From: Polymyxa betae A26-41 | Taxonomy: Eukaryota > Protista > Endomyxa: Phytomyxea | Direction: 5' to 3' | NCBI GenBank assembly: GCA_003693705.1 | Contig: RBZT01000705.1 | Coordinates: 79,356-143,355 of the forward strand | Length of the DNA stretch: 64,000 nt | Shown here: positions 1 to 64,000 of the stretch, in pieces | Numbering within the stretch: the stretch's first letter is position 1 | Layout of the letters: each line of letters opens with the position of its first letter | Program-made: the position numbers and the translations under genes | Notes under the pieces: model-generated | The model's database searches: none | What the model was told of the DNA's origin: nothing | What the model saw: only the letters and a program-made list of their open reading frames with translations

Positions 1-1992
1 CCCAAGAGCCTACCGTGGGCGCTGCTGTTCCCCCATTAGCACCGCTCTCTGCGCAAACATCATTGCAGCTGGATCAAGCTGAAACTAAATATAATCATTT
101 TGAACTCCAGCATCAAACGTCTTTTACAAAGAACGATTCACTTTCGACCCGAGATTCTCACCTGAGTATCATCAGTGGTGAGGAGGTCGGTAATGTTGAT
201 AATATTAAGGTCTGTTGATCGTTGTTGTCTTCCTCTTGGTAGATTCATAATACCTTTTAGTCTGAGTCCCAATGGCAATCTTCACATGAATCCAAATCGG
301 AGATTACAACAGAAATAGAAGATAGTGAGAAGGTCGAGCCAATATCGAGATCCGATGTCGCTGACTACATTACGCAAGCTATTTTTTGCGATCTTGTTGC
401 AGAATTGAAGTATCGCGAACCGAAGGCGTCAGAGCACAGCACTGATGCTCCTTCGAGCTATCTCGTTGCAAATCCCCAGAATTGTAAACTGCAAGCTTCG
501 CCACCAGATTCGGGACCAGTAGAGCAGATCACAGATGCTATTTTGAGTGATCTCGTTTCAGAGTTACACTTCTGCGAACAGTATGCTCCGGAATCAGAGC
601 AAAACCAAGCAAAGGAGAGCACTTGCGCTATTTCAAGCTATCTCGTTGCAGACGTTGAAGATTGTGAAATGAAACCTCCGCCGGATTCGGATCCAGTTGA
701 GGAGGTCACAGAAGCAATTCTAAGTGATCTCATTTTAGAACTGCAGTATCGCGAACCGAAGGGTGCTCAAACAGAGCGGAAACAAACAAACGACAATACT
801 AATGCTATCTCAAACTATCTTGCGGGAGAACCCGAGGATTGCAAATTGCAAATTACACGACCAGTTGAAGAGGCGACCGAACCTATTACAAGGCACCTCG
901 ATAGCTATCATCAGCCAAAGGCTCCACAAGCAATGTTGAATCAAGCTAACGACAGCGATATTGTCAGTTATCTGATCGCAGAACCTCAGCATAGTCAACT
1001 AGATTCCTCGTCTCTGGAATCGGATCCAGTAGAAGAGGTCACGGACGCTATATTATGTGATCTCGTTGCAGAATTAAAGTTTCGCGATCCGAACGTTTCG
1101 CAATCAGAGCTGGAGCAAGCAAGTAGCGACACTATGGCTAATTCAAGCTATCTCGTTGCAGAACCCGAGGATCGTACACTGAGAGCTTCACGACAAGGAT
1201 CGGATGCAACAGAGGCGGCCAAGGATGCTATATCAAGTAGTCTCATTGCCGAACTGAGAGACGCTGAATCTGATACAACACAACCGCACTCAAATCGAGC
1301 AGAGGAAATAACCAATGCGATTTTGAATGATCTTGTAGGAGAGCTGCAAGATTCAGGTGAGAAATAATGTGACAGTTGATGGCTGCATTCATCTCATTAA
1401 TCTGCACATCTCAGTTGGTAAGAGCCTGGTTCATGAACCTGAATTTACGGTTTTTGAACCTCATGACCCTGAATGTGCTAAACTCTATATTGCACAAGTG
1501 CTACGTAATCAGCGCTTTATTGATTGGGCGAATCCCATGCTAAGCGAAGATACTCTTAACGCCGTTGAGAGACAGCTGGAACAGCAGTCCTCTGAATCTT
1601 CATCATTCCGGCGGTTTATTTTCGATATGTTGCAATCCGTGATTCTGTCGCTGCGCCGATTCGGTGGTGAAAGACCTCCCGAAGCCTGGCATCGGATGAA
1701 ACCAAGGTATGGATTATGATCTTTTCTAAGGATTTCATGTGACGACTGTCTTTGCAGGAAATTAAGGGACCACTTTTGGAGGCAGCCGTCAGATGATGAA
1801 ATCATCAAGGAAGTTCTTTTAAGAATATATCCCGATCCATCAACAACATATGACAATGTTGACGAAATCGTCAATGCTCAAGTCCAAAAAGAAGAATGGT
1901 ATTACGATGACCATATCGCAGAAGTCCAGTTCGAAATAGCAGACTTAATATTTACCGAGATTTTACAGGATAGCATTCAGGCGATGGTTTGA
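1..1992 (+). CDS. Large repetitive protein with C-terminal DUF4378-like helices (CEP350/CAP350-like), 5'-partial, spliced
   Basis: ORFs 405-1367 and 1357-1719 plus a last exon ending EEWYYDDHIAEVQFEIADLIFTEILQDSIQAMV* (TGA 1990-1992), resembling the DUF4378 C-terminus of CEP350-type proteins; GT-AG introns link the ORFs. Confidence 0.55.
360..1345 (+). repeat. Coding tandem repeat, ~55-60 aa unit, 5-6 degenerate copies
   Basis: Recurring SSYLVAEPEDC.L....SDPVEE(V/I)TDAILSDL(V/I).EL.YREP in ORF 405-1367; DNA recurrence of agctatctcgttgcaga and gtgatctcgtt. Confidence 0.85.
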
Positions 1993-2284
1993 TAGTCATT
2001 TCGGCTTGGTCTTTCATATTTATATAAATTATATCTCTATGCATTGTTGTCTAAATACATCCTGTTCATATTTGCCTGCACTTGAATCGGCACAGAATTC
2101 TTCCGAGGTGTTTGAGTAGGTCTAACCAGACTAACCTCAATGAAATGGCATCCACAATTGCAGCTGTCGAGGTGAACTGTGTAGTCAGAGTCCGTCTATG
2201 AATATAGACTATTGACATCATGTGGGTTCGAGATCGAGTACAGAGGCATTCAGGCCAACTGCTGAGTTTTTACAGAGAAACTAA

Positions 2285-4272
2285 ATGGAAAATCTATCAG
2301 AAACTGAACCAGTAATAGTGACGGCGAAACTTGAGAGGCAGCATACAGAGGATACCGTTTCAGAGCAGACGCTTCAGAAAATCGAGTCGCTTGAAGTGCT
2401 GGAAGAAGCCCTGACTATTGTTAAAGGCGTTAGTTATCCTTACAAAGCTTTATAAACATTCATAGTGATTAAGGTTTAGATTTCAGAACCGCGAATCATT
2501 TGGAAAGATTCGACACTCTATAATGAAAGACTATTGAAGAAAATCTTCAACGATGATATGGATGGCAACGCGAGAACAAAAACATTATATGCAGAGCATG
2601 AAGTAGAGCACAATTGTACCCCAATCTGACAATTCATTTGGCATCATAGCTTCGTCAAGGCCTTCTACGAGAGCACAAATATTCGGAAATCAAGAAAAAG
2701 ATCAACGAGGCATTCGATCAGAGAACACAATTACTACAGAGTATGTTCGCATCATAGAATCATGAGTGCAGCCATTGACCAGATGAACAGATTCCCCTAA
2801 ATACCAGTCGACCATTTTCTGTCCATTTGGCAGAGTTCTCGTCTTCCAGATGATCAACGATACAATTTTCACAGTCTTCAGTGATGGCTTAATAGGTTGG
2901 TAACATTACAGCCCAGCAGGGTCTGTCATTACTATACTCACAACATCATAGTCATTTATGAACGTTCGAAAGCATCCAGCATAGAGCCGAAAGAGATCCT
3001 GGCCATCTCTGAAGCATCGCTCGCCTGCGTCTGTACCCTTTCACTTCCTCAGAAGGCGCCACCCGAACAGGCTCCAGAAACTGACGACAGGACGATCGAC
3101 TTGTTTTTGGTCACTGAGGACAGCAAGTCAGAAAGGGAATGCTCGATTATTCGATGTTATTTAAAGGCAACTACCGATTCTGTCAGCAGAAATATTCGAG
3201 TAAGTAGCTGACTTAAAAGTCGCTTTACACAATAACATTTGTGGTCGCTAGCTGGAACGATTACAAAGCAGTAATGTATTCAAAAATGAGACATGCTCTC
3301 GCCCGAATCTCGCTGTTTACTGTCCAGCCCATCAATGCATTATGACAACACATGATAGGTCTGGACGTCCCTAATCTATTTTCGACATCTTCTAATCCTA
3401 TCTCAGCGTCGTATATTTGATTGCAATAATGCAGTCGTCATTCGAGATTCGAATACGTCTGGATTTGACAGCGTCATTGCGGCTTCCAGCGACGCCACCA
3501 AACCAAAGGGATATTCATCGAATTACGAGCATAGTCAGTCGCGGTAGCTTTTTCTATGCTAGCACATACAGTGGCACACTCACACAGATTCAAATCGGAA
3601 TTGGAGCTACAAGTCTACGTCCATCAATTCTGCAGCAATACGGGGCGTTAGAAACCCGGGCTATCAATTCAGACCGATTCCGAGGTGTCGAAGATGACAA
3701 AGCGGAAATCGAACTGGAGGTGACGAGGATCGTTGAAGAGAAGCAACCGATCAAGTTTTCATATGCTCCAACAACGATCTCATGTATGGTTCTATCAGGA
3801 TCGGAATCGATATACAGCGCTTGTGGCGATGGAACGATACGTCGGCAGAGTTTTAGCTCGTCCAATTCAGGTAAGAACTAGATAAACCTCGATGATAATA
3901 TAGCTGAGGATGGTTGTAGAGGATGAGCAATGCTTCCTAAAAAAAGACGAGTATAGCGACGCCGGATACCTTCCATCGTGTTTACAGATAGCGGTTTCTA
4001 AATCAGCTAATCTGGTAATCAGTTGCGATGCTAATAGTCGTCTCTGTATGTGGAATCTATCGACACAAGAGATAATCGGGATCTGCTCCATGGAAGGCAT
4101 AAAGAACCCATATAGTCTGCATCTGGATGCAGAAAACGATTCCATCGTTGTGTTTGCCTCGGAGATGATGATGTTTTGGAGGTATAATCACGATATCATT
4201 CCAGAAGCGGTAAGACAGGCTACGTCGCTTGACAGAGAACCGAGTTTAAGCCGATCCCGAACGCGACTATGA
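2285..4272 (+). CDS. Hypothetical multi-exon protein with WD40-like C-terminal repeats
   Basis: ATG 2285 opens MENLSETEP...; later exons contain IYSACGDGTIR and LVISCDANSRLCMWNL (WD40-like); several GT-AG introns. Confidence 0.5.
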
Positions 4273-4370
4273 TGGCAGGAAACAATCGATTTGTTCATTA
4301 TAAAATTGCATAATCGCATATGAATGATACCTCTTACGCTATCGCCTTATCAAGCTTTGAGTGGGTAAAT

Positions 4371-5287
<917 letters not shown>

Positions 5288-5381
5288 CTACCCTCTCACA
5301 TTTTTCATATTGCTTCTACAAATGATATAATAATCTGTACTGAGATGAATGTACCTCACACACCGAATGCCATGCCGTTTA

Positions 5382-5813
5382 TTACTTGTTCTTTTTGGAA
5401 CCATGAGCACGATTCTTGGAGTGGAATCTGGGCCACAGCAGTGCGATTAACGTGAGGACTCCCAAAACTGCATGCACCATTGCGACTTGATGGTAGATTT
5501 TTGGAAATTCTGCACGGCGACGAAGCATCCAAGCAAGCGTGGCCCCATGGTACCCAAGGAAGCCTATCAGGCTTGGCGTTGCTGCTGATTGCGGGGCGTT
5601 TTTGCATCCGGCAAAGATGGCGAAGAGTCCAGAAAGCGAAAGGGATGCTGTTGGCAGAGCCCAAAGTTGCAAACTTGTATTCGAATGCGATGCTAGCGCT
5701 GACAAGATCTCCATGCTCTTGTGACTAGGGTTGAATAGTCCGCAATAGGACAGAAACCCTTCGAATGCGACATTGACACATAAAATAGCAAGCGAGATCA
5801 GCGAGAACTGCAT
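5382..5813 (-). CDS. Small multi-pass membrane protein, unknown function
   Basis: Intronless ORF from MQFSLISLAILCVNV with 3-4 hydrophobic segments and a basic C-terminus. Confidence 0.5.
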   Translation of the reverse strand: MQFSLISLAILCVNVAFEGFLSYCGLFNPSHKSMEILSALASHSNTSLQLWALPTASLSLSGLFAIFAGCKNAPQSAATPSLIGFLGYHGATLAWMLRRRAEFPKIYHQVAMVHAVLGVLTLIALLWPRFHSKNRAHGSKKNK

Positions 5814-6009
5814 GAAGAACGTTGCAAGATCTCGACTTCGAACGAATTCAAACAATTGATAGTGCCGAAAAGCACGCGGGCTTTTTTAGTCTTTTTAGAT
5901 TTTTAAGTGGTTGGTGGTTGGCTGCGCTGCAAGCGATAACACAAATGATACAAAGCACCCTCAATAAAACTGCAACTTTATCCTAGAATTTCCTATCGTT
6001 TACAATCAA

Positions 6010-6555
6010 ATGACGATCTGGTTTTATTAATGCGCTGGCGAGATCATTCGCTTATGGTTGCAGGCTGGTAGTGTTCCAGATCGCATCAATTCGAGAGTTC
6101 AGAATGAATGCGCATTGTTTTGTAAATTGATTTCCCGAGACGAGCTAGAATGGCATTCGCTTTCGGTTTATATATGCTGACGTAGTTTAGTAATGTGAAT
6201 GCGAATTGCAGGAAAGAACTGTAAGCCTAAAGTTGGTACAGACACGTGTACATTTCATGGTCATAGCCTTTTACCAGCTTTTTGCTCAGATTGTATATCT
6301 TTGGTCATTGGCATTGGCAGCAAGACATCGCCGCTGATGTGCTTTTAGAGATCGCTCAGACTTCAGGACATGACAAAGGAATGTGCATATTCGAATGTAC
6401 CTCCTCAATTGGGGATAACCAGAGCAAAACTCAAGGTCGTACAGCTGTGTAGCAGCTTAACCCCAACTGTTGATTAACTCAAATAGAAAGTAGCGATTCG
6501 ACAACGTTGGTCACAAGAACGACCGGGTTCAACAAAGACCGAATCGAGGAAATAG
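6010..6555 (+). CDS. Possible small multi-exon gene, unknown
   Basis: Short exons separated by ~41-56 nt intron-like segments can be joined to ERTVSLKLIVYLWSLRSLRLQDMTKECAYSNVPPQLGITRAKLKKVAIRQRW...*; 5' end unresolved; no homology recognised. Confidence 0.25.
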
Positions 6556-6859
6556 GCGAGAGAAAACAAGTGCGTGAGTCGGACGTTAAGCAGGACTCGG
6601 ACTCGCGCACTTTGTTTAGCACACGCAGCGCTGTTGTCTGCGTTTAACTTACTCCTTAAGTAACATCATCATTGGGCCTGGCTTACTGCTGTGATCATTG
6701 CCCGATCAGCCAAGCGTCGTCTTCATTCTCTATCCTCCTTGGTATGCACGAGTCACGTCTCCATTGCTGTCTACCCTAACCTGCACACAGCGATCGCAGG
6801 CCGGCGACGGCTCGCGCCACAAAGTGCTCTATCTGAAAGCCTTTGCCGCTATCGATGAC

Positions 6860-9800
6860 ATGTTCGGCGTGATCAAAAACCGCCTATGTAAATATTTGCT
6901 GAAAAGGCTGTTTGGACGCTACCTGGATGAGGATCTGGACACTGTCAAGGTCATCGTTGAAGGCGATAATCTCGCTGTTCAAAACCTTCGTCTACGATCG
7001 GGCCCGGGCTCCCATCTGACCTATTTGGATTCTGCATGTGCCGATCTAGTTACAGTTCACATACCCTGGCGTAACCTACTTCGAGATGGCTGCAAGATTA
7101 CAATTTCTGGATTTGCTATTGAGATCACCAATGAGAAAAGCGATGTTAGCAGCAATCTAGCAGCCCTCGTTTCAAATCCGCGTTCTTCCTCACACGATCC
7201 TTACCTACATCGAGCCCTTCTTGCGATTTTCAAAAACGATTCTCAGGACGATGATTTGGACGAAACAGGAATTGACGAGTTGCCGATAGGCAGCAACAAA
7301 AAATCTCTAGATTGTGTGAGCGGTTACATTCGTCAAGTACTTTCCAAGACACATGTCACGATTACAGATATTCGCCTGAAAGTCCGACCAGCTCAAGACG
7401 TCAATTTCATTGTTGCAATTCCCAGGTTATGGTTTCAAGATGGTGTATTGGAATTTGATAAGGGCGCAACAGTGTACGAAGAGCGAGTCGCTGAGCCGCT
7501 TTTGGTTATTGGTGACATGGTTCGCGCTGAATTCGACGATTATACTTTAACGTGTGATATTGACGTTATTCAAGGCCGAATTCCAGTATCGTTGTTGCGT
7601 TTTTTTGCCATCCCTGCGGGCTCTATGCCTCAATCAGAAACTCGCTTTGAACAGCCTTCTTCGGAATCGAAAGCAATTGGAGATTATGCTAGTATCAGCC
7701 AGCTTAAGCTCAACGTACAAAAGGCTGTTGTTGTTCTCGATTCAAACGAAGCACAGTTTGGCTTTAATCTCGACAATGTGGACATCGATCTCGCTATAGC
7801 ACCAAAAATCGCTTTGCGCTCGTTTTCTATTGGTGTTGGCGAGATTATCGACGAAATTTGCTCCATTCCTGTCTTACAGTTTACGCCTCGCGATCAGCAT
7901 CGTAAACCCAATTTTCTGTTAAGATCGAATGGATTGGATTTGCAGCCCTTCTTGGTCTCAGCTGACATGGACACACTGTATCGGTTAAAAGCTCTTCTTA
8001 GGGAATCTCTTAAACAGATCCCGACTAGAAAGGCATTGTCTTACACGGATCAGAAATGCGGCGACTTTGTTGTATCAGTGATGGGACCGATCGTGCTACA
8101 TTATATTGGCTACCTTGAAGTTCTGATTGATTCGCCAATTGCTGCTGTGATTGGTGCAGACACGACTGTTCTCTCGATAGAACATTCTCTCATTGAGATT
8201 CGCGAAATTCAGCAAGGCCGCATCATGTTTTCTTCTACATTAAGCTGCTCTATACGGTTTCGCTATTTGAACGACTTGGCTTCGACGATCCCTGCCATCT
8301 TCCCGAATAAAAGACGAACGTCATCCCGTATCTATCAGACCGACGATTTTGTCTCCGATCGCGACGGCTTATTACTGCCTGTGTCATATAAACTTGCCTA
8401 CATGGACGCCGCCCAAATAACTGCATCTTGTCAGCTAGCGAACATCGAAGTCCATCTTAACGAGCACGTTCTGACAGGGCTCTACTCCGTCTTCCAGAAC
8501 CACTCCAGGAATCTTGCCGCAAGTACTGTCGATCTTAGCAATTTTTCATGCTCATGGGCGGTTTCCGCTAGCTGCGACGAAATGCGGGTGTTCTACACCG
8601 CGCCTAATTGTAAGTTTCTGCTGCTTGCTGAAAGCGGGCTCTCTGTTTTCGCTTCACCAGCAGCAGTGAGTGCATCTGTAAGCTCTTTGTCTTTAAAAAA
8701 GGATTCCGTTGCTATCGTTTCGCACTTTGCTACACCAACGAATTTGGTAAACTTCGCTGCATTCGAGGCATGGGCCCTTTGGAGAGAAGACCACGCTGAT
8801 GTTTCTGTTGCGATTCGAAATATTGTTGTCTCTTTGAATCAAGATGCATTCGACTTTGCTGAATGTGCATTATCTATTCATTCAATGACAACGAAATTGA
8901 GCAACAGGGACGACCCTGCCAATAGCTGCAGCAGCAGCAACAGGTACAACTGATTTCACAACGTTTTGTTATGCCAATCTGTCTTCGGTTTAATGGGGAT
9001 GATTGGGCTAAGAATGAACCAGGTGTTTTTCATTCCAAAGCAATGTCGAGGACTGCGCCATTCTGTTCTCGTCAGCAGATCCATCAGGCCCGCGGTTGAC
9101 GTTGGTCTTCGAGAAACTCTACAAAACTGTCAGCAGAGATCGTTTGAACATTCTGCTATGCGGCTTATCTCTGCATTTGATCGATCGGCTGCCCTCTCCG
9201 ATCACATTCTCCTCACATTGTGGTGACTCTCTGCTGGAATATCTGATCGATTCTGGCCATGTCGTCATTCTGTCACTAGACGTTGCCGAAGCTGATCAAC
9301 ATTTGTCAGCACTATCAGTAAACGTCGGTCATGTTGCTTTAATGACCTGCGCCGACACGCTAACGTTGACGTACCGAGCGGGCGTCGCCATCTGGGAAGA
9401 CGTTTCGCCCCGCTTACTCGCCATCACGTCGAACGGTAAACCTTTGGATGACAGGTTTTCCGTTTCTCAGAAGCATGCCGATGTTGTCTCACTGGCAGCA
9501 TCCCAAGTGTTGACGCGGAATAATGCTTCTGGAGGCCTTCCAGCTGTCCTAGACGCATTCGAAGGTAGCATCAGCGAGGCCCTAAATGTGGAATTAGACG
9601 ACTCTTATCTTTCTGATGAGCGCTCCACCGGACTAGGCCACGGTGCTCAGCAGATTTTGTCTGTCATCGAGGATTCATACGATGCCGCCCCTTCAGCAAC
9701 TCTACCAAATCGAAATGAGATGAAAGCTCTGTACCATAATACTGACTTCCGCATAATCGAATCCCATTTCGCTTCGATCGATTTCGAAGCGGGCAACGAG

Positions 9801-11701
9801 GCACCTTTCGTTGATCAAAAGATCGTCAGCTCTGATGGTAGCTTTCCAGCTCTAAAGCTGTCACTCAACCTACGAATCGAGGGCATCACGTTGAGGTTAT
9901 TCGGAGGGTGCGATTTTCGGGAACGAAGGAGCTTCAATCCTGCGTTCAGAAGCGACGGCCCTAGAACTGGGTGTACTGAGGATTATATGCAAGGCATTTG
10001 CAGGCCTCTTGAATCGAATTCGCCCGCTCCACCAGCTTCATATTCCTGCGTTAACGGTATTACCTCAAGATCAATTGAAGTGAATGTTGCATATGACTTG
10101 AAATTTCAGGCAGCGGTCGACATCGTGAAAGCGCAGATATCATTGAGATTGTCCTATCTGATTTGCAGGTTTCTCGCCGGTCGTATACTTTTTCAACGAC
10201 TGTTTCCGAATCACAAAAGTTTTATGGGACCCTTGCCAGTATCATTATCAATGACCATGTCAAGGACTCCCATTTCACAAAACTTCTCGGCCCGTTGGTG
10301 GCAAATCGTCGCAATGATCGTGTATTGCTTTGTCTTAACGTACTTAATGTCGAATCTGAATTTTTCCTCCTTAGATCAAAGCTCTGACCATCACCATCGA
10401 ATCTGTTAATGCAGCGTCCTACTGCGCTGAACATCGTGTCGAGATCCAGTTAGCTCCACTGGATTTGACATTAGATGGTGTAACGCTTGCATTCGCAATC
10501 CAGTTCGCTACCGGCATCGAATCAGTTTTGGAACCAGTTGTAGCGACACCCCTGGAGGATGAATTGGATACAGTTCAGGTTGTAATTTTGAGTAGTTTTC
10601 GATTATCTCGATTTCGATGTCGGTTTGAGCACATTTTGATCAATCTGCAGCCTTTCTGAAACTCATGTCAATATTCAGGTTCTAGCGAACTTGGACCCGA
10701 CAGTATATGTTCATTTCTTCGACTGTGCTACGACTGCTCTTAATGTCACCTATCGTCCTTCCAACGCAGATCTGGGCTGTATCAGTGGGCCTGCTGATTA
10801 CATCAAGCTGCTCCAATTGTATGACTGTTTTGGTTCATTACTATTGCATACTGTTCTATGTTGCAAAGCGACTCAATGGTAGAACCAGTACTTATTTTAG
10901 TTAGGCTCCCTGTCCAAGATGCAACATTCGTGTTAAAGCACGTGTCGTTACGGGGTCTTTCTGGCTATACCAGAGCAGTTTGCGATACAATCCAAATATG
11001 GGCTCGCGATATTGCTCGGAATCAATACCATAAGTAAGAACGCGTACAATGCTTCGCTCTGAATCCCTGTATATATGATGACTTAGATACCTTGGAAGCA
11101 TTGTTCCATTCCGCTCTATGGTGCGGTTAGGCAGTAGCGTCAGAGATTTGGTCTTCACTCCGATCTGTCATCGAATTCATCATATGGTTCCATCAAGCAA
11201 TTATCATCATCGCCCCAGGTTCGATACAAGGAGCGGGAATTCAATTCATGTTGCTCGCCAGTTTGGAACCGAAGCGGTTTCGTTGGCTGTTGTGATGTTA
11301 TCGGGAACTGAAGGTAGATTTTTTTCGTACGATTCATTGATTCTTGACTGCTAATTTCTGTAGTGATGTTGGATGCCGTTGAAGGAAGAGGTCCAAATCA
11401 GGTGTACGATCGTGAGCCTTCCGGGTTCTACGATGGTCTTCGGTGTGCGTTAACATCAGTGTCAGAAGGTGCTCGTTTAGCCAGCCATAGCATCGTTGGG
11501 GTGCCATTAAAAGAATGGCGCAAGCACAACGGTGGTATTGAAGCAATCCGGTCGTTCATTCGAGGTGTTCCTCGGGCTGTATTACAGCCGGCTCGTGCTG
11601 CTACCCATGCTCTTAAAGTCACCCTGCAAGGGCTCAAAAACACGATCGATGCGGACTCGGCCGAGCGCAGGCGGCGGGCACGTAGACGGCATAGACGGTG
11701 A
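6860..11701 (+). CDS. ATG2: Autophagy lipid-transfer protein ATG2 (spliced)
   Basis: N-terminal Chorein_N-like MFGVIKNRLCKYLLKRLFGRYL; internal LRLFGGCDF; C-terminal ATG_C-like PSGFYDGLRCA...IRGVPRAVLQPARAATHALKVTLQGLKNTID. Confidence 0.88.
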
Positions 11702-12009
11702 TGCTGAATGTCTTGAAACTCCATTTCTCCATCTGATCTTGTCTTTATCCGTCACTAAATGCCATGTTAATATTATTTATCAAACAGTGGAGAACACGAC
11801 CAGTGCCGACTACTGCAACTCCAGAGCCTATTTCGCTCGAAATGTGCAGTTTAGTATCAATTCTGTCCTATAGTTGTACCATGTCGATATGAAATCCATT
11901 CTCTCTCATGTCGTGCTGCCCTTTGCCTCGCAACTTTTCCCAGCGAGATTCAGCCTGCATTGTCATACCAGTATGATGATACCAATCACGTTGGTTAGAG
12001 AAGCCGGCG

Positions 12010-15000
12010 CTATCGTCCTGGTCGGTGTCTTATGGGGCTGTGAGAAACGCTAAGATAGGGTCTACCAACGGCAGCTGACGCCATCCTGATTGGCAGGCAC
12101 AAATCCGTTTCTGAATCAAAAGACAGGCGCGTCCGATTCAGGGAAGAAGACTGGATCGCGACTGTATCATCTGTTTGGAATCTTCCTGAACTGGAAAGTG
12201 AGTGGGAGTTCAATATAATTAATGAATAACTGACGGATTCTGTCTGAGTTTATTCTGCCATATCTCGTGAATCAGTTAGGCTCGGCTGCTTATGTCTACA
12301 CGTTGTCGAAATCTGGTTTGCAATTGGACTTTCGAATCTGCAAGATATCTCTGATATACGATCCACTCAGATATATCGATGTCATTGCCAATTTGCAATG
12401 CCCTCGCTGTCATATTTACAGTGATAACAAGCAGGCTAATAGGAGAACATCCATTATCGAATGGTAATTTGGTGCCTGATGTCACGGTCGCTTCTTGAGA
12501 TTTTTATTCAGAGGGGTTGCTTGGCGTTCTGCTTGCGATGTTGGGCATTACAATTTGCTTTTACGCCAAGCTTCAATAAACGTGTACATTTCGCAGAAAA
12601 AAGCAAAAGTCGGTAAATTTCGCCAATGGAGATTGTATTGAAAAATTCAAGCTGGTAGTTATCACAGAACAGCAGCTTGGAGAGCATTGTATTTACGTAG
12701 TAAAGCTTGATGCTCTGCCGAATCCGATGGTACTTGACATCGTGCCCCGATTAGCTCCAGGATTCGACCATCTGCAGGATGCTGCTCGAAGAATCGTTTG
12801 CTGTTGGCCGCCGGCATCGATGCAATCTGCCGGGACCAGCAATCCAGAATTTGACACAAAGCTGCATCTGATTCGTCGATCCTTCCTAAACACAGAATTC
12901 AGCTCAAATATCAAAATGGCAATAAAACAACGAGCCAATAAATGGTTTCAATTGAATATTAAATCTGATAGAGAGTATTACAATAAACGAGACCGTATTA
13001 TTTGTACCTAATTTCTCGAGAGCTCTGGCGACCTGATAATAGCCATCAGGTTGATCTGGGCGTAAGCGGACCAGATTGCGGAAACAATCGAGAGCCTTGG
13101 CCCATTGTCCATCGCTGACGAATAATTTGCCCCGAAGCAGATGCGCATTTGGCATGGAGCTGCCATCGGCACAGAGCTCGAGAGCTTTATCGCATTCTTT
13201 AGTTGCTTCGACCTACAAATAATATCTGAGAGCCTGATGCTGTCTGATCGTATGTCAAAAGGTACGAAATTGTTGGCCCGATAATGGCAAAGAGCGAGCT
13301 GGTAATGAATCTGTGAATCATGAGGCTGTAATAGAGCCGCCGTAGATAGCGATTTCAGTGCTCGCCGTGTATCATCGAGTTTCAGATAAACCCGTCCTAA
13401 TGCTAAATGGGCCTTCCAAAGACCCGGATTTGATTGAATGATCTCTTCATATACACGACATGCCTCTATAATTCATCAGATATCAGATACTCGTACAAGA
13501 GCCACTCTCTCAATAGCTACCAGGGATCCTATCAAGGCTATCCAACGTCTTCGCTAATAGAAACAGAAGATCGTAACGATTCGGATGGGTTGGATCCGCA
13601 TAAGGCAATGCTTCACGCATCCTGAATCAGAAACCATCACCGAAACGATCAACCGACGGCGGTCGTGCTGACCTCTTCACGGCCTCCATCCGATCAGTAC
13701 GGCTGCCATGCGTGACCAGATTCACGGCCAGATTGTAATGCGCTTCCAACAATCCTGGAGCGAACTTGATCGCACGACGAAAGTGTTCGTTCGCCTAATC
13801 GAGACGAGCGTTCGTCAGCAACAGCGTACTGGCCCCCCAGCAGAGGACGCGACCACGAACCTCTTTGATCTGTCCGCTCATCTGTAAGAGCTGGCCCAGG
13901 ACATTATGTATGTTGGGATTGGTCGGATCCAGCACGAGACAGGTTCGGAAGGCGTCGATGGCGGGTGCTCGAAGGCCTTGCTGGACGTAGCTTTGCCCGA
14001 GCCTGCGAGAGCGTTAGAGTGAGCAACTATTGAGCGAGAGAGAGAGGAGAGCCCGACTGGGAGATGGCGGCGACGACCGCGACCCGATCCTTCTTAGAGA
14101 GAGACGATGTGAGACGATCTGGTTGTGGGAATCCTTTCACAATAGAGCCAATAGCAGTACATGATACATGAGCGATATCCATATCCGGATTACGAACAGA
14201 TCCGATCAATGACGGAAGCGCGCCGACCTCGAATCTACGATGCAATTGAGCGCTGAGGCGAACGATGGAGACACAACTGCAGCTGACGCTCGAAGTTTGT
14301 GATCGGGACCGCTGCCACAGATGATGGTTAATGTCAGCAGGCTGTTCATGGCGATCTCTTTATTCGAATCCGAGACATTACTGGTGATCTGACGTAGTAG
14401 ACCGGGACATCCAGCAATGGCGCCCGTTAACGACGCTAAACAAAAAGTTAGCAAACTTTGTCGAGTTTTGAGAAACGATAAAATCTCAAGAGCACATCAA
14501 ATACTTTTTTATAAAAAAAATAAAAAAATAAAAAACCTGGCTAGATCAATGTTATCAACGGGTTCAGCTTACAGTTCTGAGCAACGTCCATGACGATGGC
14601 GGCGGCCAGACGACGAAGTTCGACGTTCTGATCGGCGAGGAGCGTTTTCAGGTTCGTGAGACCGCCCGAATAGACGATGCCTTCGCGAACAGCATCGGAT
14701 GCGGCCGCCCCCATCTGCATGGTGTTCAAGATGCGAATTCGGGTCTCCAGCGAATCCGCCTCCTGAAGATGCTGGAACAGGAGCGAGGCCGTCTTCTCGG
14801 GCGTCCCGAGATTATCGTTGATCAGATAGGCGCCAGCACCAGCGATGGCGGCCGCCACCGACCACTTGATCCGACGTCCCCAAACATCTATCATCGACGT
14901 TAAACACGAATCGCGATTCGAACGGAAACGAGACCTCGCGATTTTCGATGGACGGCGCCGGACGCGATCTTGCCGGCCTCGGCCGCCGTCTCAAGGTCGG

Positions 15001-15121
15001 CGGCAGATTTGTTCAGGGCGCCGGTAGCCGAGCTCGCCAGAAATCGGATCGGGTGGCGACCTTGTAGGGCGACCTGATGAATGAGTCGGGATCTGACCCA
15101 TCTGGTCATCATGGAAGACAT
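12010..15121 (-). CDS. ARM-like + TPR repeat protein with putative mitochondrial presequence and a TM anchor (spliced)
   Basis: Arg/Ser-rich acid-free N-terminus MSSMMTRWVRSRLIHQ; hydrophobic WSVAAAIAGAGAYL; ARM-like GGLTNLKTLLADQNVELRRLAA; TPR-like AHLLRGKLFVSDGQWAKALDCFRNLVRLRPDQPDGYYQVARALEKL; 3' end approximate. Confidence 0.65.
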
Positions 15122-15470
15122 TGATCAAATGATTGCGCGAATACCGCCGATCTGTCTCTCTCCAGAACTTGACGTCTGGGCTCAGACAGCGGCCGATACA
15201 GACCCCAAATCGGCCCCAAGACCCCACCAGCAACCATATCCAACTGAAGGGATCCCTCAGATCCCGTTCAGATGCGGTTGGCTTCAGCGATCGGGGGCCG
15301 GTATGACTCGGCCGATCCTTTTCGCAACTCTCTGGAATGATGTTGGGCATTGCTGGGCTCGATACGTTAACTGAACACCTCATTGCAATGTGGATGTCGA
15401 ATGGTTGATCGGGCATGGAAGGGAATAGAAACCCTAATCACTGCCTGCCGGTCTTTCACCAAATTGATTG

Positions 15471-16070
15471 ATGATTGTAATGTTACTTTCTCAATTAAAC
15501 TCTTCCCTCCTTATGATGTAATGTTACCTTCCTAATAATCCCTTCCATCGTAAATAATGTAATGCTAATCCGGCCATAGAGTGCATTCTGTTATTATGGT
15601 AGACGAGCTACCGGTAAGATCGCCGAAATCGTCATGTTTCGCCTGCTGGAGTGCAAACAGGACCAGAACCAGCTAAGAGTTGTACCGCTGTTCTTGCAGA
15701 TTATCAAAGCAAACGATGGCAGAAAGAAGGCAGATCCCGCGGCTACGAATCCGACGAATGGGTTGGTTAGGGTTTCAAATTTGAAACATACGCTATTTGA
15801 ACGTGTATCGCCTGGACCTTGTCTACAGAAATGATTATCCTCAAGCGCTTCTATTATGAGGGTAGAGTGTATTAAAAAAGTAACATTACAGCATTAGGAA
15901 AGAAGGGTTTACAGTATTAAGAAAGTAACATTGTCCTATGGAGGGAAGCGTCTATTAAGAACGTAACATTACATCATAAGGAGGGAAGAATTTAAGAACG
16001 TAACATTATATCATAAGGAGGGAAGAATTTGTTAAGAACGTAACATTATATCATAAGAAGGGAAGGGTTT
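15471..16070. repeat. Fold-back element: inverted arrays of a ~37-45 bp unit around a ~300-bp core
   Basis: Left array has gtaatgttac-type cores at 15477, 15518, 15559; right array has gtaacatt at 15880, 15925, 15963, 16000, 16040; cttccctccttatgatgtaatgttac (15502-15527) is the exact reverse complement of 15963-15988. Confidence 0.8.
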
Positions 16071-16664
16071 ACATACATGAGAGGTGCATATTGCGTATGT
16101 TATAGAGAGATGTGGTATCCCTCTGACCATTGATTATCATTCAGGTTCAGGAATGCATCCGATCAGCTTCGCTGACCCAGACCGACATCCGCAATGGTTG
16201 TTGCCACTATGTCCTGTGTATTGAGATACTGACCATGTCCTGCACAGCGCTGATCTGATTCGTGGTCTGGCGCGATGCCATGATGAACGCTCGGTGGCCA
16301 AGTTCTTCGGCGCCTGTAATGGTATCAAATCATTACTAGATCAATGTGTTAAGAAAGAGGTCTTGTTACTATCTGCGGATCCATTTACCGGTCTCAGATT
16401 TATTCATTAGAAATTACCAAAACGGCAGAAGAATCTCGAGGAAGCACGACGCTTGCGGGCGAAATGGGCTGAAACCAGAAAAACCCATGACGAGATAAGA
16501 TAGTCGATATTGAATCCAGATCTGTCTCTACTAAAGTATTCGTCCTTTGACTCTTCTTGGACACCAGCTTCGTAAACCCTAATACCCTAGCCAATCTTTG
16601 CCTACCTCGTCCAATACAAAGGTACGATGAATTCGTTTTTTTTGTATGTTTTAGGATCCCAGGC

Positions 16665-17097
16665 TCACATGAATGAGCTGTTGAGCGCGCAAACCTCTGC
16701 GGATGGTAGTCCGCGAGCGCCCCCGGAACTGTGACTGATCCATGGCTTCGTGATGAATTGCAATGCCGACTGGGCCGGTATTTCTGCCCGCAATCCACAA
16801 AAGCCCTGGAATAAACATTCCAGGGCTAACCCCGCGACCCTCTCTTCGATATAGGCGTCGCGTGTTGGATTGTAGCCGGGCAGAAACTCCCGCAGACGCT
16901 GGCGTAGGGTCGCCAGTTCTTGGGCTTTTTTCTTTCGACAATGCCGGAAGAAGAGGCTCCAGGCTGTCGTTGTGTTCCTTGGCCGATTTGAGCTGTTTCG
17001 ACAGCCTGGCGACTTTTTTAGAAGCCTTCCAGACGAGACCTGCCTCGTGAATAGCCCATAACTTGCTCGTCGCCACTGCGCTTTTGGATAACAAAAC
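16665..17097 (-). pseudogene. Frameshifted coding remnant divergent from the Rep gene
   Basis: After an acceptor-like ttttatag reads VLLSKSAVATSKLW...LSKEK, then continues in another frame at a 6-nt homopolymer (16926-16931) as AQELATLRQRLREFLPGYNPTRDAYIEERVAGLALECLFQGF...FM*; no family recognised. Confidence 0.35.
16802..16827. repeat. Perfect 11-bp hairpin
   Basis: agccctggaat-aaac-attccagggct. Confidence 0.85.
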
Positions 17098-17153
17098 CTA
17101 TAAAAATTCGTTTTTAGGGCTAGGGTTTATAACTCGGGATGCCTTCTTGTGTT

Positions 17154-17357
17154 GCGCTGTCCGTGGGTGCGTCAGGAGCCAGCGTCGTAGTGTGGGCGCC
17201 ATTTTTAAACAATGGTTTCAATGTTTATTGACGATGAGGCGGATGCTGTCGACGTTGGCGAAGGTGTTGACGGTGAAGAAGAAGTTGTTGACGGTGAAGA
17301 AGAAGTCGATTTGGCAAAGAGGACTCGTTCGATGGTTTTCACGCTCCATGTGAACCA
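17154..17357 (+). repeat. Left 204-bp inverted repeat (Rep upstream region and 5' end)
   Basis: Reverse complement of 18359-18562 with two mismatches seen by eye. Confidence 0.95.
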
Positions 17358-18511
17358 GGAACTGTTTTTTGCTGGAGGTTTCGCTCGGCTGCGCTCCGGT
17401 TGCCGGTGTTCCGGATCCTGAGCTGTTGGTCCAGGCGTTGCCTCACAAATACCTGGTGTATGGTCGTGAAGTATGTCCGACGACGGGTTCGTTCCATCTA
17501 CAGGGTTACGTGCAATTTCGTAACTCGATGTCGTTCCGCTCTATCCACGCCAAGCTCGCTCCGTACAAAGCATGGTTGCGCTGTGCGTACGGCACCGCTG
17601 CTTCCAATCGTCTTTACTGTTCGAAGGGTGGCGATTTCTTCGAGAGCGGACACTTTCCCAAAAACGAGAACGGATGCCGGTGGGAGAATGCTCTTGAACT
17701 CGCTCGCATGGGCAAGATCGACGACGTGGACGCTCAGACTCTGGTTCCATATGTGCGGTCCTTGGAGCGTCTTGAGGAACGACACATGTTTAATCAGGGC
17801 CTTCCGATTCTTGCTGAGTGTCGTAACGTCTGGGTGTGCGGTCCCACACGTTGTGGGAAATCGTCTATTCTCACGCGGCTGTTCCGTTCGTGCGATGTTT
17901 ACAGCAAGATTCAGAACAAAAACTGGTGCAACTACCGTCGTCAACCGGTCGTATTAATCGACGATGTCGATTCGGATGGTTTCGGTCGTTGGGCGCTGTC
18001 GCATCTCAAGATCTGGACGGATTATAAACCATTTCCCGCTGAGCGTAAGTATGGTAATGTAAACATTCGGCCATATCATTTTATCATAACGTCGAACGAG
18101 ACGCCGGAATCCGTCTTCGGTAATTCCGCTCCCGCCCATCGTGACGCGGTCCTCAGTCGTTTCAAAGTCATTAACCTGTTCGACTGCTGTGGGAATGCGG
18201 CATTTTGCCGTTGTGCGACTCATCATCCCGCATTGTATCCCGAGGAGTCGTTGGTGCGTTTTATCAAAGAAACTGTCGCATGGTTTGCGTACGACGAGAA
18301 GAATCGAATTAATGTCCACTATCCCCCGGATGATCCGTTCTTTCGTGTCGAAGAGGATTGGTTCACATGGAGCGTGAAAACCATCGAACGAGTCCTCTTT
18401 GCCAAATCGACTTCTCCTTCACCGTCAACAACTTCTTCTTCACCGTCAACACCTTCGCCAACGTCGACAGCATCCGCCTCATCGTCAATAAACATTGAAA
18501 CCATTGTTTAA
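17212..18511 (+). CDS. rep: CRESS-type replication initiator Rep (HUH endonuclease + SF3 helicase) with one frameshift at T6 17365-17370
   Basis: Motif I VFTLH (frame of 17212); motif II FHLQGY, motif III YCSK, Walker A GPTRCGKS, Walker B VLIDDVD, motif C IITSN and Arg-finger-like AVLSRF (frame of 17369). Confidence 0.93.
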
Positions 18512-18562
18512 AAATGGCGCCCACACTACGACGCTGGCTCCTGACGCACCCACGGAAAGCGC
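18359..18562 (-). repeat. Right 204-bp inverted repeat (second copy of Rep 5' end)
   Basis: Encodes on the minus strand MVSMFIDDEADAVDVGEGVDGEEEVVDGEGEVDLAKRTRSMVFTLHVNQ, nearly identical to ORF 17212. Confidence 0.95.
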
Positions 18563-18613
18563 CAAAAGTGGGTTGCGCGGGGGTCGCGCACCCACTAATA
18601 CTAGGGCGCTGTC
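18555..18613 (-). promoter_or_regulatory. Putative rolling-circle origin stem-loop with TAGTATTAG nonanucleotide
   Basis: Minus-strand TAGTATTAG at 18603-18595 (8/9 match to TAGTATTAC); inner stem agtggg-t-tgcgcg/cgcgca-cccact; outer stem gaaagcgcc/ggcgctgtc; lies ~90 nt upstream of the minus-strand Rep start. Confidence 0.65.
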
Positions 18614-19254
18614 ATATAAAATAGGGTTGCAGGAGTCCAGGCTATGATGGACTCCGGTTGCGTGCGCCTTTCGGCCATCGCCTGAGAGCATGTGGTTGTG
18701 CAGCTTCGCACATTCCCGGCCTTCACGATCGGGAGAGAAAGCGAAGAGAGAGTGAGAAGGTTACGTCTACGGGACCGTGGTCGAATTGTCGCTCAATTTC
18801 CTCTTTTGTTTATTTTTGTAAATCAATATTAATAACATTTACTGATGGCTATGCTCTTAGAAAGAAAGCAGTGGGTCTAGTCATAACGCTTTACCGAAAT
18901 GTTCTCGATTCGCTATCTTGTCCTGTCCCTGAAATCTTAGATCAGATGTCACATGCTGTGGTTGCGTACTGTACGGTATGTAGAATCAATGATCTGTGAT
19001 AATAGTTGCCGTTTTATTGCGATTTTCTGATGCTACGCTGTGCCTAAACTCATCAAATGCGCTCTCGTGATCAATATCAGCCATCCTGGTGACCGAGATT
19101 TCACTTTATCCACCCGTCAACGTTTTGACAAAAAAAAACATTTCATAAATTATTCGCAGCTACAGCATGGCGGAATTTTTCTTTCGCCCAGAATCTGAAC
19201 AGATTTCTGCATAGTAATAACCTATTTACACAATATCATGGAGATAATCGTTAA

Positions 19255-22030
19255 CTATATTAATGTTGGTAGATTATTAGTTGATCTTGATCTAATAATG
19301 ATCTTCTGTAATGCATTTGTTAATCTCTGTCCAGCCTTCACAACCGACATCGATTTCATGACGAACGGCAACATTCCAGATGAACAGCGCCGATATCTTC
19401 CGGGGTCTTTCAGGACCTGGGCCTGGGCCAGCTCGAACTCCAGCACGCGGCTCGGACGGCGTGCTGGCCCGGCCGCGACAGCGGGCGGCTTCGCAAACAG
19501 CGACCTCGTCGTTGGTTTCGGCGCCGTGCGCTCGCCACTGGGCGGTAGTTCGGTCATGAACACGGAGCAGCGGTGCAGGACGTCGTCGGCGATCCGATCC
19601 AGGTCGTTCTCGACGGCGACTGCGTCGATCTGCAGATTCCATTCCGTGGCGGACGCCGACCGACGACGACGCTGTAGTCGCTGCCGCCCTGATAGACCAT
19701 CATCGAATGGGGCCAGCATGGGATCCCCCAACACCCCCACGGTCGTACCATCCGTTACCGATACGAGCGTGATACTGGTGCTGTGGTACTGGCCCACGGC
19801 CAGGCACCGGATCGGTGCCAGATACCGCAGGACCCGGACGGCGTCGTTGGCGACGCGGAACTCGGCGATTCTGTTGATGTTGGAGGCGGCGGCGACGTCC
19901 AGCCCGATAACGATACCGTCGACTGTGGCCAGGTACACGTGACCGTGCGCATCATCGGCTGCGATCGCGGTCAGGGCGTGCTCGCCCACCACCTGCGATG
20001 TGGCGCGCAGACGGCATGTGCGCCGCCGCTGGGCCGGCATGACCCAGGTCTTGACGACGTTGTTCTGATCGATGGAGACCATCAGAGACGTGGTCGTCGT
20101 GATCATGGTCACGAACATGACCGCGGCGTCATGGGCGCGCTGGTTCAGTACGACGCAGGTCGAGGGCCAGATCTGCTGTACGACCAGGCGACCGTCGCTG
20201 CGTCCGGCCGCCACCCACGACCCGCAGTCCGAGACGAACACGGTGACGGCGTCCTCGAGTCCGTCCACGAACACGGCCTGGTTCAGTACGGCATCGCCGG
20301 CCGACGTACTGGTCCGATATCGGCCCGATTTCTCCACCAACACGACCTGATCACGGCACGAACTCGCTCGAATCCATGTGGGCGGACATGCTGGCCCCGA
20401 CGGTATGCTGTACACGTGAGCGTTATGATGGAGACTGTAGGCGGCCACGTTTCCGTCGGTCTGTACGATGAAGAGGGTTGCGCCCCTGCGATCGAGATCG
20501 ATAGAGATGACGGATACAGATAGTGGGATACGAGATTGTAACAGACCTGTTAGAGATGACCAGATAGTGATCAGATCGGGGTCGTGGTGCCATACAATCA
20601 CACGTAATAGAGCGCTGCTGTACAGAACGTCGCAGACCGCGCCCATCATCATCTCGTCGTCCGCGGCCGAATACTGGACCAGGTCGTCGCCATCGCCGGC
20701 CAGCACGAGACGATCGCGAAACGCGACCATGGCCGTCAGCGACCGGTTCGTTCGGATTCGCTGGACGACGAGTCAGTGGCGGACCCCTGTCACCGACTCG
20801 GGGACCAGTATTACCTGAGAACAGACGAGCTGGGTCAGATTCCATGTCATGATACATCCGCCTATATCAGCAGTAATCATTGTATCATGTACGAATATGA
20901 TAGAATGAATCTCTGTATGATGTTCTCTTGTTTGAAATAGACGAATATTGGAGTATGGATTATATATACTGATACGTCTATCATATGTACATACTGCCAA
21001 CATACAATGATTAGGAGTAAATGATATCAATGATACACCATGAGAGACATCGAACAGGATTGTGGGTGATTCTGTCACCTATAGGGGGGCTCTGAAACCC
21101 TAAAACCCTAGCCGACCATCAACCACCGACCTGTATACAATCGCGCCCATCGCGCCGATATTCCCTCATAATCCATCCACGAATAGTTCGATCAAGAGAT
21201 CCAGATACGAACAGGTTCGTTGATATACTACAGATCGATGTAACCTCATCCGTATGCAGAGCGGGAATACTGGCCGACGACCACGTCAACTGCGCCTGGG
21301 CATCGTACTCGGCCATGGCCATCGACCCGTCATTGAACCCGGCCACGATCGATCCGTTCCTCAGCGCCGCCAGCGCCGTACACGGCGTCGTGATACGGAG
21401 CGCCGACGCCGTCGTCGTCGTCGTCTGCAGCGGGATCGCCTCGATCGTCGAGCTCGTCGCCGTCACCAACACCGCGATCGATGCGCGCGGCACCGTCATC
21501 GTGATCACGTCGTTGACGTCGCCGCGCGCCAGTACGACGTCCGCGAACTGGCGCATGGTGACGGCATCGTACAGATGCGCCCGATGACGTCCGTCGACGA
21601 CGGCGATGATGGCGCCGAGGTCGGCGCTGTACAGCAGGCGTTTGGCGAGACGGCGTCCGGGGACCAGAGCCGCGCCGGGCATGCGGCGATACCGCCGCTC
21701 CGTCGGTAGACGGCGTCGCTCCTGATGCTGGTGGCCGTACAGGACCAGGGCGTCGAGGAACTCGGCGAAATCGACGACACCGTTGTCGTTGAGGTCCATG
21801 GCCCGGAACATGGCCGCCAACGCCACGGCGCCCGGCCGCTCCTGGAACCAGGCCAGGCCGTGCAGGCGGGCCAGCAGGGCCTGGACGAATTCGGCCTGGG
21901 TCACGCCCGGGCCGAGCCGCCCGGCCAGCTGGTCCAATACGTCGCGGTCGATGGTCAGGACGATCTGCTGGATCAGGTCGTCGACGCCCTGCAGACGCCT
22001 GTACAGGCGCGTCCGGGGCGTCGCTGGCAT
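19255..22030 (-). CDS. EF-hand + WD40 repeat protein (WDR49/WDR64-like architecture), spliced
   Basis: EF-hand MFRAMDLNDNGVVDFAEFL; WD repeats LFVSGSLDRTIRGW, MITADIGGCIMTWN, MVSIDQNNVVKTW; GT-AG introns near 21080-21130 and 20762-20815 join the three ORFs; 3' end uncertain. Confidence 0.75.
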
Positions 22031-22196
22031 CGCTAGCCAGGGGGCGGGTACGCCTTCTTCGCCGCGAATCTCACTGCCGCATTGCAACGATCACAGTCGG
22101 GATTTCTGGGGTCAAGGGGCCAGTTCGACGTGTTGTTGGACCGGCTGACCCTGAACGGTGTTCGGGTACGATCGGCAGTGACGATCGGGACGGTGA

Positions 22197-22870
22197 ATGT
22201 CGGACCTGGCTCGGGAGCTTCGACGTCTCTATGCGGATGTGAAATCGTGGGCGCCATCGGATCACGAAGGCAGACCGCAGACACCATTTCAGGAACATGT
22301 TGGAGATGCGCCGGCTGGGTTGAAGATGGCGCTGACCTGTGGATAGGAGTCGAGACCGAGGTCGCCGCCAGGGGAGAATGTCTCGCAGCTGACGACATCG
22401 GTCTTGCAGATGTTCGAAACACGATGTCGATCTATGGAGGAGCGTATTGCGACTCTGGAAAAGAGAGAGTTGGATCTATTCGAGGCATTTGACCCTGATT
22501 TGTGACATTTTATTCATACGATGAATATCGCTATCTAGGAACTAGAACGCCGAATATCATCCAGATTTCAATCTATGGCTGATCATCAGAATAATATCAA
22601 GGATGTATTATGTGGTGAATTCAACAGATTAGATGGACTTATTCGACGAAGGTGGCGATGGATTTCTAGAATGATTTGTTTGCTGAGAATGTGATTAGTG
22701 AACATGATCATAGCCGAATGCATCATGATCTTTATGATGGGCAACAGATTCGTATTCAGCAACAGATACGGCATAATACTGATATGATCAATGTTGTCGA
22801 TGAAGAGGTTCGACAGGTTAAGAGGCGTCTCACGGAGGCTCTTGAATTATTCAATAGAAAATGGAATTGA
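22197..22870 (+). CDS. Small coiled-coil protein, 4 exons
   Basis: MSDLARELRRLYADVKSW...|ESRPRSPP...MEERIATLEKRELDLFE|ELERRISSRF...|EHDHSRMHH...EEVRQVKRRLTEALELFNRKWN*; one intron needs a GC donor. Confidence 0.55.
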
Positions 22871-22904
22871 TTGTTTGATAATATAATAACCGCTTTCACG
22901 TGTG

Positions 22905-23285
22905 TTTGGATGGTATTGGTATGGATGACGTTTGTATTGATGACATTTGTATTGATGAGATCTGTATGGATGAGATATTTGAGATGACTGGATGAGATGT
23001 TGTTTTGTATGGATGAGATTTGTATGGATGAGATGTTGTTTTGTATGGATGAGATTTGTATGGATGAGATTTGTATGGATGAAAAATGTTTGTTTTGTAA
23101 TGATGGCATTTGTTTGTATTGGAAGGATGAGCTATTATTGATGACATTTGTATTGACGAGATTTGTACATATGGATGAGATTTTTCTGTTGTATTGATGG
23201 CATTTGTATAGATGAGATTTGTATGGATGAGATGTTTGTAATTTGAAGGGATGAGCCATCATTTGTATGGAGGACATTTGTATGG
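22905..23285 (+). repeat. Degenerate 15-bp minisatellite (consensus ~TTTGTATGGATGAGA)
   Basis: Many copies of tgtatggatgaga and variants, intergenic. Confidence 0.9.
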
Positions 23286-23392
23286 CCGTGCTCATATCAG
23301 AGTAAAGATTTACAGCTTTGTTCGGAGATTCGATAAGTGCGCCGCTCACGCAATATCTCATTGATTTTTGTATTCGTCGTTCTGCTGTGCTC

Positions 23393-24709
23393 ATGTCTTC
23401 GGCCGATTCAGCTGAGGCGACGTCATCGCTGCCGCCCTGTCGGCGACTCTTCATCGGCGGCCTGTCGTGGGACACGTCCGACGAAAAATTCCACCAATAC
23501 TTCGAGCAGTTCGGCGCCATCGAAGAAGCCATTATCATGCGTGATAAAGGGACCGGGCAATCACGAGGATTCGGATTCGTGACGTTCGTCAACCTCGAGC
23601 CTGTACAGACGGTTCTATCGCAAAGTCTCGAACTCGATGGGCGCCAGATCGACCCGAAAATTGCCGTCCGAAAGGAAGAGATGGACAAGCGCAATCAGGC
23701 GTCGTTGCCGCCTCGCGAAACCACCGACCGAAAGATTTTCGTCGGTTCGATTTCTCCCGAGGTCACGCAGGAGTCGTTTAAAGCGTATTGGGAGACATTT
23801 GGTGCCATCCAGGAGGCGGTCGTTATGAAAGGCTACGGATTCGTTAGATTTACAGAGCAAGAGACGGTCGAGAAGGTGTTGAAGCACCCGGAGCACATTA
23901 TTAACGGGCACAAAGTCGAGCCGCAGCGAGCCGTTCATAGACGCAGCGTGCACGAGCGTCGCACATCCGAACGTCATCGCCCTGAATCAGATCATGGCTA
24001 TGGGCCGACTAGGGATAGGTATCCGCCGCCGACATCGCGTTGGTCGCCGCCCGATTATCATCGCGAGTACCCCCGGGCGCCGCGCGACCTGCCGCCCCGC
24101 GACTATCGTGAACGTCCCAGGGACCCGCGAGATGTGCCTCGTGATCCTCGGGAGTCGTATGATTACGGCCGTGATCGTTATGGGCCCTATGATGATAGCC
24201 GTTACGATAGTCGTCGTTTATACGAGTCGCGTTATGCACCGCCGCCGTCGTCGACAACATCGACGGCCGCCGATCCTTACGACCTGTATCATTTCGATCA
24301 GTATCCGGATTTCGAGCCCGCTGCATCGTACCCGCCGCCGTCGTCGTCGTCCGCCAATGGTTAGTGAGAAATAGCGACGCTCGACATTTTGAGTTGCTAG
24401 GTGTGTAGTTCGGGTTTTTAGAGTTGACTCGCCGCTATAGGTCGTTCGTACTACCCCGACGGTTCCGGGCCGTATTCGGACAGTTTAAGTCGAGGGCCGC
24501 CGCCAGCATCGTCGTATAGTGATGCGTATGGTTATGGCGATCGTTATGCTAGCAGTGATCATGGGTACGCGCCAGAAAGCGTGCAAGGTAGCTACGGGCG
24601 AGAATCGTATAGTTCCGTCACCGAGCATGGACGACCATCATCGTATTCGTCGAGACCAGGGCCAGTGCCGTCTCGAGGTTCAAGATACGATCCATATGGG
24701 CGACCTTAG
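23393..24709 (+). CDS. Two-RRM RNA-binding protein, hnRNP A1/Musashi/Hrp1 family
   Basis: RNP2 LFIGGLSW, RNP1 RGFGFVTF; second RRM KIFVG...GYGFVRF; after an intron at ~24360-24439 ends SRGSRYDPYGRP* (PY-NLS-like). Confidence 0.9.
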
Positions 24710-24843
24710 AGCATTCGTTTCAGGGAGATTTGCAGTTAAACAATTTTTTAATCGACTACAGCTGCTCGTAGAGCAACCGTCAATACATAATGGTTATATA
24801 TACAATGGGATGATGAATTCAGCAGAAAGTATCATCAGTGTGT

Positions 24844-26308
24844 TTATTGTATTGGTTGTGATCCCAAGACTTTATTGTAGGTACCGACCACTTTGGAACT
24901 TCGTATATCATCCCACGCTCTGCAACAGTTTCGGAACCTGCAAGGGAGTGAATCCCCATTCACAAAAATCAAGAGAATGAACTTACCAGGTAATCTGAGA
25001 ATAATGGGCGGTGGAGCTGCCGGGTGCTAAGCCAGATATCTTCGAACAAAGCTCTTGGATACAAATCGTATGCGCTTGCTTGGATGATTGTTGCGGGATG
25101 AAGAACACATCCAAGGCATGGCGCTGATCATGGACAAGAAGCTCGTTGTAGATGGGCTGCGAACTTAACGGGAACGCAGACAGATCCAGCGAGTTTCGAA
25201 GATACGTTTGCGTCTTCACCCAACAATCTTTAGTAAAGTTGTCCTCGCTTACTTTATTGTAGATGAAGACAATCCTAGCTCGAGATTGGTTTTCACCGCT
25301 GCCTAATTGGTTGATTCTCAGAAACGCAATCGACCAAGTAAGCAATGGAAGCATTGTACCGGCTCGTATCAGCATAGCAGCTGAAGCAAGGGTTTGCAGC
25401 GTCGCATCAGATGCGAATGTGTCCTGTACGACGAGAACCACATCGCAGACAGTCATCATCAGCATAGAGATCTCAATGGATTGAATTACGACAGCATGGG
25501 CAGGCGATTTGTAAACCGATGATAGCGAAGCCGACGAGCTCATCAGCTTCGTTATGGAAGAAATCGAATTCAATGGCTGAAACGTCATTTTCAGCAAATT
25601 ACGACAACCACAATGCGCAATAAGCCCAAATATTCAAAAACGAAATCGGCAGTCTTACTGCCGTTAAGGCGAAAATCACAAACAATCCAAGAAAATGACA
25701 TGGGCTGAACAATAAAGAAATTCTCACTTGTGAATCGATAAAGATGGAATTTCGTGTGAAGATGGCATCGACTCCAGGAGTTGCAGAGATACAATTGGCT
25801 ATCGAATGCTCGGTTTGCGTGGTGAACAATGCCGGTAATTGCGATGATAACGATGACGCTAGGGCCGACATCAATATCGACTTTCCGGTACCTTCGCCTC
25901 CAATGACACCAAAGCTTCGACTGCATGTCTGATCATTGCTCAAGACCTAGAACACAGTTTAATCCAAATCCCTTAGAAGGGGAATAGCAAAATAGCTGCT
26001 ACCGTTTCGACGTTTCGATCCAGTCGTAAAAGATGATCGATTATAGACAACGGTCCTCCCTGGTATTGTGGCTTCGGTTGCAATACACGGCGTGGTGCTA
26101 AGACCGTCGGATGTGTTGGCGGCTTAGGCTCTTTCGAAGGCGGAGGCAATATCGGGGCTTTCGAAAGAATGCGCTTGACAGCCACGACAGGGACTGGGCT
26201 GGACGATGAAGCCGGTGTTGGTAATGGTGATGTTGGCGACGGCGCTAGAGGTCCTGATCGACGAGGTCGGCCTGGACGACGAGCACCGCCATATCCAGGC
26301 GCGCTCAT
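24844..26308 (-). CDS. SMG9: Nonsense-mediated decay factor SMG9 (spliced)
   Basis: P-loop FGVIGGEGTGKSILMS, TPGVDAIF...IFIDSQ, IQSIEISMLMMTVCDVVLVVQD, C-terminal WFRNCCRAWDDIRSS, all matching the SMG9 pattern; Pro-rich N-terminus. Confidence 0.85.
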
Positions 26309-26454
26309 AACATTCCGCGAATTGTTCCTGTTTGATTATCAGCGTATCAACCCCAGTGCAACTCAGTATTACTGCACCACGTTCGTTAGATAAGCTTGAT
26401 TGGAAAAAGCGAAGAATAATGATGCTTTATAAACAATTGATAAACTGTGATAAT

Positions 26455-29400
26455 TTAACAAGATGTGCTCATATACATTGATAGACAGCGAATCCATTGC
26501 TGTAAGTCTTCTTCACAACTGGCTTGCATACTATACGTCTTTGATTTACATTGCAATTTGAAAGTAAACGGATTTTGGGAATTCTCATCAAGGTAAACGG
26601 ATCCTCCAGTTAAATCGATGCAGTCAGCCTCAATCTTTTGTGATACATTCTTAAAAAGCTGTAAGAACGGATACCGAAGGATGCAAAATAGCCTCCTATG
26701 ATTCTGATGCAAAAACCCACTCCTTTCCGGTTGACTAACATAAACCATCAGACTGTTATTGCACAGGCAAGCCTAGCTGCAAACCTTTCCGTTTCTGAGC
26801 ATTTGCTAACAGATACTTTCGACAGCGCTGGCGATGGAATGCTACCGCCCTGACAGTTGCTATGATGATGCAAAATATCCAGAGCAGTCTGAAAGAATTT
26901 ATCAGATGGACTGCATTCGCCAGAGCTACGCTGGACACGAGACTGCACCCATTTGTAAGCAGTTAAACCTCACTAATGAAGTAAATCATTACCTTCTCCA
27001 CAGCGACTTTGGAGCATAGTTTCCGGCGAATCAATTTCCCCGATTTCCTGAAATCGCTGAGAAACTTCGGCTCCGCTACTGGCCTCAGCCAGCAAAAAAA
27101 TCCTAATATAACATCATTGAGAGAAAGCACGTTGGAAAGCTTTGAGTTTTACCAGAATGTCTCTTGGTATGGGATATATTGTTTACGAAACTCTTGAAGA
27201 ATCCCACTCGGGAAAATGCCTGGCGTTAATTCACCAAACTAGCTTTATCATGTTGACATGGTTACCTTGCAGTAAACAGTGTGGCAAAAAGAAATAGGCT
27301 CAGGTTGCCAGTCAGCATACAAATTCATTTCAATATCAAGCTCGAAATTCGAATTACGCTGAGCATATGAATGGTTTGACAGTTCGGAAGGCCATGGGCA
27401 ACGGAAGATCAAATATCGATCAAGTACATGCATTTGTTCTTGGGTTATATCACAGTCGAAAACACTGACATCTTTTAATCCTCCACTTCGAATGGCTTTA
27501 ACCTAATGGGCGCTTCATAAGAAACTGTAAGGATCTCAACATCACATTGAAAGACGACACCTTCAGGCTCAAGCAGCTTTCTAAAGCGAAATGATTCATA
27601 TCAGTCTGGAGTATTCGGACTTGGAATCGTTTAGGTTTGCTCAAAGAAACCTTAAACACAGTGTTATCGTCCTCTGTTCGTCTTGTCCAGCAATTACTGT
27701 AAACTCCCGAAGAAGGCGACAGCTCCTGTGAACACACATTTTGAATATATGAAAGAATACGGCACTGAGCGAATACTTGAATCTCAATGGCCACATGTAT
27801 CCTGGTCCCTGAGGCATGATAATCGCCAGGAGCTGTATATATTGATGGGACGACATCGGATTGAGAGCAGATTGCAATTCCGCTGATGCTGGGATCCTGG
27901 GAACTGCTATCAACTGAAATTGCAGCTATTGCCGAAACAAGACGAGGAGAAGGCCCTGGGAGCCTAAAACATTTTGCTTAAATTCTGTTCGAAATGCACT
28001 TGGTTTCACAAACCGTATAGAACCGTCAGGGCCTATTAAAGGTGTCTTCAGAGTTGAAACTCTCTTCAGAGATTGGTATCTTTGGCGAGCATTGCTCAAA
28101 ATGTCATCGTCGCCGTTTAGATTCTCAGGATACAGGGTGCCCATTTTGACTACGACTTGAAGAGGTTTTTCGAGCACAGTTGAATCGTTTATCACCCAGT
28201 TTCTAAGGATTCTTTCCTCATTACACTCTCCTTAATCAGAATTAAGAGCAGGTGCAATCTGCCAGAACCATACTGACCTGTCGTGCTTTGGACAACAGGA
28301 ACATCATTGAACTCCAAGATGTGTCGCTTGCCATGTTCCGATGCTGGGCATGTGACTGACACAGAAATCGGATGCGATATTGCAAGATCGTTTTGGATAA
28401 AGTTAATGCCAATCAACTGAGATCGTTTTCAGACATTAGACAGTAGAGCGTAACAGATGAAAAGACCTCAAAAACCAGTTCAAAAGGATCGTTGATGTCT
28501 TTCTCGGTCTCCATTTTGTATCTGAGATATCTTGTTAGTCAACTATGCATGGTATAATGATAGCTTCTTTTACACTTTCAATAGCAAGCGCCCGATGCGA
28601 CGTCCAAGCCCGTTGAACAACGAGACAGAGACCATCTCATTGAGACCGCGGGAATCCATTGACGAAAGGTCAAATACGATGCCCCAAACAACATCAGATA
28701 TCTGCAAAGGATTTGCCTTCAAGTATTCAATTGGATCCAGCTGAAGATTTTCCTATCACATCGTCAACGTAAATGCTGAATGTCATGTGGCAAGTGACGC
28801 ACCTTGCGATTGTCTTGCCGCTCTAGGCTGTGACAATAAAACACTCTCAGTTTGTGGTAGAAGTTGTAAAATTCGTCAACTGTAAAGCAAATGGCTGGTA
28901 CCGTGATGCTTGTCATGCGAACAATAGGAGAGGCCTAAAAAAATTACTAAGCAGCGCGACCAAACATATTTCTACCCAACCTCAAGTAAAGGGATGGGCG
29001 AGTTGCTAGCTAATTTAACATTTGGAACTAGCTGGAATAGTATTTCGTGACCAAGAGCATACGCCATGGAATTGCAGCAATCAATACGGGTCAGTAGAGT
29101 TTTCAAAGTTTCAGAACTGGTACTAAGAGCAGAAACCCTCCAAGTTTTCGCAATAGCCTCTACTAGAGCTCGAAAAGACATTGATGCGCCAACATCGAAT
29201 GAAGAGTCCGATGCCTACTTTAAACATAAGGCGTCGTGCAATCGAAGTTCAGAATTGCAATGTAACCTCCTGTATGTTGCCGTCATTTCGAATTTGATCA
29301 ACGATCTTTGCAAGATTTCCCCTTAGAGATTTCTCTCGCTTTAATTCTTCTTTCATTTTCGATAGTTGGCGACGATGGGTCTTGGAGATGGTATCGAAGC

Positions 29401-31942
29401 CATTCTCGGTGACCTCCAATAATTGCCTTGCTTTCACAGTCTCCTCAATCTGAAAAAAGCAGGAGTTAATCCAAGACTGTTTGCAGGAATAGGAAGCCAC
29501 CGAACTGCCAGTTTGAGCCTTTCGGATAATTCAGCCTTATTGGCTCTCTCAACTTCAAGCTCCTTAATTAAATTGTGGAATTTGGCGTCAGTTTGGGCAG
29601 CGCCTATTTCAAGGATTTTGACCTGGTCGCGTTCCTTTTCGAGGTCATACATAACGGAATCTAATCTGTACGCCAGTATAAGCCATGCTGCCTGATACGC
29701 CATAACTATTACCTTGCTTTCAACTCTTTATGTGCAAAATCCCAATTTATTTCAGTCCGGTTTTCTGGAGGGTTCTTCTGCAAATAGTTCATTGAAGCAC
29801 TATAGCGGAATGCCAGTTTGCCCCCAAAAATAACGCGATCTCCATGTGATAAAACAACGTCTTGAGACACCTAATGCAATGTTGGCGATGTTCATCAAAT
29901 TCACAACCTGTTACCTGTTGCCCGTTAACAAAAATCTGATTCGCCCCGTCATGAGGAATTAAAATGCTAGTACAATCATTCATTGTTTTGACGATACAAA
30001 AAAGCTCGGGGCCACCCTCCAGATGAAGTACAACACAGGGCTGCGATAATGAAGCCGAACGGCCTACATTTGTATCTCCCTTTTTAAGATAGTACACCAG
30101 ACATTCGCCAGCTCCAGGATCTTCCCGCAAGCTGCAAAGGAAAGGAGAATACGGATCCAATTTGATAGCAATTCCTTCGCGCTCTAAAGCCTTCGGAAGA
30201 CACTAGTCATATCTCTCACGGTAGGTGATGCAGGAACCTTACTTTTTCTCGTTCAATACGGATCTGTTCAGCTTTGTTGAGCTTATCCTCCCAGCTCATA
30301 TTCATAACCTGGATGAGTTTTTGGGCATTCTGGAGCTGCTCCGACAGCTGCTGTATCTCTTGAGAGCTTGATTTCTCTGCAGACCCCAGTTTCGCAGTGA
30401 GTTCTATAACATCTTAGGAGGCAGTCAGAGCAGCATTTCACTTCGGACCTTTGATTTCATTCTTTAAACCATCAACAAGTCTGTTGTTCGAGTTCTCATT
30501 ACAGACAGCAGAAGTTACAATCTGTTTGGCTCTAGCAGCATATCGCAGAGAGCCTAGTGATTCCTCGTAGTCAGACTCCTTGGAGCTAACGGTGCATAAA
30601 AGCATAGTTCGGGAGTTTCCGTCAAGACCAAAACTCCTTTTCAACAGCCAGGTTAGTGTCGAATCTCGGAATGGAATATGACTTGTGCTGCGAGATGGGC
30701 TGCCGATCTTCTTTCCAGAGTTGGATTCGGCTAAAGAAGATATTACCCTGCCGAGAGTAACCAAAGACTTATTGATTTCTACGAAACAATTTAGGACCAG
30801 TGGAAATCCTTGCAAGTATCTAGATACCGGCGGCTTCTTTCAAATTGATTCCTTGAGCTTTGGTTTTTGCATGCCGTTCGCTTCCTGCTAAATCAACGAG
30901 ATGTATATGAGCGACTTTCTCGCAAATAACCCCCTCAGAGGGATTCTTCACGGTTTGCTTTAATTTCAAAGTAACTGTGTTAAGATTAATGCCACACATC
31001 AAGCAAAAACGGGTTCTACTGACATATTGCATGCGAACGTGACGATTCCGCGTTCATACGAGTGGCAGCGACAGTTCTGCCAGAGTTTCCCTGACTCAAT
31101 AAACTGGCAACATCCTCGTAGGATTGTACCTGAGCGAAATTTCTTGAGCAATCCTGGAACAAATTTGAAAATTAACATACAGGAATATTACTCAGATCCT
31201 CAACGTAAGGCCCGTGCTTAGGATGCTCCCGAACTGTTAGGCCTGCTGGGCTTATACTTTCCATTTTTTTCGGATCGAGACTAAAACCCAATTATTCCGA
31301 ATTCTTAGCATCATGCTATTCATTTACAGATCCCGAACTTTCTCATTATATATTTCGAAATATGATGCCTCGCATGTATATCTAAGTCCTTCTACATTAG
31401 AGGATTGTTCGTTTATCCTGTTGAACAGCTCCTTGGATATTCTTGGGATAAGACCAGGGTCGGAAGCAGGGCCCATCATGCAATATGATTTCCCCGATCC
31501 AGTCTATTTCCTTTTGTAAGCAAGTAGAGTATTCGTTTGAGTTGATTTACCTGCCCATAAGCCAGGATAGTCACATTAAATCCCTAAACGAAGTGAGTAG
31601 TGACTGCAACATCAACATAAATATCGTACAGAGAAGACATTCTGCAGAGCAATCTGTCCCAAATCATTGAACACATCTTCTTGAGTACCGCTGTTGCCAT
31701 CGAAGTTGACATAACATCTATCGAATCCAAACCGATGCGATTTAGCTCCAGTGAATCTTGGTCACACTTCAGTGTGGAAAAGCCAAAAAAGAACACTGAG
31801 AACGATACCCTGATCTAGGCGGATGAAGAGCCAGATTCGTTCCAGAAATGTCAATAATTGATTCATGAGTTTGATGGGATCGTACCCGGACCGCAACCAG
31901 CACATTATCTCTTTGGACCTTAGAATCCCTTTGAAGCGTCAT
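26455..31942 (-). CDS. Kinesin-3 family motor (KIF1/KIF13/Unc-104-like): motor, FHA, coiled coil, C-terminal PH
   Basis: VLVAVR; SSRSHA; HLVDLAGSER; INKSLVTLGRVISSL; HIPFRDSTLTWLL; LRYAARAKQI; FHA-like LVYYLKKGDTNVGR...IFVNG; PH-like C-terminus ...ASCEEDLQQWIRCL. Confidence 0.9.
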
Positions 31943-32239
31943 GATGAGTTCCGGACAGAGCAGGATTTAAATCAATAGTCGTTTTTTTTCAAAAATTGGA
32001 TTTGTTGTGAAACCGCCCATGCAAATGGAAGAAGGAACCGGCAAGACTGACAAAGGGGACTGACGTGGCAACCATCCAGGCGGTCACAGCCTCCGGTTAG
32101 AGAACGTAGGAAACGTTACATGTGCACATCTTGCCAAGCTTGGCCTCTATCTATTAAGTCTCTACAGCAGAAATCGATACAGATCGAATAATCGAAGAAT
32201 TTGCCATTCTAATGCAATTGTTAATTAGCTGTAATTTAA

Positions 32240-35771
<3,532 letters not shown>

Positions 35772-36058
35772 TAAGCAATGAATGGCCAGACAGTCACTTT
35801 AGTGAGCAGATTAATGCAATTAGACAAGTGAATGTACTGTATAAGACTGTCGAGAAGAGTATTGTTTGGGCGGCATTTGAGACAGTGGCATTGATAAATT
35901 TTAACCAATGCGACATGTCGCTTCTGCAAATTTTGCGACACCGTTCAAGGCGCGCGATAACATGATTTTCCCACATTTTCACGCTGCGAGTGGCAATATA
36001 TAAGCAGTTCATGAAAGGAAAGTTTATTGATGAATATAAAAGAGATTGAATGCAAACA

Positions 36059-36632
36059 TCAGAAAGACGATCGTATCGAAAAGTAGATGATGAAGAAGAT
36101 AAATACAATAAAGAGAGCGAGATAGCAGAGATGACTGCTGCTGCTTCTGCTGACAAGCTCACTCAGCTTCTTCCTTGTAGCTGCTAGCATGCTTGAGGCA
36201 TCCAGCATACTAGAGTTCTATTATGGATAATCAGTATCCAGGATAAGCAGGCAATAGAAGGAAATAGCTCATCAATAATGGGAATTTCATGCAACTATGA
36301 CAACAAACAGGCAACTTTAAATACCATTGAATCTAACATTGCATTTTGGTCCCGAGTTTCGCGTCCCAGTTCGACCGTAATATGCTTCAGCTGATCGACT
36401 TTCGCATTCAGATTAGATACAAGCTCATCACTCTGGTTCTCCATCGTTTGCATTTTCTGTTCTTCCTGTCGTCGATACGCCTGCGTCCGCTGACTTCGCT
36501 GACCCATCAGAGCCGTCCTATCAGCAATATAATTAATGATGGTTTCCCATTTGAACGACAGAATTTGTACAACAGAAACTGGATGAGCAAATAGAGAAAT
36601 ATTTCAGTAAAACAATACCTTTCATCGCTCAT
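36059..36632 (-). CDS. BET1: Qc-SNARE Bet1/Bet1L (spliced)
   Basis: MENQSDELVSNLNAKVDQLKHITVELGRETRDQNAMLDSM|NSSMLDASSML...HLCYLALFIVFIFFIIYF (C-terminal TM). Confidence 0.85.
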
Positions 36633-36912
36633 GGTGCTCCTTGGCCGCATGCAGCGGCAAACAGCTTAGTAAATGGAAGGCAGGTTGCCAGGTCCAGATG
36701 AAAGCCCGTCTGAAATCAAGGTAAGTAGGAAAATTTACAGTGAATTTGATAGCTCATAGCAGGTCTCAAATAGCGCAGCCCGCGAACAAGACTGACGAAG
36801 AACAGATGATCAAATTTGATGATAAAGGACAAGGGACATTAGTTGAGATAATATTATATCTTTATAATTTATATACAGGATCAAGTTCCTCTTTACAGTA
36901 GAACTTCAATCC

Positions 36913-44189
<7,277 letters not shown>

Positions 44190-44609
44190 CTGCCTCTATC
44201 TGGCAGATCGCATATGGCCCAGAAACTCGAGAAGAACCAAAGTAGATGCAATAGGCACAGCCACGTAGCGTTAGTAGATAGTGATTAGTATGTGCTTACT
44301 TGTATGGTAAAGCGCACATTTCTCAGTCTTCACCGATTTACTGAATTTCGGTTGGGATTCTTTCGTCAGCGCGTCCATCCGAATTCCCAACCGAACCTGG
44401 AAATCGCTCGATCGGCAGGAGCGCGTCGGCAAGGATTACATGCTTGTCTGAGGTGTCATTATCGTCAGGTCATTCCAGGATGTCAGTTCAAATTGTAAGC
44501 GATATTTCCTCCAACTGCGCGATCTGGTTTCCGAAGTTTTTCCCAGGACGAAGACACTGAAATTCGCCAGGCTGAGGGACACAATGTCCAATTGAATTCA
44601 GGCACTACT

Positions 44610-46245
44610 ATGGTAGGATTATGGTTTTCGCTTGAGCAGCACTCATGCAAATTACACCATTAGCTCCAGAAAAAAGTGGCGGATTTACTTGAACGAGATT
44701 ATACTTCAGAAGCTGTTTTGATATCTTTAACTCAATTATCAACATTTTTCGATGAAAGCTCTATGCAAAACCGACATAACCTGGCAAGAATTATCGAGAA
44801 AAGAGGTATGTCCTACCTATTCATATTATACAGCAGTTGTTTGAAGAATAATCAGGAATGGAACAGAATTTACGCTTTATTGATTCGTTATCTGACGTCA
44901 TCGAAGTAAGATTGCAGAGCTCTGCATTCAAATTTGGTCTTAGTTCTTCAGCGATTTGAAAAAATGAAATCTTGCATCGACGACCTGCATGATTCTTGCA
45001 AAACGCTGTACACTGATTCCCAAGCAGTAGCGTCAAAAGGCCAGAAATTCAGTGAGAGAATAAGTTCGCTGCAAGAGATGAAGGAGCGTTCCAGGAAAAT
45101 GGAATTTGCTGCAAGAGATTTTCTTTCTCAATATCAGCTTACTGCTGAACAAGAGCAAGCGTTGGAGCAGCAGGAAGTTTGCCAGGAATTCTTTACCGCT
45201 CTGGATCATCTCTATGTTGGTTATAGTGGGCTCTGCGTATTTCAGGTGTTTACTTAATTCAGGTGATTCAAGATCGCATCAAAGTGTTACTCTCGCAGGA
45301 CAGCCATAGAGCTGGTGTTGAGTTAATGGATTCAGTGGCAGTGAAACTTGAGACTGCTCTTGATTTTCTGTGTCGATCTACTAGCTTAAATTGTCGTCAA
45401 GTTCTGGGACTAAATCCCGATATCCCTAATCTTCTCAAGGAATCCTTCCATGTCTTGCGTCAGCGCCCAGCTTATTTTTCCTATTGTACGCAGGAGTTGA
45501 TTGCCATTCGTATGCTTTTTCTGCTCTCAACGAAGCTTGGAAAATGACCTAGTCTATAGGAAAGCAGTCTCTGCTTCAGGCTTTCATTGATGCGCTGACT
45601 AAAGGTGGGCGTAACGGTATGCCCAGGCCAATTGAAATTCATGCCCATAATCGGCTAAGATTTAGCAGGTAAAGCAATGTGAGTTTAAAAAGCATACCCT
45701 CAGTTGAATTCCTTTAGCGATATGTTGGCTTGGGTTCATCAAGCGATAGCGTCCGAGCGAGAACTAGCTTTTAATTTATTCTCTAAGAGCGAGCAACCAG
45801 ATTTGTATAGGTTAGGGTCTGTGAAGTTATTTCCGAAAACTAATCAATGTTGCAGACGTCCGTTGCAGGAACAGGAATTGGATCCAAATGGGGAAATATC
45901 GAGGCATGTTAAAGATGTTTTTGAGAGTCTGGTAGAACCTCTTTCTAGTCGCATCATGCAGGTCTGTATTTACAAGATGATCTTGTAGTAAATCCGCTGA
46001 CATTTTTTAACAAGGCCGTTGAGTCTGCGAACGATGCGAAAGTGGTCTTTCAGATATCGTCTTTGATCACATTCTATAGAGACACATTTCAAAACCTCGC
46101 TCCAGGGATTGGCATCATTTCTGCTCTCAACAATATCGAAACCACATCGAAACTCACCGGTGCGAACATTTTACCGACAAATTTCGTATTCTAAATCTTA
46201 GTTGCAGACATCCTTGGCGATAGCGCCTTATCCGAATCGCGATAG
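44610..46245 (+). CDS. COG6: Conserved oligomeric Golgi complex subunit 6, apparently C-terminally truncated
   Basis: FIDALTKGGRNGMPRPIEIHAH...DMLAWVHQAIASERE signature; N-terminal LSTFFDESSMQNRHNLARIIEK. Confidence 0.85.
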
Positions 46246-47410
46246 CACCACGCCAGCGTTTTATCGAAGAGGACAATAAAAATGTCAAATGTAAGGTCCC
46301 ATAATGGATGTAAGAGTTTTCTCTTGCGCAGTATATATACCGATGACTACTTGAATCAAATCGGTTCTCAAGGCCTGAGAAGCTTGTGTTATGCGCAGTC
46401 ATACGGGGACCATTTGGTCAGTCCATCAAATTAGCGCGTGGGAAGGTCGGAGGTGCCGCGCGCCCTCGAGGGAAATCCGCCACATGGCGGTGCGGTTGGG
46501 GACCAGAAACCGGTACTGGGCTTGGCTGTTTCCGATGAACGTTCTGCGTGATCTGGATATAACTGCCTTGTCTGGATGAAATCTCAATGGGCACGTAAAC
46601 AACTCTAAGATCAATATGCAAGGAGGAAGTTTGCTTTCTCTACTCAATTCCGACTACTAGCTTGGGCACTGAGAACCTCTCTTTTGTTCTTTTGTATTAT
46701 TAGCAATCGCCGCGAAACACTTTTTCGCATTGCTTGAATCTTTTATCGATTGACGAATGTAATGGGACTTAAAAAAATGTTGATTTTATTGTCGCTGTAG
46801 TTATTGAAATTGTTCGCGACGCCAACGTTGGCTTAGTTTTAAGGTTGCTTAAAACGAACTGAAGTGGGATTGTCTTCGCTTTATACATCAGCAGTGCTTT
46901 TTTCATGTTCGGCGAATACCGGCAGTTTGAAAGATCATCTGAAGTCATTACGACTCATAGAGTGAGCATCTCAATTCTAACTGCTTTGGACAGAGAGTCT
47001 GCCGTTGATTGCAAAGAATACCGGTAGCGGATCCAATCCAAACCATTCTTGTTTAGTTCATCCGTTTTGCTGGATATTGCAAAGCATCAAAATCGTCACA
47101 ATGTAGTCATACTCAGATTAGCAGACTTTCCTAAAGCCAGCAATAAAAAATATGTAACCAGCGTAAAACCGTTTCGGGATTTTAGATAATGTGTTATCAT
47201 TGAATGTAGTGTTTGGGTCTGCCAGTATGAAACAGATCACATTAAATTAGAGCCAAAAAATATGATTGCGTCGTGTCGATAGGTTTTTGCGCAACTGTTA
47301 TTGTCTCATACTGCACTCTATTAGTGCACTTTAACGAATTGCTTGCGCTACCTTTAGTAACATCATCACTGTCTAATTAGGAAACCTCTTCTTTTCACTA
47401 TTTCGTCTCC

Positions 47411-49399
47411 ATGACCGAAGAGGGTGCACTTACCAAACTGCCAACCGACCTTCGCGTCGGCGTCGTTGGAAATGTTGATGCTGGTTGGTGTGCGAAGAAG
47501 CTCGGTTTGACGGAATACTCACCTCATGTCAGGTAAATCCACTTTGATTGGTGTTCTAACCTCTGGAATGCTGGACGATGGAAGAGGTAAAGAGGGAATA
47601 AACAGAGCTGGAATAGCTTAATTCAGTCTGTAGGACGAGCGAGATCCTCTATTTTCCGTCATAAGCATGAGGTTGAATCGGGACGCACGTCTTCCATATC
47701 GCACCATATAATGGGATTCGATTCTTCGCATACGCCGGTTCAGGCTACTGGTGTTGCCAGAAACCGAGCCTGGCGCCAAATAGCTGAAAAGAGCGAGTCT
47801 GTCGTAGTGTTCATTGATCTTGCTGGTCATGAAAAGTACGCCTTTTCAGAAAATAGCCGATCTTAGCGTTTCAATCTGTAATTAGATATTTAAAAACAAC
47901 GATTGGTGGATTGTCAGGATCCTATCCTGATTATGTATGCGTTCTGGTTGGTGCCAATATGGGTATTTCCAAAATGACCAAGGTTTGATCTTGTGTTCTT
48001 CTTGAGGCCATGTTGTCATTCCCATTCAGGAGCACATTGGCGTTGCTATTGCCTTACAGATTCCTTTATTTGTTGTCATCACAAAGGTAAATCAATAACA
48101 TGCAAGAATGTTCAGCCTAAGTTTGTAAAGATCGATATCTGCCCGCCTGGAGTGTTGAAGACGACCGTGAACAATCTTTCCCGTTTGTTGAAATTGCCGC
48201 AAGCGGGGAAGCTTCCAATTTTGATCCGCTCAGAAAACGACTTGAACATTGTTGTCTCCAATTCAGACAGGAAAGAAAACTCTTCATGTGGCTCTATTGG
48301 AAACCGGGTAATGAAGATTGGCTTTATCATATTATACTTATCTGAAATCTGATAGGTCTGTCCTGTGTTTATGGTATCTTGTGTAACCGGCATTGGCATC
48401 AATATGCTGCAGACCTTCCTCAGTCAGTTGAAACCTCGCGGGTAAGTCATCTGGAACGCTCCCTCAAGGTTCCGTATTCCTGACGGGAACTTAGAACTTG
48501 GGTCGGGAGGGACATTCAGCCAGCACATTTACAGATTGATGAGGTACGACATTGAACTTTCAAAAATTTTCGCTGTCAAATCAGTATGGAGACGGCGGCA
48601 TCTCATACACTTTGCAGGCTTTTCTTGTATCCGGTGTCGGAATTGTCGTTTCTGGAACAGTGAAGGCCGGTGTCCTGCATGCCAACGATCATGTTCTGCT
48701 GGGCCCATTTGCTGATGGTTCTTTTCTTCCTGTTCAGGTAATCTCATGCTACATCTTCAGACACTTTTGGCTTATGACCTCAGATCCGCTCTATCCAGTG
48801 CAGGCGCTCGCCGATGCTGTCTGCTTCTGCTGGCCAAGCTTGTGCTGTCTCTTTGAGGTCGCTTGTGCGGAAAACGCCAATCAGATTGATTCGGTGAATT
48901 TCATGGATATGACACTCTCTTCTCTCATCACTTTGCAAATTAGGCCTTTTTTGAGACGGGGGATGGTTTTGATCGCTCGAAACACGACGCCAACTGCATG
49001 TCAACGTTTTGATGCCGAAATTCTGGTTCTTCATCATCCTACAACCATCCGGCAGAACTACCAGGTTATATGGGGCTTGTACTGCTGTTGTGTTGGTCTG
49101 ATGCTCAATAGGCTGTTGTTCATTGCGGGTCAATTAGGCAAACAGCTGCGATTGAATCGATCGAAAGCATCAATGACAATGCTGCGCCAACTGATGCCAA
49201 TCAGTCGCTGCGAACTGGTGACAAGGCAACTGTCAGGTCGGTGGTACTTTCACCTCGGCTTCCAGATGCTTTAATCGTTCTTCCGCTTAGATTCCGCTTC
49301 TTAAGCCGCCCAGAATTCATTTCTTGCGATGAGACCATCATTTTCCGTGAGGGTGGATGCAAAGGCATCGGGACGATCAAGAGAGTATATGTTCATTGA
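47411..49399 (+). CDS. GTP-binding protein GTPBP1/GTPBP2 family (translational GTPase), spliced
   Basis: LRVGVVGNVDAG|KSTLIGVL...DDGRG|RAR..IFRHKHEVESGRTSSIS; FIDLAGHEK; FDAEILVLHHPTTI; IFREGGCKGIGTI. Confidence 0.92.
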
Positions 49400-50539
49400 T
49401 TATGAGGAAAGTAGAAGGTTTCGATTTCATTTAAAAAATAAACAATTTTGGTGTTGCATTTACTCCTTATTTCAGCGAAGCAAATGATCTCCACGATTGA
49501 CTTCTAGACTCTTACATGAAAATCAAACCGGATCAACAAATCAAGAAGTATCATGCCAGAATCTCTTCCCAAATCGTGACTAGACCGTAAACCGCCAAAA
49601 TTCAGTAAAAGCGAATCGGCAATCATCTAGCACATGATTGTTACGTCGACTTCCATGACAGCGAATGTTCCGGATGCTTAGCTGGGCACTGCTACAAAGG
49701 CGAGACAGCAGAGAAATTTGAAAAGAGATAGTCACCAGTTTGGAGCCATTTGAAGGTGGAGGGCGAATCAAATGCAATTGGATTTGTTATGAGGAACTGA
49801 TATTCCACAACATTCGCTGGGAAAGAAGATGGGAACCAGGAAACTATAATTCCTTCATCCAATTGAATCTGCTGCTTGTTCGTTGTTTGAAGTGCCACGC
49901 ATATAGCCCAACATTCTAGGGTTTGGTCACTGGCAGCACAATCAAAGCTCGCTTAGAACATCGTAATGGGCGCCTATCATGTGACAGCAGTACAAGACGT
50001 CGATTTATCACTCGACTGCCAATGTGCCTGAACTGGCGCCGCAGACTCCCGCACTTGGACGAGTCCGTCTCTCTGTGTATCTGGCTACTCATAATCATGA
50101 TAGAGACAGTCAAAACTCGGTACTCAGAATAGCTGAGATCGACCACGATATCGCATCGACAGCATTTTACCAGCGCATTATGATTACGGCATCAAACAAA
50201 TTACTGCATTTTGTAATTGGCGGCAATCATCATGAATGAGTAGAGAATGCCAATGATCGCTCAGCTGACGAACTGTCTGAACTGGAACCGCGGACTTTCG
50301 CACTAAGGACAAGTACGTGTCTCTCTCTATCTGGCTGTTCACGCCAAGGTAACGCCTTCGACAGCATTTTTCAAGCTCGTTATCAATACCCTTGAAAGTC
50401 GCGAAAATTCCTTGGAAGCTTTGCGGACTGGATCCGCCTCGCGAGCTACGAACGTTTGCGCTTTTTAGTGGCGACAGCGCTTTCAGTAATTAAGACTTCT
50501 TTGGGCAGAATCTTTGGTTTTAAGAACCAAATCATATAC

Positions 50540-50933
50540 GGGAAGGCTTGACCATAAAAACCGTTTCATAGTCTCCTCCACAGCGTTTTGTTCGTTTTCA
50601 CCTGACTCCAAATTATTCAGAAGCTGGTTCAAAATTCCTGCGAATTTCCACACGCTTCTGGATCAAACGCCCCAGTGGCATTCAAGGGAATTATTGGCGG
50701 TTCTCTCAGTGTTTAATTTTCCAGCCATTTCCTCCTTATATTGGGCGAAGACCCGCTGCCAGAATTTGGATCCGGCTTGAGGTCAGCGCCGCTGATCGGA
50801 TCCATCGAGACAATTTTCCAAGATCGAACAAGCCAAGGACTCATCCGTTCTTAAAACCGGAGCCGCGGACCGAGCGCTTGGGCGCAGGGACTACCACGAC
50901 CAACGCATTGGCTGCCACCACATGGATCTCCAT
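50540..50933 (-). pseudogene. Decayed Myb/SANT-like gene of the type carried by PIF/Harbinger transposons
   Basis: Across frameshifts and a stop: RGSGFKN..LVRSWKIVSMDPISGADLK..KFWQRVFAQY...RTANNSLECHWGV*SRSVWKFAGILNQL...SGENEQ. Confidence 0.6.
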
Positions 50934-51267
50934 TCGATTAAGAATACGACAATTCCCAGCCAGAAACAGAGAAACTGATCTGAGATTGCAAACACGCAGA
51001 GCGCGAGGGGGCCTCGCGCAGCCTGTTTCAGGCCGCGCTGTCATTTGGGCTGGCGGCTACACAGCCAGAATTTTTGCCCGCCGGGCGCCGAGGCCGCACC
51101 ACCTCCGCCGCGGTGGAGTTGCCAGCTTCTATGATATTTTCAAAAACTGCGAGAAAATAGCCGGCGCGATGGGTTTGTTCTAAGTGCGCAGTAAAATATT
51201 TATTAAAAAAAAATCTCAACGCTGTTCGATTGCATTCATCAACATCTATCATTTGGCGTTAAATTCC

Positions 51268-52323
51268 TCAGCACTTTTTCTTCCTCTTGTCCGTTTTCTT
51301 CTTCTTCAAAGGAACTGCAACCTCTCCTTGATAATCAGCTTTTTTCTGATTTGCATTGCTCTGCTTCCGTGCTTTTTTCTCTAGCCGCATCACGGCCGGA
51401 TGCGCTTGCTTTCCACCAGCTTTGAACACCCTTACGCAAATAGCATTTGAACGCTTCCCAAGCAAACCATCATAAACATTACCTGATTTTACGCCCTTTC
51501 AACAATCCATCATGAAAGGCCAGCGCTTGTTTCACAGAATCCTGACTGGCGAACTGCACATAGGCGAACCCTTTCCCAACATTCGCATGACGGTCACGAA
51601 TACATCGAACAGACTCAATAGGGCTGCATGTCTGGAAGAACTCCCAGAGATCATCCTCAGCAATATCAAAAGGCAGATTTCCTGCAGCCCTCATCAGTCC
51701 GAGCTCTATCCAGCGAACACCAAACCGACCAACAAAAACGCATCGTTTATCGTCATGTGTGACTTCAGCACGGATTCGATCGACACGAAGATGATGACCT
51801 TCGAAGACGGTTCCATTCAAAGCCAGGACGTTGTCGATCGCCGAGGCGTCGGACAGGACGACGTAGCAGTTCATAGAGTCTCTGCTTTTATGGAACTGTA
51901 ACCGATCAATTTACGCTCATTGATGCGGTGGCGTCAACCAACCTGCTGCTGAATGAAGGCCGCTTTCTTGGGCAGATTAGCCTGCGAAAACGACGCCGAT
52001 CGAAATCGCATCGATTCGATTTGGGCTTTGCCGGCCAGCAGCTGTCGGATTGTCTTCTGCGTCGACGATGTCGGCACATTGCCAATAAAGACGGTCCGGT
52101 CGTTTCGTTCATCGTTGACGTGCTTGCCGACCTCTCCCTTCTTGCGTCGAGACTGGGATTTGCCCGGCGCCGGCTCCGCAGGCGCTGAGACGGATTTGGC
52201 GACGACCAGCGGGCATTTCCGCTCGGGCTGCGGGCGGGTGAGGACAATCGGCTCCGGGATGTCGACGGGTTCGGCATCAGGGTTGATGGACAAAATCAGC
52301 TGGCCCGGTTTATAAGCTTCCAT
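51268..52323 (-). CDS. NOP12: Nucleolar two-RRM protein Nop12/RBM34 (spliced)
   Basis: RTVFIGNVP...IESMRFRS...KKAAFI; NGTVFEGHHLRVD; GNLPFDIAEDDLWEFF...VGKGFAYVQF; Lys-rich tail. Confidence 0.88.
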
Positions 52324-52390
52324 TTTGGTAGCAGGTAATGTCGACGAAGGGAAGTCAGATCAGTTTCGCAGTCCGTGATCGCAGCTGCTC

Positions 52391-52403
52391 AAACCCTAAC
52401 CCT
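52391..52403 (+). promoter_or_regulatory. Telo-box-like motif AAACCCTAACCCT upstream of NOP12
   Basis: aaaccctaaccct ~70 nt upstream of the NOP12 start, in the divergent NOP12/PP2A-A intergenic region. Confidence 0.4.
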
Positions 52404-52900
52404 GACTCGAAACCCAAATCAGATTTCAATGTGATTTATCAGAAATGAAAGCCATAGCTTCGTTTATCTGTTTACTTGACGCTCTGATCCAACTTCGCTA
52501 TCATAAATCTGGGTCCTGAACAGTAAATCGATGCCAGAGAGCTGACGAAATTGTTTTTGCTTTCGACTAAATGGTTTCGTATTGTCTTAGTTTTGGCAGA
52601 ATGAAATACAATTAAGATCGACCCTATGATAAGCTCTGAGAAAAGATTGATGAAAATCTCACATCTGTTAGCGCAATCTTGCAGAAACTGGATAAAAAAT
52701 GTAGCGTCCGCATCATTTTCATAATTTACGCATTAGTGGAATCTCTTTTTCTTCTTATAACAAGATATTGGATAAGCCTGGCGGCGATCTGCTTCATCTA
52801 ACCGGCTATGATCGCCGGCGAAAGAGGTACCGCGTAATTCCAGCTCCATCCTTAGCATCAATGCGATTAAAGTTCGTCTATTGTAGTCGTATCAGATCCC

Positions 52901-55268
52901 ATGGAGACCGAAGCAACCACCTCCTTTACTAAAGACGCCTCGAACGCCATTCCGATCGCCACCCTCATTGACGAGCTTAAGCACGATAACATTTCGGTTC
53001 CTCTTGTCAATGATATTGGTGTCCTACAGTTGACATCTATTAGGTTCGAATCGCTGCTTTGCGGCGGCTGCCTGAAATCTCTACGGCTCTGGGACCAGAC
53101 AGGACGCGAAACGAGCTGATCCCCTATCTGAACGAATTCGTCGAAGACGAAGACGATGTCCTTGTCACGCTTGCCGAACAGCTTCCTTCGCTTATTGACT
53201 ATGTAAACGTGCTTTCCTCTTTAATCTGGTCTCTGATAGCTTTATAGATCGGAGGGCCAGGCTATGGCCAGGTGATGTTCGCTCCATTGGAGACCATTGC
53301 CAGCGTTGAGGAGCCGACCGTTCGAAATCGCGCCATCGATTCGATTATCGCAATTGCGGCGCGCTTCACCAACGACCAGGTCATCGACTATCTGCTACCG
53401 CTAGTGGAGCGTCTAGCGAATGGCGAATGGTTCACGACCAGAGCGGCTAGTTGTCCTCTATTCCCGGTCACGTATTCCTCTCTTAGGGAATCCAGCGATG
53501 CTAACTCGGAACGGTTACTCCCATTTTTTTTATTGTTAAATCTTTCCTTTCATAGCAGATAGTGAATCTACAGTTTTTGTTTTAAAGAAAAGTTTTGGCT
53601 GATGATGTTTACTTGTTAGGTGCTCTGCATTGTTGCAGCTTTTCTCTCGTCTCTGTGTTGACGAGACACCAATGGTACGGCGGGCGGCTGCCTCGAATCT
53701 CGGCAAGCTGGTATCAGCTGTGGAGAAGCAAGCCTTTATGGATCAGCTGTATCCAAGTCTGCTAACTATTGCTAAAGAGGAGCAGGACTCGGTGCGTCTC
53801 ATCACTGTCGAAGTCTGTGTGAAGATCTCGGAAATCTTCACCGAATCTGAAGTCGTAAGAACATCACAAACATCTGGTAGGTTCTCTGTAATTCATTGCC
53901 ACGATAGGAATCGTTGCTACTTCCGACCATCCTAAGCATCTGCCAGGATCAGTCCTGGAGAGTTCGGTATATGGCCGCCGATAAAATCGTTGATGTAGAT
54001 TCACCATTGCTCTTTGTTTTTCGAATTTTGAAATAAGATTGCTAGTTATGCGGGAAAATGTCACAAAACACCAAAGATAAATCTATGCTAAACTCCTTTC
54101 TTACTCTATTGAAAGATATCGAACCCGAAGTTCGAACCGTGGCCGCCTCAAAGTTAATCGGTTTGGTTGTTTTAATTACATAACGAAGCGCTGATGCTCA
54201 ATGTCGATCTCAGGCATGGCCGAATGCGTTTCTGGGCCGCTCGTCGTCGACAAAATCATTCCGTTGGCGAAGGAGCTCGCCAGCGACCAGTCCCAATACG
54301 TTCGGGCATCGTTGGCGTCGGTCGTTATGGGTCTTGCCAGAATTATTTCTCGAGAGGAATTCTTTCAGCATCTGCTGCCCATGTTTCTCTTGCTGCTTCG
54401 TAATGCTTCCCTGCATCTTTTAGGGATTTATTGACGCGGCTTTAGGCGATCCCGTCTCCGATGTCAGGCTGAACATCATCTCAAGGTTGGATTTCATCCA
54501 CGACTTGGTCGGGATCGAAGTTTTCACGCAATCGGTGCTGCCATCGATCTCGAGTCTCGCTTCTGATTCGAACTGGCGAGTTCGGCAGGCTATCGTTGAA
54601 AGCATCCCATCCATTGCAAAACAGCTTGTAAGCGCCGCCATTAATTCGTTTCTGCCTCGTCTAAAACCTGCTAGGGTGTCGGTTTCTTCGAATCGCAGCT
54701 CTTGTCGATGTCGATGTCATGGATGTGCGATCGTGTCGCCTCTGTTCGATCGACGGCCACGAAGAATTTGTCCCGGTTTGTTGACGTCTTCGGTGTCGAA
54801 TGGGCCGTCGAGCATCTCGTCCCGCATATCATTGAAATGTTTAAGAATAATCATTATCTATGCAGGACAACGGCGATCTCTGGTGTATTGGTTCGTTCTC
54901 GCTCATAATCCCTTCATTGCCATTCTCAGCTTGTTCATAGGAGCTTTCACAATCGTTTGGACCCGAACTCATTTCGAAGACGCTTCTGCGGCAAACGCTT
55001 CAATTATCCAAAGACCCTGTCTGATACTCATCGCTTTCTGTTGGAATTTGTGCTGAGACAAAATCAGGTGCCTAACGTACGGTTCAGTTTGGCGAAGTTC
55101 ATTGGAGCGATCACGCCGTCCCTGGAGCCGGCCGTGATTCAGAGCGATTTTGTTCCCGTGCTGAGCGGCCTGGCTGTCGATGACGACGTCGATGTTCGGT
55201 ATTTTGCGGATCAGGCTATGACTTTATGTAAAGGCCAGCTCAAACAGGATTGTTTGATGAGAGATTAG
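52901..55268 (+). CDS. PPP2R1A: Protein phosphatase 2A scaffold (A/PR65) subunit, HEAT repeats (spliced)
   Basis: PIATLIDELKHD; ALGPDRTRNELIPYL; DETPMVRRAAASNLG; EQDSVRL; DQSWRVRYM; VPNVRFSLAK; DVDVRYFA. Confidence 0.96.
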
Positions 55269-55633
55269 CACCACGCTTGTTAAATTGGTGATCTCCGTGT
55301 TTATTTATACATTCGATCGTTCTCACTGTATCCAACACTCTATCGCTTTAGGCGTTGATTTAAGAATCCCCTATGTCCACGAAAAGGTTTGTGACCTGAT
55401 TCCTGCTTTCATAGATGCGTTAGAGTCGTTTCCAATGTAATGTCTCTCCATGGATAAGTTAGGTATAAATTGTAAAGCGAGTCGGATGGTGGCTTATGGG
55501 ATTCCCATCACCTCTTCATTTTTCATCGCAAATGTAATGTTCCATTGAATAAGTCAGCACTTAATGCGGCTTTGGCAATGGCCATGCGAAACTCTATCCG
55601 GGGCACCGCTTTCACATTTATCATCCTGTCTGA

Positions 55634-56353
55634 ATGGTGTCATCCAATGCATTCATTGTGACAAACCTCGTGCTAGCGTCGCTGGCAGGCCTGACAATCT
55701 ATAAGCTCGCAACCTTCCCAAGACCTGAACCGCTCGACGATGTCGAGCTGAATGCGCTACGAATCTGGACACGATTCGATCGCGGCGATCTCGACAATGA
55801 TAATGAGGCTGTCGATGCAGTCAAGCGCCAGATTGCTGAACTTAAATCTCGAGCTCATGCCGCCGAGCGTTTTCATCCGCAGCATGCCCAAGCTTTAGAA
55901 ACCGAGCTGGAATTCACTTATGAGCTTATTTCTGACATGCACAGCGATCTGCGCCCGATCGTTTTCCAGTTTTATAGGGCTTATTATGACGTTCGGGATG
56001 TCTATGGATTGAGCCATCATTTCACTGTGGATCTGGACCCGATCGTATTCAAACAGATTGTATTGGCAGCGAAATTATGTCAGGCGTTTTCAGATGAGTC
56101 GGATTACACGTTGAAAGGACGAGTTAGGAGAGTTTTACAATCACTAGACGATTCTGAGAGATATGCCAAAGCACTCGATGGAGTTGTTGAACAGATTACT
56201 GTTGTGGAGCTGACAGAATTGTCGCTGAGAGCTGCACAGCTGAAACAAGCTGCAGATAGTATGGACCAGGAACGATTCAAGTCATGTCTGCAGAAGGTCA
56301 CTGAATCATTTTCTGACCTGGAAAGCCAAATCATATCAAATCTATCATCATAA
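55634..56353 (+). CDS. Intronless helical protein with N-terminal signal/TM segment, unknown function
   Basis: 239-aa ORF; hydrophobic N-terminus AFIVTNLVLASLAGLTIY; heptad-rich body. Confidence 0.6.
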   Translation: MVSSNAFIVTNLVLASLAGLTIYKLATFPRPEPLDDVELNALRIWTRFDRGDLDNDNEAVDAVKRQIAELKSRAHAAERFHPQHAQALETELEFTYELISDMHSDLRPIVFQFYRAYYDVRDVYGLSHHFTVDLDPIVFKQIVLAAKLCQAFSDESDYTLKGRVRRVLQSLDDSERYAKALDGVVEQITVVELTELSLRAAQLKQAADSMDQERFKSCLQKVTESFSDLESQIISNLSS

Positions 56354-56606
56354 ATCATATTGTATCTATAAATTTACAGCCATCACGAGGATCAAATTAT
56401 GAATTGAATTTGTCTTATTAGCTGGCTGCTTCTCAGAAAGAAAACGTTTTACAAAAACCCTTGATTTCGTATAACAGATCAAGTTTGTTTTGCTTAAGTA
56501 GTGTGAATTATGAATCTGCTTTAAATTGGAACTGTAGCCAGCACGGACGGAAGATCCCACTTTTTGTACCTTTCACATCGGCCCCCTTCATCACTTCTTC
56601 AAAGCT

Positions 56607-57770
56607 ATGACGGTGGGGGTCATCAACTCGCTGTCCACAGATGCAATGGGCTATTCTGTGGCCTGGAGCCCATTCCTCCCAAATCGTTTCGCTGTGGCTA
56701 CGTCCCAGGTGAGCCACAGGCATGCATACGATTCTGTCGCCATGACCGACGCCATAGCATTTCGGTGTGATCGGTGGTGGAAAGCTCTATGTGGTCGACG
56801 ATAATCAGGGCCAGCTTGTCATCGCTGCTGCACTCGATACACCAGACAGCCTGTTCGATTGTGCTTGGAGCGAATCGAATGCTTCTCATCTTTTAACAGC
56901 CCACGGTAGCGGCGGTGTGAGACTATGGGATCTGTCCAGTAAAGGAGCAGCTCGGCTCTATGCTGAGCATTCTGCTGAAGTCTATGCTGTCGATTGGAAT
57001 CTTATCTCCAAAGACGTCTTTGTATCTGGTGCTTGGGATAAGTTCGTCAAAGTTCGACCTGATTTTCTGAAATATTTCGCAAAATTCGATTGATTTCTTT
57101 CCGATTTCATTTATCAGTATCATCATTTTATTGAGTTTGTTAACTCTACTTAACTATGTTTAGATCTGGCATCCAGATCGGCCCAGTTCTCTGAGGACGT
57201 TCGTTGAGCATTCCGGCTGTGTATATAGCACGCGATGGTCTCCGCATCGAGCCACGTCGCTGGCGTCGACAGCAGGCGATGGTCTCCTGAAGGTCTGGGA
57301 CAGCAATATGCCAGCAGCTGCTGTCACTATTCGAGCCCATAATAACGAGGTTCTCACCTGCGACTGGAACAAATACAACCCGAACATCATCGTCACCGGC
57401 TCCGTCGATCGGAGCATTCGAGTTTGGGATATCCGAACGCAGCGTTTGTTAAATTCGCTAAATGGCCACGAGTTTGCTGTGAGAAGGGTGAAATGCTCGC
57501 CACATCACGAATCGATCATTGCTTCGGCTTCCTAGTAAGATATCTCTGCTATGCCGACTCCTTCAAGAAATCAATTCGTCATTTAGCGATACGACGTTCA
57601 GGATTTGGGATCTGGCACGAGGCGACCAAGCTCTAGTCCAGACCTACGACCAACATACCGAATTCGTGCTGGGCATCGATTTCAATCTGTTCCACGAAGG
57701 CAGACTGACGACCTGCGCTTGGGACAATCGAGTCCTAATCGTCCAGGTCTCTGATCCACGACCTTCCTAA
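56607..57770 (+). CDS. PEX7: Peroxisomal PTS2 receptor PEX7 (WD40, spliced)
   Basis: GYSVAWSPF..NRFAVATSQ|HFGVIGGGKLYV; DSLFDCAWSESN; EVLTCDWNKY; GHEFAVRRVKCSPH; HTEFVLGIDF. Confidence 0.95.
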
Positions 57771-57839
57771 ATCCGTGTATCACACAGCAAAATCGACTTC
57801 GATCTATTTCGCGAATGGAATATTCGATAAATTATATTT

Positions 57840-58319
57840 TCAAGATAGAGGCTGTTCTAGAATATACCATTCCTTCATAGTAACTACGATGGCAGCTTTA
57901 ACGACACCACCATCTAGGTCTTCGGGCGGCGTCCAGGTGAAGACGGTATCCTTGGTTTTGGGGTTCTTATTCACCTGCGTGATGGTCGACCCGTCATTAC
58001 ATTCCTTATTAGAGACCGCTTTCAGATATTTGGCCGATTTCCACTCTCCGACCCGATTGCCATCGTCGCCTTCGACATAGAGCAAGAATCCTCGATAGTC
58101 GTCGCCGATCAGACGGATCTCATAGTCCTTCTGGCCGTCAGGTTTCTGTTGGACATCGATGGAAAAGGCGTTGCTGCTCGGGTCGCCATCTGGCTCCGAC
58201 ATTTTGCGAAGTTCGTCAGCAGTGGCATCACAGACCGGTGACCCATTCGGATGCGATTCGATAGCGATCCATTGCAGGCAGCTGACGGTAAAAAGAAGAA
58301 CGAGCCCATAGTTCATCAT
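57840..58319 (-). CDS. Secreted stand-alone Reeler-domain protein
   Basis: Signal peptide, then HPNGSPVC, YRGFLLYV, VGEW, C...TITQVNKNPK...FTWTPP (Reeler pattern); intronless. Confidence 0.8.
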   Translation of the reverse strand: MMNYGLVLLFTVSCLQWIAIESHPNGSPVCDATADELRKMSEPDGDPSSNAFSIDVQQKPDGQKDYEIRLIGDDYRGFLLYVEGDDGNRVGEWKSAKYLKAVSNKECNDGSTITQVNKNPKTKDTVFTWTPPEDLDGGVVKAAIVVTMKEWYILEQPLS

Positions 58320-58460
58320 AATGCTATAATAAAGATATGGTCGGCAATGGCGATCTGTGATCCATGGCTCATTGACTCATCCAGTGAATCACAACTCAGA
58401 AACGACTCAAGGCGGGTCCCAAAAAATCGTGAGGTCATCTGTTTTTTATTCGGAAACTAT

Positions 58461-58648
58461 CGAAAAGGTATAATAAAGGCGATGGGACCCTGCGCTCTTG
58501 TGAACGAAAAGGTATAATAAAGGCGATGGGACCCTGCGCTCTTGTGTAACGAAAATGTATAATAAAGGCGATGGGACCCTGCGCTCTTGTGTAACGAAAA
58601 TGTATAATAAAGGCGATGGGACCCTGCGCTCTTGTGTGAGCGGGTCCC
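58461..58648 (+). repeat. 44-45 bp tandem repeat x4 ending in a hairpin
   Basis: Unit cgaaaa(g/t)gtataataaaggcgatgggaccctgcgctcttgtg(t)aa at 58461, 58505, 58550, 58595; the last unit is followed by gagcgggtccc. Confidence 0.95.
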
Positions 58649-58820
58649 TGCTTGAACATGAGGTGACTGCATTATGCGCAGCCCGCTCTCATTTATTTTC
58701 ATAATCAGATTGCAATTGCTTTCTTGATCAGGTTGTCTCATGTCGTCCAGATAATTTTCAGTAGAGGCAACAAAGCGTTCAAATATCAATTGCTATAGCT
58801 TTGAATCTCGAATTTAAAAC

Positions 58821-61800
58821 ATGGCTGCCGATGGAGATGGGCAATGCCATAACGAACGATGCTGTGGGATAACCGATACCACAAACATTGATGATGGCGA
58901 TGACAGATTTGGCATCGCGACCCAAGACGTTCGACTATCAGTATTGAAAAAGCGGTGCGAATTGAATCTGATTGTCGACCAAGATTGGAGTTGAGTGTAT
59001 ATAGAACAGGGCATTATGGGATTCCAACCGGGAACAAATTTCAACATGTTGCAAGGGAAGGCGATCAACTCGACGTATGAGCCATGCTGGATTTGCAGAT
59101 AGGCAATTGAGTGATGATTTTAGCGATACGCCAGCGAGATCTGGATACAAATTTGGACATTTCAGATAGCTCGCCTCATTCAATGGTCGGAAAACACATT
59201 TACTCATCCTAGCTCGGAAACAAGCTAACCATGTAATAGGTGCCACGATCGCGACTCCACTTTCGTCTGCTTTATCGATCCATGGAGAATTTTGGCCGGT
59301 AATCTGTTCCCGGCCATACAACAATATATACAGCAAAACCTATACATGACGCCCGCTGTGATGTCGCTTTTCGCCTCGACAATGAACAAACTCATGAGCT
59401 GGGGAACCTGCCTCTTTGATACAGGTTCAAGCAATCATCTTGCCAAAATCATTTTCAATTCAATTTGTCAGTTTCCAGTCGGCCCTGGGCTTCACCAGAA
59501 CAGCTGATGGGCAGTACGGCCGCCACGAAACAATCGGATATGTGGATCTTTGGGTAATAAGTTGTGAGATCTCAATCTTCAACTCTAAATTTCTAGCTGA
59601 CAGATGTCTTCTATACGAGCTGTATGGTAATGGGACGCCATTTATGTCGACTGTTAACCGCCACCATCGTTATCCCAGACTGATTGAGATATTCTCGTAA
59701 AATCTTGTTATGCGAGTTTCTTCATCATGAACCAACTTCAGGGCGATCGGCTCTCCCCATCTGGACGTGTGGCCGGAAGCCGCTATGCTGCCGGGATTCT
59801 CCCGGCAGTTTCCCGGATGGCGCAGACGACGATTGGCGAATTTGAAGCATGGTGACGACCAGGCAGCAAACGACCTGATTAATGTCGGGCGATTGTTTTG
59901 TTCACAGAACCGATTGCTTTATTAAACCGCTGTCCAGAATCTCCTGGTGCTGGCGCCCAGTCACCGGCTCGATATCGACGACGTCCTTCGTCACGAATAT
60001 TTCCAAATGTTGTATCACGTCATCGGTAAGAAATCAATTCATGCTGCTTTGTCAGAGTGCATGACGCCTACTTATAGACGACATCTCGATCGAGGTCCCA
60101 ATCTCGTTTTCAGCGCCGTTCTTTCCGACCTACCAGCAAGTATGAAATCCAGCCTTGATATCGATTCCTAATAGTAGTGCTAGAGCAAATCGTTACCTCA
60201 AGCGGTAATCGACAGTCGACTGGTTAAACATCGTCGGGTATTACTCAATTGGATCAAGACCGTTGCCGAAGAGTGACGCTGCCGTCTTTCCTCTCGCTGT
60301 CTAGATTCTCACCACAGCCAGCAGGTTCAAAATCAATCCGTCGGCGTTCTTCATCTGTATGAAGTTGATCGACGAAATCCTGCTTCCAAACCGATCATCC
60401 CCAGACCATTTGCAGCTTTTAGCTGAAGTCTGTCTGTCGATCGCTGTGAAGCTCGCCGATCATGTTCAGGTTCGCGAAATCGTGCTGTGGAGTGGTCGTT
60501 GTCATTAACCACGCTCATCTCTCAACAATAGATCGATCTCTGGACCTGGACCTCTATGGCCTCGAATACGTTCTCAATTGAACAGTTCCGTTGCAGCGAA
60601 CGCGAGGTTCTACGTGCAATACGCTCTCGGTCACCATCGCTTATCACCTGCTTCCACGACCTTCAATTCTTCATACGTGTTCACGGCGATGTTTGCCCAG
60701 ATCAGGCCGATCTCGCCCAATTGATTCTAGGAAAGGCGCTCGTACGATTCGTTTTAGACATGAATATTGCAATTGTTGAGTGTTGACAGATCGAACACCC
60801 GGAGCTAAGTTGGGGCGGATCGAAAACGTTGGCATTATCAGCATTTTGTATAGCGCTCGGAGTGGATCGAAACAGCTGCTGGACGTCTCGCCTCGTCCCC
60901 TACATGCCAGAATCGATTACTCCGATCATAGCGCGTCTATACGGTTTATGCACATCTGCGGGCGACAAATTTCTGTCTGCCTCTTCTGTAAGCGTTTTGG
61001 ACTGTTTCCATTTGCCCGTTAATTTGGTTAGATTAGGCGCAGTCCGCTTTGGCAATATTTGCAGATGGAGACGTGGGCCGAGCAATGTTTCAACCGATAC
61101 GATCCCGCCTATAAACTTGATCGGGCCCTTTTGAAAAAATGTCTTCACTTTCTAGACGGCAACGATCTTTCCCGACTCAGCTGTTTGTCGAAATCCTGGA
61201 GGCAGGCCGCCCTGGATCGGTCGCTTTGGACCAATATCACCTTAAGTACGATACGTGCACATAAGCTGGGCGGTTCCCTGATTTCAGTTTGTTTGCAGTT
61301 GGAAGTAGATCTGCTGACGAGCTGCTGCTGCGTGTCTTGACGTATTGCTCATCGTTGCAATATTTGAATCTATCCGGTTCGCGGATCTCCTTGACAGGTC
61401 TCACGCAGGTGTTTATCCGATGCCCAGGATTACGGACCCTGATTATCGATCGAGCTCAATGCGAGAAAGGTCGGATTTGTTTTTGATGCATATTCACGGA
61501 GCCTGATTGTTCTGCATTCAGTTCGGGATTTTGATATCGCCACTTTTCCGGAACACGATGCTTTATTAAATCTGTCCGTTGCGTCTGCGAATATTTCCCT
61601 GGATGTCATGGCAGGGATATTGAAATCACTCCCGAACCTGGCCTCATTCAATTGCAGCAGTTCATTATGCTCTATCGCGCCAGCATTGTTCTATTTGCCC
61701 TCCAGTATTCGCCATCTCGATCTAAGTGGGAACGCCTGGGTCACCGATCAATTAATTTCAGGTCAGTAACATAATTGATTCGCGATCGCGATCTGAACGC

Positions 61801-62374
61801 AAACCCAGAAATAGCCGGCAAAGCTCAGTTAACGTCGTTGCATGTGAATTTCTGCCTGCATCTGTCTACCGACGGGATCGATTTGCTGATCAGTGATCGA
61901 CTGACCCGGTTAAGTATCTGCAATCAGAATACCGTCTCCGACAGATTTCTGATGACTATTACTCGGATATGCTCAGAGCTGCTGACGTTAGAGCTGGCCT
62001 TCAACATCTATTTAATGTCACACTCCGCTCTAGCATCCATTTCTCGTCTCAAAAGACTTCAGACACTCGGTACGTCCCGGGCGACTTTCATGGGGAATAC
62101 TTTGAGATCTCGTATAGTTCTTTGCAGGGTTCCGAGTGTATCCGATGAGACGATCTGTTCGATCGCCGAAGGCTGTGTTAACCTGCAGGTCGTGAATGTA
62201 CGAATGTGCCCGGATGTTGGTCTTGTGGGTCTATCAGCATTATATCAGCATTGCCGTTATCTGCGATTGATTCGTTGTCTGCGATGTCCTGCACATCTAC
62301 TGCGACTGTTCCAGGCCCGAAATGTCCAAATCGTCTGTCATTCCATAGATGATTCCTGGCAAACCATTTTGTGA
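58821..62374 (+). CDS. Fusion protein: CDK-like pseudokinase - cyclin N/C boxes - F-box - leucine-rich repeats (spliced)
   Basis: SPEQLMGS...SDMWIFGCLLYEL and IGSPHLDVWPEAAMLPGFSRQFPGW (CDK C-lobe); HRRVLLNWIKTVAEEF...LQLLAEVCLSIAVKL (cyclin box); LLKKCLHFLDGNDLSRLSCLSKSWRQAALDRSLWTNI (F-box); CSSLQYLNLSGS, CVNLQVVNVRMC (LRR); linked by in-frame 44-62 nt GT-AG introns. Confidence 0.8.
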
Positions 62375-62424
62375 CGGTTTCAATATTCGACGATCCCGGC
62401 GTACCATGTTTTAGTCGATGCAGA

Positions 62425-63649
62425 ATGCCAGCTGTTAAGAACCAGCAGGATCGCCCAGCTGACACGCCATTTCGTCAGCAGCGATTGCCGGCTTGGCAGC
62501 CAATTCTGACACCGAAATGGGTCATCATCACCTTTACATCGCTGGGCATTGTTTTCATCCCGATCGGGCTGATCGTCGTCTCGATCTCTAATTTGGTCGT
62601 CGAAGTTATTCAACGATATGACGATATCTGTCCGCCTCCGCCTTCCGAATGCACAATTAATGTCACAATTCCTTCTGATATGCAGCCGCCTGTTTACTTC
62701 TACTACCAGCTGACCAATTTCTACCAGAATCATCGGCGTTATGTGAAATCTAGTATGACACGTCTTTGAAACTAACAGAGTCATTCTTTTTAATTCATGT
62801 AGGAAGTGACGCTCAGCTGCGAGGAGTTGGCGATCTGTCTGAATCCGATCTGGCAAATTGCGATCCGATGATAATGTCGCCTGCTGACCCGACCAAGGTC
62901 CTGTATCCATGCGGGTTGATCGCCAACTCGTTCTTCACCGATCAGTTCAATGCTTCGCTCTACATCCCTGGATCTGTTAATGAGACCATCCTCTCCGGTG
63001 ATAACTGGAATAAGAATGGAATCGCTTGGTCCACCGATGTCCAACAGAAGTTCAAAAAACCAAGACGTAATTACGACGAAGTGACCAGGTGATTTTCGCT
63101 GCTTTCAGTTTCCGTATTGCTTTCGAGATCTCATTTCCGTATTGCTTTCGAGATCTCATTTTGTTTTCCAGATATACAACCAGGCCTGGAATCGGGACGA
63201 TTTTATTGCCTGAAGTTATCGATGAAGAATTAATCGTCTGGATGCGAACAGCGGGCATGCCAACTTTCAAAAAGCTGAATAGAATTATCGGCCAAACGAC
63301 GATTCCAGCCGGGACCGTCATTCAAGTGCGTATCAACAATCAATTTCCAGTCTCCGGGTTTGATGGGCAGAAAGCGATTGTGTTCTCGACGACTTCTGTC
63401 CTCGGAGGGAAGAACCCCTTTCTTGGATTCGCCTACATTAGCGTCGGGTCAATCTCACTAGTACTGGCTATGCTGTTCTTAGCGAAACATTACCATTCGC
63501 CGAGGACGCTGGGCGACATGACGTATTTCCACTGGAATCTATCCGATAAACGAGTTCATCCTGGTGATAATATCGGAACGCAATCGATGAGCCGTCCTGG
63601 CGAAGCTGCCGTCTCCGAAATAGACAAGAAATCTAATGATGACAAATAA
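62425..63649 (+). CDS. CDC50: CDC50/LEM3 family flippase beta subunit (spliced)
   Basis: FRQQRLPAWQPILTP; YYQLTNFYQNHRRYVKS; PCGLIANSFF; IVWMRTAGMPTFKKL; LGGKNPFLGFAY. Confidence 0.96.
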
Positions 63650-63670
63650 TAAATATATTCAATCCACAGG

Positions 63671-64000
63671 TCAAATTATACAACGACTTTCAATAGTGTT
63701 CAGCTGGACGACATCATCAACCTCTCCTTTGAGCACAACCCAAACAACTAGGCAACTGTAATAGGTGGTCTTGCCTGCAGTTTATGTTTATTGAATTCTT
63801 AACACTTAATCGTTGGATCAACGTTGTTTGCCCTTCAACCTTCCTTTCTCGAGCTTTCTAACCTCGAAGTAGCTTGTTGTCGCGATCATTACAGTTTGAT
63901 CTTTTAAGACGACGCCAAGCGAGGCCTGCGAGGGTAATGCTGTGAATAGGCGAAGTAGAGTCGTCGCGCATTTTATTTTAACGTCAAGTGCTCGAGTGTG
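63671..64000 (-). CDS. Possible 3' end of a further gene (partial)
   Basis: Exon-like segment ending VVWVVLKGEVDDVVQLNTIESRCII*; no family recognised. Confidence 0.25.

Follow-up and report, generated by a model that had tools for sequence, protein, structure and literature searches.

RESULTS

The locus and its transcription

On a contig of the Polymyxa betae draft genome, one transcribed stretch encodes a CDK remnant, a cyclin box and an F-box followed by leucine-rich repeats (LRRs), at 58821-62374 on the forward strand of the window, by which we mean the whole 64,000-nt stretch of DNA that was analysed. From ATG 58821 to TGA 62374 a frame of 900 codons is open when 17 GT..AG introns are removed, seven of which had been proposed in an earlier note on this DNA and ten more of which are visible in RNA. 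The RNA evidence consists of two public assemblies, from runs X2 and X3 of independent studies, and both are 100% identical to the window. The features are listed below.

58720-58820, +: 5' leader; an X3 RNA contig starts at 58720, and a stop at 58815-58817 lies upstream of the first in-frame ATG
58821-59471 (58821-58954, 59005-59074, 59124-59185, 59240-59424), +: exons 1-4, residues 1-151, open frame; introns seen in RNA
59472-60025 (exons 59472-59553, 59604-59696, 59742-59883, 59938-60025), +: CDK C-lobe remnant, residues 151-286; CDK homology, introns seen in RNA
60026-60077, +: first linking intron, 52 nt, GT..AG; joint 60024->60077 (cut +1), spliced in X2 and X3
60078-60139, +: linker exon, 62 nt, no in-frame ATG; X3 piece 60077-60139
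60140-60183, +: disputed second linking intron; donor used in X3, acceptor differs, X2 uses another skip
60184-60987 (exons 60184-60272, 60325-60469, 60532-60741, 60790-60987), +: cyclin module, residues 307-520; Cyclin_N match, introns seen in RNA
60988-61031, +: cyclin-to-F-box intron, 44 nt; an X3 piece ends at 60987, its remaining 58 nt fall in bin 60997-61137, and the acceptor lies at or before 61061
61032-61245, +: F-box exon, residues 521-592, internal ATG 61065; Pfam F-box match, PDB matches to GID2 and FBXL2
61299-62374 (exons 61299-61469, 61522-61761, 61809-62069, 62118-62374), +: FBXL-type cysteine-containing LRRs, stop TGA 62372-62374; PDB matches, introns seen in RNA
62375-62427, +: spacer of 53 nt to the CDC50 start codon; crossed by RNA contigs of both runs (pieces 61520-62753 and 62117-62753)

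In both assemblies all modules are co-transcribed on contiguous spliced RNA. Because X3 depth is even across 58720-61467 (7.0, 6.2, 6.9 and 6.5 in successive contigs, against 19 in the contig running into CDC50) and X2 and X3 share the joint 60024->60077, we consider the modules to be co-transcribed as one unit. An operon resolved by spliced-leader trans-splicing was considered and rejected, as no loose leader-like ends occur at 61065 or 62425. Even genes that are plainly distinct, such as the LRR gene and CDC50, can be joined by RNA contigs in this genome. Two further runs labelled as the same species yielded 0 raw RNA reads; they probably represent uninfected host plants and are no test. Five of the seven introns of the earlier note recur exactly in the RNA assemblies (60026-60077, 60273-60324, 60470-60531, 60742-60789 and 61246-61298). 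The other two are those that connect the modules on either side of the cyclin.

Splicing at the two module boundaries

At the kinase/cyclin boundary the earlier note had placed an intron at 60140-60183. X3 shares its donor, but depth arithmetic, rather than a joint read directly, points to acceptor 60174; X2 instead skips 60128-60194, a stretch of 67 nt with non-canonical CT..AC ends whose joint has a 4-nt microhomology. The choice of acceptor is decisive for the frame: 60183 (44-nt intron) keeps it open, whereas 60174 (35 nt) gives the in-frame series TAG TGC TAG. The X2 and X3 forms both end the kinase frame at residue 306-312, and the in-frame junction 60139->60184 is absent from both assemblies. 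Assembled contigs retain only the dominant path, so that isoform ratios are not readable from them. A branch-like CTAAT precedes AG 60174 by 3 nt and AG 60183 by 12 nt, and both geometries are found among the RNA-confirmed introns of the gene. When GT..AG paths were counted with intron 60026-60077 and donor 60140 held constant, no acceptor but 60183 kept the frame open; the 900-codon frame therefore needs the 44-nt intron.

For the boundary between cyclin and F-box, intron 60988-61031 had been proposed. Its donor is used in X3 with an acceptor at or before 61061, a range in which 61031 is the only in-frame one, but X2 retains the intron and runs into a stop at 61129-61131. Acceptors 61064 and 61070 were rejected, since they would imply an overlap of more than 30 bases between X3 records 6 and 7, which is unexpected in contigs built from 31-letter words. 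X2 also retains three introns downstream, and part of its RNA may be unprocessed.

How much weight does the open frame carry? Among GT..AG combinations, 42 of 475 link kinase and cyclin without a stop, and 22 of 53 do so for cyclin and F-box. With in-frame paths this frequent at the locus, a continuous frame alone is not beyond chance. The open length of either half, 306 codons for one and 594 for the other, argues for selection on both. The earlier description of one gene with one continuous frame is correct in that a co-transcribed unit and a 900-codon frame exist, but in either assembly the kinase frame closes ahead of the cyclin. A full four-part fusion polypeptide is unproven: in the available RNA the reading frame is interrupted where the CDK part gives way to the cyclin.

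The modules

Homology, Pfam and PDB searches were all made exon by exon. The CDK C-lobe announced in the earlier note is real: the stretch 59767-60021 aligns with the last exon of P. betae's own CDK (E 1e-8), exon 59743-59883 matches residues 219-262 of human CDK1 (E 1e-3), CDK1/2/3 are the top PDB matches of the kinase exon, and Pfam Pkinase gives E 0.034 on exon 59420-59554. The rest of the kinase domain is unrecognisable. Pfam finds no Pkinase match and no other family in exons 1-4 scanned singly, and these exons give no significant alignment to the N-lobe and catalytic region of P. betae's own CDK (shuffle test of the expected pairings, p 0.18-0.99); relics of an N-lobe and a catalytic loop that had been picked out by eye were dropped because this test lent them no support. 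The 900-residue model shows neither a DFG nor an HRDLKxxN motif. The locus thus has CDK-type C-lobe sequence and lacks a complete CDK catalytic domain with glycine loop, cyclin-binding helix, catalytic loop and DFG. Judged from its sequence, the kinase remnant is catalytically dead and could only be a scaffold or regulatory appendage. Since residues 1-150 do not resemble P. betae's own CDK to any significant degree, we would not expect the N-lobe helix to provide a canonical cyclin-CDK interface.

The cyclin N box, the F-box and the repeats that follow it all hold up under these searches. Cyclin_N scores 26.9 bits on the single exon 60326-60469 and 31.3 bits in a genome scan (Pfam cut-off 23), and in exon 60184-60272 the first cyclin helix is recognisable by a motif common to four paralogous cyclins of the same genome. 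The cyclin box is divergent, and exons 60532-60741 and 60790-60987, scanned singly, gave no Pfam or PDB match to a second, C-terminal cyclin fold such as the cyclin C-like box of the earlier note. In the cyclin frame, M280 (60007, inside the last CDK exon) is followed by no further ATG until M348 (60359, within the cyclin box). The cyclin box therefore lacks a separate start codon and can be translated intact only if the kinase frame runs on into it through the 60140-60183 splice. The F-box (PF00646) scores 33.8 bits on exon 61032-61244 against a cut-off of 20.5. The LRRs lie C-terminal to it, the arrangement of the FBXL class, and exon 62120-62371 matches FBXL2 (6o60_C, 8.2e-8), FBXL17 (1.6e-7) and COI1 (1.2e-5) in the PDB; Pfam LRR matches on 61301-61483 and 61524-61766 are weak.

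Orthologues, paralogues and neighbouring genes

Protein, exhaustive, metagenome and neighbour-gene searches found no orthologue with which conservation of the fusion could be tested. The LRR frame 61775-62371 gave no match in a word search of proteins, nor did a metagenome scan for the gene, and when exon 60532-60741 was compared exhaustively with 1.84 billion representatives, all matches were spurious ones to bacterial repeat proteins. Of two neighbouring genes used as synteny anchors, Reeler picked out nothing but a contig of contaminating P. betae DNA within a beet assembly. Through CDC50 we reached genomic contigs from a Plasmodiophora-like relative (GC 0.62); upstream of CDC50 these carry a CBM_21 gene instead, and no exon of the P. 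betae gene matches within 10 kb. A recent chimera of the genome's own genes was rejected, as the kinase, cyclin and LRR exons have no close paralogue there.

DISCUSSION

We tentatively favour a model in which ~58720-62374 is a single transcription unit of 18 exons that switches splice sites where kinase and cyclin meet, an explanation to which we give not quite an even chance. In the RNA assemblies all four modules lie on contiguous spliced RNA, the first linking intron is removed and donor 60140 is used. Beyond this point the model is conditional. With acceptor 60174, or with the non-canonical skip of 67 nt in X2, translation would end after 306-312 residues, and a short CDK-remnant protein would be the product of the forms assembled from public RNA. 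With acceptor 60183, nine bases further downstream, translation would proceed through the divergent cyclin box, the F-box and about ten FBXL-type repeats to give a protein of 900 residues. The model may look for precedent, by analogy, to the CDK-cyclin fusions of the SAR supergroup and to the logic of cyclin F; counting against it, the junction 60139->60184 is in neither assembly, no orthologue was found and in-frame GT..AG paths arise frequently by chance.

What would the long form do? The 900-residue product might act as an SCF substrate receptor, whose F-box is predicted to bind Skp1, and whose repeats and cyclin box would hold targets, much as the cyclin box of cyclin F, according to PMC12232547, recruits substrates rather than activating a CDK. 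Taken to its full extent, as a self-contained SCF receptor with a dead CDK remnant and a cyclin box tethered upstream of the F-box and FBXL repeats, the idea is possible but doubtful. The tandem acceptors 60174 and 60183, with two in-frame TAGs within 9 nt, would then form a ‘poison’ pair that sets the long form against the short CDK-remnant protein, and the locus would be an independently invented, splicing-controlled rhizarian counterpart of cyclin F, built on a SAR CDK-cyclin fusion. The earlier note had likewise suggested an SCF receptor with a tethered cyclin-CDK-like module. This is reasonable for the cyclin, F-box and LRR part, but a single polypeptide that includes the CDK part depends on intron 60140-60183, found in neither assembly.

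The same note did not recognise the architecture. No orthologue has come to light, but CDK-cyclin fusions are already described, as is the combination of F-box and cyclin in cyclin F. CDKs with a C-terminal cyclin and a dead kinase, proven by RT-PCR, occur in oomycetes, ciliates and Theileria (PMC3019232). The Phytophthora proteins (e.g. PITG_21617, with ciliate and Theileria relatives) have the same order of kinase then cyclin and, like the P. betae remnant, a kinase predicted to be inactive, and their lineages belong with Polymyxa to SAR (PMC3019232). Their kinase domain is complete save for one Asp-to-Asn change, in subdomain VIb, whereas in P. betae only the C-lobe is recognisable; their junction is confirmed by RT-PCR, whereas the in-frame junction of P. 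betae is not seen in RNA and the assembled forms break the frame; and, compared by description, no F-box or LRR is reported for them (PMC3019232), whereas P. betae has both. Cyclin F (CCNF/FBXO1), an animal SCF substrate receptor, unites F-box and cyclin box in a single protein, as the P. betae frame does. In cyclin F, however, the F-box is N-terminal to the cyclin box and LRRs are missing, an order that P. betae departs from with its cyclin, F-box and then FBXL repeats, perhaps preceded by the CDK remnant. There is no detectable sequence kinship between the two beyond the domain families, and the P. betae joining of cyclin and F-box therefore looks like an independent invention. FBXL proteins (FBXL2, FBXL17, Skp2, plant COI1/TIR1) share with P. 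betae an F-box followed by cysteine-containing LRRs, FBXL2 (6o60_C) and FBXL17 being the best solved relatives of the repeats. To our knowledge, no FBXL protein has a cyclin box or kinase remnant upstream of its F-box.

Other explanations deserve consideration. The locus could hold two neighbouring or overlapping genes, co-transcribed or read through, namely a CDK-remnant gene ending at 60175-60227 and a separately translated cyclin/F-box/LRR gene, started from an internal transcript at ~59940-60000 with M280, from M348 or from a non-AUG codon, so that no kinase-containing fusion is made. We judge this unlikely, while acknowledging that the kinase frame stops before the cyclin in both assembled RNAs, that CDK homology ends at 60021, close to the end of P. 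betae's own CDK, as would fit an ancestral tandem pair, and that contigs bridging distinct genes, as at CDC50, are known here. No cluster of RNA starts or ends between the modules is reported in the X2 and X3 contigs, although contigs cannot show one. Moreover, M280 lies in the kinase frame and any transcript initiated upstream would, with the 44-nt splice, yield the fusion anyway, and a start at M348 would remove the first cyclin helix.

It is a little less probable still that the normal mRNA uses both 60140-60183 and 60988-61031, the four-module protein of 900 residues being the main product and the deviating forms minor isoforms, unprocessed RNA or artefacts of library or assembly. The 900 continuous codons, a cyclin box without a start of its own and the uniform X3 depth all speak for it, as does the nature of X2, where the microhomology at the non-canonical joint resembles that of a reverse-transcriptase jump and three introns are kept; the RT-PCR-proven oomycete fusions supply a precedent. 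Yet the form assembled in each of two independent studies breaks the frame, the in-frame one being absent from both, and the X2 bins are wholly accounted for by the single contig with the 67-nt skip, leaving no room for a second isoform contig. Finally, that the cyclin/F-box/LRR part is an untranslated, decaying relic forming a long 3' region of a CDK-remnant mRNA is improbable, for although no homologue of cyclin exon 60532-60741 turned up among 1.84 billion representatives, the genome holds no paralogue and RNA forms break the frame and retain introns, its 594 codons in nine exons are open with all splice sites intact (chance ~4e-13 at 3/64 stops per codon), the F-box and FBXL repeats still score well and at least six of its introns are spliced in RNA.

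The implications depend on which products are made. If there are only the short form and a separate receptor, the locus would be of modest interest, as an example of in-frame ‘fusions’ easily read into compact genomes with small introns. Should the long form of our favoured model be made, cyclin box and F-box would have been joined independently for a second time, after animal cyclin F, and the dead-CDK-plus-cyclin fusions of oomycetes, ciliates and Theileria would reach into Rhizaria with a ubiquitin-ligase module added. Polymyxa betae is a parasite of sugar-beet roots, and the plasmodiophorids are uncultivable plant-root parasites nearly without functional cell-cycle data; the long form, if made, would provide a handle on cell-cycle proteolysis in these organisms.

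Transcription of the locus

Polymyxa betae, a plasmodiophorid (Rhizaria), obligately parasitises the roots of sugar beet. The gene studied here lies between two others.

Genes at the locus
57840-58319, minus strand: small Reeler-domain gene, upstream neighbour, divergent orientation
58821-62374, plus strand: studied gene
start 53 nt past the stop of the studied gene: CDC50 gene, downstream neighbour

Two public P. betae RNA runs from different studies, X2 and X3, were compared with the window as Logan contigs. As they match it at 100% identity and skip introns, they are RNA, and fifteen introns could be taken from them.

Introns of the studied gene from RNA (plus strand; GT..AG joints except where stated)
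58955-59004, RNA joint
59075-59123, RNA joint
59186-59239, RNA joint
59425-59471, RNA joint
59554-59603, RNA joint
59697-59741, derived from X3 depth bins
59884-59937, RNA joint
60026-60077, RNA joint, X2 and X3
60273-60324, RNA joint, X2 and X3
60470-60531, RNA joint, X2
60742-60789, RNA joint, X2 and X3
61246-61298, RNA joint, X2 and X3
61470-61521, RNA joint, X2 and X3
61762-61808, RNA joint, X3 only
62070-62117, RNA joint, X3 only

Five of the seven introns drawn in an earlier note recur exactly in RNA (60026-60077, 60273-60324, 60470-60531, 60742-60789 and 61246-61298). The joints run along the locus, so that the kinase remnant is co-transcribed with the cyclin, the F-box and the repeats. 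X3 contig depths over 58720-61467 are nearly equal (7.0, 6.2, 6.9 and 6.5) and the contig running into CDC50 has a depth of 19, a pattern that fits one unit beside a more strongly expressed neighbour. We have little doubt that the locus is one transcription unit.

Several further features of the region were seen. Introns 60988-61031, 61762-61808 and 62070-62117 are kept in X2 and removed in X3, all others being spliced in both runs; stage-specific intron retention is a possible reason. In both runs, RNA contigs cross the 53-nt spacer (62375-62427) from the last LRR exon into CDC50, reflecting either overlapping transcripts or read-through between two tightly packed genes. The divergent promoter holds a 45-bp tandem array (58458-58640), where an X2 contig joins backward from 58637 to 58600 and includes 7 additional letters; it follows that the array is transcribed, with a copy number or phase unlike the assembly. 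Contig AYZY01067879.1 (1020 nt) of the sugar-beet whole-genome assembly GCA_000510975.1 is 99.8% identical to 57916-58935 and is P. betae DNA; as parasite material it contaminates the host assembly and at the same time represents a second isolate.

Domain modules

Profile and homology searches, run per exon, bear out a kinase C-lobe, Cyclin_N, an F-box and FBXL-type repeats. Exon 59420-59554 matches Pkinase at E 0.034 from APE to subdomain IX (Pfam) and has PDB matches of MAPK/CDK type. The best PDB match of exon 59743-59883 is human CDK1 residues 219-262 (E 1e-3), with CDK3 and CDK2 next. In the canonical P. betae CDK (contig C912), the last exon aligns across one intron with 59767-60021 (E 1e-8), to within a few residues of that CDK's end. 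Cyclin_N is found on exon 60326-60469 alone with 26.9 bits (cut-off 23; 31.3 bits in a genome scan), and the preceding exon, 60184-60272, carries a first-helix motif common to four paralogous cyclin loci of the genome. The F-box on exon 61032-61244 scores 33.8 bits (cut-off 20.5), and the repeats of the last exon match FBXL2 at 8e-8 and FBXL17 at 1.6e-7. Exons 60532-60741 and 60790-60987, read earlier as a cyclin C-like box, gave no Pfam or PDB match in the exon-wise search.

The 'CDK-like domain' of the earlier note stands as a CDK-type C-lobe at about residues 151-286; Pfam gives no match for exons 1-4. Apparent relics of the glycine loop, cyclin-binding helix and catalytic loop were unsupported by a shuffle test against the P. 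betae CDK (p 0.18-0.99 for the expected pairings). With the C-lobe alone recognisable, the module is a catalytically dead CDK remnant.

Do the modules form one polypeptide?

A model of 17 GT..AG introns, the fifteen from RNA plus 60140-60183 and 60988-61031 of the earlier note, is open for 900 codons from ATG 58821 to TGA 62374. When every GT..AG pair of 35-90 nt was taken, 42 of 475 combinations openly joined the kinase and cyclin frames and 22 of 53 the cyclin and F-box frames. The continuous frame, although real, is therefore less telling than it looks, and RNA must decide.

At the cyclin/F-box junction, X2 retains 60988-61031 and the cyclin frame stops at 61129-61131; in this form ATG 61065 could open the F-box frame. 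In X3 a contig (record 6) has a piece ending at 60987 and its last 58 letters inside 60997-61137, which match the bin value of 5.06 exactly; no loose end is listed for it. Contigs built from 31-letter words should share at most 30 letters and the next (record 7) starts at 61090, which places the acceptor at or before 61061, that is at 61031, 61036 or 61042. Only 61031, the first AG past a TTAAT branch-like site, is in frame, and splicing of the proposed intron in X3 is probable.

The kinase/cyclin intron 60140-60183 was not recovered as drawn. The 3185-nt X2 contig, which wholly explains the X2 depth bins, joins 60127 to 60195; the 67 nt skipped have 4 nt of microhomology and CT..AC ends, with no GT..AG placement possible, and the kinase frame then meets a stop near 60225, having run for 312 residues. 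Read on the minus strand, the skip (60128-60194) is well formed as a GT..AG intron: its donor is GTAACG, and a branch-like TTCAT sits some 12 nt ahead of the AG; plus-strand introns are spliced on either side in the same contig. The cause could be antisense splicing, a deletion in the strain or a jump by reverse transcriptase. In X3 the piece after joint 60024 to 60077 has 63 letters, so donor 60140 is in use. The depth units in bin 60151-60291 sum to 4.32 x 141 = 609, or 98 letters at the contig depth of 6.22, by an arithmetic that reproduces every neighbouring bin to within one base; with a 44-nt intron, 89 letters and a value of 3.93 would be expected. On this count the exon starts at 60175, and the X3 intron is quite probably 60140-60174 (35 nt), as derived from depth bins. 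In frame, the nine added bases are TAG TGC TAG, which closes the kinase frame at 306 residues. This acceptor's geometry is plausible: CTAAT lies 3 nt before AG 60174, like CTGAC and TTGAC in two RNA-confirmed introns of the gene, and 12 nt, the commoner spacing, before AG 60183.

What, then, of the longer reading? Exon 60184-60272 clearly codes for the first helix of the cyclin, and the cyclin frame has no ATG between M280 (60007-60009, in the kinase frame of the last CDK exon) and M348 (60359, in the cyclin box). RNA fixes intron 60026-60077 and donor 60140; given these, the frame stays open with acceptor 60183 and no other. Neither half (306 and 594 codons) contains a stop, which is very unlikely in untranslated sequence. 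An intact cyclin box could therefore be made only via the 44-nt splice, and a transcript from the upstream promoter that uses it encodes the four-module protein. A tandem-acceptor switch would be the simplest reconciliation, the short form being dominant in the X2 and X3 assemblies. We consider it likely that cyclin, F-box and repeats share one protein; inclusion of the CDK remnant at a meaningful level has slightly less than an even chance. The earlier observation is largely real in its modules, co-transcription and open reading; as a single polypeptide it has a key junction unproven and the dominant RNA forms against it.

Relation to known systems

Four Phytophthora CDKs carry C-terminal Cyclin_N/Cyclin_C regions (Judelson and Ah-Fong, PMC3019232); these fusions were confirmed by RT-PCR, their kinase part is predicted to be inactive, and they have relatives in other oomycetes, Paramecium, Tetrahymena and Theileria. 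The kinase-then-cyclin order is thus already known in Polymyxa's own supergroup. In animals, cyclin F has F-box and cyclin box in one protein and recruits substrates by the cyclin box (PMC12232547); its order is opposite to that of the studied gene, and it lacks repeats. An F-box followed by cysteine-type repeats, as here, is ordinary for the FBXL class.

No orthologue was found with exon-sized queries, a blank that is no proof of absence. In genomic contigs of a Plasmodiophora-like relative (GC 0.62; Logan SRR20204233-36), reached via CDC50, a CBM_21 gene adjoins CDC50 (about 7670-9835 of one contig), no exon of the studied gene matched within 10 kb, and the order PEX7, Reeler, studied gene, CDC50 is not kept. 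A transcript-like Logan contig of ERR2109475 (1420 nt) encodes a CDC50 80% identical to that of the window (Spongospora 71%, Plasmodiophora-like genome 61%); a closer, unsampled relative may exist. In the P. betae genome the kinase, cyclin and LRR exons have no close paralogue, so the gene was not recently pieced together from genes of that genome. A limited literature search found no description of an FBXL module preceded by a cyclin box, whether or not a CDK remnant was present as well. The locus represents known kinds newly varied, not a categorically new device.
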